From Monocercomonoides exilis PA203 (taxonomy: Eukaryota; Protista; Preaxostyla), in NCBI GenBank assembly GCA_001643675.2, contig LSRY02000017.1, positions 248,001 through 312,000 of the forward strand: a stretch of DNA of 64,000 nucleotides, written 5' to 3'. Made by a program: the position numbers and the translations under genes. Under the pieces are notes generated by a model. That model was not told where the DNA came from. It did not search any database and saw nothing but the letters and a program-made list of their open reading frames with translations. Each line of letters starts with the position of its first letter. Positions within the stretch are counted from its first letter, which is position 1. This document shows positions 1-64,000 of the stretch, one piece after another.

Positions 1-889
1 AGTTGGATTAAGAGAAGATCCTCCTGCAAAATCATCAGGATGCTCTTGCTAAGAAGTTATGTTTGCACACAACCACCTCAATCACATCCTCTATATTCAA
101 TCCTAAATTAAAGTTAATAACTCTTTCTTTAATTCTGAAATGCTGATTTGGCTAATTCTTGTTATTAATCTTTTATAAAATGCCTGCAATCAATCCAATA
201 TTTTGTTTGAAGATCTTTTGAGGGAATTTCTCCTTCTCCAATTTAATATCCTCTGACTTGGATTCAGTTTCGTTGAAACGTTTTCAAGGACAGGCATCTT
301 GAGACATTTATTTCCTGTCAATTTTTGTGCTTTTAATTATCAAAAGCGCATTTATCAATTTTTTCACTTCTGAAATCACAATATTTACAAAGAGAATGCA
401 AAATTTTAGTCAAAGTACTTGGAAAAATTAAAAAAGATTCTTAAAATGTTTAATATAAAATTATATTCACTCTATTCAACTCCATTTTTTATTAATTCAT
501 TCATATTGACTTTTCAATTTTGTTCATTGATTGATTTGTCGAAAAACATTTATGGAAATGAGAATTTTTGGTCCAGCCTTTTTTATGAAAAGAATGCTAA
601 TTGACCAACAAGTTAAGAACTGCAAATAATTATTGTTTCGCAAAGCGTTTACACGTAGCACAACATACTTTCGAAAGAGATTGAAAACAGTGTTGCATGT
701 CAATCCAAAACAAAACGAATAATAATTTGTGAAATATCATAACAAGTCGGTTACTATAGGTTGACAACCTGGGAGGTCGTGGAAAACCTTGTTGTTAAGA
801 ACAATCTGTAACGTCAAGTTCTTTCTTCATTCTGGAACAATAATTTTTTTATTTTTCCATTCGAATTATGTTCTTCAAATTTTAGAGTT

Positions 890-1167
890 TATATGGGGGA
901 AATTTCGGACTTTCAAGCTTTTTTTTGCACAAGGCATTGAAAAATTGCTTCATTCATAACTATGTTCCGCTTTCTCAGACTTCAATAAAAATTTGAGTTT
1001 CATATCCGTAAACAGGTGTCATTGAAATCAAAACATAAAGTGTTGTGACATTTCACGAATGTCAAAAAATGGACCAATTATTTGTGTTTTTTGACCTCAA
1101 AAAGTCAATGAAAAGTGCAAAATTTTTTCAATGAAAATGCCTGGAAAAAAATATTTTGCCACATATG
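890..1167 (+). repeat. Dispersed repeat A; diverged inverted copy at ~62173-62453
   Basis: Collinear shared blocks GGGGAAA..CGGACTTTCAAG..TTTTTTGCACAA and AAAGTCAATGAAAAGTGCA..TTTTTCAATGAAAATGCCTG appear reverse-complemented at 62.2-62.45 kb. Confidence 0.8.
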
Positions 1168-1587
1168 AAAATGAAAACGAACAGATGTTACATATTATTT
1201 ATTGATAGCTATTGATAAAAATTGCTTGATAAGTTTTGATTGATAGAAGAACAAATTTTTTCAAAAAAAAATCAGATTGGATATTTAAAATGAAAAAACA
1301 ATTTTTATTTCTGTGTTTTTCTCATATACTCTGAATTTGAATTATCGTCTGTAATTCTGCTTTTGAGCAAACTTCGCTTGGTTCTGAGATCATTTGTTTC
1401 AGTTTCTTTGTATTTAACACACAAATTATTTCATTTCCGTGCATTAAAATCATCATCTGTCAAAATTTGAAAGAAAAGTTCATTTTGTTTTATTTTCAAA
1501 TTAAATAAAAATTTCATATTTCGATTAAGCCTGGGTGACGTGAAGAAAAAAATTGTCACGTCCGTCACCAATTTTCCACTTTTCAAG

Positions 1588-1588
<1 letters not shown>

Positions 1589-1627
<39 letters not shown>
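1589..1627 (+). repeat. Poly(A) run, ~39 nt
   Basis: Direct observation. Confidence 0.95.
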
Positions 1628-1628
<1 letters not shown>

Positions 1629-1889
1629 ATATTTCATTTAGGAAAGAACTATTGAAATTAGAAGTTTATAAATAAATGATTTCAAATTACGTCTTTTTGT
1701 TATTTAAAGTGATTGATCGAAATATCCCATAACAATATGATTCACAAAACAAATCTAATCATACTTTGATATATTTCAGTTAAAGAACATAGATTCTCAA
1801 TGGAATTGTATGAGCATTGCTACGTTCATGAATGTAGTGAGATTTAATTGCTTCAATACTTTTCCTTCAACTTTTTATTTATTCAATTA

Positions 1890-3321
1890 GATAAACGAAA
1901 GTTGCGTTGTTTTCAAAAAATAATAGTTTGTTTAAAGCTCAGAAATTTAACGCCATCAAATAATGCAGCAGTGTGTGGCTGTTGATATTTTTGAATTCTT
2001 GTTCATTTCATTTTATTTTTTTATTTAAATTAAAGTTATGTTTTTTGAACTGGAAGATTGCGATGAGGAAGATGATAAACAGAAAATCAATAAATGAACA
2101 AAGAAGAATCTAGTTCTTTTTTCATAAAAAGATATTCTCTTCGACTGAACGAAATGCTTGAAAATAAAATTATCTTTGGAAAATACCATCACATTATAGA
2201 AGCACAAGGGATATTGCAAAGCGATGGTAAATTTCTTGGGCGCAAACCTTCTCGATATTTCTTTACAAAAAAGATTTGAAAAGAAGATTAATGAAAAAGA
2301 AAAAAAAGAACATTCGGATGAAAAGTTAGTTGTTGTGTGCCAATGCTATCATTTGTAAATCAGCTCTTGACTGTAAATTTTTATTAGATTTGCTCACCTT
2401 TTCTTTTGAAAATTGTCTTGAACAAGAAGGAAAATAAAGATGCGCGAAAAGAAGAGGAAATATCATTGTTTGCTTTGAGTTGCATTGCAGTACATCACGG
2501 AAGAAAAATTCTGTTACACTTTTGACGCAATTAAATTATCTTTTTCGGATTTCTTGATTAGAAAGTTCCAGAAGAACTGTTCTTTAAAAAGATCAAAGAG
2601 TCCATTAAATATCATCAGGAACATAATTCCCTAACTTGTCTTGGCTATCAGTCTGTTTTTAAGTTTTTGATTTATCGATTGCTCAATGACGAAAGCTAGG
2701 AAGAAATAATTGTGAATGAACTGCATTTTACGAGAGAAGCAAGAAGTGGACTGGAATATCTAATGAAATGTGTTGATTGGAAGAGAAAGAAAGAAGAGGA
2801 AAAAGGAGGAAAGGAAACGAAAGAAGTGCATATTATCAGGAGATGGCTAAACGAGGTTAATGATTTCTTCGATTCAAGAACATTGCAGAATATCAAACTT
2901 GGTCTTATTGAAAGCATTGTTCAGGTATTTCGAGCCACAGCGGAGAACAATATAGTAATTAGCTTCATTTACATTCGTTTATTATGTGAAGCGATGGGAA
3001 CTTTTTATGTGAAAGTTGTGTTTTTCTGAAAAGTTGTGCAATTGATGCTGTTTTGGAGGAGATACAACCAACGTTGAATAAAGATATGATATTTAAAGGA
3101 TTGGAATTTTTTGGGATTGTTTCAAGTGGATTGGAAGAAAAGGAGAAAGAAAAAAAGGAAGAAGAGGAAAGAAAGTCAACGAAAAAGAAAGTTTTTAAAA
3201 AGATGGAGGAAAAAGGAAACGAAGACATGATCACAAGCTTTCATTAAATATTTGATTTTCTTGACAGAAAATATATAAGAGAATTATCATTAGATACTTC
3301 TGAATATTTTGTGAATGTTTG
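1890..3321 (+). pseudogene. Disrupted copy of a lineage-specific multicopy helical-repeat protein family (cargo of the TIR element)
   Basis: Collinear fragments in shifting frames with stops: MNKEESSSFF.., LLKIVLNKKENKDARKEEEISLFALSCI, NELHFTREARSGLEYLMKCVDWKRKKEEEKGGKETKEV..RRWL, LEEKEKE..RKSTKKKVFKKMEEKG..DMITSFH. From memory these resemble a highly expanded Monocercomonoides hypothetical family. The 5' boundary is approximate. Confidence 0.6.
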
Positions 3322-5040
3322 AGAAAATGAGAAGATTTGAATTTCATTAAGCAAAAATTATATTTTTCAATTTTCATCAAGTCACAATTCAATAAACAGA
3401 AAATTTGTATTGGAAAAAAATCTCATCTCTTTTATAATTTCGAAATGAAGCGAAGCTAAAAAGGGGGGAAAGAAGAACAAAATCAACTTTCGGAGAGCAA
3501 ACAATTAATTATCTAGAACAATACAACATGTGATATCAATTGAATGAATCAAACATTGGAGTGGGGAAGAAAAACAGCTGTTTTGAAAAGGCCCAATCTT
3601 ATCTTCGTTGTCCACAAGTTTGATTGAATCTTTTACAGCCTTAGCCTTTGCAGTCACATCTGTTAAAGCAGCACCAAAAGCATTGTTGTCTTTCTTTAAG
3701 AACGCAAAATAAAATATCTTAACAACAAACAATTCAAGAACATCTCGATTTGCTTATTCAATCGCACAGATATTTCACAAACTTTTATTCATGAAAATAA
3801 ATAAGATTATAAATTCATCAAAAGTTTCATCTTTTCTATCTGTGCTTTTAATTTCATTGTTTCTTCCAAGCAGCCTTTGGACTTCATGTCGGATTCAGGA
3901 AAAACGAAAATGTGCAAAAAAATGTGAATGAGAGAATGAAAATGACGAGGATTGGAAGTTGTTAATGGATGTCATTTTTTTAATGAAGAATTGACTAAGA
4001 TTTTAGGGGAAGTGAAACACTGGCAATGCGAATGTGCTGTGCTGGAACAGAAAGAGTGGAGAAAGGCGAATTCAATTGATCAATTTTGCTGAGTTGCAGC
4101 TTTTCTTCTGTTAATTCTTCTTCGAATGAGCACGTACGTTTCAAATAATCGAGTGCTCTTGAACATACAAAAAAATCATCTTTGTTGTTTCGCACGCAAT
4201 AGAACGCATTCATATGATTTAGTGGCTATCAATATCGTCAAACTTTCTGAAAGGGAGAAACGTTCCACGTCTTGAACAAGTTTTTCATGAGCTATCAAAT
4301 AATTCCGTTTTAACTTTTTTTCTTGGCATGCTTTCATAGTGCAATCACTGTAGCTTTTTCTGTACTGGTTCGTCTGCATTGAGATGATAAGAAATCCACT
4401 TAATTCATGACAAACAATTTATTTTAAATGCTTATTATAAATATTTGTTAAAATTTCAAGAAGATCGTATGTTCACAAAAACGAAATGTTTTCATTTTAA
4501 AAAACAACAGCTTTATCCAAAAAAAATAAACCTTTTTCATTATCTTACTCACAAAGTTCGCGCAATAAAACGAAAATGAATTAGGATTCTTTATTTTTTT
4601 TTATTCGAAACGTATTATTTCCAAAAAAAAAGAATGATGATTGTTTAAAAAATGAAATGTGATAGAAGAAGTTCAAAATGAAAAATAACATCTCGCAATT
4701 TAAAAAAAAGTCACATTTTGCTATTCATTTTCATTTTCTTATTTTTTTTGAATCACTGACAGGAAGTGACGTTGTGACGTCAGTGACTTCAGTGACGAAT
4801 CAAAATTCCGATTACCGCTTTCACGTCAGTGAAATATACATTATGGAAATTTTGATTTGATAGAATTTGAAAATTGTTTTTCACAAAAATAGAAATAAAC
4901 ATTTTTTTCAATAATATTTTGAGTTTTAATAATATATATATTTAAATTTTGATTTTTCTTTATTGTGACGTGGATAAATTTGTCACGTCCGTCAAAAATA
5001 GAAAATGTCACGTCAGAAGTCAGTACGTCACCCAGGGTTA

Positions 5041-5207
5041 ATTTCGATCAAATTTCGGTTCTCATACACGAAATTTCAAAAAAATTGAAACAAAAATTTG
5101 ACAATGTTATTATTTCCAGTCTAGTGAAATTTCGTGTATGAGAACCGAAATTTGATCGAAATATGAAATTTTTATTTAATTTGAAAATTAAACAAAATGA
5201 ACTTTTC
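5041..5207. repeat. Palindromic hairpin (MITE-like). Its left arm continues at ~1473-1525, split by the TIR element
   Basis: 5041-5078 is the near-perfect reverse complement of ~5125-5162, and 1473-1525 is the reverse complement of ~5155-5207. Confidence 0.85.
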
Positions 5208-5214
5208 AAAAAAT

Positions 5215-6753
5215 TATTGTCATCTTTTAATTTTCTTCTTCGTCAAATAATCTTCTGCTTCACACAAAGTGGTTCTTAAATCGTTTTCTGTTTTTCTTTT
5301 TCAATTTCTTTGTAAACAGAACAATAATTTTTTATTTCTTAAATCCTCATTTCAGTCTTATGCTATTCATCGTATTTCTCCTTCATTTGGAACTTTTCTA
5401 TTGGAGAAAAATCTCCGAATTAGCTGTGTTTCATGATTTGAGTGGACAAATTTGATGATGTTGGTTTTTCCGAAGATATTGGAGCACCAGGTCCTCGATG
5501 CAACTTCAGTGCAGCAGCCACAAGATATTCACCGATGTTTAGAAAAGCTGTTTTCACAACTGAAGGAGATGTTACTGCTGATAAATCTTCTTGTAAACAT
5601 CTGCCTAAGCTTTTCTTTATGAAGAAGTTGAGAAATTAACAGGTCACACGAAAGAGTTTTGAAGCCCTTGTTTCAATCTAGCAAATACACAATTGTCACA
5701 GGGCTGGAGGAGGTGTGTCATATTTGGTGGAAAATATTCGATGATCACATTGTTCTGTTCTGCAAACTTTTTGACTTTTGAATTATGGTGCGTTCGATGG
5801 TTGTCCAAAACAATGAGTGCTTTCTTTGATGTTGATGATTTTCGTTTTTCTGTTATCATAGGAATCCACTCTTTTATCATTATTTGTAGAAATATTACCG
5901 TTGAAATCCATCCCGATGTGGATTTTAAATAATTCACGTTGAACGAAGAAAGAAATGAAAATTCTGAATGTTTCTTTTTCGTGGATTTATTTAAAAGAAT
6001 CGTCGATGTGACAAATCTGCACAATTATAAACATAAATTGTTGCATTTTCAGTTTGTGGTTTAGATGATGAAGCAGGAGGTGATTGATTCTAGAAATAAA
6101 TAACAAGTTTTGTGGTAACATCACAAATCAGATGGAAGTTTCGTCGAAATAATAGATATCTATTTAATCAATATTATATGTTGTGATAATAGGAGACAAC
6201 TTTTCGAACCACGCACGTATTGTTTCCGGGGATTGAGCACAAATATTTGATATTTCCATTGGTCTTGATATCGAAGATTTCCAAATGGAGATTTTTTTAA
6301 TTAGATCATATGAATATTTTTAATTGACTTTCTTTTTTTCTTCTTCTTTCTCCACATCAAAATCGATAACTTCTTGAATCTAAATAATCAAAAGAATTAA
6401 AAAAAATCAAATTTAAAAGTTAATAAACCATCGATTGAATATCCTTGAGTCGAACAATTTTTTGTTCAGATAATAAAGAGATTGTTTGATTCTCGACCTT
6501 TTCAGGTTAACTTTTGGTTATCATCGTTGGACATCCAGCTTTTCCGATTTGAAGCTTTGCTTTGATTGCGACTATCCATCTTGCCCATGCTCCGTTAGAA
6601 ATTGCATGCGACACCACAGTGATTTTCCACGATAAATAATATTTCTTCTTTATTTCGAACACTTTCAACGAAGGCTATGAAAATGAACGACATTCGAAAG
6701 TGGCTAATTGTCGATGAAGAGAAATCAATGTTAATTTTTTGGATGATTCCATC
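5215..6753 (-). pseudogene. Decayed pogo/Tigger (DDE_1, CENP-B-like) transposase
   Basis: Motifs YYFDETS (~6135-6158), SGWISTVIF, LIVLDNHRTH and FPPNMTHLLQPCDNCVFARLK match the DDE_1 consensus. There are multiple stops and frameshifts. Boundaries are approximate. Confidence 0.88.
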
Positions 6754-7736
6754 ATTATTTTTTGATCAAAAATTGAATTGATCGTATTGCGAAAAATTTT
6801 TATAATAGAAAGCGAAAGTTTTAATATTTTTTTTAAACAAAACCATCTTCCAAATAAATTTCAGGTTTTTATTAAATAATATTGCTATTCTTTTTCGTGG
6901 TTTTTTATTTTGTTTCAGACGAACTCACAACTTAAAGCAAACATCTGTATCTAAAAATATTGAAACAGAATTTTTGACGTATCAGGAACAAAGCATTCAT
7001 GAAGATAAAATTATGGTTTCAAGTCGAATAAGTGGGTTTTTTCTTTTTGAAAAAGGTTTTGAAATACACAAACTTCCGGGTTTTCCACAAACTCCCGCTT
7101 TTTCTTCCAAGGGTGATTAAAAAAATTCTAAAATAAATCAAAGTTTATTCAACAAAATAAATAATTTTGATTTAGATAAAGATTTATCTTTCCCTTGAAG
7201 TTCAAATTCTATAAATGATATAATATTAATTAAGCATTTTATTTTTATTTTTTTATTTTCATTTTTTGATTTTATTTGTTTGTTTTATTTATTTATTTTA
7301 TTTATGTATTTTAATTTTTTTCCTTTCACAAAAAATTTACAATTTTTTTTTGTTTTTCAAGCACTTTCAGTTTCATGAAAAAACAACCAATGTTTTATAA
7401 CAAATATCAATACGCGTTTTATAACTCAAAGCATCGCATGCAAGGGTAATAAACAAAGAAGTGTCAATTTTAATATGTTTTGGATATATCTGTCAAATGT
7501 TCAGAAATCAAAATTTAATGTATTATATTTTTGTCACCACAAGTTTTCATTCTCCAAATCATATAAATTTATTTTATAAAAAGTTTTAGACTTTTTTGAA
7601 TAATCATAACTTACATTAGTTATTATTAATAAATGTTTGCATAATACATTTTTTAAAAGGTACGTAAAAAGAAATAAATAACTACTTTTTTCACCACAAA
7701 AATAAAATTAAAATTCTAATAACAGAAGCGCAATTA

Positions 7737-9177
7737 TTACACGCAACCCTGCTCAATCATTGCAGTTGCAACTTTGAGGAATCCAGCAGCATTTGCTCCA
7801 AAGACATAGTCATTTGGTTTGTGGAATTGGGTCATAGCCTCAACGCACTGCTTGTGAATATCCTTCATGATACGCTGAAGGTGTTGGTCAACTTCTTCTG
7901 CCTTCCAGCGCAATCTGATTGAGTTCTGAGTCATTTCAAGTCCAGATACAGCAACACCACCAGCATTGCAGGCAATACCTGGTGCATAGATCATGTCATG
8001 AGACTGACAGTATTCGAGAGCATCATGTGTGCAGCCCATATTGGACAACTCAACAACAAACTTGCAGCCATTTGCATGAAGCATAGCAGCATCATTAGCA
8101 TCGAGTTCATTTTGTGTTGCGCATGGAAGTGCAATATCGCATTTCCTTTCCCATGGTTTCTTTCCTGGGAAGAATTGTGACTTGGGGAATTGCTCAGCAT
8201 ATGGAGCAACAATATCCTGGCATGTTGCACGAAGGCGAAGAAGATATGCAATTTTCTCTGGTGTGTTGATTCCTTCTTCATCATAAACATATCCATCTGG
8301 TCCAGAGATGGTGATAACTTTGGCTTTCAATTGAGCGGCTTTCAAGCAAGCACCCCATGCAACATTTCCGAATCCTGAAACGCAGATAGTCTTTCCTGCA
8401 ATTTCTTGCTTTTGATAAGCAACCATTTCAGAGGCAAAGTACAATCCTCCAAATCCAGTAGCTTCTGGACGAATAAGAGATCCTCCCCATGTCTGTCCTT
8501 TTCCTGTCAAAACACCTTCAACAGCATGGGTAAGTCGCTTGTATTGTCCATACATATATCCAATTTCTCTTGCACCAACACCGATATCACCAGCTGGGAT
8601 ATCAATATTTGGACCAATGTATCTGAACAATTCAGTCATGAACGATTGGCAGAAACGCATAACTTCAGCATCTGATTTTCCCTTTGGATCAAAATCAGAA
8701 CCTCCTTTCCCACCTCCCATGGGAAGGGTTGTAAGAGAATTCTTAAAGATTTGGTCGAATCCCAAGAATTTGATGATTGAAAGATTGACTGATGGATGGA
8801 AACGCAGTCCTCCCTTGTATGGACCAATGGCTGAGTTGTATTGAACACGGAAACCACGGTTAATTTGAATCTTTCCATGGTCATCCAACCATGCAACACG
8901 GAAAGTAAAAATACGTTCTGGTTCAATCAAACGAGCCATCACTTCTTCGAGTTCAGGGCGCTGTTCCCAAAGGGGAATCAGTCCTTCAACAACTGTCTTA
9001 ACAGCTTGGAGGAACTAATTGAATATTCATTCGAACAAAATTTAAATGAGAGCGAATAAATGAAAACATGTCAAATATGAAAATACGTCAATTTTCAACA
9101 AAAACAAAACAAACTTCCTTCTGGTCTGGGTCACGTTTAGCAGCGGTTTGCAAAAGACGAGCAGCAATTTCTGCCAT
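7737..9177 (-). CDS. gdhA: NADP-specific glutamate dehydrogenase (GdhA type), 2 exons (9177-9115, 9014-7737), ~446 aa
   Basis: GPYKGGLRFHPSVN, LPMGGGKGGSDFDPKG, DIPAGDIGVG, RPEATGFG, GFGNVAWG, PCATQNE, NAGGVAVSGLEM. A GT-AG intron at 9114-9015 restores the N-terminal DPDQKEFLQAV. Confidence 0.97.
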
Positions 9178-9371
9178 GTTGTTATTTTGAAGACTTTTTC
9201 ACAAAGCAAATGTGAACAACAAATGCAATCCATACTTTTTAATTTCAATGATCAACAAAAATATTTGTTAATATTCTGTCAAGCATCTGTATTATTAATT
9301 AATGTTTTGATTGCATTTGGCTTATGGAAGAAAAACGAAAAATTTGTGATCATAAGCCATATTTCGATTCA

Positions 9372-11104
9372 ATGAAAAAAGAAGAAGAAGAAGAGAAATA
9401 CATAAAACCAGACGACGCAACCACATCAACTGACACATCAACGTGGCCTCTTCTTCTTAAACATTATGACCGCCTTATGGTGAGATCATCTCATTATACT
9501 CCGTTGCCTAATGGCTCTTCCCCATTGAACCGTCCTCTGAAAGAATATATGAGGTTTGACAAATTTCTTGACCGAACTTAACTTTTTTTGCATAAATTTA
9601 TTTTTTATTATTTTTGTTGCGTCTGATTTCAAAGATATGGTGTTATAAATCTTGATAAACCAGCAAATCCAAGTTCTCATGAAGTTGTTGCTTGGGTAAA
9701 GAAGATTCTGGAAGTTGAAAAGACTGGACACAGCGGAACTCTCGATCCAAAGGTCACTGGTTGTTTGATTATTTGCATTGATCGCGCAACTCGTCTTGTG
9801 AAATCCCAACAATCAGCTGGTTTGTATTTAAAGTTACTGAATGATTTATGGATAAATGCATCTGAATTTGATTTTTATGAAACACTTGACATTTTAACAA
9901 TATAGGTAAGGAATATGTTGGTGTTGTCAGATTCCATTCTGCCATCGAAAGTGGTCAAAAATTTTCACAAGCTCTTGAAACACTTACAGGAGCACTTTTC
10001 CAAAGGCCCCCAGTCATTGCCGCTGTAAAGCGTCAGCTGCGTGTACGAACCATCTATCAGAGCAGAATGATCGAATATGATCAAGAGAGACAACTTGGAG
10101 TGTTTTGGGTTAGCTGTGAAGCTGGAACTTATATAAGAACGCTCGCCATCCACTTGGGTCTTCTTCTTGGTGTTGGAGGTCACCTACAAGAACTTAGACG
10201 TGTGAGATCGGGAGCACAAGACGAACACGTATGCTCAATTGCAAATATATTACTGTTCTTTATTATTCGAACTTTTATTATTCCTCTTTTCTTTTCAAAG
10301 GATAACATGGTTACAATGCATGATGTTCTGGATGCTCAATATGTGTATAAAAATGAACGAGATGAATCATATCTTCGTCGAGTGATTCGCCCGCTGGAAG
10401 TTCTCCTGTTGAATTTCAAACGTATTGTTGTGAAGGATAGTGCTGTAAATGCAATCTGCTATGGAGCCAAGCTGATGATTCCTGGTCTTCTCCGCTTTGA
10501 TCAAGGCATAGAACTTGGAGAAGAAGTTGTTTTGATCACAACAAAAGGAGAATGCATTGCATTAGCAATTGCGCAGATGACTGCAGCATCGATGCTGACA
10601 TGTGAGCATGGAGTGGTTGCCAAGATAAAACGTGTGGTGATGGAGCGTGACACATATCCAAGGAAATGGGGTCTTGGTCCAAAGGCTCAAGAAAAGAAGA
10701 AGATGATCAAAGAAGGGCAGCTGGACAAACACGGGCGCGTGACAGAAGCTACCCCAGCAGAGTGGAAGAAGGAGTTTGTTGATCTATCAGGCAATCTTGG
10801 AGTAACTGCACCACAAGTGTCTGTTCCTGCATCAGCGGCAAAATATCCAGAAACAGCGTCAAATGCATCACAAAAGAATGCAGATGCTGAACAACCAGCT
10901 CAAGAAGCAGCTAAAGAAGAAAAGAAGGAAAAGAAAGACAAAGATAAGAAAGAGAAAAAGTCAAAGCATCACAAAGATGAAGGAAACGAGAAAGACGAGG
11001 AGAAATCAAAGAAGAAAGACGATTCCAGCTCAAAATCAAAAGATGAGGAAGAAAAGAAAGAAAAGAAACACAAAAAGCATTCAAAGAAAGAATCTGACGA
11101 ATAA
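9372..11104 (+). CDS. CBF5: H/ACA RNP pseudouridine synthase Cbf5/dyskerin (4 exons; alternative start at 9324)
   Basis: [48 protein letters not shown] domain, [12 protein letters not shown], Lys-rich tail. Confidence 0.97.
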
Positions 11105-11285
11105 AGCGCTTATTCCTTTTTTTACAGATTTTTAATGCCATTTCACATTTTTATCTTTTATTTTGTTACTTGGTGGTTAAAAGTATTTATGGTTTATTAT
11201 TGGATTTTGGAATACATAAAAAGCAATAACAATTACAAAAACAAAAAATTAAAATGAAAGCAGCAATGAAACAATAGTCTCTTCT

Positions 11286-13395
11286 TTACACAAACTCTGT
11301 CTCCTTTTTTTGAAAGCAAAAAACTCTTCTGTTCCGTTTTTTCACGTCTGGAAGTGTTTCGTCGAATGTCCACAGAATTTTCCGCTGAAGAGGCGTCTTT
11401 CGCGAAGTCGCATCAATGCGCTTTTGTGCTATTTCTCGGAAAATCTTCCTTTTTTGCAGAATAAACTTTTCTTTTTCCTTTTGGTAGGCAAGCGAATTTG
11501 TGCAGAAATTATGAAATGAAACCATGATCGGGTCTTGCAGAAGCAAGAAGTGCTCATCAAGAGATATGACAGGATTGTCTTCTGATTGAAATGGTAACGA
11601 CAACAAAGTGTTTAGTGGGCTAAGTTCTGAGAGTGGAATTGTTGTTTTTTCAGAACGATGCAGTGACTGTTCAGAGGGATAAAGTCTCAATGACAAAGCA
11701 GATGGATGCGCTTGATGGAAAATTTGAAGAGGAGACATCTTTTGATTTCTTGTTGATAAGTGATCTATTGATGGCACAAGAGGTGTTTCTGAAAGTCTGC
11801 TGCTTTGATAGTTTGAATTTGAAAAAGAAGCTACCGTTTCACTTTGCTTCAATGTCTTCCTTTTCCTCTTTTCGTATTCCTTTTTCAGCTGGGCAACATA
11901 GCGGTCAAAATCACTTGTCGATTCCAACATTAATTTTTTCTTCATCGCCTTTTCTGCATCATATAAACGAACTCTCAAAGAATCAACAACTTCTTTTTTC
12001 TCTCCTCTTCTTTCTGCTTCTTCCACCTCATTTCTGAGTTCTTCTATTGTTCCCAGAAATAATCCACTTTCGCCCTCTTGTTCAATTAGCTGATTTCCTT
12101 CTTTCACACCCAGTTTCTTCTCTTCCTCGTCCCACATCTGTTTCTCTTCCTCGTCTTCAATCCAATCCTTCCTGACCCATTCGCCAAACACTTTCCAATG
12201 CCACTTCGCTTCCTTCAGCTCTTCGCGTATTCTTCTCTTTCTCTTCCGATTTTTCCACTCTTCGTTGCTGTGTCCTGCCAGAAGCATCTTCTCTTCTGCG
12301 TCTTTTTGCCTCCAATCGCTTATCATTCTTTCCTTATCTGCCTCAGCAACTGCAGAAACATTCTTTCCTTCAACACAGTAATTAATTGAGTAATCAAGCG
12401 TATGTATCTGCGAAGAGGCACCTAACAACCAGTTTTCTGCAGGATTTTCATCTAGTTGTTCATCATCAATATCTGAATTGAATTCTTTTGAGGAACTTAA
12501 ATTGGAAGAATTAGCTATCTCATGAAGGTTGTGTGAAGTTTCACCTTTTTTATTCATTTTTTGAGAATATTCTGAAAATAATTCAATGCAAAGTAACTGC
12601 GGAGGTGGTATAAAAGGAGCAGTGAATTCTTCTTCTTCTTCTTTTGTTAATATAGATGCTCGTTTTTTCCGTAAATGTGTATCTTGTAAATTTTGATTTT
12701 GCCTCTCTTCTTTGTTTTCCTTTGGTAAGGTTTGAGTTAACAATTCTACAGCTGTAGATATTGGTTGAAGTTGTTGCAAATGATTTTCTTGTGTGGTATC
12801 TTTTGAAAAATTATGATTTGCTAACTGAGAATGATCCGAATTAGCATGTTGTGTTATTGAATTCAAATGAGGATATTGCTCATCGCCTATCTTTTTTTCA
12901 AGTATTTTTGCTCCTTGTTTTCTGTGAAGAGTGGTTGTTGAAGAAAAATCAAAAGTACTTTTTGTTTTTTCGTCTGTATCATTTAAAAGAACTTTGAGTT
13001 CTTCTTGCAATTGCATTATATCGTTATGATTGTGTTGAAATAAAAAAGCGTTCGTAGATTTATTCGATTCCTCCGTTTTTGAATTTTCCAAACCCGATTC
13101 AAAGCCATCGTAACTTTGTGAACTCAAAAATGAAGATTTTGGGAAATTTGAATATTTCTGAAGATACTTTTGGGGCGGATAGAAAGACGATTCATACGCT
13201 AATGATGATAAACATTCTTTTTTATTCTTTTTGAAAAATGTAATTGAAAATGTTAGTTTTATAACAAAACGGAAAATATTCATAAATAACAATAGATAAT
13301 GTTCAATAATTTAACAAAAAATAATTACAACAATCATTTATAACAATTCAAACATGATAAAGCTGTGACTCAGGAGGTTGCAACAAAATATTCAT
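11286..13395 (-). CDS. Hypothetical protein, ~660 aa, charged/coiled-coil middle region
   Basis: 2-kb open frame. A probable short first exon MNILLQPPESQLYH starts at 13395 with a GTTTG donor. No recognisable family motif. Confidence 0.7.
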
Positions 13396-13494
13396 CCAAT
13401 TTTTTCACTTCATAAATATAAATCATTTATGGGTAATGCTCTGTACCCAAGAATTTGTTGATATAACTTTCAAGTACAAATGGCTTGAAGCAGT

Positions 13495-15674
13495 TCATTG
13501 GTATATTCGCTTTTTTATGATCTCCTTATCCGCGGAGCGAATCGTGAAAGGAGATGCTTTTTTGAAAAAGAGACAGACTTTTTCATTTCCTTTTATTTCT
13601 CCAACACCATCAACTACTCGAACAACAAGTTTTCCCGATTTGCCAAATGGTCCTTCAATGATTCCATTAAGAGGCGTTAAACCTTCTCTCTGAATGACAA
13701 CTTTGAATGTGTTGAAGATATTAAGATCTGAAGTTTTTAATAACATATTTTTAACAATAACTGTATTTTGAGAAGAATCTTGAATTCTCTCAACTTGCCC
13801 TTCACGTTCCTTTTGCCTATACAAAAGAAGCGTCTGCTTGGAAGATGCACTTGGCTGCACAACATTCCATCTCCAGGAATTGTCTTGAAGTGATACAGAA
13901 GATGCAGTTGAAGAAGAAGAAGGAGTGGAAGAAGAAGAAGAAGACGAAGAAGCAGATGAAGTGGCAGACCCCTCGCCCCCCAGAATATTCCCTGTTTCTG
14001 GATCAAACGGAGAAATAACACGCCCAAAGAACGCTAATCGGCAGGCAGATTTCGAAGCAGGCGCCTTTCTTTCAGATGATGTGCTGTCCTGCTTTGAGGA
14101 AGGAGTAGCTGAAGAAGAAGAAGAAGACGATGATGAGGAGGAGGAGGAAGAAGAGGAAGAAGAAGCCACAGCGCCAACATCGAGATCCAAGTGAGATGCG
14201 ATGCAGATGGCACCGGGGTAGATCACAGCAGGGCTGTTCAGAGAGACAGCAGCAAGAATCACACCATTTTCAGCATAAGTCTGCTCTTCCTTTGCAGAAT
14301 GGCCTAATTCATCAGTCAGTTCAGGAACAAACTTGCACGGCTGGCTGAAGGAATACAGTGGAGTGTCAGAAGAGTCAAGAGCATTGGAGTCTGCTGAACT
14401 GGATGGAGTAGCAGAGGAAAATGCAGTCTGAGAGGAGAAGCTGGCGAGTTGAGTTGTTGAGAAGAATGTGACTGTCCCAGTGGTTGTGCAGTGGCCAATT
14501 GTGAAGTGCCAGACCGTCTTTGACTTGATGGTCTGCTTGAAATAAGGTACTTTTAAACAGAAAAAAACAAAACAAAACAAAAAAAAACACAAAGATATTT
14601 ATAAAATAATATGGATGGAATCAAAATCAAACTTCTGTTAACTGAAATAATAATTCCATTTGCATTTTTGACCATTGTTTCTCCTTCTGCGCATGCGATT
14701 CCCCTTTCGAGTTCAGCGGCATTCACACCCATGACTCTTATTCCTGCTCTGTCTCCTGCCTCAATAGACGGAACATTTTTGTGGAATATTTGAATTGATT
14801 TGACCTTTCCGATTTGTTGTGATGAAGGAAAGTATAATGAAGAGTTTGTCTAATTCAAAAGCATTTAAAAAACAAAAAACAAAAAACAAAAAAATGTTAT
14901 AAGAAATTTACTTTAGCAATTTCTAAATTAAATTCAAACATTTGCCTTTCCCGAAAGAACAGTCCCTGTTATCACTGTTCCTTGTCCTTTTAAGGCAAAG
15001 CAGTGATCAAACATGAAAAGAAAAGGCCTCGATATCAAACGTGGCACGACAAATGTTTCTCTGGCAATCGCATGCTTCAAATTACTGATTCCATATTTTG
15101 GAGTTAAAGGTGATTCATTTGGAATTATTGCAGATACCGGGACAATTGGAGCATTTCGAAATTTGGTAGAAGAAAGAACTCGTTGGCACAGCTTTGTCAT
15201 TTTTTCAATAGATTTTTCTCTCATTTCATCTGGGAAAAGATCACATTTGTTGAGCGCAACAATAAGTTTTGCTGATGTTATTTCAGCAACAACGACACAT
15301 TCAGCAGTCTGAGCTTGAAAGCCTTTTTGTGCATCAACAACAAGCACGACAAGATCCATTATAGCTGCCCCACCTAAAACTGTTCGAATTAACGATGCAT
15401 GGCCCGGACAATCGACAATCGTATAGTTGATTTGATTTATATTTTTTTCGCGAAGAGAAAGTGGAACGTCATCATTACAAACCGAGAATGAAGAAAATCC
15501 AATATCTAACGTAATTCCTCGTTCCATCGACTGAGGGCTCTTGTCAAGAGCTGCTGTTGATAAAACTTGTGAAAGAGCTCGAGCTAAAGCAGTTTTACCA
15601 GAATCCACATGGCCCATGAGGGCAATAGAAATTGATAAATTTTTTTGAGCAACAGCAGCAGCTTCAATACTCAT
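13495..15674 (-). CDS. EEFSEC: Selenocysteine-specific elongation factor eEFSec/SelB (3 exons)
   Basis: GHVDSGKT, AALDKSPQSMERGITLDIGFSSF, VDCPGHASLIRT, NKCD, FDHCFALKGQGTVITGTVLSG, spliced KVKSIQIFH..GDRAGI and RIPYFK..HFTIGH, CRLAFFG, C-terminal GIIEGPFGKSGK (eukaryotic domain 4). Confidence 0.95.
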
Positions 15675-15717
15675 ATGTTAGCGTATTAATCGAGCAAAAC
15701 ACTTTTTTGAAAAATAA

Positions 15718-17904
<2,187 letters not shown>

Positions 17905-18108
17905 ATAAAAAATAAAAGTCAAAAATCAAAATAGTTAATTTTAAAAATATTATTTTTTTCTGTTTTATTAATTATTCATTTCACAAATTGTATATAAATT
18001 AACACTTCCAATAATTGATAATAATAAACTCAGAATAATAATGATCAAAATAAAAAATTAAGGTAATCATTTGAACTTTTTAATCAATTTTTAAGTCTAA
18101 GTTGAATA

Positions 18109-21100
18109 ATGTCACGTAGAGGGCAACGACTTCCAGAGCCCATTGAAGAGTTTGATTTTCTTTTGAAGCTTTAAAAATTTGTAATTGCTATGCGTACAAA
18201 AAAATTGTGCTTAATTTTTTATGAATTATTAGAGAAGAAATTGTCGGACTTCCAGAAAGTGAACCATCCGAAGATGAGGAAGGAGAGGATATATTTACAG
18301 AGGATATGGATAAGTTTGTTCATATAGCTTTAACTAATTGATATCAAACATTTCAAATTGCTCACTGCTTTTTTAGCGATTATGAATCAAAACCACGTCT
18401 CGATACATATGACGAAAACGAATTCGATGATGAAGAATATCAAGAAATGACAGTTCGAACATTTATTTTTTGTAATCTTTTCTTCAACTTTTTAATTACC
18501 GAAAGATTGAACAAAGACGAGCTGCTGAATTGGAAATGCAACATAATGACAGAATGAGGGCAAGACAGCAAGGTCAGCACGGGTTATTACCTAGAGGAAG
18601 AAGATATGGTCAAACAGGATTTTCTGGTCAAAGATTACCAGCAGCATTTCTTTCTGATCAAGATAGCGAGCCAATAGGATTGGATGTTCCTGGAATTCTT
18701 AGTACCCACAGTTTAACAGGAGAAGCTGATGGCGAATCACTTTCGAAAGCGTTAAATATTCCATCGTCCGCAATTCCAACTGGAGAAATGGAATCATTGG
18801 AAGGAGAAGCTGTGGAAGAAGGGAGACTAGGCCGTGTTGAAGAAATCGAAGAAAGATTTGATTTAGAAAGCATACAAAATCCTGCTGAAGCACTTTCACA
18901 ACCAGCACCTCGAAGAGAAATGGGAATGCGTTTTCGAGATTTTCTCAACAGCTTTGTTCCAGCTGATATCAAAGAAGAGAACCCAGACGCAGAAGGCATT
19001 TACTGCAAAGTGATTGCTGAATGCAGACGTGACAACAAAAAGAGCTTTGAAGTTGATTTCCAACATCTGAGCGATTACAGCAGGATTCTTGGAGCGTTTC
19101 TTATGTTCTATCCGAGACAAGTTTTAGAGATCTTTGATGAGGTGGCGATGCAGATGATAGCTCAAGACGATTTTTATCGTCGTGTTACAAATGTTGTTAA
19201 TGTGCGTATCACAAATCTTGTACCAGAAACCCCTCTGACAAAATTGAGGTTTGTTATTTTATACTCTAATTTAAAAGAAATTATTCATATTTTCTTTAAT
19301 GACCTGCGTCATTGCATTCTCAAACCCTTCTTTTTTATACAATTCATTATTAATGTTAAATGCAGGCAACAACATTTGAACACTCTTATCTCAACAACTG
19401 GAGTGGTGACACGCCGTTCTGCTGTTTTCAGTCAGATGACAAATGCACGCTTCACATGTGAGACATGTGGAGCTGTGCTTGGTCCATTCGCACAAATTGA
19501 GAAAAAGCCCATCAAAATAAAAACATGTCCAAGTTGCAATGGAAAAGGTCCATTCCGCTTGAATACAGAACAAACAGTGTTCAGAAACTATCAGCGCGTA
19601 ACGCTGCAGGAGTCTCCAAATGCTCTTGAGCCTGGACGCCTTCCGAGACACAAGGAGCTCATTCTGGTGAATGATCTGATCGACTGCTGCAAACCTGGCG
19701 AAGAAATTAAAGTGACTGGAATCTACATGAACCAGTACGATGTTGTGCTGAACAAGCAATACGGCTTTCCTGTCTTTACAACACAGATCGAAGCTAATCA
19801 CATTACTGTTGGAACAAGCAGCAGATCAGGAACCGGAGACGATGTCGAGTTCACTGAAGAGGAAAAGAGAGAAATTGAAGATCTTGCGCGAGATCCGAAC
19901 ATTGCTGAACGAGTGTTCCATTCATTTGCGCCTGCTATTTATGGGCATGAAGATTTGAAACGCGCTGTGTGTTTGGCAATGCTTGGAGGAGTTCGTAAAG
20001 AGATACCAGGGCATATTGTTCGAGGTGATATAAATGTGTTGATTGTTGGTGATCCAGCAACAGCAAAATCGCAGATTCTGAAATATGTTGAGAAAACAGG
20101 ATATCGTGTTGTGAGGACTCAGGGAAGAGGAGCATCTGCAGTTGGTTTGACAGCAGCCGTGCGAAAGGATCCATCGACTGGAGAATGGACACTTGAAGGA
20201 GGAGCAATGGTGATCGCAAATAACGGAATATGCATCATTGATGAGTTCGACAAGATGAACGACAAAGATCGAACATCAATTCACGAAGCAATGGAGCAGC
20301 AGACAATTTCTATTGCAAAAGCTGGCATTGTTGCTGTTCTGCAGGCAAGATGCGCTGTGATTGCTGCAGCGAATCCAATACACAGCAGATATGATACATC
20401 TCAAACTTTCCTTGCAAATGTCGACTTGTCTGAACCAATTCTCTCTCGTTTTGATCTTCTTTGTGTTGTAAAGGACAACGTTGACGAGGATCAGGATCGA
20501 CGCATGGCACGCTTCATTGTGAAGTCCCATATCATGTCACATCCAAACTTCACAGAAGAAGATGCTTCAATTATTCCTCATGTCGACGAAAATGACCCAT
20601 CTGCATTGCTTTCATCTTCATCCACTTCATCCAGCTCTTCCTCATCATCGACTTTTGCTCCACTGGCACCAGATGTGCTCCGTAGGTACATCCAATATGC
20701 AAGAATGCAGAGAGTCGAAAATAGCGATGCAGATCGCGAAAAAATTAAAGAATTGTATGCCCAACTGCGTATTGCAGCTGAAGGTTGTGGAGGAACCCCG
20801 ATGACTGCAAGAAATGTGGATGCCATTGAACGAATTTCTGAGGCTTATGCAAAACTCCGTCTGCATCATATTGTTACTGAAAATGATGTGCAGCTGGCAA
20901 TTCAGACATTTTTAGACTCTTTCATATCATCACAGCGTCATCAAGCAAAAACTGCACTTAGAAAGCAATTTGCGCACTATCTCACGTTTTCAAAGGACAG
21001 ATTCGTTCTTCTTCGCGACTTGCTTCGGAGAATGGAACAAGAAGCTGAGCAATACGAACTCTTCCAAGCTCATCAGAAGGCAAGTATTCTTGGAATTGAC

Positions 21101-21307
21101 TTCAACCCAGAGCTTCCTGCAACTGTGCAAATTGGCATTGATCAGTTTGAAGATCGTGCAAGGGCAGAGATGATTGAGAAAGCTGATGTGGATGCATTTT
21201 TGAAGAGCGAATTATTCAGAAGAACCGGATTTTCAAAACAAATACAAAAAGGATCTACTGGATTATTAGTGAAAAAGACAGGAGTTAACAAGTCAATAGT
21301 TCTTTGA
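18109..21307 (+). CDS. MCM2: DNA replication licensing factor MCM2 (multi-exon)
   Basis: Short 5' exons give the MCM2 histone-binding motif DY..PRLDTYD..DDEEY..RRAAELEM. C4 zinc finger CETC..CPSC, Walker A GDPATAKSQ, IDEFDKM, arginine finger SRFD. Confidence 0.95.
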
Positions 21308-21452
21308 TCTTCATTTCACTGTTCATTTTAAAAGTTAATTTTTATATTTTAGTTTTAATTTTTAAAAAAGAAAATTAAAGAAATAATTAATTGAAAAAAG
21401 AACTTTTTGATAAATATTGTTATTTATATGATCAAATTTTAAACCAGTGTTG

Positions 21453-23904
21453 ATGGATGATGAAGAGCTTACCGATATTCATTTATTTTGTCTTTACTGT
21501 ACAATAAAAAGCCTACAGGATTTTAAATTTCCTTTGAAAAAGATGTTCGTTGTGGCAGAATTTCCAACATTTTCTAATGACCAGTCAGCCACTGAGCCAA
21601 CGAGGCTTAACTTTAGATTTAAATCTGTAGAACTTTTTGAAAAACAACAACAAGTCGTTTTAAATCAAGAGTCACAACCTGTAAAGTATCGTATGTCAAC
21701 TTTACAGCTTAGAGAATTGTTTGCCTCAAAAGAATTTGTCTCTGAGGTATTCACTTTTGTAATTTCAATCATTTAAGTATCTTTTTTGTCTTAAAAGTTG
21801 TGGCACATAGACTCTGAAGAATCTGAAGGAGCACCCTGTTTAATAGCAGTTTCTCCATTTCGCTTGATTTCACTTCTTGATTCAGGTTTTGAATTTTATT
21901 TTTGAAACAAATATTTCTAATAACGAATTAAATTTTTAGCTCCTATACGATTCGACATTGTTACAAGGTGCCTCGAAACAACATGCAAACTTTGTGCTTA
22001 TAATGAAGAAAAGACAAAATTTCAGCCTGTATGAATATTTTTAACAAATTTCTTCATTTTGTAAACGATTTTTTTATTACAGGTTTGCACTATAACTGTT
22101 TTATTTACACTTGAAGATCGAGGACCAACCGATCCATCAGCAACGTCTCCTGATAGTGTGCTTACAAAAGAATTTTTTTCAGCATACAATAATCATTAAA
22201 GTGGCTTTTTTCCCTTCACCTTATTCAATTCCACCACAGAGCGCAAATGAGACTTCCGACTCATCATCTGTATTTTCTTCGCCATTTGATAATGCTAATC
22301 AGGGATCGGCATCTCAGTCTTCATCAAGCTCTTCACAAATATCACCATCTCCACAACTTGATGAAAAAGAGACACTTCGGCTTTGGGTTTGAAAATTGAA
22401 GCAGTTATTGAAAAAATTTTTATTTTATAACTGAAAAATATTTTATTGAACATATCAAACATTTTAGGAAGAACTTGAAGTGTTTCGAAGAACAGAAGAA
22501 AACACATTCATAATGAAAAAAAGAAAACAAGCAACAGAATTTTTGGAAGAGTTTACAAAATCTGCACAAAAAAAGGTTGACAAGATTTTCTCATTTTTAT
22601 TTATTTATTTATTTATTTTTTTGAATCATAATTATAATTTTGGAATGTTCTTCATAATCATTTTTTTGATATTAGATTGAGAAGGAAAGAGAATTATTAG
22701 ATCAAAAAATAGAAGCAAAAAAATCTCAAAAGGTTGAGCTTACACAAACAATTGAAGCAGATCAAAATAAAATTGCAGAAGTTTGTCTTGCCACTTTTCA
22801 TGATTCAAACAATTGAAACTTTATTATTCAAAATCTTATTATTGAACATTAATTTTTCCTTTTTTGAAATATAGTTAAAAGAAAGAGTGAGTAGGGCAGA
22901 ATTGTTGTTGGAAGCTGCTCAGACAGAAAGAAAACAACAAGAGACTCTTTTTACCAAAAAAGAAAAGCAAATCAATGATGATTTAGATGAAGAAGTTTGC
23001 CATGCTTGCATTTCTCATTACAGTTTTTTGATGTAAATTTTTCATAATTTCCTGTCATTGCAAAATATAACACTTTAAACTCATTTCCCCAAATTCAGCT
23101 TCGATCACTCGAACACCAGAGAAAAATTCTTTCTGATCAATTTGAAATGAACAAGAAAAGATTAGCCTCAGAAATGGAAAGAATACCAGACATTCATCAA
23201 GTTTGATGATTTTCATAAATTATATGAAGTTAACTTAATTATCATTTGAATTTTGCCTATTTTATCACCACAACAAAACACTATTATTATTTGTACTTTG
23301 AACCTAAATCATTTTTCCCCACTTTTTTTTTTCATATTTAAGTTGGAAGGAGAAGTTTTAATGGAAAAGCAGAAAATTGTGCGAATGGAAAAAGAGTATC
23401 AATCTGTGCAAGAAGACATCAAACGGATACACGAGGAAATTGCGCAAGCTTCAAGAACACTTGAAATGAAGCAGCTTCAATCAGCCGTTTGCTTTTTAAA
23501 TGCATTTCTTCATTTTAAATACATCTTTTCTTTTGAATAATCTTTTCTATTTGACGAATGATAATTCTTGTTGATGCTAATAACAAAACTATTCAATACC
23601 AGACTGACTTGGCTGTCAAGATACGATCACTTCAGCTGAAAGAGAATGAGATGAAGGATTCATTTCAACAACCTTCAGTCAACAGCTCAGATAATGCAAA
23701 AAAACTAAAAGAGGTTTGTTTTATTTGTTGAACAACTTGCATTTTTCAATGCCCAACTAAATTCATATTTTATAACAAAAAATCATTCAATTTGATTTTG
23801 TTTGTATTCTATTGTTTTGCTTTAATAAGGAAATTGCGCAATTTGCATCTCAATTAGATGACTTCTTAGAAGATGACGAAGACGATAAAGGAAATCCAAA
23901 ATAG
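21453..23904 (+). CDS. C2-domain plus coiled-coil protein, CEP120-like (multi-exon)
   Basis: Spliced HLFCLYCTIKSL..QLRELF..SELWHID..ITVLFTLEDRG resembles the third C2 domain of CEP120 (HFCFSIDLRSI..VELWHKD..YTVTLEDYG, recalled). It is followed by EELEVFR and a long coiled coil. Confidence 0.6.
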
Positions 23905-24710
23905 ACGAAAAAATTACAAAAACCTTTTTTCATTTTTTAAGTTTTGTTTCTATGAATAAAAAATAGCAAATGTTACACGTATATATTTTGATAAGTGTTG
24001 TTGAGTGATTTTCATTTGAATGAAGTGGGTTTGTGCAAATTTAACAACAAATAAAATAAAAAATAAAAATAAAAAAATAAATAAACCTAACTCCAAATTC
24101 AAAAAGAAACAACCAAATAAAAACATATTGAATAAGAGAAAAGCGAAGAAATGACAAGCTGTTGAATCCTGTCAGAAGTTGCAGGCAGAGTGCTAAGTTT
24201 GCGTGACATGCTTTCAAGTGCAGCTGCAAATCGCATAGGCACACTCAAACAACAGACATTAAATGGAGAAGAGAGAAAGAGAAAAAGAAAAAATTAAGGC
24301 AAAGAGGTTAAAGTAGTAGAAAAAGAATAAAGGAGAGAAGGAGAAGAAATACATTGTATCATAAATAACTTCTTTTTTGAGAATTGAAGAACAAGAAAGA
24401 AAAAAACAAAGAAAGATCAATAACACAGCAACAATTTTTATTATCTCAAAAACACAAAAACAAAAAAATGAGATAAAATAGAGTAAACATGACAGCTTCA
24501 TATCAACAATAAACAGCTTACTTCAAATAAAATCAAATCAAATCAAATAAAATATAAAATAAAAATGAAAAAACAAAATTACAATAAAACGTCCACTCAT
24601 GTTCAATTGAAATCCGTGAGCAGACAGTTAAAAGCAAGCATCAGTGCATCAACGCAGCTAGCATATTACTTGTTGGAGGGCGTGACGTGTGCAGAAGCAG
24701 TTAATCGCCT

Positions 24711-25894
24711 CTAATCGAAGTCCGACTCATCTTCGTTGCCGTTCCCTTCGCCACCTTCACCGTCTGATTCACTCTTATCGTCATTATCTGCGTCTGCTTT
24801 GTTGGAAGAGGAGAGGAGAGACGAAGAAGACGAAGAAGGTGAAGATGTTGACTGAGAGAGAGAAGAAGAAGAAGAAGAGGTGGAAGAAGACGAAGAATCC
24901 AACTTTGTGAGATCTCCATCAAGCGCCAGGGGCTGAGAAGGAGGAGGAACAGGAGCCACTTTCTTTTCAGAAGGTGTTGTTGAAGGAGAGATAGAACACG
25001 TTGAAGGCGAACCGCCTGGAGATACAGATGTCAAAGAGTTTGCAGATGTGGTTGAAGAATAAGAACCAGAAGAAGAAGAAGAAGAAGAAGAAGCAGAATT
25101 AGCCAGAGCTCCGTCCGCTTCCAGCAGCGGGGCAGGAATAAGCTCGTCATTCATACACTTCGCAATGGCGTCGTGGATGAAGAAGGCAGTCTTCTGCTGT
25201 GTCTCGATGGTGTCTGCTGCTGTGAACGAGAAGCCAGCGAACTCTCCCGTCGATGCTGCGTCGTCATCGTCTCTCTTTTCGTTATTCTCATCATCTTCTC
25301 CACACTCGCCACTGTCCCCGTGGTCTTCCCTAATCTCAATCTCCTCATCGTCCTCTTCATTTCTCTCTCCCTCTTCCTTTGCATCTCCACTCTTCTCGTT
25401 TGCGCTTCTGCTATTTTCTTCCTTTTCAGCCTTGTTTTCTCGCTCATTTGCAGGCTCTTCGTCTTCGACGCCGAACTCTCCTTGCTCGTCTCCGTCGTCA
25501 GGGTCCAAAGGAGCCATCGATGTGAACTCGGGATCGATGTTTGCCAGATCATCAGGCGCAGCCTAACAATGTAGAAGGAAGTTCAATTGAAAAATTGAGG
25601 GGAAAAAAAAATATCATGAAGATTTAATGAATAGCCATCAAATGAAAAATAAATGTGTTATAAAGATAGAAAGAAAGAAAAAGAAGAAATAAAGTAATAA
25701 AATTTATAATTAATAGAAAGCTCAACTGACAGCCAAACCACTTCTGGGATGAATGTGGGGGTGTATTTCTTGTTGTACACATCGTCCCAGTTGAGCGACG
25801 CGAAGAAGGGATGCTCTTTGATGTCAGCAGCACCTCTTGCTTGGCATCCTATTCGATTTCTTGGTTCTCGATGAAGAAGCTTAGTGAAATATTT

Positions 25895-25942
<48 letters not shown>

Positions 25943-27528
25943 TCAAAATTATAATTAAAATTGTTAGAGAGAAGAATTGGAAATGCAGTTGGAAGATACA
26001 GTTAGCAGAAGAAATCAAACACAAAAGAGAAAGAAATAGAAGAAGCACATGAATATCGACAAATATTTAGACGAAAAGTTATAAAACAAAGATAACCACT
26101 GTAAAAATAAATTGAATAGCACAGTCTCATACTTTTCTAAGCAAGTCTCTTGCATCAGGACTAACAAAGTCAGGAAATTGCACTTCGCCACTCAGAATGT
26201 TTTGAAACATGATTTGCTGGTTATTGTTGTAGAATGGCGGCTGTTGTAATCAGAGGATCGATCATAAAAAAAAAAAAAAAAAAAAAAAAAGAGAGAGAGA
26301 GAGAGAAAGAAGAAAAAATGAGATAATTCGAATGAAAATGCATTAACAATTTTTTTTCAAAAAAATTCTGAAAGGAAAAACGATCAAACCAATCCAACAA
26401 GAATCTCGTACAGAAATGCGCCTAATGCCCACCAGTCAACACTCTTGCCATAACCACCTGGTCTCAACATCTCAGGCGCTTGAATGAAGAACAAAAAAAA
26501 AAAACAAATTACAATTTACGTTTTGGGGAGAGCAAATGAAAGAATTCATAATTAAATTGATAACTGTTACTGGTGAATAAGTAAACATTCAATACCTAAA
26601 TATTCTGGTGTCCCACAAAAAGTGGTCGCCATCTTTTGAGTGTTAATCTGCGTTTTTGAAAGCCCGAAATCTGTGAGACGAATATGCCCTACACAAATAC
26701 ATAATGATTTGAGATTTCAAACAGAAAAAAAATAGATTTTTCAAAAGCAAGCCATCAGCTCCAAGAAGAACATTTTCAGGTTTTAGATCACTAAATTAAG
26801 AATGTTATTGAAACTTTTGAAAAAGATTGAAAAATAATTTTTCAAGAAACCGATAAATAATATCTTTTTTGTGAATTGCTTCGAATGCGAGTATGATCTC
26901 TGCTGCATACAAACGGCATCGTTCCTCAGAAAAGCGTCCTTCTTTTTTAAGATGGAAAAATAGATCCCCACCATTTGCAAAATCCATAACTAAAAATAGT
27001 TTCTTTTCCGTTTGGAAGGCATAACGCAAATTAACAATAAATCTTTATATGCATATTTGAAACAATACAAAAGAATAATTGCTCATTTATCTTTTCCAAA
27101 GGATATTGATTCATACGGATGCTCAATTTGTTGTAGAACATTCTTTTCTGTGATGGTGTGCTCAACTTGATCGCCACGGATAATTTCATCTTTGCGAAGA
27201 ATCTTTAGTGCAAAAAATTCACCACCTATTTTCTTTTTTACAAGAAGAACTTTTCCAAAGCTTCCCTTTCCAATCTTAAAATAGACAAAATTAAAAATTT
27301 ATGACAATAAAATTAATGTTTGCAGCATACAGTTTTTAATGGAATAAAATCCGTCAATGCGACTCTGTCTTTGCAATTAGGTAACTGTTTAAGCAAATTG
27401 AGATCAGCAACCATCGGCGTTGGCTGAGCAGATGGCTTTTGCGTGTACTGTTTTGTTGCAATTGGAGCAAAAGGATTTTTTGGCACAACTGGTTGAGGCC
27501 CAGCCATTTCAGATGTTATTGGTCCCAT
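24711..27528 (-). CDS. AGC-family Ser/Thr kinase (AKT/SGK/Ypk-like, no PH domain), multi-exon
   Basis: [57 protein letters not shown], hydrophobic motif FAGFSF. Confidence 0.93.
25887..25940 (+). repeat. (AAT)n microsatellite in an intron of the kinase gene
   Basis: ~17 tandem AAT units. Confidence 0.95.
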
Positions 27529-27568
27529 GTTGAGGATATAATAATAGGTCAGATCTATATAGAAAAAA

Positions 27569-29097
27569 ATGTCCTTAACCACGATAATGGATCAAAGGCT
27601 TCTACTGGATAAGGAAAGGGAAGAATTTGCCAGATATTCAGTGGAAGCAATGAGAAACCTTGACATGCAGAGAAAACAGCTTCAGAGAGACAAAGAAGCT
27701 TTTGAAGAGCAAAAACGGAGATTTGAGAATAGAAAAGCCGAACATGCCAAAATATCTGTAATAAAAAAATTAGTTTGTAATTAACATAAATGCAGCATTT
27801 TATATCGATAAAATCTTTGCTTATAAAGGACGAAGAGGTTGTGGAATTAAATGTTGGAGGAAAACTTTTCACGACTTTGAAAACAACTTTAATGAAGTAT
27901 GACATTTTTTCCCTTATATTCAGCATTTAAGTGAAAACAACTTTAATTTTAAATTTTCATTAATCCTATTTTTAGACAAGAAACTTCACTTCTTGCTCAA
28001 ATGATAAGGTTTATTCACAAAAGTTAATTTTATAAATTCAGATTAACTCATACTTTGTAATTTTTTAGCGGGAAAAAACAAGTGGTGCGCGATAAAGATG
28101 GTAGGATATTCCTCGATAGAAATCCCGAGATGTTCTCAATGATATTAGAGTTTTTACGAACTGATTCTTTACCGGTCGCTTTTATATCTCCTGCTGAAGA
28201 AAAAACATTTCATTCTGAACTTGACTTTTTCTCTTTGGGGTTTTCATTCTTTTATTTGAATCTTTATAAATTTGGATTAATTTTTAAAAAATTTATTATT
28301 ATTTGATAGTCCATCAACTGTTCCATTTGTTGGTTTGAACTTTCATTTAACTTCAACTTTTGTAAATGTTATTTATTTTCAATTGTACTATAATTTTCCC
28401 TTTCCTTTTCTAGCTGTATGGAATCCACACCTTAAATCAAAGGGACTTGAACTTCGTGATGATGGCAAGACTGTTGAAGTGGTAGGAGAAGATGGTGACC
28501 ACACAATTATAATTGGAGACAGAAAGATTACCAGTGGCGTTGTCAGCATAACTGTGCAGGTCGTTATCCCACGGCCTAATCGGTACTCATTTGGAGTGCT
28601 TCCCGATATCCCTCCACATTTTAACAGAGGTTTTGGATATAAAAATGGTGTTTTGGGTTGGGGATTGCACGATCACACAGGAAGCCTGGGAATATTTTGT
28701 CAGACTCAATTGGTTGCTCCGAGCACTCTGGGTTATTCGACAGGAGATTTGGTATGCATTTGAGTGGATGTTTGAAAAAGAAAAAGTGTTTAGCAATGTT
28801 CTAAAGAGTATTTTTTTTTAAAAAGTCATCATCCACAAATTAGATAATTGAAACCTTAACTTTTATTTTAATTTTATTTTTTCCCCCTTTTCAAACAAAT
28901 ATTTATCATCATTACTTCAATTTATTATTCAGGTCACATTAACTGTTGATGTTGATCGAGGCAACCTTTTCTTCAAAGTCAATGGAATCCGTTGCGCTGA
29001 ATTGTTAAATTGCGAAGTTATTAAATTGGGTGTGTACATTGGAGCAACACTGTTTAATAAAGGGGCAGTTTGGAAGATTGTTCAGTCAAAAATTTGA
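27569..29097 (+). CDS. Coiled-coil, KCTD-type BTB/POZ and SPRY/B30.2-like domain protein
   Basis: VVELNVGGKLFTTLKTTL, DGRIFLDRNPEMFSMILEFLR, ELDFFSL, followed by a beta-rich SPRY-like region (GYSTGDLVTLTVDVDRGNLFFKVNG). Confidence 0.85.
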
Positions 29098-29540
29098 AAT
29101 TTTCTAATAATCGTTTCAGTTGATTTAATGTTTATTTTTTTGATATTTTTAAATTATTTGGCAATAATAAAGATTGATTGTCAGTTTCATTAAAAAGAAT
29201 GTTTTTTTCTTTGTAAAAAAATATTGATAAGAAAGTTGAGAAAAATGAAGTTGAGAAGCAAGAATTGGAAAAAAAATTAAAGAAAAATGCAAATCAAAAC
29301 ATAAAGATTCATGGATTAACAATTTCACTTTTCCTATGTTCAATTAAGGAATTGTATTGATTCTTAAAATGAAAAATTGAAGAAAATTTGGATTATTTTG
29401 TTTAAAACTATTACCACCATGGAATATTATTTCCCGCTTCAAATATCTGAAATGGTGAACAAAACTATTTATTCATAAAATGTAATTATTAACTTTGTTG
29501 ATAAAGAATATGATCAAACCTGTAACAAAATTGTTCAATT

Positions 29541-30144
29541 ATGTCCAAAGATATTTCTCAAAAAGAAAGTGACAAATCACAAAAGCAAGAAAATGAAAAT
29601 AAAAAGGAGCCTATTTTCCCAACAACTGGAATTTTTAGTGCTTTGAATCCGGGAATTGGGTTTGCCTTTTAAGAAATCATATATTTCATTCAAATTAGTC
29701 CGAAAACATTGAAAATTTTGAATATTGTTATCGTCTTTTTTGTTTTGTCGGTATTGATTCTTCTGACTGTTACATATGTTTGGGGAACAATTAATATTCA
29801 TATCATCATATTTGCAATTCTTTCAGTTTTATTCATTGTGAGTTGGTACTGGTTTGTCTCACAAATTTTTGTTTAATAAACTTATATGCTTTCTCTTTCA
29901 AAGGTTTCTTTCAAACTTAAAAAGCTCCGGATTGCTTGAAGAAATGTTTCAAGAGCATAAAGAAATTAATTCTCAGAAAAGTTCGACCGAAAAAATGAGC
30001 ACAGAGAAAAAAGAAAAGGAATCCGAAGATCAGAAGAAAGATTCAAGTGAGCTAAATGCAACAAGCAATGAAAAGGAAAATGAACCAACCAAAGATACTG
30101 CTGCAAGCAAAAAAGGTAAAAAAATGAAAGAGAAAAAACAGTAA
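29541..30144 (+). CDS. Small two-TM ER protein, Pkr1-like (V-ATPase assembly), 3 exons
   Basis: Spliced product IFSALNPGIGPKTLKILNIVIVFFVLSVLILL..NIHIIIFAILFSLFIVSWYWFLSNL with a charged tail. It fits the Pkr1 pattern (PG..P, TM, IH, TM, WF). Confidence 0.65.
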
Positions 30145-30393
30145 CAGACATTCACATCGTTGTTACTCGTATTTATATGACTTATATTCACATTGAACAT
30201 CAGAAGCATTTCATATTGTATTTCATCAAAATTCGATTTCTATTTCAAAATTCGAAAAAAAAGTTGATAATGAGAATTGGAGAATGATGAAATATTAGTG
30301 AATATTTTTTTTTTAATTTCTTGTAATGTTAATCGATCAATCATAAGAAAAGCATTCTTGAAAAATACCCATAAGTTTTCTGATCAATCTTTC

Positions 30394-33300
30394 ATGAACA
30401 GCGATCAGAGAATTGTCCTGATACAAAACATTTCCGAAGCCTTAATACGGGAATACTTAAGCAGAAATGGAATGAAAACTGTTTTAAAGCATTTTGAGAT
30501 TGAAAGGCCTCGCTCGACAGCGGCAATTTCAACACGTAAAGATTTGAGCGATTCTTTATTTTTGACCCGAGAAATGAAAATCAACAAGCAAAAGAGCATG
30601 CATTAGTACACCTTTTCTTCAAAAATTAACGTAGTTTTTTCTATCATTCTTTCTTATTTTCTTTCAATTTTTGAAGAGCATCCTTTTTTGACAATTCTCG
30701 AAGTGTTAATTGAAAGTTATCTTTCATCAAGTTTGCATTTCGTTGCAACATTATGTACTGTGCATTTACATTTGATTATCTGTTTTTTATTTCAAAATTT
30801 ATTTAATTTGAAAATTATTAAGAGGCCGAACAATTTTTGTTGCCTCCTGCAGAACCGTTGCAATTTCAACGATCTTCATTTTCTTCTTCTGCACAAAGAT
30901 CTTTTTCTCCTTCGCGGTATGCATCTGGGGCAAGTTCTTCTTCTCCTACATTTCGTAGAACTTCCAAGCAAAATTCATTATATCAATCACCTTCCTTTTC
31001 GCGTTCAGGCAATTTAACGCCAACTCCAATGTTTTATTCTGCATCGCCAATTGAAAACGCAGAAAATTCAACCGTTGGAGTTCTATCTTCATTGCCTCCA
31101 TTACCAACAATACCATTTATTGGTTCATCTAGTCGCAACAGTGCTTCTCATCCTGGATCTCCTATTGATAGCGCAAGCACTCCGCTTAATTCTTCCAGAT
31201 CTTTCGCAAAAAGGAAAGAACCTTCACACACTTCACTCCAAAAGTTTGTCGAAAAGATCGATGGAGATGGAGAGAACCAGCCCGACCACCGTAACGAAGC
31301 TAACACTCCATCTGGATGTTTCGAAAAAGAGCACGAAGAATGGAAGGAAGCTGATGACGAAATTGCAAGGCTGATATACAAAAGCGAAGGACAGCACCTT
31401 ACCGATCCCATCCCTTGCGGTGCCTCGCCCATCCTCAACGACAAGAGTGAACGAAGCAGCAGCTGCCGCTCCCTGCGCAGTTCACAGGTGAGCTCCCAGC
31501 ACAGCTCGCAAAGGCGGTCGGTGCAGCTGAGCCCTCGCCTTTCACAATCACTCAGCTCTTGCGACAGCAGGCCGATCACCCGCCGCAAGTCGGTGAGCGA
31601 GCAGCTGGCGTCCGACGGGGTTGTGTCGGCAGAGGGAGTGATCGAAGGAAAAGGAGGCAAAGGAATGATTCCTGATGGTGTCGTTATTGAGGAGAGCAAA
31701 GACGAAGCACTTATATCGTTCCCACAGTCTGCATTAGCCCATTCGCAGAGCCAGCCATATGAAGCGTCAGACTTTGCCTCGAGCTTCCTGGATGAGAACA
31801 GCGACGAGGCAGACAAAGAGGTCCTGCGCATCCGGCGGACCTCGTCTGCAGCAGCAGGCATTCTGCACAGGAAAGTGTCTGACACGTTTGCCAACAACAT
31901 CTTTGCAGACAGCGCTGACTCCAGCAACGAGGACTCGGCTGGGAAGACGAGTACTAGCGAATTGAAGGCTCTTTCGCTCAGCCGCTCGGGGAAGGACAGA
32001 AGAGACATGATGGTGGGAGACTTGCTCATAACAGAGCGCCAGTGGAGCGACAGGACTCCATCTGCGATGGGCAGGCCGATTTCCTCGCGGTGCGGCAAAA
32101 GGAGGAAGAAAAAGAATGCAGCGATTGACAGAGAAGATTCTAAGCAGAAGCTGAAGGGAAGGGAGGATGAAGAAGATAGCTCGGATATATTTAATGATGA
32201 CTATGAAGATGATGACGACGATGATTCTGAAGATGATGATTCAAGTGGAGATGAAGAGATTGGGGCAGTGAAAAGAAGAATTCATTCACATATTGATTCA
32301 ACTGATGAATTGTCAGCTGAATTTAACGACTCAACCACACATTTGCACAGCAACAAGACAGGAGATCTGGATTCAAAGAAGAGCAGCAGAGATATTCTTT
32401 CTGCGTCTGCTTCTGCTTCTTCTCATTCAATTCCCATCAGCACTTCTTTGTCGTTCTCGTCTCTGTCAAGAACAAAAGGCAGCAGCAGTGAAAGAGAAAG
32501 GTGCAGCAGCGGAATGGGGTTCTATTTGGGGCGCAGTCAGCAGAACGACGATGGATATGCGCTTATTGACATGGATGCGGATGAAGACAGTGGAATTGGC
32601 GAGGATGCAGCAGAATCTCCAAATGGAAGCACTCAGAATTCTGCAAAGAAAAGCACAGAGCAGTTGCAGAAGCTGACACTTGACCGAAGAGACGACAGAT
32701 ATTTGAATGCGACTGAGAGGCCAAAGACGTCTGCTTCACATCTTTCGACTCGCTCAATGTCATCTATAGGCTTCAGCATCTCGCCCAACGCCACCTCAGC
32801 CACATCCACTTCTCTGTTGGCATCGCACGCATTAACTCAGCTGCAGCAGCTGTTCTTTGGCTCTGTTCGTTCGTCTTTCCCTGCATCGTGGATGCAAGGC
32901 TTCACATTCGATGCACCGGGTGGTCCGACTTCTTTCTGTCTTGTGCAGGAATCAGAGGGTGCTTCTGATGTGATGGCGGCTGTCCAGGCGCATCTGGTGT
33001 ATTTTGCCTTCCACGACGAAGAAGGAATCGAAGAGAGACAGTCTAAACAGGCTGCTCAGCACGGATCTGGTTTTTCAAAGCCTCGCAATTCAACACAGCC
33101 AGAGAAATCTCTCAAGCAGTTGCAGGCATCTTTACTTGAAAGTGAAGCCAATGTGCAAACAGCCAGCTTCTCTGAAGAGGAGCAGAACAACTTGCTTGTT
33201 GTATCGTTGGCTTCGATCTTGTGGCGCTGCGGAGACGAGCAGACAGCCACTGTTGCCTCGCTTTCATCACCCTGCTCTCCGTCAGCTGGCTTCCCTCCCG

Positions 33301-34167
33301 CCTCAGCTGTGAAGGCCACACGAGCCGAGAGCCGAGATATGCTCAGAAGAATTCTAGCAGCGTCGCTGCCATCTTACAGAGGGCCCTGGGGTGTGTGTCT
33401 CTTTCTGCTGTCGATTGTCCTCTCGCGCGGGGTGAATGTGGTGCAGAGCGAGGTGATCGGAAAGGGGCCGCTGGTGACTGGCGAAGAGAGGGCATCGGAC
33501 GGACTGATGGGGCTGCTACTGGCGGGGGAGGCGTCGCTGAGCCAGGAAGCAGGCAGAGCAGAGATTGGGCTGATGAGCGTGAGGGAGGTGGACGGCGGGC
33601 GCATGCTGCCTCCACTGAAATACCCGTACAATCCGATTTGGGTGATGCAGATGGAGACACACTCGGGTGTTCTGTTCTCATATTCGCCGATTCATCTTCT
33701 GGACATCTATCACTCACACCCGCAGACAGACATCGCAGCCCATTTGCATTCAACTCAGAAACACACACTTGTCTTTTACAACACTCTCATCCCACTCAAC
33801 ACATTCATGTCATTCTCAGTTGGTTTGCTCTTTTTTTATTTTTATTTTTTTTCCCTAAACTTATTTATTTATTTCTTCATATTCTTGATGCGTTTTCATT
33901 TAAACACATTATTTTCTCTATTTTTTCAAAACTTGGCGATTATTTCATCTTTGCACAGATATCTCAATTGAGCCATCAACTCCATCACCACCACCACCAC
34001 AATCATCATCATCACCCTCTTCTTCTTCTTCTTCTTCTTCTTCTTCTTCTTCTTCTTCTTCCACATCGCTTTCACTATGCACATCAAACTCTTCACTCGA
34101 GCGTGTCATTCTCACAACATTTCGTGGTGCAGCACTTCGCCAGGTCAGCCTAAGCCTCAAAGGTTGA
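30394..34167 (+). CDS. MINDY4-like (DUF4205) deubiquitinase-family protein, probably catalytically dead
   Basis: N-terminal ALIREYLSRNGMKTV..ERPRS..TILEVLIE. C-terminal LFFGS..W.QGFTF..LVQ....VMAAVQA, GVCLFLLSIVLSRG, LKYPYNPIWV..ETHSGVLF, last exon LERVILTTF. Confidence 0.8.
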
Positions 34168-35224
34168 TATATTCCTGTGCTTGGTTATTCACTGCTTTGT
34201 ATATATTCATTTCGGGTAGTCTTTTTCTGTTTGTATTTATTTATTTGCTTACTAACTTTCTTGATTGATTGATTAATTGATTTTTTTGTATGTTTATTGT
34301 ATCATCTGGTCTTATTTCATTCGTTAGTTATAACTTCTGTTGTTTTTTTTCTAAATTCTCTTTATTGTTCTCTCAAATAAACCGAGTCTTTCAGATTCTT
34401 CTGAAACAAATTGTGGTTTTTATGGTTTTGCTTGTTGAGTTTTCTTTATTTGGCGCAATCACCCACCTATTTTTGGCATCTTGCGAAAGGCAGGAGATGA
34501 TCATATATTTTATTTTATTTTATTATTTTCATTTCTAAGTTTGGAAGCACATAGCAACTTTCATGAAAAAAATGAAAACAAAAATTATAACATTTTCAAA
34601 AACTCAATGTTATTTTGTGTAAATTCTCACAGGCGACAAGCTCATAAATGTGAGAGGAACAACAATGCGAACGAAATAATATATTCATTAGAAAAAAAGA
34701 AAAAGGAAAGGGAAAGGAAAAGAAAAGAAAAAAAGAAAAAAAGAAAATAATGAAATTATAAACTGTATATAAAATTACTAATTGAGAGATATAAATGGCT
34801 CAAGAGCTCATTTTGAAATTAAAAAAAAAAGATAAAAAAAAGAAAAATGATTATTGAACTGTTCAAAGCACAAACAAGACCATCAAACGGAATGCTTTCA
34901 GTTTCTTCTTTTGGAGCAATTTGCATTTCCCAAAGAATTCTGATTGTTCGCACAGCCGAAACAAACAATCTCAGCTGCTTCTCTTTTCTCGATTTTGAAT
35001 AAACAACTCATATAACAAGAAACAATCGCTAACAAATAGTCAACAAACGATTTTTCTTTCTCATTTGAAAAAAAAGATAAAAGTACAAATAAAAATAAAA
35101 TAAAAATAAATATGGAAACAAAAAAATTCCACCTAACATTTCAAAGGTTTGCCCAAACAAGCTGCAATTCTATTTGTTGTTGAAGAGTTTGACTTCACAA
35201 AACTCCACTCGGAAGAGATGCTGT

Positions 35225-37302
35225 TTACAAGGCTGTTGATCGAACTTCACTGAAATTTGATTCGGAGCTGGTGAAAAACGGAAAATTTACATTTAAAAAA
35301 TAAAATGGATTTAATTTATCGAAAGAAATTGAAAAAAGAAAGGAAGGAAAAAAAGACAAGCATAAAGTTCAAATGAATCAACATTAAAAAGGTTTTCAAT
35401 CTTTCCATCCATCATCCAAAGAAATAACAAACTCGTTCATGTTGTCAACGATGTACTTACGAAGAGCGTCTCTCACTTTGATTTTGGTCCCCTCGACTTT
35501 TGCGCTTGCTCCTGTGATTTTCTTGATGAGTTTCTACAAGTTAAAAAAAAAAGGAACATTTGATATAAAAATGTTTGCACATATACACAATTATTAAAGC
35601 AGAAAAAGTTCATTGAACAGATTTGTTAGTTTTCATTCGTAAACAAGAAATTGTTTCGCAAACATTCACTTTCTTTATCTCGTTCTGTGGCATGACAAGA
35701 TCATAGTTCTTCTTCTTATCAACATTTGTGCTCGAGAAAACATACGCAGTTGATGAGGAGCCTGTTGAATTAGAAACTCCCATCTTTGCGATAATCTTCT
35801 TCACAACAGTTCCATTCACATTCTTGATGATTCGAAGATTGTATGTATTTGGGTAAATTGCGTACATATCGTCTTCGTAAATCTCACCTGGATATAGTGG
35901 AGCTGGAAAATAAGAGTGGTTTAATGAAGGGTTTTTCGAAATTATCATTGGAAAAAATAATAATTGTACAAAAGATAACATGAAAGTGAAAGGAAATAGC
36001 AAATAAATAAATAAATAAATACATCTGCACGCATTATTGCGGAAGAGCGAAATAGATTCCTTATCAGAAATATTTCTGATCGCATATGGAATCACATATT
36101 CCGCCATCAGTTTGGAAAGTGACATCTCATTAGCAGCAGACAACTTAACTGCGTATTTTCCTGATGAATGTCCAATCACTTTATCTAAGCCGAGTTCTTC
36201 TTGCTTCTTCGCAATCATCCTGTTGATGGCATCTCCTGTTTTCGTCTCCCACTTATCACGCTTCTTAACCATTGCAAAATCTTTCAGTACTTTTTGATTC
36301 GCAGTCAGCCAAGTGTGGTTGAATTCCAATGTCCGTTTTCCTCCTGTTTTCAATGGCAATTCAAATTCAAGCACACCAATTGTCTCCATGTACTTTCCGC
36401 TTTCCATCACATACACATCGTCCATTTTAGGTGCAACTCGCTTTTTGTGAGAGTGTCCAGTTAACAGAACAATCGGCAAATCTGGACGCTGTTTTTTCAC
36501 GGTGTCTATAATTATATCGATATCTGGGTTATCTGAATTGATGTGGCATAAGCAAATAACCATTTGAAGCGAAGGAGTCGATAGAGCTTTTTTAACCCAA
36601 GGCTCGCGCAAAGTATTTGATACTTCAGCGACAATTGAATCAGAATCATGTTTCTTTTCCGTTACAACAAATCCCATAACGAGTGCATGCCCTTGATTGT
36701 TTGGCAAAGGTAACAAATAATATTGATCTGTAATTTTCTTCTTTGGATTAACATGGTGTGCATTTGCCCCAAGATACCTTCCAGCCCAAAATGGTCTAAC
36801 ATTTTCAACGAGATTTTTGATGCATCCATTTGATTTAAGTTCATGGTTTCCGATGCAAAGCGAGTCATAATTCATTTTTTTGATAACTTCAAACACAAAA
36901 TCTCCTTGAACATTCGTTGCATCACTAAGACCTGTTCCCTATAAAATAAAATAAAACAATAATCAATGTGTTTTTGATGATAGCCTTTTGCATTTTTCAC
37001 ACTTGTGTTAAATCTCCAGTATCAAATGCAAAAACTACTTCGTTGGACTGTTTTTTTGCCTTCATATGATCGATAAAATTATAAACATCGCCAGCAGTCA
37101 CATCGAGCTTTTGTACATGATGATGCTTATTGATATATCCATGAACTTTGTTTGAATTAAAAGAAAATAAAAAATACCAGAATATTGGATAAAATGAAAA
37201 CATACCGTCTGAAGTGTGAATTAATGTAAATTTAAGTGTATCATTATTAGATTGGCTTGCTGATGCAACTTGAATTAGAGCTGCTAATAGATAAAGAAGC
37301 AT
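35225..37302 (-). CDS. Secreted 5'-nucleotidase / calcineurin-like metallophosphoesterase
   Basis: Signal peptide MLLYLLAALIQVASA. Metal motifs HTSD-VHG, DTGD..GTGLSDAT, IGNHE, LCH, TGHSH. The 3' end is uncertain (35225 if the last intron is spliced, otherwise 35396). Confidence 0.88.
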
Positions 37303-37498
37303 CTTTATTGATCAATGAAACAAATTTTTCTCTCCAAAATAATAAAATTATATCCCTCAAAGAAATGAAAAAACTTTAGAAATATTAAACAATTTGTATT
37401 GAAAAAATGAAATTCCTTTAAAAGCATACGATCAAAACAATAAATGAACAAAAATTAATTAATTATGGCAATAACTTTTTTATTTTTCTTTTTAGCGA

Positions 37499-39082
37499 AT
37501 GTTTGTGAAATATGGAGCATGTTTGCTATTGTGCACATATATTTATTTATTATATTTTTTGTTTTTTGTGAAAAAATATTTCTGTCTTTGCGTCAAAAAG
37601 ACAACAACATAACAACTTTAGGAAGAGGAGCATTTGGGGAGGTAACAAAAGTTGAACATGAAACTTCACATGAGTTTTTCGTGTGTAAACGAATAAACGT
37701 ATTTGATGAAATGGAATTGCAGAAAGTAAAAGTTGAAGTCGAATTTTTGAAAAAAGCATTATGCCCATTTGTGGTCAAATTTATTGAAGCATTTCAAATT
37801 GAAGGCGCTTATTGTATCATAATGGAATACTGTGATAGTGGAGATTTGCACAAACTTGTTGCAGATTATTCAAGACTTGGAAGGCATCTTTCTGAGAAAG
37901 TTCGCATAATATTGAATTTATTAACATTAAAACATTTTTTTCTTGAATTAAAAGATGTTCATGAGATTTATGGTACAAATGATACTTTCGCTACACCATT
38001 TGCATCAGCATCAAATAATCCATCGTGATATTAAACTTGAAAATTTATTCATGACAGATGGAATACTTGTCAAACTTGGGGACTTTGGCTTTGCAAAGCA
38101 AATGGAACAAAAAACTCCAATTATACAGAGTACTCTTGGAACACCGTATGCACATGTTCTATTTCGTTGTAATTTCATTCTTTCTTGTTATGAAGACAAT
38201 ATTTTTCACCTGAAATGATTAAAGGGAGACCATACAATTCAGCAACAGACATATGGTCCATGGGAGTGGCCTTGGCGCAAATGCTTCTGCTTCATCCTCC
38301 ATTTTGGAGGGCGTCAAGATACACAACATTTAAAGCGATCTTGGATGGGGATCGGGAACAGCTGCCTTCAATGTATTCAGAAGATGTCAGGTCGATTGTT
38401 GATAAAATGCTCTCTTTGGTTTGTTGTTCTGCTAAAAAGGAAGAAATTCAATTGTATTTATTGTTGTTATTACACATTTTTATTTTTTTTCACATTCTTT
38501 CATTTTTCACAGGATCCTTCAAAGCGCCCAACCACCACAGAGATAATAAGCAACAGCTATTTCCTTCGGAATCTTCGTTCTTTGTGTGATGAATGGAAGA
38601 ACACACTCGCTTTGCTGGACGAGCTGTCTTCATTGCCTCTGTCTGAAGCAACGACTGACTCTTCGCCTTCAGCTCCCTCACTCACATCAGAAGATGCCAA
38701 TGGCGTGATGGAAAGTTCCTCAACTGCCAAGCCTCAAGCAACAAAGCATTCAAAATCGAAGAAACACCCTCTTCTTCGCAGAGACGAGATTCTTGCTCTG
38801 TCTCGGAGTCAAAGGTTTTGGGAATATATCATTTACTTGTTGTTTTTAAATGCTATTTCTCTTCTGTTTCCACGTCTATTGCTTCATTCATCGTTATTCA
38901 TTGTTAATGACAATCATTATTAAAAATGTGCATATCACATATATTTACTCGTATTTCCATAGAAATCGCATCAAAGACCATATCACAGAATGTCTTCAGT
39001 TTGCTCAGTCAACCATCACCTCAGTTCTGCCTGTTCCTCACCACATAACAGCCGAAGAACCATCTATCAAAGAATCTCTTCT

Positions 39083-39114
<32 letters not shown>

Positions 39115-42100
39115 ATGATAAGACAGACACCATTAAACACACAGCATCTGACACTTCCTCTTCTCTCACTGGCATTTCTGGTTCATCTGAGCCATTAGAA
39201 CAACCACAAACCCCGCATGCAACTGAAAGCGACCTGCTCTCAGGTCCCTCCATCTACTCCTCCACACGCTCAACTGCATTCATTTCATCCTTCACCACAT
39301 CAGCTGCTTCTGCTTCGTCTGAATCTTCTTCTGCTTCTTCTTCAATTGCTTCTTCTTCAATTGCATCTTCTTCAATAGCTTCTTCTTCCTCTTCTGCTGT
39401 TCTCATAACACCACAAGAGCTGCCTTCTTCGCTGTCTGCCTCAGAAAACAGAATGAGAGAGGAGTCAATCAATACAGATACATCTATTGAAAGCTCAGGA
39501 TTGGCATTTCCTTCTCCTCTTTCTCTTTCTTCTTCTTCCTCCTCTTCTTCCTCTTCTTCTTCCTCTCCAGAAGTCATTTCACCTCCAATAACCAGGCCAC
39601 ACACGGAGTTTTCGTCAGAACAGAAGGAACAGTTTGCCCCTTCTCGTTCTGTGGAAGGCGTTGGAAACTTCGCTAACATCGCAAACATCTACGAGAAACT
39701 CAAGTTTGCTTTCATTTATTTATTTATTTTTTTATTTATTTATCAAATGGAACGAATAATTCACTTTTATTTGTATTTATCTTTTTCTTTTCTTTTTTTT
39801 TTTTTTCTTGTTAATTGTCTTTTATTGTTATTCAAGGCATCCTTCATACAAAGTTGCCCAGAAGGCTCTGATGCAGATCATTGACGCTTTGTCAACAAAA
39901 TCACATCCATCATCTTCTTCCTCTTCTTCCTCTTCTTCTCCCTCTTCTTCTCCTTCTCTTTCTTCTCTCTCCTCTTCCACCTCTCTTCCCTCTACTTCCT
40001 CCTCCTCCTCCTCCTCCTTCCATCCTCATACCGCCTTCGACGCAGCCACCAATCTCATCGAGATCAGCGTTCTCCCTGCCATCGCCCGCCATTTAGAGAT
40101 CGGGCGAGGCAGAACAGTTCTCTTATCTCTCGTCGCATTGACGCGAATGTGCTGTGCTGCTGACCCGCTCTTGCCAAACAGCAACAGAGAGATTGATGAG
40201 CAGATTGAATGGACTCCGTTTGATATGCGTACTCTCAGGGCCCAGAGAATTGCACCACGGCACATTCAGCACGTGGCTTGGTCTTCTGCTTCTGCTTCTG
40301 CTTCTGCTTCCTCTTCATCATCATCATCTTCTTCTTCTTCTTCTTCTTCTTCTTTATCTCTTTCCAGCGCTTCACAAGTTTGTTCTCCTTCCTATCTGGT
40401 GACACACATTCTAAGATGTGGATGCCTTCCTCACATTCTTCGTCTTTTGTGTGGAAGATGGATGGAGCATGACGAGGCTGGTGAGCAGAGATGGAGAATA
40501 CGACATGAAGCAGAAATAGAAGGAGAAGGAGAAGGTGAAGGTGAAAGAGAAAGAGAAAGTGAAGGTGAAGGTGAAGGTGAAGGTGAAGAAGAGGGAAATG
40601 TGGAACTGAAATCAGCAGCAGCTGCGGCTGCAGCTAAACGAAAGGCTAATGGAGATGCTTTGGAGCTGTATCATAACTTGCTTGTTGTTCGATCAACATC
40701 TTCTTCCTCTTCCTCTTCCTCTTCCTCTTCCTCATCTTCCTCCTCCTCATCTTCCTCTTCTTCTTCTTCTTCCTCTTCTTCTTCATTTTCATTTGCCTCG
40801 TCTCAGTCCTTTTATTCTGCGTCCTCTGCGTTCTGGGCGCCCAACAGCAACAAAGTCTCTGCTCTTCCTCAGCCTTCTTCCAACGTCGGCGTTTCTTCAT
40901 TCATCTCCAGTTCGTCTTTGTATTCTTCTGATTTCGCCTCTCAATCGACTGTTTCGATTGTGCCAACAGGACAGCCCCTGCAATTGATGCAACCTTCTTC
41001 TTTAAATTCTTCTTCTTCTTCTTCCTTCTCTTCTTCTTCTTCAGCTGTATTCACTCCACAAACATCAGACAACATCGCTCCTTTCACATCAGCTCAATCT
41101 TCCTCTGAACAGTCTCCTTCTTCTTCTTCTTCTCTTTCTGTCTCTAGCAATGCTATCCCATTTCAACAACAACAACCACAACAACAACAATTCATGTCTC
41201 CTCTCTTCGCCACACAAGGCATTCCCACCATCACTCCACAACCTCTTCATCAACCTCCTCCTCATCCTCATCCTTCTTCTTCTTCTTCTTCTCTCATTCA
41301 CCCATCTTCCTCAAATCGAGTGTTATCATTTGGAAGATCAATTGTTGTTGGCTGTATCTTCTTTCTGGAGCAGCTGGTGTCCCATTCAGACGAAATGCTA
41401 ATGAAAAAGATGGTGAAAGAGGAAAGGGTGATGAGCGGAGTGGTTGAAGCAATAAAGAGAGCGATTGCGGGGAAGTGGGTGACACAGGAAGAGAGGGAGA
41501 ACGCAAGGAAAGAGGGAAAAGAAGGAAACAATGAAGAGGGGGTGAAAACGATAGATGCAGAAGAAAGAAAGGGGGATCAGCAACAGCAACAACAGCAACA
41601 GCAACAAAAGGAGGAGAAAGAGGAAGAAAAGAAAGAGGAGAAGGAGGAGGAAGAGAAAGAGAAGGAAGAGGAGAAAGAGGAGAAAGATGACAAATCATCT
41701 TCCTCTCATTCCCATCGAAAGTCCTCTTCTCACCGCTCGTCCAGGATATACCACCACTTCCCCACTGACTCAGCTGTGTTGTATTCGCCTTTCTCTCTCT
41801 TTCTGATTGATCGGCTGTTGCTGCTGCTTCAGAAGATTGCCTACAGAGGTATTACAACCTCACTCGATAAAATGTCGAACCGGTTTTCTGATCTTGCGAT
41901 TCTGCTAAGTGTGGTGGATGTGCTGCTGTCGTTCTGGAAGACGATGCATGGCGCATGGGAAAAGGAGAAAATGGAGAAGGAGAAGGAGAAGGAGAAGGAG
42001 GAGAAAGAGAAAGGCAATGAAAGTATTGATTCTTTTGATCGTGTGGAGTTATCCAGCATTTATCCAAAGCTATCAAATGTTGAAGAATATTCCATATCAG

Positions 42101-43322
42101 ACTTAATGTTGATTTCACAGCCGTATTTGTCTTCCTCTTCTTCCTCCTCCTCCTCCTCCTCCTCCTCCTCCTCCTCCTCCTCAACATCAACAACAACACA
42201 GTATTCTTTCTCTCCCTTGTATTATGCCCCCACACTCACCCAGCTTCTGCTTCGTTGTACTGTCACCATCGCTGCCTTCATCAAAAGTGAACAATATCCA
42301 CACGTCGCATTGAAAATGGCTCCTGTTCTGCTGTGGGCATCAAAAGTTGGACTTTCTGTGCTGAATAATAATAATAACGATACTAATAATAATTTTGGCA
42401 ATAACAACAATAAAGAGGAAAGCAAAGAAAGAGGAGAAGATAATGTAGAAGAAGAAGCAGGAATGGTTATGCAGAATGGCAATGAGAAGGTTAAGAGTAA
42501 CAAAGAGTTGGCTGTTGAGCTACTGTCTATGGCATCGACTGGATTGTATCACTGCTCAGAGAGATTTGAATGTATGTTTTATTATATTGAAAATAACTAA
42601 CCAATAAAAAACTTTATTAATGAATTTATTTATTTATATTTTTTTTTTCTCTCTCTCTCTCTCTCTGGGATATATATAAACGCGTAATAGTGAATAAAGG
42701 AGCCGTATTTTCCGTTGTGAAGTTTACTGATCTGAAAAAGCTCATAGAGTTTGAACTTCATCATCTTTCTGTCAATTTTTTACAATATTAATAATTGTAT
42801 TTTCTTCTTTAATAAATGATTTCATACATATGCACATTTGGATTTGTGAATGGAATTTTAATCTTTTTTAATCAACTTTCTCTTTTCTTCTTCAAATTCT
42901 TCTTCTTCTTCTTCTTACACAGTTGTCCAAACATTCACATCTCATACCCTGCCCTCCGCTGTGTCGAAGAACTTGTCTGGGAAAAGAAAGAAAGGCAGAC
43001 GAATTTCATATCAGCTGGCATCATCCCAACACTTATCGAGTTCTTGAACCCTTCTCGCTACTCTCCAGCAGCTCCTTCTTCAAACAGCACTTCAGCGAAT
43101 CTTCCGTCTTATCCTTCAACTTTCTCGTTTCGCGACACTTATTTAATACATTTCTGTGTCCTTGCCATAAAAAATACTCAATTCAAAAATTCTGAGGGAG
43201 AGGCTGCTGTTCAGTATCATCCGCACATACGTGATTGGTTGAAACTGCTGGAGAAAGTTAACAATGGAACTATTGGAAGAGCAGCTAATTTATGTTTAAC
43301 TTATTTTTCAAAATCTTTTTAG
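37499..43322 (+). CDS. NEK-family kinase with a long low-complexity / ARM-like C-terminal region (multi-exon)
   Basis: LGRGAFG, VCK, IIMEYCDSGDL, HRDIKLENLFM, LGDFGFAK, spliced GTPQYFSPE, PYNSATDIWSMG, DPSKRPT. Downstream exons are joined by GT-AG introns. The start is approximate. Confidence 0.85.
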
Positions 43323-43545
43323 TTTACTTTATTATTTTTATGTATTTGTTTATTGATTAATTTCGACTAAAGAGTGTTTTGGGATTTTTTTTATTTTCAT
43401 TTTTATCTTTTTTTTATCTTTTCATCGTTTTTATCTTTTTTTATTTATGTATTATAATTTTGTACAGTAGCTTATTGTGTTACAGTATTAGTGTTTATGC
43501 CTTCATTTCACAAAAAGAAAAGTTATTGGAATTTTTGATCAGAAA

Positions 43546-44812
43546 ATGTTTGAATCAATAATTGTAATAAGAGGATCAGGTGAAATGGCAACTGGTATTG
43601 TTAATTGTAATTTAGATTAAATTTAGCGCATTTTTGTGGGTTATTTTAAAAGGAGTTGCCCATCGCCTTCATGTTTGTGGATTTAAGCTTCTTCTGACGG
43701 ATATCCCATTTCCTCTCACAGTAAGAAGAACTGTCAGTTTCTCTGAGGTTACAAAATGAATCTTTTGAATGATTTTATTATTTTATCATTTTTAATTTGA
43801 TATTTTACAACTTAGTGCATTTTTTCAAAAACAATTGAAGTTGAAGGAGTCACATCTGTGTTTCTTCAATATCCTGCATTACAGGAAAAAGAAATAAATC
43901 AACCAACGCATAATGAAAAGAGCGATGGGCAATTTCGAAATGCTATTGAAGAAACATGGAGACGTGTGGTTATTTTTAATAATTCATATTCTGAGCATTC
44001 ATGAATGTAGAGCACAAACTGCCAGTTATAATTGATCCAGAACTTTTGGTGTCTCGGCGCTTGTTTGGTGATGCAATCCAAGTTGTTATTGATGCAACTA
44101 TTAATAAAAAAAATATTGCAAAAACAAATCCTGTTTGACTTTCATTTATTCCATGAAATATATTAACTATGATCTTTTCAATCTATTAGTCTTTGGCACC
44201 TCTGGTAATTGGACTTGGACCTGGTTTTTCTGCACCAAAAGATGTTACAGCTGTTATCGAAACAAATCGTGGGCATGACTTGGGAAGAGTAATTCTTGAA
44301 GGCTCTGCAGCTCCAGATACTGGAATTCCCGGGGTCATAAAAGGTGAGTCTGTTAGAAGAGTTTTAAGAGCACCAAAGACAGGAGTGATGAAGTGTTTAG
44401 TGGAAATTGGTGATGAAGTAATTGAAGGTCAGACTATTGCAATGATTGATGGTATGTTGAATAGTCAATCTCATAAATCTTGAGTTTTCATTAAATCATT
44501 TTAAATCTAATGTCTTGTAAATCAGATGAGCGTATTTATTCTCAATTAACAGGAGTTGTTCGTGGTCTTTTGCATGATGGAGTGAAAGTTGAACAAGGAA
44601 CAAAAGTAGGTGATGTTGATCCAAGAGGCAAAGACGGAGTTGATTTTAGGTTGATAAGGTTTGTTAGTGGCATTTGACGAACATTTTGTGTTTATGTTTT
44701 CTACGTTTGCTCATTTAGTGACAAGGCTCGTGCTTTATCAGGCTCAGTTCTCGAAGTTATCATTAGATTTTATAATAAAACACTGTTTCCTTACTCATCG
44801 TCTACACCTTGA
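43546..44812 (+). CDS. yqeB: YqeB-family selenium-dependent molybdenum hydroxylase system protein, 7 exons, 300 aa
   Basis: Exons 43546-43594, 43653-43747, 43816-43963, 44011-44132, 44190-44451, 44526-44658 and 44719-44812 total 903 nt, and all introns are GT-AG. The product reads IVIRGSGEMATGVAHRLH..PLTVRRTVSFSE..EVEGV..LPVIIDP..VIDATINKKN..APLVIGLGPGF..VIETNRGHDLGRVI..AAPDTGIPG..RVLRAP..GVVRGLLHDG..KVGDVDPRG..ISDKARALSGSVLE. Confidence 0.93.
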
Positions 44813-45196
44813 AAAATTGTTAATAGATGTCTAAAACTGTAGATTATTTATTCATTTGTAATTTATAATAGCATTTTTGCTTCCTTGTTCAATTTTGATT
44901 CTGTGTATTTTGCCAGTTTTTACATTGCAATTCGTACTTTTTGTTCAACTTTCGTTTTTATAACTTTTTTCCTTTCATGTTTTTTGATCAGAAACAGGAA
45001 GCAACAAAAATGCCGCGCGAAATGATGATAATATGAATGAGATGAATGAGATGAGACGTGTGTGGTTGTGTGAATAAACGCAGTGTGATTAAAAACTTTG
45101 AAAAAGAGAAATAGCAAATGTACGCAAAGAACTGTAGAACTGAAGAACCCGAAAAAAGAAAGAAAAGAAAAGATATATTCATAAAAATTAAGTGAT

Positions 45197-48100
45197 TCAG
45201 CCAACGTTTGTTAGATGCAAATCATTTACCACATGTTTATTTGCAGCTTTGCTATTGCTGTCATTGCCTTCTCTTTTGCCCTTTGTTAAGTCTTCGATTG
45301 GTTCATCTTTTCCTCTTTTCCTCTTCACAGGCTTCTCTTTAACCTCCACCACATCTGCTTCTTTGGTCTTGCTTGCTGGCTTGGCATTCTTTCTTTTCGC
45401 AGCACTTGACTTCTTTAGTGTCTGCTCTGCTGCTTCCAGTTCTACATCCATCAGATTTGCATCTTTGCCTCGCTTCATCAGAGAGTGTGCAAGCGACTCT
45501 GCGCGCTTCCTGATCTCTTCAGCCGTTCTCGACCGGATGAAATACCGGAAGCGGAAAAGAGGAGAAGAGACCACAGCCTCGTGCAGCTCTTTCCACTTGC
45601 CGTACAGCTGAGGCTGGCGCGAAATGATGATGAGCAGCGATGTTTCGTCGCTTGCCTGCCAGCCTGAGTTGCCGAGGAGAGCTGATGTTTGGGTTGCAAA
45701 TGGATTCACCAGAGGAACTGGAGTTGTGGCAAATTGAGATGTGGATTGGAGAGAAGAAGATGCTGAGGCGGTTGATGAATTGGGTGCGAAAAAGCGTGCC
45801 AGTGGGAATGAAGAAGAGGAAGTTGATTGAGGAAAGAGAGATTTCTGTGCAAAAGGTGCAAAACTTGAGAGATTGGCTGAAGCCTGTGAGGCAAATGAAA
45901 TGTTAGCAACAGAAGGATGGAAGCGCGGAATAAGAATGTCGAGGAAGTTTACTATCTCTTCATCTCTGAACCCTTCAAACAAACCGCAGCCGCGCGTATC
46001 GCTCCGCATTTGTGCAACTGCCGATTTCACAGTAGCCACAATTGCATTCTTCTCGTCACACAGTCTTTGTGCCCGTGCTTCTCCTTTCTCAATTCCTTTC
46101 ACAATCTTCTCTCCATCTGCAAGCTCTCTGTATCGCTTCCAAAACACTTTGGAATAATGCACAATTTCAGCAAAGGTAATCTTTTCTTCGTCGTCATCGT
46201 CTTTTCCTGCCCCAACTTTGGATCGATAGAGCGGAAGAAATTCCTCTTCGTAGATGCTTCTTATATCGTTTCTACCAAACCTCGTGCACCCTCTCACAAA
46301 CGCCGAGAAGTGCCGCTTTGACCAGTCTCCAAAGCCCGAATGGTATTCTCTGTTCATTTCTTCCCTCTTTGCATCCGATAGAAACAGAGGCTCCATGTAA
46401 TCTCCATTCCCCATCCTTGGCCACCCTTCAAATGTCACATTCTCTACATCCTCCAACGTGGCTATGCAAACAGGCTCATCTGCACCTCCTGCTTTGCTGT
46501 CGGGTGTTGGCTGTGGGGTGACTGAGGGAGTGACTGAAGGAGACAACAAGATGGGAGAAGTGGACATTGCGGGAGGTGCTGAGGTTTCTTCAGAGGACGA
46601 AATGGAGTTTGCTTCAGAAGTCTGAGACGAAGAAGAGGGAGAGGAAGATGAGGATGCAGAAGCTGATGGTTGTGTGATTTCTGTTCCTATTTCAGTGTTT
46701 GAGCTAGAAACAGAGTCAATACTAGAATTTGAACCTGCACTTGCTTCAGAAGCAGAAGAATTAATATTTGAATCATCAGATTGCTGTGAGGGTGAATGAA
46801 TGACAGAAAGAGATTCTTCTTGTTTCTTGATGAATGGCTCATTGTCTGGCTGCTCACCGAATGTTGGACGAGGCCGAGACATTGAAATCTTCAGCGAAAG
46901 GCGCTTTTCAGGTGGCTTGCTTTGAGAAGTGGAATGTGAAGAGGAAGTGGAAGAGGAAGAAGTTGTGGCAGAAGGAGAGAGTGAAAGAGAAGGAGAAGGA
47001 TGAGTCGTTTGATCAGTAGATGATTGTGAAGAAGAAGAAGAAGAAGAAGAAGATTGTGGCAATGGTAAAAATGTTTTTGATGCCAACGAATTCGAAGGAA
47101 GAGAAGGCAAAGAAGTCATCAATGACGTCACACTTGGGAATATATCCATTGTTTTGACTGATTGTTGTGGTGGCGCCATTGCACTGAATGGTGATATAAT
47201 TTTGATTTCTGTGCTATTCGACGTATTTTGATGTGGAGCACTTGAAGATTGGGCATTTGTTGCATTCGCCGTTGTTTCATCAGTAACTACTACGTTGCTT
47301 TCTTCCTTCTCCATCGCTCCACTGGCCATCTGTGCTTGTGGCTCTTGTTTTACATCTTGTGTGGGTGTAGACACTCTCGCTGCAGATGAGGCAATGGCTG
47401 CTGCAGACGTCATAGCAGGCATCTTTCTCGTCTGTCTTCTATTCCACTCTGCCAGATAATCTGGATCCACCTTGCCGATGAATGCAATCTGCAGGTCTTC
47501 CATCTCTTTGCACAGCTCTTCATATCGTTTTGAGAAGAACTGGAATGGCAGACGAGGCGGTGGACGGTGAATGCGCGCGCACAGCCGGCGAATCCGCTGG
47601 GCTTGTCTTTCGCGCGACGATGTTTGAGAACTGGAAGAAGAAGAAGGCTTCTCCTTCATCTTCTCAAACACAGCACGATAATATGCATCTTCTGAGTAGT
47701 TCATTCGGTTGCGCTCTCTCTTGGGCATCTCAAAAATGAGGGGAGGAGGAATTATTTTGACTGAATCATCATTTCCATCACCCACTGCGTCTTCATTCGC
47801 ATCCTTCCAAAACATCGAAGTATCAGCCGAAGAAGACTTGGCATCGAACACCAATTTGAAATCTTCTCCTTTTTTCTCCATTTTCTTGTTCCATTCTTCT
47901 GTCTTTGCTGTGCTTGCCTTCAGCAAACTATCAAGATCAAACTCGTATTCAGATGACGATGAAGAGGAAGACATCGCTGCTTCATCTTCAAGATCAATCA
48001 CGTCCATTTTCCCTTCTTCCCCAGCTGCTGCCGCGGCTGCTGCTTTCTTCTCCTTCTCTTTTCTCTTCTCCTCTTCGGCGCTCGACATAATCTCCACAGC

Positions 48101-50652
48101 ACCATGTCGAATCATCGTCAGCAGATCTTCCTTTGCCAGTGCCTTTTTCTGCTCCACCAATCTTCCCTGCTGAATGACAATGTGATCCAAATGCAGCTTG
48201 ATTCTTGCTCTTTCCACAACTTTCTCTTCGATCGAGTGCTCGCAGATGAGACGGTAGATCGTCACTGGCTTCTTCTGCCCAATACGATGGCATCGATCAA
48301 TTGCCTGCAGATCAGCCTGCGGATTCCAATCAGAATCGTATAAGATAACTGTGTTGGCTGCCACCAGTGTGATTCCCAGACCACCAGCTCTTGTGGAAAT
48401 CAGGAAAATAAACGGGACAGACGGGATTGAGTTGCCTGAGTCCTTGTCAGCCGGAGGCAGCGGCTTGCTGAACTCTTCTATTTGATACTCTCTCACATCC
48501 AGCGGAGTCCCACCGTCCAGCCTGAAGCATCTGTATCCGCGATACGCCAATGCTGCTTGAAGGATATCCATCATACGCGTCATCTGGCAGAATATCACCA
48601 CTTTTCCCCGTTCTTTGGCCACCTTCTGAACCAGCTTGTCCACAACCACCATCTTCCCGCTGTTTGTGAAGAGATGCTCTCCATCAACAAAGGGCTCTGG
48701 CTCAGCACCCGGAAACAGATACGGATGATTGCAGCACTTCCTCATCTGCATCGCAATGTTCAGCAGTCGCAGACGGTCTGCACTTAATCCATTGATGGCA
48801 TCAATATCTTTGAAATAGAGTGATCGGTACCACTGTTTCTGCATTGGCGTCATTTGCACAAACACGATAATCTCGTTCTTTGGTGGAAGAGTCTCCACAT
48901 CTGACTTCAGACGCCTCAAAAGAAACGGGCGAAGCATCTTGTGCAGTTGCTGCACAAACACATTTGCTCCTTCTTGATCGTTTTTGAATGCATCGTCGAA
49001 TTTGCTGCTGTCGTAGAAGATGGTTGGAAGCAAGAAATTGAGAAGAGCCCATAACTATTGCAAAAGGTGTTGTAATGTTGATAAGCAGAGAAATAAATTA
49101 AGATTCAATTTAATAGTAAATATTATGAAGAAGAAAAAATCATGTTTAAATTCAAAGAAAAATCAGATTTAGAAAAAAATCAATAAGTCTCTCCAAACTT
49201 CATGAAGGTTGTTCTGAAGAGGTGTTCCAGTCAGCAGCAATCTGTGCTTCGAAGAATAAGTTCTCAAAATGGTAGATAATTTTGACTTGTCATTTTTGAT
49301 TCTGTGTGCTTCGTCAACAACAATATAGTTCCATTTGAACTTTCTGAGAAACGCTTTCTCAATCAGAATCATTTCGTATGTCGTGACGCACAAATCGAAT
49401 GAGTTGGGTTTCATCTTCGTTGCCATGATTTCTTTCTGATTAGTTCAACAGAAATAGGAAAAAATGAATTATAAAATTAATGTTATAAGAAGCAATCAAG
49501 ATCATTTTTTTTAAAGAAAAAGTTAATATTCTTTCCCAAATAAATCTCAAACTCTTTGATCTTTATCACCGTGAAGCCTTACAGCCTTAATGCATGGACA
49601 GAACTTTTTCACTTCGTTCATCCAATTCCCCATTGTTGATTTAGGTCCAATGACAAGATGTGGTCCAGGCACTCCCAAATGCACTTTGAGATACACAAAA
49701 AGTGAAAGCGTTTGAAGAGTTTTACCAAGACCCTAAAATGCAATAATCAAAAAAAACAGAAAATCAGTAAAAGAATTCGGAAAAAAATATTCTATTTAAA
49801 ATCAAACCATTTCATCTGCAAGGATGCCATGGATTCCGTTTTCATAAAGCCAAATTAGCCAATTCAATCCTTCAAGCTGATATGAACGCATTTCACCTTT
49901 GATCCCTGCTGGTTGAGTTGTAAGTTTGCTAATTTGCTTCAGTTGGACCTTTTCCAAAACGCTTTCAAGGGGGAGTGGCTCCATTTCAGTTTTGGTGCTT
50001 TTAGCCTTGTTTTTCTTCGCTGCTGTGCTCGATGATTCCGAATCTTGAATATCTTCTTCCATTTTTCCAGTTTCTTCTTCTTCATTTTTTTCTTGATCAC
50101 TGCTTTTCTGTGACAAAGAAGATGTTGGGTGAATACCACTTGAATGAGTGTTTTTTCCTAATGCTTCCGAAATAACTTCTTCTTCATCCTATAATTTTTA
50201 AAGTGAGTATTTTTTCAAATTTATCAGAAAAAAGCATACGTCATCTTCCATAGAAAGAGATTCTCTTCTTGAAAGCGTACTACGATCAAGTGATTGCATC
50301 TTTTGTTCAGGAAAAGGCGTAACAGAATGATCGTGCTCAATTGCTTTCTCGGAAATATGAGAAAAATGCATCTGAAGAGCTTTTAGTACGTCATTTGACT
50401 CAGCCTGTTGGTGCATGGATAAAAAATTAATTGAACAACAATCAAGCAATAATTAGTTCATGATTGTGAAATCAATCCAAAATCCACAAGAAAAGGAAAA
50501 GAATTTCAATATTTCATTAACAAATTATCATTTCATCTTTGATAAAACAAGAATCTTCTAACCTCTTGTTGAAGTGAAGATGCGATTTTCATGTCATCGT
50601 CATCCAACTCGATCCCCTCCAGCTCTTCGAGATCATCTCCTTCTTCGGCCAT
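45197..50652 (-). CDS. ISWI: ISWI/SNF2L-type chromatin-remodelling ATPase (multi-exon)
   Basis: [116 protein letters not shown]. Confidence 0.95.
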
Positions 50653-50808
50653 TGTTTAAATAAAAAATATGTATTATGGTGAAATGGTATCACTTTATCT
50701 AAATAAAATTATACTAACTGGTGTTATATTTCTTTTGCTGCATTTTGGAAGCGAAACAATAAGACAGCAATAATACTTGAGAAGCCATAAATAATTTTTT
50801 ATTAATTA

Positions 50809-53800
50809 ATGAATCGGAAAGCAATTGCTTCGAAGGGTAAATTTAACAAAAAGTTTAGTTTAAAACCGATATCTACTATTGAATCTTCTCTGCATGAACA
50901 ATCTGAACAAAAAATTACAACAACAAAAGAAAATCAGCCTCAACAAAATCAAAGTTTACAAACTGAAGAACAAATATTTCTACCTCCATCCGATTCATTA
51001 AACAAGATAGTTGAAACCTCAAATTCAGATGATAATGAACAGCAAAATAATTCACATTCGTTGTTGGGAAATCATCATTTAATTGAGAAAACTGATATAA
51101 AGTTTCTAACAGAGCCAGAAGTTCAAAAACAGCCAAAGCACACTGTTTATACTCGTGAAGGACTTACAGAAGCTCAATTATATTATAGAACAGCACCTGT
51201 TGTTTCAACAGTGATGGGAACTTCATTTTTTTCTTCTTTTCAAAACCGTAGAAAGAAGTCTTCTTGCTTTACGCAAAATGATAATACTCAAAATTCTTTA
51301 ATTAATATGTCAAATGATGATCTTTTAAATGAGTCTTGGAATTCATTTTTCTGTATGAATGATTTTCATGAAAGAGTTTGGGAAAATTCTTATCTCAAAG
51401 GAATGGACAGATGGAAAGCACGAATAAAAGAAAAAGAGGAAAAATATCAGCGTTCAATAAGCAATGAAGAACATATTGAAGAAATTTTAAATTCTCAAAA
51501 TTCTATTACTCAGGAGAATAGGCCTTATTACGTGCCTTCGCAACCACCTCCATTATTTGAATTCAACACTCTTACACCAGATGAAGAGGTCATTAAAAGA
51601 CGTGAAGAACATATAACTATTGCAGTACATCATGAGGCATACAAAAAGCAGGCAAAGGAAGAAGAAAAGCGTAATTTAACAGAGAAATCAAAACAAAAAA
51701 AGAGAAATGCGCTTGAAGGAGAATATGGTGGTGATGGAATCAACGATGATGTTACAGACGATGAATCAGAAGAAGAAACAGATGATTTAGAAGATGTGGC
51801 AGAAGCCGACAGCGGAATGCTTCGTGTCAAGCGGTTTAAGCGGTCCACAAATACATCGACTCTCTTCACGGAGCTCTTCGCTCTTCCTTTTCCTTCAACG
51901 ATGGCATTCATTTCCTCTGTCTGGCCTCAGCTTCTGTCGCAAGTCAGCTCAGCTCCAGCCGTTCTGCCAGCCCTGCCTTCTGTTCCTGCGTCCATTCACG
52001 CGCTTCTCGGCTGCAATCTGAATGAATCTGCTTTGCTTCCCTCGGCCACTCTGAGCTGGATGCAGCAGCTGCGCAAGAGCCAGCACGCGTCCAAAAACAG
52101 CGCTGTGAATAAGCTTCTATTCTGTTCCGGTGAGGACTTCTCATCAGCGGCACAGGCAATGGCCTCTGATCCCGACCTCCTTCACGCCTTTTCGTATTTC
52201 CTCTCGTCGCTTTCGTCTGTTACATTCCCGTTGCCAACACTGGCGCCTCCTTCGCTTTCCTCATCTCGTCTACCATTTCCAACCTCATTTAACTCTTCTT
52301 CTTCTTCTTCTTCAGCATCTTCTTCCGCCTCTTCTTCCTCTTCTTCCTCTTCTTCCTCTGAAAGCGCATCGGCTGCTTCTGCCTCGCCTGCCATCCTCAC
52401 ACTCAACGATCCGTCTTCTCTGCAGTCTCTTCGTGTTTTGCTTTGTCTGTCTAAACTGTGGCAGCTTTCGCTCGTTGGTGTTGTGTCAAAGGGGCTGTCT
52501 GCAGTCAACAGCACTCAAAGGACGGAGTGTGTTGAGTACACAAGAAGTGCCTTTCTGGAATATGCAAGTGAATGTTTGAAAGGCCCAACAAGTGAAACAA
52601 CAGATGGTAAAAAGAAAACGAAGGGAGCGATGGAGAATGAAGAAAAGCATCAAATTGCTATTGATTCGCTTCCTCGTATAGCAATTGCTTCACTCACAAA
52701 GAAGCAGTTAGAAAAATGGGAAGATGCTTCTTCTGCTTCATCATCGCCTTCAATCAAAAAGAAATCAGACTTTCTGCTTGATGTGCTTGACAGTGAAATT
52801 TCTGATGAAGCATATTCAAAGGAACCTTCTCTTGAAGGAGACAAATCTCTTCTGCAGCTGTCTGTGATATCTGTTTCTCCTGCTTCATCACTCGCATCAA
52901 CTTTCTCGTCTGTAGCTGACACTCCTGCCACAGCCACCACACAGTACAAGACATTGTGTCATTGCCGAGTTCTTGCTGGATCTGCTGTTCCTCTCCTCAA
53001 TGATATACTCAGCTGGCAGAAACAGGCAAAGTTTGCAAGCCAGCTGTCGAATTTTGACTCTGAGCTGCCAAAGCAGACTGACCCACCGCTGTTGAACGTG
53101 CAGCCATTGAACGGCGCAGTTGAAGTTGTTGATTGCATTTGTCCTTCTTGTTCATTGCTCGCCTTTTCTGCAATCAAAGACACAGCAGAACTTCAAAGAA
53201 AAATGACAGAAAAGAATGCAAATGTGAGCGAAGTAACGCTTGTTGTGCAGTCTTCGCTGCCTTTGTTTTCCCAGGCCCATTTCAACAAAGTGTATGCTTC
53301 ATTCATTTGTTTCTTTTCTCAGATGAATTTTTTCTTTTGTATTTTAATTTTGTATATTTGTTTTGTATTGTATTTTTCAATACTGTGATCATTGTACATT
53401 CCACAATTCTCTTTTTCCGCTTATTTTTTCTTTATTTCATCCAGACGAGTTTTACTTTCACCCGAAGCAAAGATATACCCTCGAAAGTCGTTGCAATGTG
53501 TCTATTTTTCTTCCGAACCAGAAACTCCTTTCATTCGCCTGCCACATTCGTCTACGCAGCCACTCGACACCCGCCAGCCTGTTTATCTTCTTTCTCCATT
53601 TCTTGTTTCCACAGACACTCACGATTCTTCTTCATCATCATCTTCTTCTTCTTCTTTCTCTTCATTCTCTGAGAAGGAGCATTTCTCAAACGAAGAGTCA
53701 TCTTATTCAAATGTCATGTTTGATCCTTCTTCTTCTTCTGCTTTTGTCAATCAACTTGTCGAAGTTACTGTCGCTTCACAGCAAAATGCGAAAGAATCTG

Positions 53801-54114
53801 AATTGATTGCCAACGCAATCGGCTGTTCTCAGCTTCACCTTCTGTCTTTCAACTCGACATTTTCTCTGTTTTGCACGCCAGCCCAATTTGGAGGTATCAA
53901 ACCTGGCAGTGGAACATCTCGTTCAGACAGCAGCAGTTCTGGTGATTCCAAGTACAATTCATCAAAAGGCAAAAATGAAAGAGGCAAAGGAATGGCATGT
54001 AAAAATGGATGGAGTCCCAATCCGAATTCTCGTGTGGTGCTTCTTCAAAAACAGTCGAATGAGTATTCGACTTCGTTTGGTGTTGTGGGATATGGAGTGA
54101 TTGTTGACATGTAG
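50809..54114 (+). CDS. Large 2-exon protein, divergent DONSON-like
   Basis: An intron at ~53292-53444 joins the two ORFs. Ordered motifs KLLFCSGEDFS, FLSSLSSVTFP, LWQLSL, PLLNDILS, PPLLNVQPLNGA and FSSEPET resemble the conserved blocks of DONSON. The CDS is well supported; the family call is tentative. Confidence 0.5.
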
Positions 54115-54388
54115 TCTTTTGACATTACAATTTTTGTGTTCATGCTGTTTTCATTGCAAGTTACTGACCTTTAATAATTTGTTATTTTTCGTTTTTTCCG
54201 ATTGAAAGATGAAAAAACAAGAAAAAAAATTAGCTTTGATAATGACAGATTTCTTGCTTTAAAATGAAAGATGACAAGAACATGAAAATGATTCAGAAAA
54301 GCGAAGCGAAATTAAAAGGTTGTGAGTTGAAGAGACAAAGAAAATAACAAAAAAAACAACCAGAAGGATGTGCTGTGATAAATTGCTT

Positions 54389-56334
54389 TTAACCTTCTTC
54401 CTCTTCTTCTTCTTCCTCTTCCTCTTCTCTGTGTGATGCAGCTGACTCTTCTTGTGCTGCTTGAGCTCGATCTTCCTCATCGACAGTTGGATCAATCTTT
54501 AATAAAATATTGTAAAAGTGAAGAGGTGCAATATAAAACAGGAAAATTCATAAATAAATAAATACAAACCTGTTCGTCCATTTCTGGATGTTCTTCTGGA
54601 ATAACTGGTGGTGGTGGCATGGTGAATGGAAGAGTTGTGTATTTCTTGCCCCACCCAATGTAAATGCTTTATAAGTCAAAATAGTTATTTTACAGTTTAA
54701 ATGAGATATATTCAATGAAACAGATAAATTACATGATATGAAATGTGATCGATCAAACCTTGTTATCTGAGCTTTTCTTCCGCCATATGCGAGTGTGTAT
54801 GCGCCTGGCCAATAGTTTGAACGGAGGAGAATTGGAGATTCATCCAAAACTGTGTCCTTTTTGATTGAGAAAGAAGGAATTTGTCCATCCAGCAGCTTCT
54901 TGTCTTCTTCAATACCCTTCTTCAGCTTCAGATTTCGCCCTGTGTTCGGATCATCCTCTCCTTCCCACACCTCAAACGGGCTTTCCTTTTCTTCTCCTTC
55001 CTCTGCCTCTGCTTCTTCCTCTTCTCCCTCAGCCTTTGGTGGAGGCCACTTCTCAACTCTCCCTTGCACCAAGATCGGTGGGCGTGCATGTACCCATGCA
55101 GCCTCCTCATTCAGTGTTGCCACATCAACAATAGGCACTTTTCCTTCTCCTGCTTCCTCAGCCTCCTCAGCCTCCTCGCCTTCCCCTCCACCGGCCAGTC
55201 TTCGTGGCAGAAGTGTTGTTGAATGGCTGATACGTGCCAGTTGTGCGCGTAAGAAGTGCTTCTCTTTGCCTGGGAAGAATGGAAAGCCTTCAGATACAGG
55301 AGCTTCGAGGTCACCAGTCAATGTCTTTGACAATAATCTGGCTTTTCTTATCATATCTGGGGTGACATCAGGAAGACGTACCCATTCGTCTCCAGCTACA
55401 GTTATTCGAAATTCAAATGGAAATAAAAAGCAAATAGATGTCAAAAATAAATCGATAACAATAACACAAAATATGATCATACGTTCATGACAAACAAAAT
55501 AAACAAATTGATTTGGTGTCATTTCTTTTCGAGGTTCTTTGGGGAAGATTTCTTCAGGCTTTGCTGGTTTTGGCTTTGGTGAAGGTGGTTCGTCTGGATC
55601 GGCTTCTTCGTCATTTAGAACTTCTGGTGCCTTTTCTTCCATAAGTCCTGTTTCTTTTTCTCCGAAGTCTTCATCATATGAAGGATAATTATCGTTTGGT
55701 TCTGCTTCAACAACATAATAATTTTTCTCAACTCCATATATTTTCCCGAAAAATCTAACAGATTTCATTGGTTGAGATATAAAATATTGTTTCATATGTA
55801 AAATAATTTGTGTAAGTTCTTCTTGTCCAAGACCGATTCCCATTCGCGAAAAATAAAATGATTCGTCCATTGAATCGGTAATTAAAGGTGTTGAAGATGA
55901 AGTTTGGTTTGTTGCCTTTGTCTCCTAAAACATTATGATTAATATTTGAAACAAATGTCTTTCAAATTTAAAAGTTAATCAGACTTTTATAAGGTTAACA
56001 GATTGCTCATTAAATTTATGCTTAATCCGATCCAAAACTGTTGGAGCTTTCTAGATTTTTGCCCAAAAGATATTAAAAAAAACAAAAAATCCTTTCAAAT
56101 TTATAAATCAATGTTGCACACATTTTCGTCAAGTGCAGCTTCTTGAATAGGTTTTTGAATAAAAGCAGATTTCTTCAATTCTCGTGAAAATTCTTCTATC
56201 TTTTCGAGTGCATCATCTGGGCGTTGTTCAACAAGTTGAAGGACGAGTTCAGACAGATGGTCATAAAGTGATACTCCATCTGGTCCCGATTGTTGTAAAT
56301 AACATTTTGATTCGTCAAACGCAAGTTCACTCAT
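54389..56334 (-). CDS. RSPH4: Flagellar radial spoke head protein 4/6 family
   Basis: SLYDHLSELV..RPDDAL, VRFFGKIYGVEKNYYVVEAE, WVRLPDVTP, LTGDLEAPV..FPGKEKHFLRAQLARIS, LRSNYWPGA, IGWGKK. Confidence 0.93.
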
Positions 56335-56733
56335 GTGTTGAAATGAGAAGAACGATTTTTCTATTTCAACGTTCGATCGTGATACCCTAAACTTAAATTA
56401 TTTCAATCGAATAATTGTGTGAATAGAGTGAGAGTATTATATGAAAAAAAAGTCTTGGATTACAAAAATATTCATGTTAAAAGATGTATTTTGAAGCCTG
56501 AATAAGTTATCGTCCAAAACAAATTGCTCCAATTTTTCCTTTCACAAAAAATTTTTAGAAAATAATAAATGTGAAATTGATTGCAAAAGTGAATAAATTC
56601 GCAGTATCGATATTAATTGTTTCTGGAGTTAAAAAAATATTACAGCATTTAAAAAATTACATTTTTAAGATATGTTGATGTGCATTAAAGAAGAATTTGA
56701 AAGAATAAAAAATGATTGAGTGAAATGAAGTAA

Positions 56734-58454
56734 TCACTTAATGAGACTGGCTTTCTGTGCAAGTGAATCGAGTATTTTTCTCATGCCCTCCATTAACTCT
56801 GTTGACGTACTGAAGAGATTGCTTTTTGCTGGCTCTTCAGTCAAAGTGAGGCATTGTGTGTCTTGATTCAGAGTGGCACTCAATTTTTTATCCAAAATCA
56901 TTTGAGCCAATCTGATCAAGTCAAAATAAAAAAATAAATAAAATAAAAATAAATTAAATCAAATGAATTTAATATTTAATAAATGAGAGGTAAAATTAGA
57001 AAGTTATGCAAACTTGGCCTCGACAACCTCCACTTTCATGTTAATGAGCTGAGCCACATATGCAATCTCCACAACAGAATATGGCTCGATGATACGAGAA
57101 AGGTGCTGTTCAAACAGAGTATCGCTCAATTGCTCCAGATGAGACGCAACACCATAATCTTCCTTCAGCTCCTTTGGATAAGTGTTCAATGCTGCTTGGA
57201 ATTCATCTAAATTGCGGTGATCGAGAGAAGAAGAAATTGCTCGGATGGCAATGATTTCAGGTGCTGCTCCGGTAAACAATTATCCCATTCGAGAATAATA
57301 ACAAAGGAATGAATGTATAATGGGCATAATGAAAAACGCAAAATAAATAAAAGCAATATAAGCAAAACTGTTATATTTTAATGTGAGTTTTCCTGTGAAA
57401 AGAGTTGTCACGTCTTCTGGCTTATTTTGCATAACTTTACTCAAAACAAGCATTTTCAAAGCTGAAATGGCTTGTTCTTTGTTATTTAAACCGTCATATG
57501 CTTCGAAGGATTCATAAAAATAGGAATATGCTGTTTTGAAATCCTTTTCTTGTGAATAAAGCATTCCTGACATGTAATCTAAACGTGCTTGCATCAATGG
57601 GGGAATATATACAACATTCGCTTCCATTCTTGCAGATGTTACAGATGCCTGAGGGGAAAAAATAATATAAAATATATGCATAAACATAAGCATGTGCACT
57701 TGCAATGAATTCACACTCTTGCTCTTGGTAAATCGCGTAATCTAATAAAACATTGAGATTCAAGAATATGAATTTCCACAAGAAGACGTTTATCATCAAG
57801 ACGTTTCACTTCTTTGAGTAATTTCATCAGCAATGTTCTCATCTTTTGAAATTCTTCCATTTGATAGTATCTATTTCGAGTTAGAAATTCCAGAATCATG
57901 TTTCAGAAAATAAATGTATTTGCTTTTCAAAAATAGCAGAAACAAACAGTTGAGCCAAGCAAAGTTCAATCCTCAAACGAAGAAAAGCTCTCTTTTCATC
58001 CTTTGACCATTCAATCCATTCGTTCACAGTTTGTTCTCGTTCCTCGTTAACTCCAGGAATCTGAATCAAATATTCGATACATAAACGAACTATACAAGTT
58101 CCGTAAATCATAAATAAAATAAAAAAGAACGATTAAATGAATAGATGGTGTGTTAGGTTATGAAACATTGGTAAAAACACGTTCGAAAAGAAAAACGGAG
58201 AAATATTCACACCAATTTTTGCTGTTCGAGTATTTGTAAGTTTTGCAAATTGTGGCTTTGAATCATTAAGAAGTCGTGCAAAACCGTCAGCGTCCCTGAG
58301 AAATGAATTCAGATTAACAAAGAATATTTGTAAAGATGTCATTTTCAGTTCAGAAGCAAAACTTTGCATCAAATAGTTTATGTGCCTTTTCCATAATTTC
58401 CCCTTCTATTTGCTTCATTTCATCGATGGAAAGTGATGTTGATACTTCTTCCAT
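56734..58454 (-). CDS. RPN6: 26S proteasome lid subunit RPN6/PSMD11 (multi-exon)
   Basis: KRAFLRLRIE, LLKEVKRLDDKRLLVEIHILES, EKDFKTAYSYFYESFE, PCI domain IIEPYSVVEIAYVA..LAQMILDKKL. Confidence 0.95.
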
Positions 58455-58525
58455 GTTTGTTAAATTAGTTTTTCAGTAAAGAAGAAAAATAATTAACAAA
58501 TTATATATTCATCCCTTAACTGAAA

Positions 58526-61409
58526 ATGTCAATGAAAAGCTCTTCTTCCCAACAGAAAAGCGCTCCATTGGACGATATAGACGATGTCTGGCTATTTCCT
58601 CACGATGGATATGATTATAATCAGCATATTCGTGAAATGGGAGGCGGGTTATTTTATGAACTGGTAAGCTTTTTATATTTTCTTTATTTTTATGCTTTTG
58701 AATTTGTTGATTTGTTATTAAAGCCTGAAGGTCCTCTTCCAGATCCTTCGCAAACAATTGTTGATTCAGTTTTACTTTATGCTCCTTCAGAAAATGGTTC
58801 ATATTATTTTTTTCATAATTTAATAAAAACTTTTCTTTTTGGATAGCAAAACGTCCAATCGATAGAGAAATATTGGAGCTTATTAAAAACGAAGATGATG
58901 ACGAGTTTGAAGAAGTAACTGATGAAAATATTGAAAAATTGAACTCAGCATACAAAGTTGAAGTTAAGAAACTTAAACCTGCTCTCGAAGGTGAAGGAGG
59001 TACGTATATCTTAAATTTGCAAATGCTTTTATTTTCCATTAAATGAAAATTCAATTCATATTATTAAGATTTACAGGATGACTTTTTCCAAGTTGCAAGA
59101 GGGAAAGCAAAAGATAAGCCTTTGGTGATGTTTTCTGGAAAAGATGGAATTGTTACTGAAGCGCCAAAAAGGAAGAGAAAGAAAAAATCGAATACATTAG
59201 AAATGCCATCGTCATCGTCTTCTTCATCTTCGTCGTCGTCGTCTTCTTCTTCTTCATCAAGTTCTTCTTCCATTTCAGCTTCGGGTGATCATAAATTATT
59301 TTCAAAGCAAGACTTAGATAGATGGAGAAAACAGTTGGATGAAATGACTGACGAAGAAATCATGGCAAAGATGGGTATGTTATGCTTTTATCTTTGTTTG
59401 ATTTTGTATTATCACACTTTTTTTTATTATTATCATAATGGATTCATTTGAAATTTTTTAAACACATTCAAAAAATATTTTTGAATTCAATATTAAATAT
59501 TATTTTGATGTTGACAGCTCAAAACAGAGGAAGCGTGCCAGATCCATTCGATGAAGAGTTTGGGGAAGATAGAGAAGATGATATGGATGATTTAGAAAAG
59601 TATATGAAAGAAGGAGGAGAAAAAGAAGGAAAAGGAAAAGATGAAGAAGAAGAAGAGGAAGAGGAAGAGGAAGTTGACATTGAATTAATTAAAAAACAGC
59701 TTGGCCTTCTTGACGATAACGATGAAGAAGAAGAAGAATTTTTCGATGAATACGATTATGGCGATGACATTGATGAAGATGAAGACTTTAGCGATGGATT
59801 TCACATGAAAGAGAGGAAAGAAGGAAAAGGAAAGCGTTCTCGTGCAACGGGCGCCATGAAAGGAGCAATGGCTGTCGGTGACGACGACGACAGCAGTGAA
59901 TATGACATGGAGGAAGGGAACATGCAGGACTATGACCCGTCTGCTTCCACAACTGCTGAGCTGGACAAGCAGCTGAACACGCTCCTTGAGGAAGAGTTTG
60001 GGGACTCTGATGTTGGGTCTCTGTCGGGAGACGAAGAGGCAGACGGCAACCGCGACTTGGCGGACTTCACAGACATCCTGGCAGAGTTTGAGAAAGAACA
60101 GGTGATTCCTCGCATGGGAAAGAAGGCACCTACCACGCCGCTCACGCTGAATCACACGAAGAAAAGAAAGCCGCAGCCGAAGCAGCAGAGCGCGCTGGTG
60201 AAAATGATGAATGAGTTTAAGTCTGAGAAAAGAGAGATGCTGTTTCCTGAGTCTGAAGCATCGTCTTCTTCTTCTTCTTCTTCAACACCTTCCTTCTCGA
60301 AATCAATGGCCTCTGCAGCAGCTCCATTGGAAACTGAAGCTTTGTTCACAACTGATCCATTTGTGGTTCAGAGTGGCATTACACCCGAGGAAAAGGAGAT
60401 TATCCTTCGGCTGGCAGAGCCAAAGGTCGGGGAAAACGGAGAAGATGAGGAAGAACTGGAAAGGAAAAGGATTGCTGAAGAAGAGAAAGAAATGAGGAAA
60501 AGAAAGTACAAAGAAAAGAAACCAGATTGTCAATCCATTATCAGTCTGCCCTTGTTATTTTATTTGTGTTTAATATTTGATCATTTTTTAATATTCTGAT
60601 TTTCCTATAACTGTTTTCTTTTGCCTTTGTGTATTCTTTTGTTCTGTCTTGTTTCTTTGACTTGTTTTTGCTGTCATTTTGTCTATTATTCTGCTGAATT
60701 AGGCACATTCACCAGAGGAGACCATCTTCCAAGTGTCATTCAGCCAAAGAAAAAGATGATACCACCAAAACAGGAAGAATCGAAGCTTCCTCCTCAAATC
60801 ATTCTTTCCGCAAAGACTGGAATTCCAGCTATGCTCAGTCAGTATGTTACAAATGTAAATGCTCAAAAAATGAATGAAATTGTGTTGATTGAATGGGGTT
60901 TCATTAAAATTCTTCGAAATCGTTAACAAGTGGATTTTTTTTGTTTGAATTTGTGCTTCGAATGATTAGACATTGTTTATTTGTTCATTTATTCAAACTT
61001 TTTTAAACTATTTTTTTTCATTCTAATAAAACTTCGTTGCTGAAGCAGAAAAAGAGATGATGACTCAGAAAGTGACGATAGCTCCGAGAGCGAATTTGAT
61101 GAAGAGAAACATCTGAAGCGATTTGGTCCAACCACCAGAGATAAGAATGAAACAGCTGAAGAAAAAAAGAATCGAAAGAAAGCTGTGAAACAGGCACGAA
61201 AGGTATTTTTCAGATCATTTTTTTGTTTTTTTAGGGTATTTCTTAACAAAACGTGGTATTTCGATTGACATTGCTAATTTAATATTCCTCTGGATGATCA
61301 GGATGCACGTGCGGAGAAAAAAGCATTGAAAATGCAATTCAAAACTGAAGAAACGAAAAAGAAGACAGAAGCGCAAAAAACGCGAAATATCGGCTTTTCA
61401 GTGAAATGA
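58526..61409 (+). CDS. LTV1: 40S biogenesis factor LTV1 (multi-exon)
   Basis: DGYDYNQHIREMG, acidic middle region, DCQSIIST..HLPSVI, LSAKTGIP, RDKNETAEEKKNRKKAVK..RAEKKALKMQF. Confidence 0.85.
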
Positions 61410-62172
61410 AAAGATAAAACACTTCGTCATTTTTTTGCGTTTTGTTTTTGTCTTTTTTATTTAAAGTTTCTTATTTGATGCAATTCATTAATCAGCTTGC
61501 GGTAAACATTTCATGCGCTGCTGTCAAGCATTAATGCTAAAGTTCCCTTTCACTTCTTCGTAATAGTGTTCATTTTGTTTTTCATCAAGCAAGATCATTT
61601 ATATTTGTGAACAACTGAAATTTTTTGGTGCAGTCGAAAAATACAAAAAAACTATGCATTCTTGGATAAATTGAATAATCAAATTTTCTGGTTTTTTTTT
61701 TTTTTTTTTTTTTTTTTTGGTGCAGTAGTCTCAAATTTAAATAAATAATCATCTATCATTTTTGATATTTTCGTATATAAATAATGAATGAAGACGTTTC
61801 AGTGAAATTATTCAGTGATTTGCTGCTTATGAAATTTCTGATGGATGGGCATGACCTCAATCCTTTATTGGTGCCTTCATTTTCGATATCGAGGTATTTG
61901 AACTGGTCTTTATTAAGATTTAACAAGCATTTGATTGAAAATATGTTTCTTGTTTGTTTGAATTTCAAAAAGGTTAAATTGGTCGTTTTTGAGAATTTTC
62001 CAAAAAAAACTCTCTGAAAACAAAAGATTTATATCCTATTCAAAAATCAAAAGTTGAAAGTTAGAATAACGATAATTGTAAATAATTATTTAATCATATT
62101 ATTTTTATCAAAAATTTAATGTGAATATTTGATTTGAGTAAATGTGAATGAAAAACAAACAAAGAAACGAAG

Positions 62173-62453
62173 ATATGGTGCATAATATTTCACTTCAGGC
62201 ATTTTCATTGAAAAATAATGCACTTTTCATTGACTTTAAGAGATCAAAATTTTTGAAAAAATGGGCTTATTTTTTTAAAAAACATATTAAGTCACAAAAC
62301 ATCTTGTTATTACATCAATGAAGTTTGTTTGCGGTCATGAAAATCTAATTTATTTTTATATCTGATTAAGTTTTATAATGTTTTAAGGAAAACATTTTTT
62401 TCTCGCTTTGTGCAAAAAATTCTTGAAAGTCCGTATTTTTCCCCAAATACATG
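62173..62453 (-). repeat. Dispersed repeat A, inverted copy of ~890-1167
   Basis: Collinear reverse-complement matches to 890-1167. Confidence 0.8.
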
Positions 62454-62519
62454 TTTCTTTTTCATTTATTCATGACTAAAGTTCACATTTTAAAAAAACT
62501 GTGATATATGTCTTAATTT

Positions 62520-62742
62520 TTTTGAATAGTTCCTTTTGTTTAATTTACAAATAAAATAAAAATGTCATATTTTAATCAAATTTCTGTTCCCATTCAAGAA
62601 ATTTCACTAAAATGGAAATAATAACATTGTCAAGATATTGCATCCATTTTAGTGAAATTTCTTGAGTGGGAAGAGAAATTTTATCAAAATATGACATTTT
62701 TATTTTTATTTGAAAATTAAACAAAAGGAACTTTTCAAAAAA
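62520..62742. repeat. Palindromic hairpin, uninterrupted relative of the hairpin at 1473-1525/5041-5207
   Basis: Arms AGTTCCTTTTGTTTAATTT..GAAATTTCACTAAAATGGA and TCCATTTTAGTGAAATTTC..AAATTAAACAAAAGGAACT. The loop sequence TGGAAATAATAACATTGTCAA is the reverse complement of 5098-5118. Confidence 0.8.
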
Positions 62743-62975
62743 AATCAGACATTTATTTAAAAAAAATTTCACTGTGTAAATATGGTGATTGAAACAATTC
62801 AAATAAATTCATATTCATTGAGGAAATAATTGGGTTTATTGTCGAAATGCAACAATCAACAGTTTTGAGATAATTTCACTGTCCACAGTTATTGAAAGTG
62901 TCCAAAATTATTACCACTGAAAATACTAACAATTCAAATTCTAGGGTCAGAAATTTATCGGTACACAAAAAATTA

Positions 62976-63874
62976 ATCGGGACCGAAAATTTCTGGCTCT
63001 CCTGAGCACTTTGAGAAAAAATAAATAATAGAAAATTATTAAAATATTATAATAAGCTATTTCTGAAAATATTTTTTCATATTTAAATTTTAGTGAAAAG
63101 ATCTGGTGTTTTTTGTTTTATTTTTCAGATCAAAAACTTGCTCGTATTTTCACGAGCTTTTTGTTTTGAGTGTTTTGAGTTATATCATTGTTTATAAACT
63201 GAACTTCTTTATGTTTTTGGTTATTTTTCATCTTTTAACACTTCGTTTTTTTATTATTTTTTCCATTTCACAAAATTCTGACAAAATAAAGAATTCATTT
63301 ATTTTAACAATATATTTCATAATTTTTCAAGTTTAAATATAAAAACTATTAACACATAAAGGTGTTCAAAAAGAAGAAAATCTAAACTTTTTTATGATCG
63401 TGATTTTATTACCAAAAATCTTGTTTTTGTGTATTTTTGTGTTTTTAACTTCAAATCACATTCTTTCATTTCAAAAATTTTGCGTTTCACGTAATAATTT
63501 GTTTTAAAACTATTATTCAACAAATAAAAACAAAGCAACTCAAATACTACTGTTAATCTACTATTTATGGAAATTTTGTGAAATGGAAAAAATAATAAAA
63601 AAACGAAGTGTTAAACGATGAAAAATAACCAAAAACATAAAGAAGTTCAGTTTATAAACAATGATATAACTCAAAACACTCAAAACAAAAAGCTCGTGAA
63701 AATACGAGCAAGTTTTTGATCTTAAAAATAAAACAAAAAACACCAGATCTTTTCACTAAAATTAAAATATGAAAAAATATTTTCAGAAATAGTATATTAT
63801 AATATATTGAAAATTTTCTATTATTTATTTTTTTCAAAAAGTGCTCCTGAGAGCCAGAAAATTTAGGTCCCGAT
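62976..63874. mobile_element. Foldback / long-TIR non-autonomous element, ~300-bp inverted arms
   Basis: 62976-~63278 and ~63572-63874 are near-identical reverse complements (mirrored ORFs 63106+ and 63743-). The ends may extend to TAGGGT at 62942 and ACCCTA at 63908. Confidence 0.85.
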
Positions 63875-64000
63875 CAAAAAAAGGGGATATGATAAATAAC
63901 TCACCCTATCTAGAATTACTGTTTTCCAAAACTTCATAATAATTATTATATGGCAAAATTTTTTTGATAAGTTCCTTTTGTTTTATTTTCAAATAGAATA

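Follow-up and report, generated by a model that had tools for sequence, protein, structure and literature searches.

A spliced, intron-containing yqeB gene and a candidate labile-selenium gene set in the oxymonad Monocercomonoides exilis

Of the ways in which cells use selenium, the one understood least is the labile cofactor of molybdenum hydroxylases, which has been treated as a prokaryotic trait. No biochemical function has been described in any organism for YqeB (PMC11448449), and a search of the Protein Data Bank (PDB) with a bacterial YqeB yielded no sequence relatives. A yqeB deletion strain of Clostridioides difficile behaves like a selD mutant on xanthine and urate (PMC11448449), and in C. 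sporogenes a selD mutant yielded an inactive molybdenum hydroxylase upon purification. The partners of YqeB as defined by partial phylogenetic profiling in prokaryotes (PMC2276186) are the genes of the set described below, and the same genes belong to the selenium-dependent 2,8-dioxopurine pathway (bioRxiv 10.1101/2025.04.24.650524). The reviews and surveys searched treat yqeB and yqeC solely as prokaryotic genes. Among eukaryotes, YqeB-family genes are on record for Spironucleus salmonicida: Xu et al. (2014) called them the first in any eukaryote and speculated on a selenocysteine-independent use of selenium in this organism (PMC3916229). An earlier note on the locus studied here, made from the sequence alone, knew of no characterized eukaryotic YqeB but allowed for an existing annotation; the 2014 report settles this caveat, and the Monocercomonoides exilis YqeB is consequently not the first one in a eukaryote. 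The papers searched on M. exilis and the Preaxostyla mention the selenocysteine machinery and xanthine dehydrogenase (XDH) but never YqeB, YqeC, or XdhC, and molybdenum appears in them only as a "MOCOS" entry in supplementary tables.

To establish the gene structure, we analyzed a window of 64,000 nucleotides of M. exilis PA203 (contig LSRY02000017.1, positions 248,001 to 312,000 of the forward strand); all positions below refer to this window. The yqeB gene consists of seven exons at 43546-44812 on the plus strand. The exon model was joined by script from the window's coordinates, and this joined form was used to assess the reading frame and for the alignment, the tree, and the blastp searches. 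The joined exons amount to 903 nt, or 300 codons followed by TGA, and no stop interrupts the frame. All six introns have GT..AG borders, with lengths of 58, 68, 47, 57, 74, and 60 nt, and their GC content is 16 to 33%, compared with 38.5% in the exons and 36.4% in the window; the composition of the gene is host-like. Transcripts were sought in four metatranscriptome runs (X1 to X4), all from one study (a "synthetic metagenome" metatranscriptome, 2024), the RNA contigs of which were compared with positions 43300 to 45000. The individual features and their evidence are as follows.

43422-43545, plus strand: 5' untranslated region, minimum extent (X1 and X2 RNA contigs from 43422, one reaching 43555; a repeat upstream of 43422 limits the coverage)
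43546-43594, plus strand: exon 1, with the ATG start and the nucleotide-binding-like motif RGSGEMAT(G) (sequence; joint 43594/43653 in RNA; tblastn match of bacterial YqeB)
43595-43652, plus strand: intron 1, 58 nt, GT..AG, phase 1, 22% GC (joint in X1 and X3)
43653-43747, plus strand: exon 2 (TIGR03309 positions 14-43, E 1.1e-06)
43748-43815, plus strand: intron 2, 68 nt, GT..AG (joint in X1, X3, and X4)
43816-43963, plus strand: exon 3, with a 21-aa insertion, residues 66-86 (RNA contigs and alignment; no profile match alone)
43964-44010, plus strand: intron 3, 47 nt, GT..AG (unambiguous joint 43963/44011 in X1, X2, and X3)
44011-44132, plus strand: exon 4 (TIGR03309 positions 74-105; colinear tblastn matches of bacterial YqeBs)
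44133-44189, plus strand: intron 4, 57 nt, GT..AG (joint in X1 and X2)
44190-44451, plus strand: exon 5, with the core motifs GLGPGF, ETNRGH, and DTG.PG and the start of a barrel-sandwich (biotinyl/lipoyl-like) region (TIGR03309 positions 111-195)
44452-44525, plus strand: intron 5, 74 nt, GT..AG (joint in X1 to X4)
44526-44658, plus strand: exon 6, with the GDVDPRG motif and Asp265 (TIGR03309 positions 198-232, E 1.6e-11)
44659-44718, plus strand: intron 6, 60 nt, GT..AG (joint in X1 to X4)
44719-44812, plus strand: exon 7, with the (I)SDKARAL motif, the C terminus, and TGA at 44810-44812 (TIGR03309 positions 240-255; sequence)
44813-44935, plus strand: 3' untranslated region, minimum extent (spliced X2 and X3 RNA contigs reach 44935)

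The RNA contigs cover the gene at least from 43422 to 44935, individual contigs cross as many as four or five exons, and they differ from the genomic sequence at no position. Each of the six splice joints was present in the RNA contigs, and no additional joints were found. The presence of the spliced form in RNA shows both transcription and processing of the gene. The earlier note had predicted six GT-AG introns and a stop-free frame of 300 aa and had proposed that the junctions be confirmed in RNA; the script and the RNA of this one study bear out the model, with slight corrections at two splice sites: the RNA defines the end of intron 1 at 43652, resulting in ...ATGVAHRL, and intron 3 as 43964-44010, resulting in ...TWRQHKL. 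The note's further claim, namely, that this is a nuclear gene and not bacterial contamination, agrees with the spliceosomal introns, the splicing in RNA, the location on a Mb-scale contig, and the neighboring gene, which encodes an ISWI-type protein with SNF2, Helicase_C, and SLIDE domains. The closest relatives of yqeB are all bacterial, as would be expected if the locus were an artefact, that is, bacterial contamination of the assembly or a decaying pseudogene. However, the six spliceosomal introns are exactly removed in RNA, composition is host-like, eukaryotic genes lie on both sides within a large contig, and the frame is open with the family-invariant residues kept. We consider an artefact extremely improbable, and the spliced RNA contigs exclude it. 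The locus is best explained as a putatively functional nuclear gene that encodes a YqeB of the stand-alone kind (TIGR03309/EF2563 family).

To assign the family, the exons were searched individually against the NCBIfam and Pfam profiles using hmmscan. Five exons matched TIGR03309 (YqeB) in a colinear manner, at profile positions 14-43, 74-105, 111-195, 198-232, and 240-255, with 28.3, 12.9, 120.3, 44.2, and 13.0 bits, respectively; the strongest match, that of exon 5, had an E value of 9.4e-35. The sum over the exons is 218.7 bits without contributions from exon 1 (16 aa) or exon 3, and the cut-off for the whole protein is 220. This colinear match is far beyond chance. Pfam gave only a faint biotinyl/lipoyl-like signal. 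A single TIGR03309 locus was found in a search of 82,301,135 bases in 101 contigs, the number of contigs in the published M. exilis assembly (PMC8767320). A library of 1.84 billion representative proteins contained 979 relatives of exon 5, the best with 60 to 63% identity, and these relatives align back onto the window exon by exon in tblastn. In local blastp searches, the joined protein matched proteins designated YqeB or EF2563 family in their source records with 220 to 238 bits and 43 to 46% identity. In an alignment with 75 bacterial YqeBs from named genomes, 65 columns are conserved in at least 90% of the bacterial sequences, and the M. exilis protein has the conserved residue in 61 of them. 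The spliced protein carries the YqeB motifs from RGxGxxATG to ISDKAR and is the short, stand-alone form rather than the form fused to XdhC, both as stated in the earlier note; RGSGEMATG straddles the junction of exons 1 and 2, and ISDKAR that of exons 6 and 7. Three features set the protein apart in this alignment: (i) Asp265, just before ISDKAR, replaces a Cys that is found in 71 of the 75 bacterial YqeBs, (ii) the insertion in exon 3 is absent from the bacterial YqeBs compared, and (iii) Cys49 occupies a column that is mostly Ala.

A maximum-likelihood tree nested the M. exilis protein among the stand-alone YqeBs of bacteria, with a long branch of 1.48. Its sister was a mainly Thermodesulfobacteriota group with an SH-aLRT support of 90, which is not decisive, and we do not name a donor. 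The highest identity was 52%, to a Syntrophaceae MAG, and the nearest sequences were from MAGs of Thermodesulfobacteriota and Chloroflexota, none exceeding 52%. A bacterial origin is evident. This agrees with the part of the earlier note that proposed an old transfer from bacteria, whereas the tree and the nearest sequences do not place Enterococcus or Clostridia, its proposed gut anaerobes, as nearest relatives. An ancestor of this oxymonad would have taken yqeB from anaerobic bacteria long ago, and the gene would have gained its six spliceosomal introns after the transfer. A search for other eukaryotic copies with the bacterial YqeB P0125 as query returned only prokaryotic names among the matches listed, and a search with exon 5 returned only short fragments of at most 71% identity among the matches listed. 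The best of these fragments (P0272, L108) was rejected as a eukaryotic orthologue, as it is a frameshifted bacterial contig. The last exon of yqeC gave no match among those listed, and in a metagenome scan there was no match to exon 3, and matches to exon 5 reached at most 67% identity, again among the matches listed. These blank searches, made within length windows and read from the matches listed only, say little about other eukaryotes.

We then searched the whole M. exilis genome in six frames for the families of the partner genes. The partners are dispersed in the genome, and yqeC, selD, and the XdhC-like gene are intron bearing. (i) A yqeC gene was located at G000:C50:386720-386992, where one exon scored 73.1 bits, just above the TIGR03172 cut-off of 73.05 bits, and 55.1 bits with Pfam YqeC. 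Reading of the locus, at about 386134-387454, led to a candidate model of five exons with the motifs GGGGKST (P-loop), TTTTK, and VEADGA; one of the predicted exons is a micro-exon of 18 nt, and the first intron is probably of the GC-AG type. (ii) The selD gene, at G000:C2:1004361-1005555 on the minus strand, was retrieved in three pieces of 164.2, 104.8, and 24.9 bits and has AIRS and AIRS_C domains, whereas its C-terminal extension had no Pfam match and a fused domain was not confirmed; M. exilis is accordingly an organism with selD, the gene that serves as a criterion for the YqeB/EF2563 family (TIGR03309). (iii) An XdhC-like gene on contig C14, at about 1.2190 to 1.2200 Mb, matched XdhC_CoxI with 25.5 bits; in tblastn, the XdhC portions of bacterial YqeBs of the fused form also matched it in colinear order. 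(iv) YgeW, on the yqeB contig at a distance of about 222 kb, scored above its cut-off, with 602 bits when joined. (v) SsnA is encoded by two intron-split genes, the exon scores adding up to about 417 bits relative to a cut-off of 455, and one of the copies is annotated as "putative selenium metabolism protein SsnA". These gene counts agree with the published M. exilis tables, in which XDH has three entries, SEPHS one, and SsnA-like amidohydrolases two. For other members of the 2,8-dioxopurine pathway, the YgfK search gave a generic partial match only, YgeY scored 182 bits, below its cut-off, and YgeX gave weak matches only. The genome search proposed in the earlier note thus retrieved yqeC, selD, an XdhC-like gene, and three XDHs but neither mocA nor the genes for synthesis of the molybdenum cofactor (Moco). 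We found no description of the set of yqeB, yqeC, the XdhC-like gene, selD, the XDHs, SsnA, and YgeW in one eukaryote, and this fuller gene set looks undescribed; the verified yqeB introns and the apparent absence of Moco synthesis form part of the same apparently undescribed combination.

The reading that we prefer is that YqeB, YqeC, and the XdhC-like protein help to put labile selenium on Moco for the XDHs, which we consider plausible and to which we assign a probability of roughly 0.55. According to this reading, YqeB would act with YqeC and the XdhC-like protein in receiving and holding Moco, selenophosphate made by SelD would supply the selenium, and YqeB would install, or help to install, a labile selenium ligand, either replacing an existing one or added, before the cofactor enters XDH. 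The clients would be the XDH paralogues, and the result would be a selenium-dependent step in anaerobic purine metabolism; we infer that M. exilis may carry out selenium-dependent purine catabolism. Of 80 bacterial loci, 42 have yqeC no more than 6 kb from yqeB, and the gene order around the bacterial YqeB with the highest similarity is mocA-yqeB-yqeC...xdhC. The selenocysteine machinery of M. exilis also requires SelD (PMC6759080), and the presence of SelD is therefore not specific evidence for labile selenium. The loss of the conserved Cys (Asp265), as seen in the alignment, counts against the selenium reading.

The XDH genes provide further evidence on this question. M. exilis has three eukaryote-type genes in which the Fer2, FAD, and Mo-binding parts are fused; these are closest to mammalian XDH and score about 600 bits with TIGR02965 (xdhB) and about 225 bits with TIGR03311 (Se_dep_XDH), both under the cut-off. 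The one copy examined, on contig C9, retains Gln767, Arg880, and the catalytic Glu1261 but has Gln in place of Glu802. Further observations count against selenium: (i) no clostridial-type selenium-dependent XDH was found, as all three XDHs fail TIGR03311, (ii) XDHs of the eukaryotic or XdhAB type normally carry a sulfido ligand, and (iii) a six-frame search of the whole genome gave no candidate for MocA/YgfJ (TIGR03310). Also against this reading, the same type of search detected none of the markers for Moco synthesis, namely, MoeA_N, MoaC, MoaE, MoCF_biosynth (MogA/MoCF), and Mob_synth_C (the C-terminal part of MoaA), nor any MOSC or MOSC_N domain; weak matches could be hidden by short exons in these searches. 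Among 14 reference genomes that served as controls, MocA and each of the five Moco markers were detected in at least 11, but MOSC in only 7 and MOSC_N in only 3. As no Moco synthesis genes were detected, the cofactor must come from ingested bacteria if the XDHs are active, and in the proposed mechanism Moco itself would have this source. Transfer of Moco from dietary bacteria is known in Caenorhabditis elegans. The M. exilis "MOCOS" of the published annotation has an aminotransferase class-V domain only.

These data are also the basis of the main rival, in which YqeB, YqeC, and the XdhC-like protein form a bacterial-type chaperone set that holds the cofactor and handles sulfur rather than selenium: the set would sulfurate Moco and insert it into the XDHs, replacing the missing MOSC domain of a truncated Moco sulfurase. 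The sulfido type of the XDHs, of the eukaryotic or XdhAB kind, the undetectable MOSC and MOSC_N domains, the "MOCOS" reduced to its aminotransferase domain, the XdhC-like gene, and the missing YqeB Cys are all consistent with this alternative, as is the frequent fusion of prokaryotic YqeB to XdhC domains (PMC2276186). In prokaryotes, however, TIGR03309 is strictly confined to selD-positive organisms (PMC2276186), genetics link yqeB to the selD phenotype (PMC11448449), and yqeC, SsnA, and YgeW, the partners from the selenium-trait profile, are present in M. exilis as well. On this evidence, we regard a sulfur-only role as unlikely.

Another alternative is a repurposed YqeB whose task has nothing to do with molybdenum hydroxylases, such as the delivery of selenium or sulfur to another acceptor; it would then occur alongside the XDHs by chance. 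The report on S. salmonicida mentions no XDH or molybdenum enzyme next to the YqeB-family genes (PMC3916229), which suggests that YqeB may have another role in metamonads, and the undetected Moco pathway, the replaced Cys, the 21-aa insertion, and the long branch point in the same direction. Against this, M. exilis has kept yqeB, yqeC, and the XdhC-like gene together with three XDHs, a combination that is difficult to account for unless these genes are functionally linked, the catalytic residues are intact in the XDH copy examined, and 61 of the 65 invariant positions of YqeB are preserved. A change of function of this kind appears quite improbable.

The preferred selenium reading can be extended to a chimeric system in which YqeB, YqeC, the XdhC-like protein, SelD, and the MOSC-less, NifS-like "MOCOS" would selenate Moco scavenged from prey bacteria, which the cell itself would be unable to make, and load it into the eukaryote-type XDHs, which in turn would feed a partial anaerobic purine pathway of bacterial type consisting of SsnA, YgeW, and carbamate kinase. 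We consider this complete scheme doubtful; if true, it would represent the first labile-selenium molybdoenzyme in a eukaryote as well as obligate cofactor scavenging. The apparent lack of Moco synthesis beside three XDH genes raises the question of whether this bacterivore lives on scavenged cofactor. The expressed yqeB, together with yqeC, selD, the XdhC-like gene, the XDHs, SsnA, and YgeW, makes the question of labile selenium in eukaryotes directly testable. With its six introns, yqeB in addition illustrates clearly the full domestication of an old bacterial gene in the amitochondriate oxymonad lineage.

A comparison with the known systems places these findings in context. Rhodobacter capsulatus XdhC/NifS4 and eukaryotic MOCOS/ABA3 resemble the proposed system in that they modify the terminal ligand of Moco and deliver the cofactor to XDH. 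However, these systems install sulfur, whereas YqeB forms a separate family that is tied to selD, and MOCOS makes use of a MOSC domain, none of which was detected in the M. exilis genome. In the long-form YqeBs of Escherichia coli and the haloarchaeal pNG7241, the C-terminal part is homologous to TIGR03309, and XdhC_CoxI and XdhC_C domains are located at the N terminus; in M. exilis, the XdhC-like protein is encoded separately, on C14. S. salmonicida is likewise a metamonad whose genome contains YqeB-family genes and the selenocysteine machinery, and in its published description (PMC3916229), on which this comparison is based, yqeC, XDH, and molybdenum enzymes are not mentioned; in contrast, the M. 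exilis YqeB gene is intron rich, its splicing is verified by RNA, and it is accompanied by the rest of the gene set. A further comparison is with the bacterial stand-alone YqeBs, such as EF2563 of Enterococcus faecalis and CD3478 of C. difficile, with which the M. exilis protein shares the length class, the colinear domains, the motifs RGxGxxATG, GLGPGF, ETNRGH, DPRG, and ISDKAR, 43 to 52% identity, and the co-occurrence with yqeC, selD, and XDH-family enzymes. It differs from them by the replacement of Cys by Asp, by its 21-aa insertion, and by the lack of a detected MocA or Moco synthesis pathway. Furthermore, the M. exilis gene is nuclear, is interrupted by six introns, and has dispersed partners instead of an operon, and its putative clients are eukaryote-type fused XDHs.

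The candidate partner genes of yqeB lie elsewhere in the Monocercomonoides exilis genome assembly (G000, with its contigs numbered C and the stretches examined numbered L), as follows.

L004:914-2235 (G000:C50:386133-387454), plus strand, yqeC, predicted model read from sequence
L015:3576-4529 (G000:C2:1003575-1004528), minus strand, open frame of 317 aa continuing the last selD piece
L017 (G000:C14:1218365-1221502), minus strand, divergent, intron-split XdhC-like gene
L012:4822-9401, minus strand, fused XDH paralogue
L013:5232-9663, minus strand, fused XDH paralogue
L014:2995-7744, plus strand, fused XDH paralogue
G000:C11:513323-514558 (L102/L103), minus strand, YgeW carbamoyltransferase, above its NCBIfam cut-off
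G000:C68:43822-45663 (L098/L099), minus strand, intron-split SsnA aminohydrolase
G000:C6:1519223-1521049 (L098/L099), plus strand, intron-split SsnA aminohydrolase

As predicted from the genomic sequence, yqeC appears to consist of five exons. The GGGGKST P-loop of this model is divided across an 18-nt micro-exon (L004 1083-1100), its intron 1 (from L004 981) would begin with GC instead of GT, and the predicted C-terminal extension of ~150 aa was without family matches. The 317-aa frame running on from the last selD piece gave no Pfam match at E < 0.01. The XdhC-like gene contains the pieces GTVGGGALEG, ICGGKATLLIEP, and LLIFGGGHCGHAS and is broken up by a long Ser/Pro-rich stretch. An intact xdhC gene adjoins yqeB on L108 (ENA ERZ2647878 NODE_36199), which resembled an exon-split relative but was rejected as one; it is a low-coverage bacterial contig, and its yqeB is disrupted by frameshifts.

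The three XDH genes are present despite undetected markers of molybdenum cofactor (Moco) synthesis: a six-frame search of the whole genome retrieved no candidates for MoeA_N, MoaC, MoCF_biosynth, MoaE, or the MoaA C-terminal domain, nor for MocA, MOSC, or MOSC_N. M. exilis may be incapable of Moco synthesis and may rely on ingested bacteria for its Moco. The C9 XDH copy, the only one checked for these residues, retains Gln767, Arg880, and the catalytic Glu1261. The mammalian enzyme carries GGFGGKE (Glu802), whereas the C9 and C14 copies carry GGFGGKQ, and M. exilis XDH may not share the substrate preference of xanthine dehydrogenase proper.

Orthologues of YgfK and YgeX were not found in the assembly, and the result for YgeY, with one copy on C61 and an identical one on C44, was ambiguous. 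The bacterial gene neighborhood for anaerobic purine (2,8-dioxopurine) metabolism includes YgeW and SsnA, both of which occur in M. exilis, and the bacterial locus nearest to M. exilis yqeB has xdhC within the same operon.
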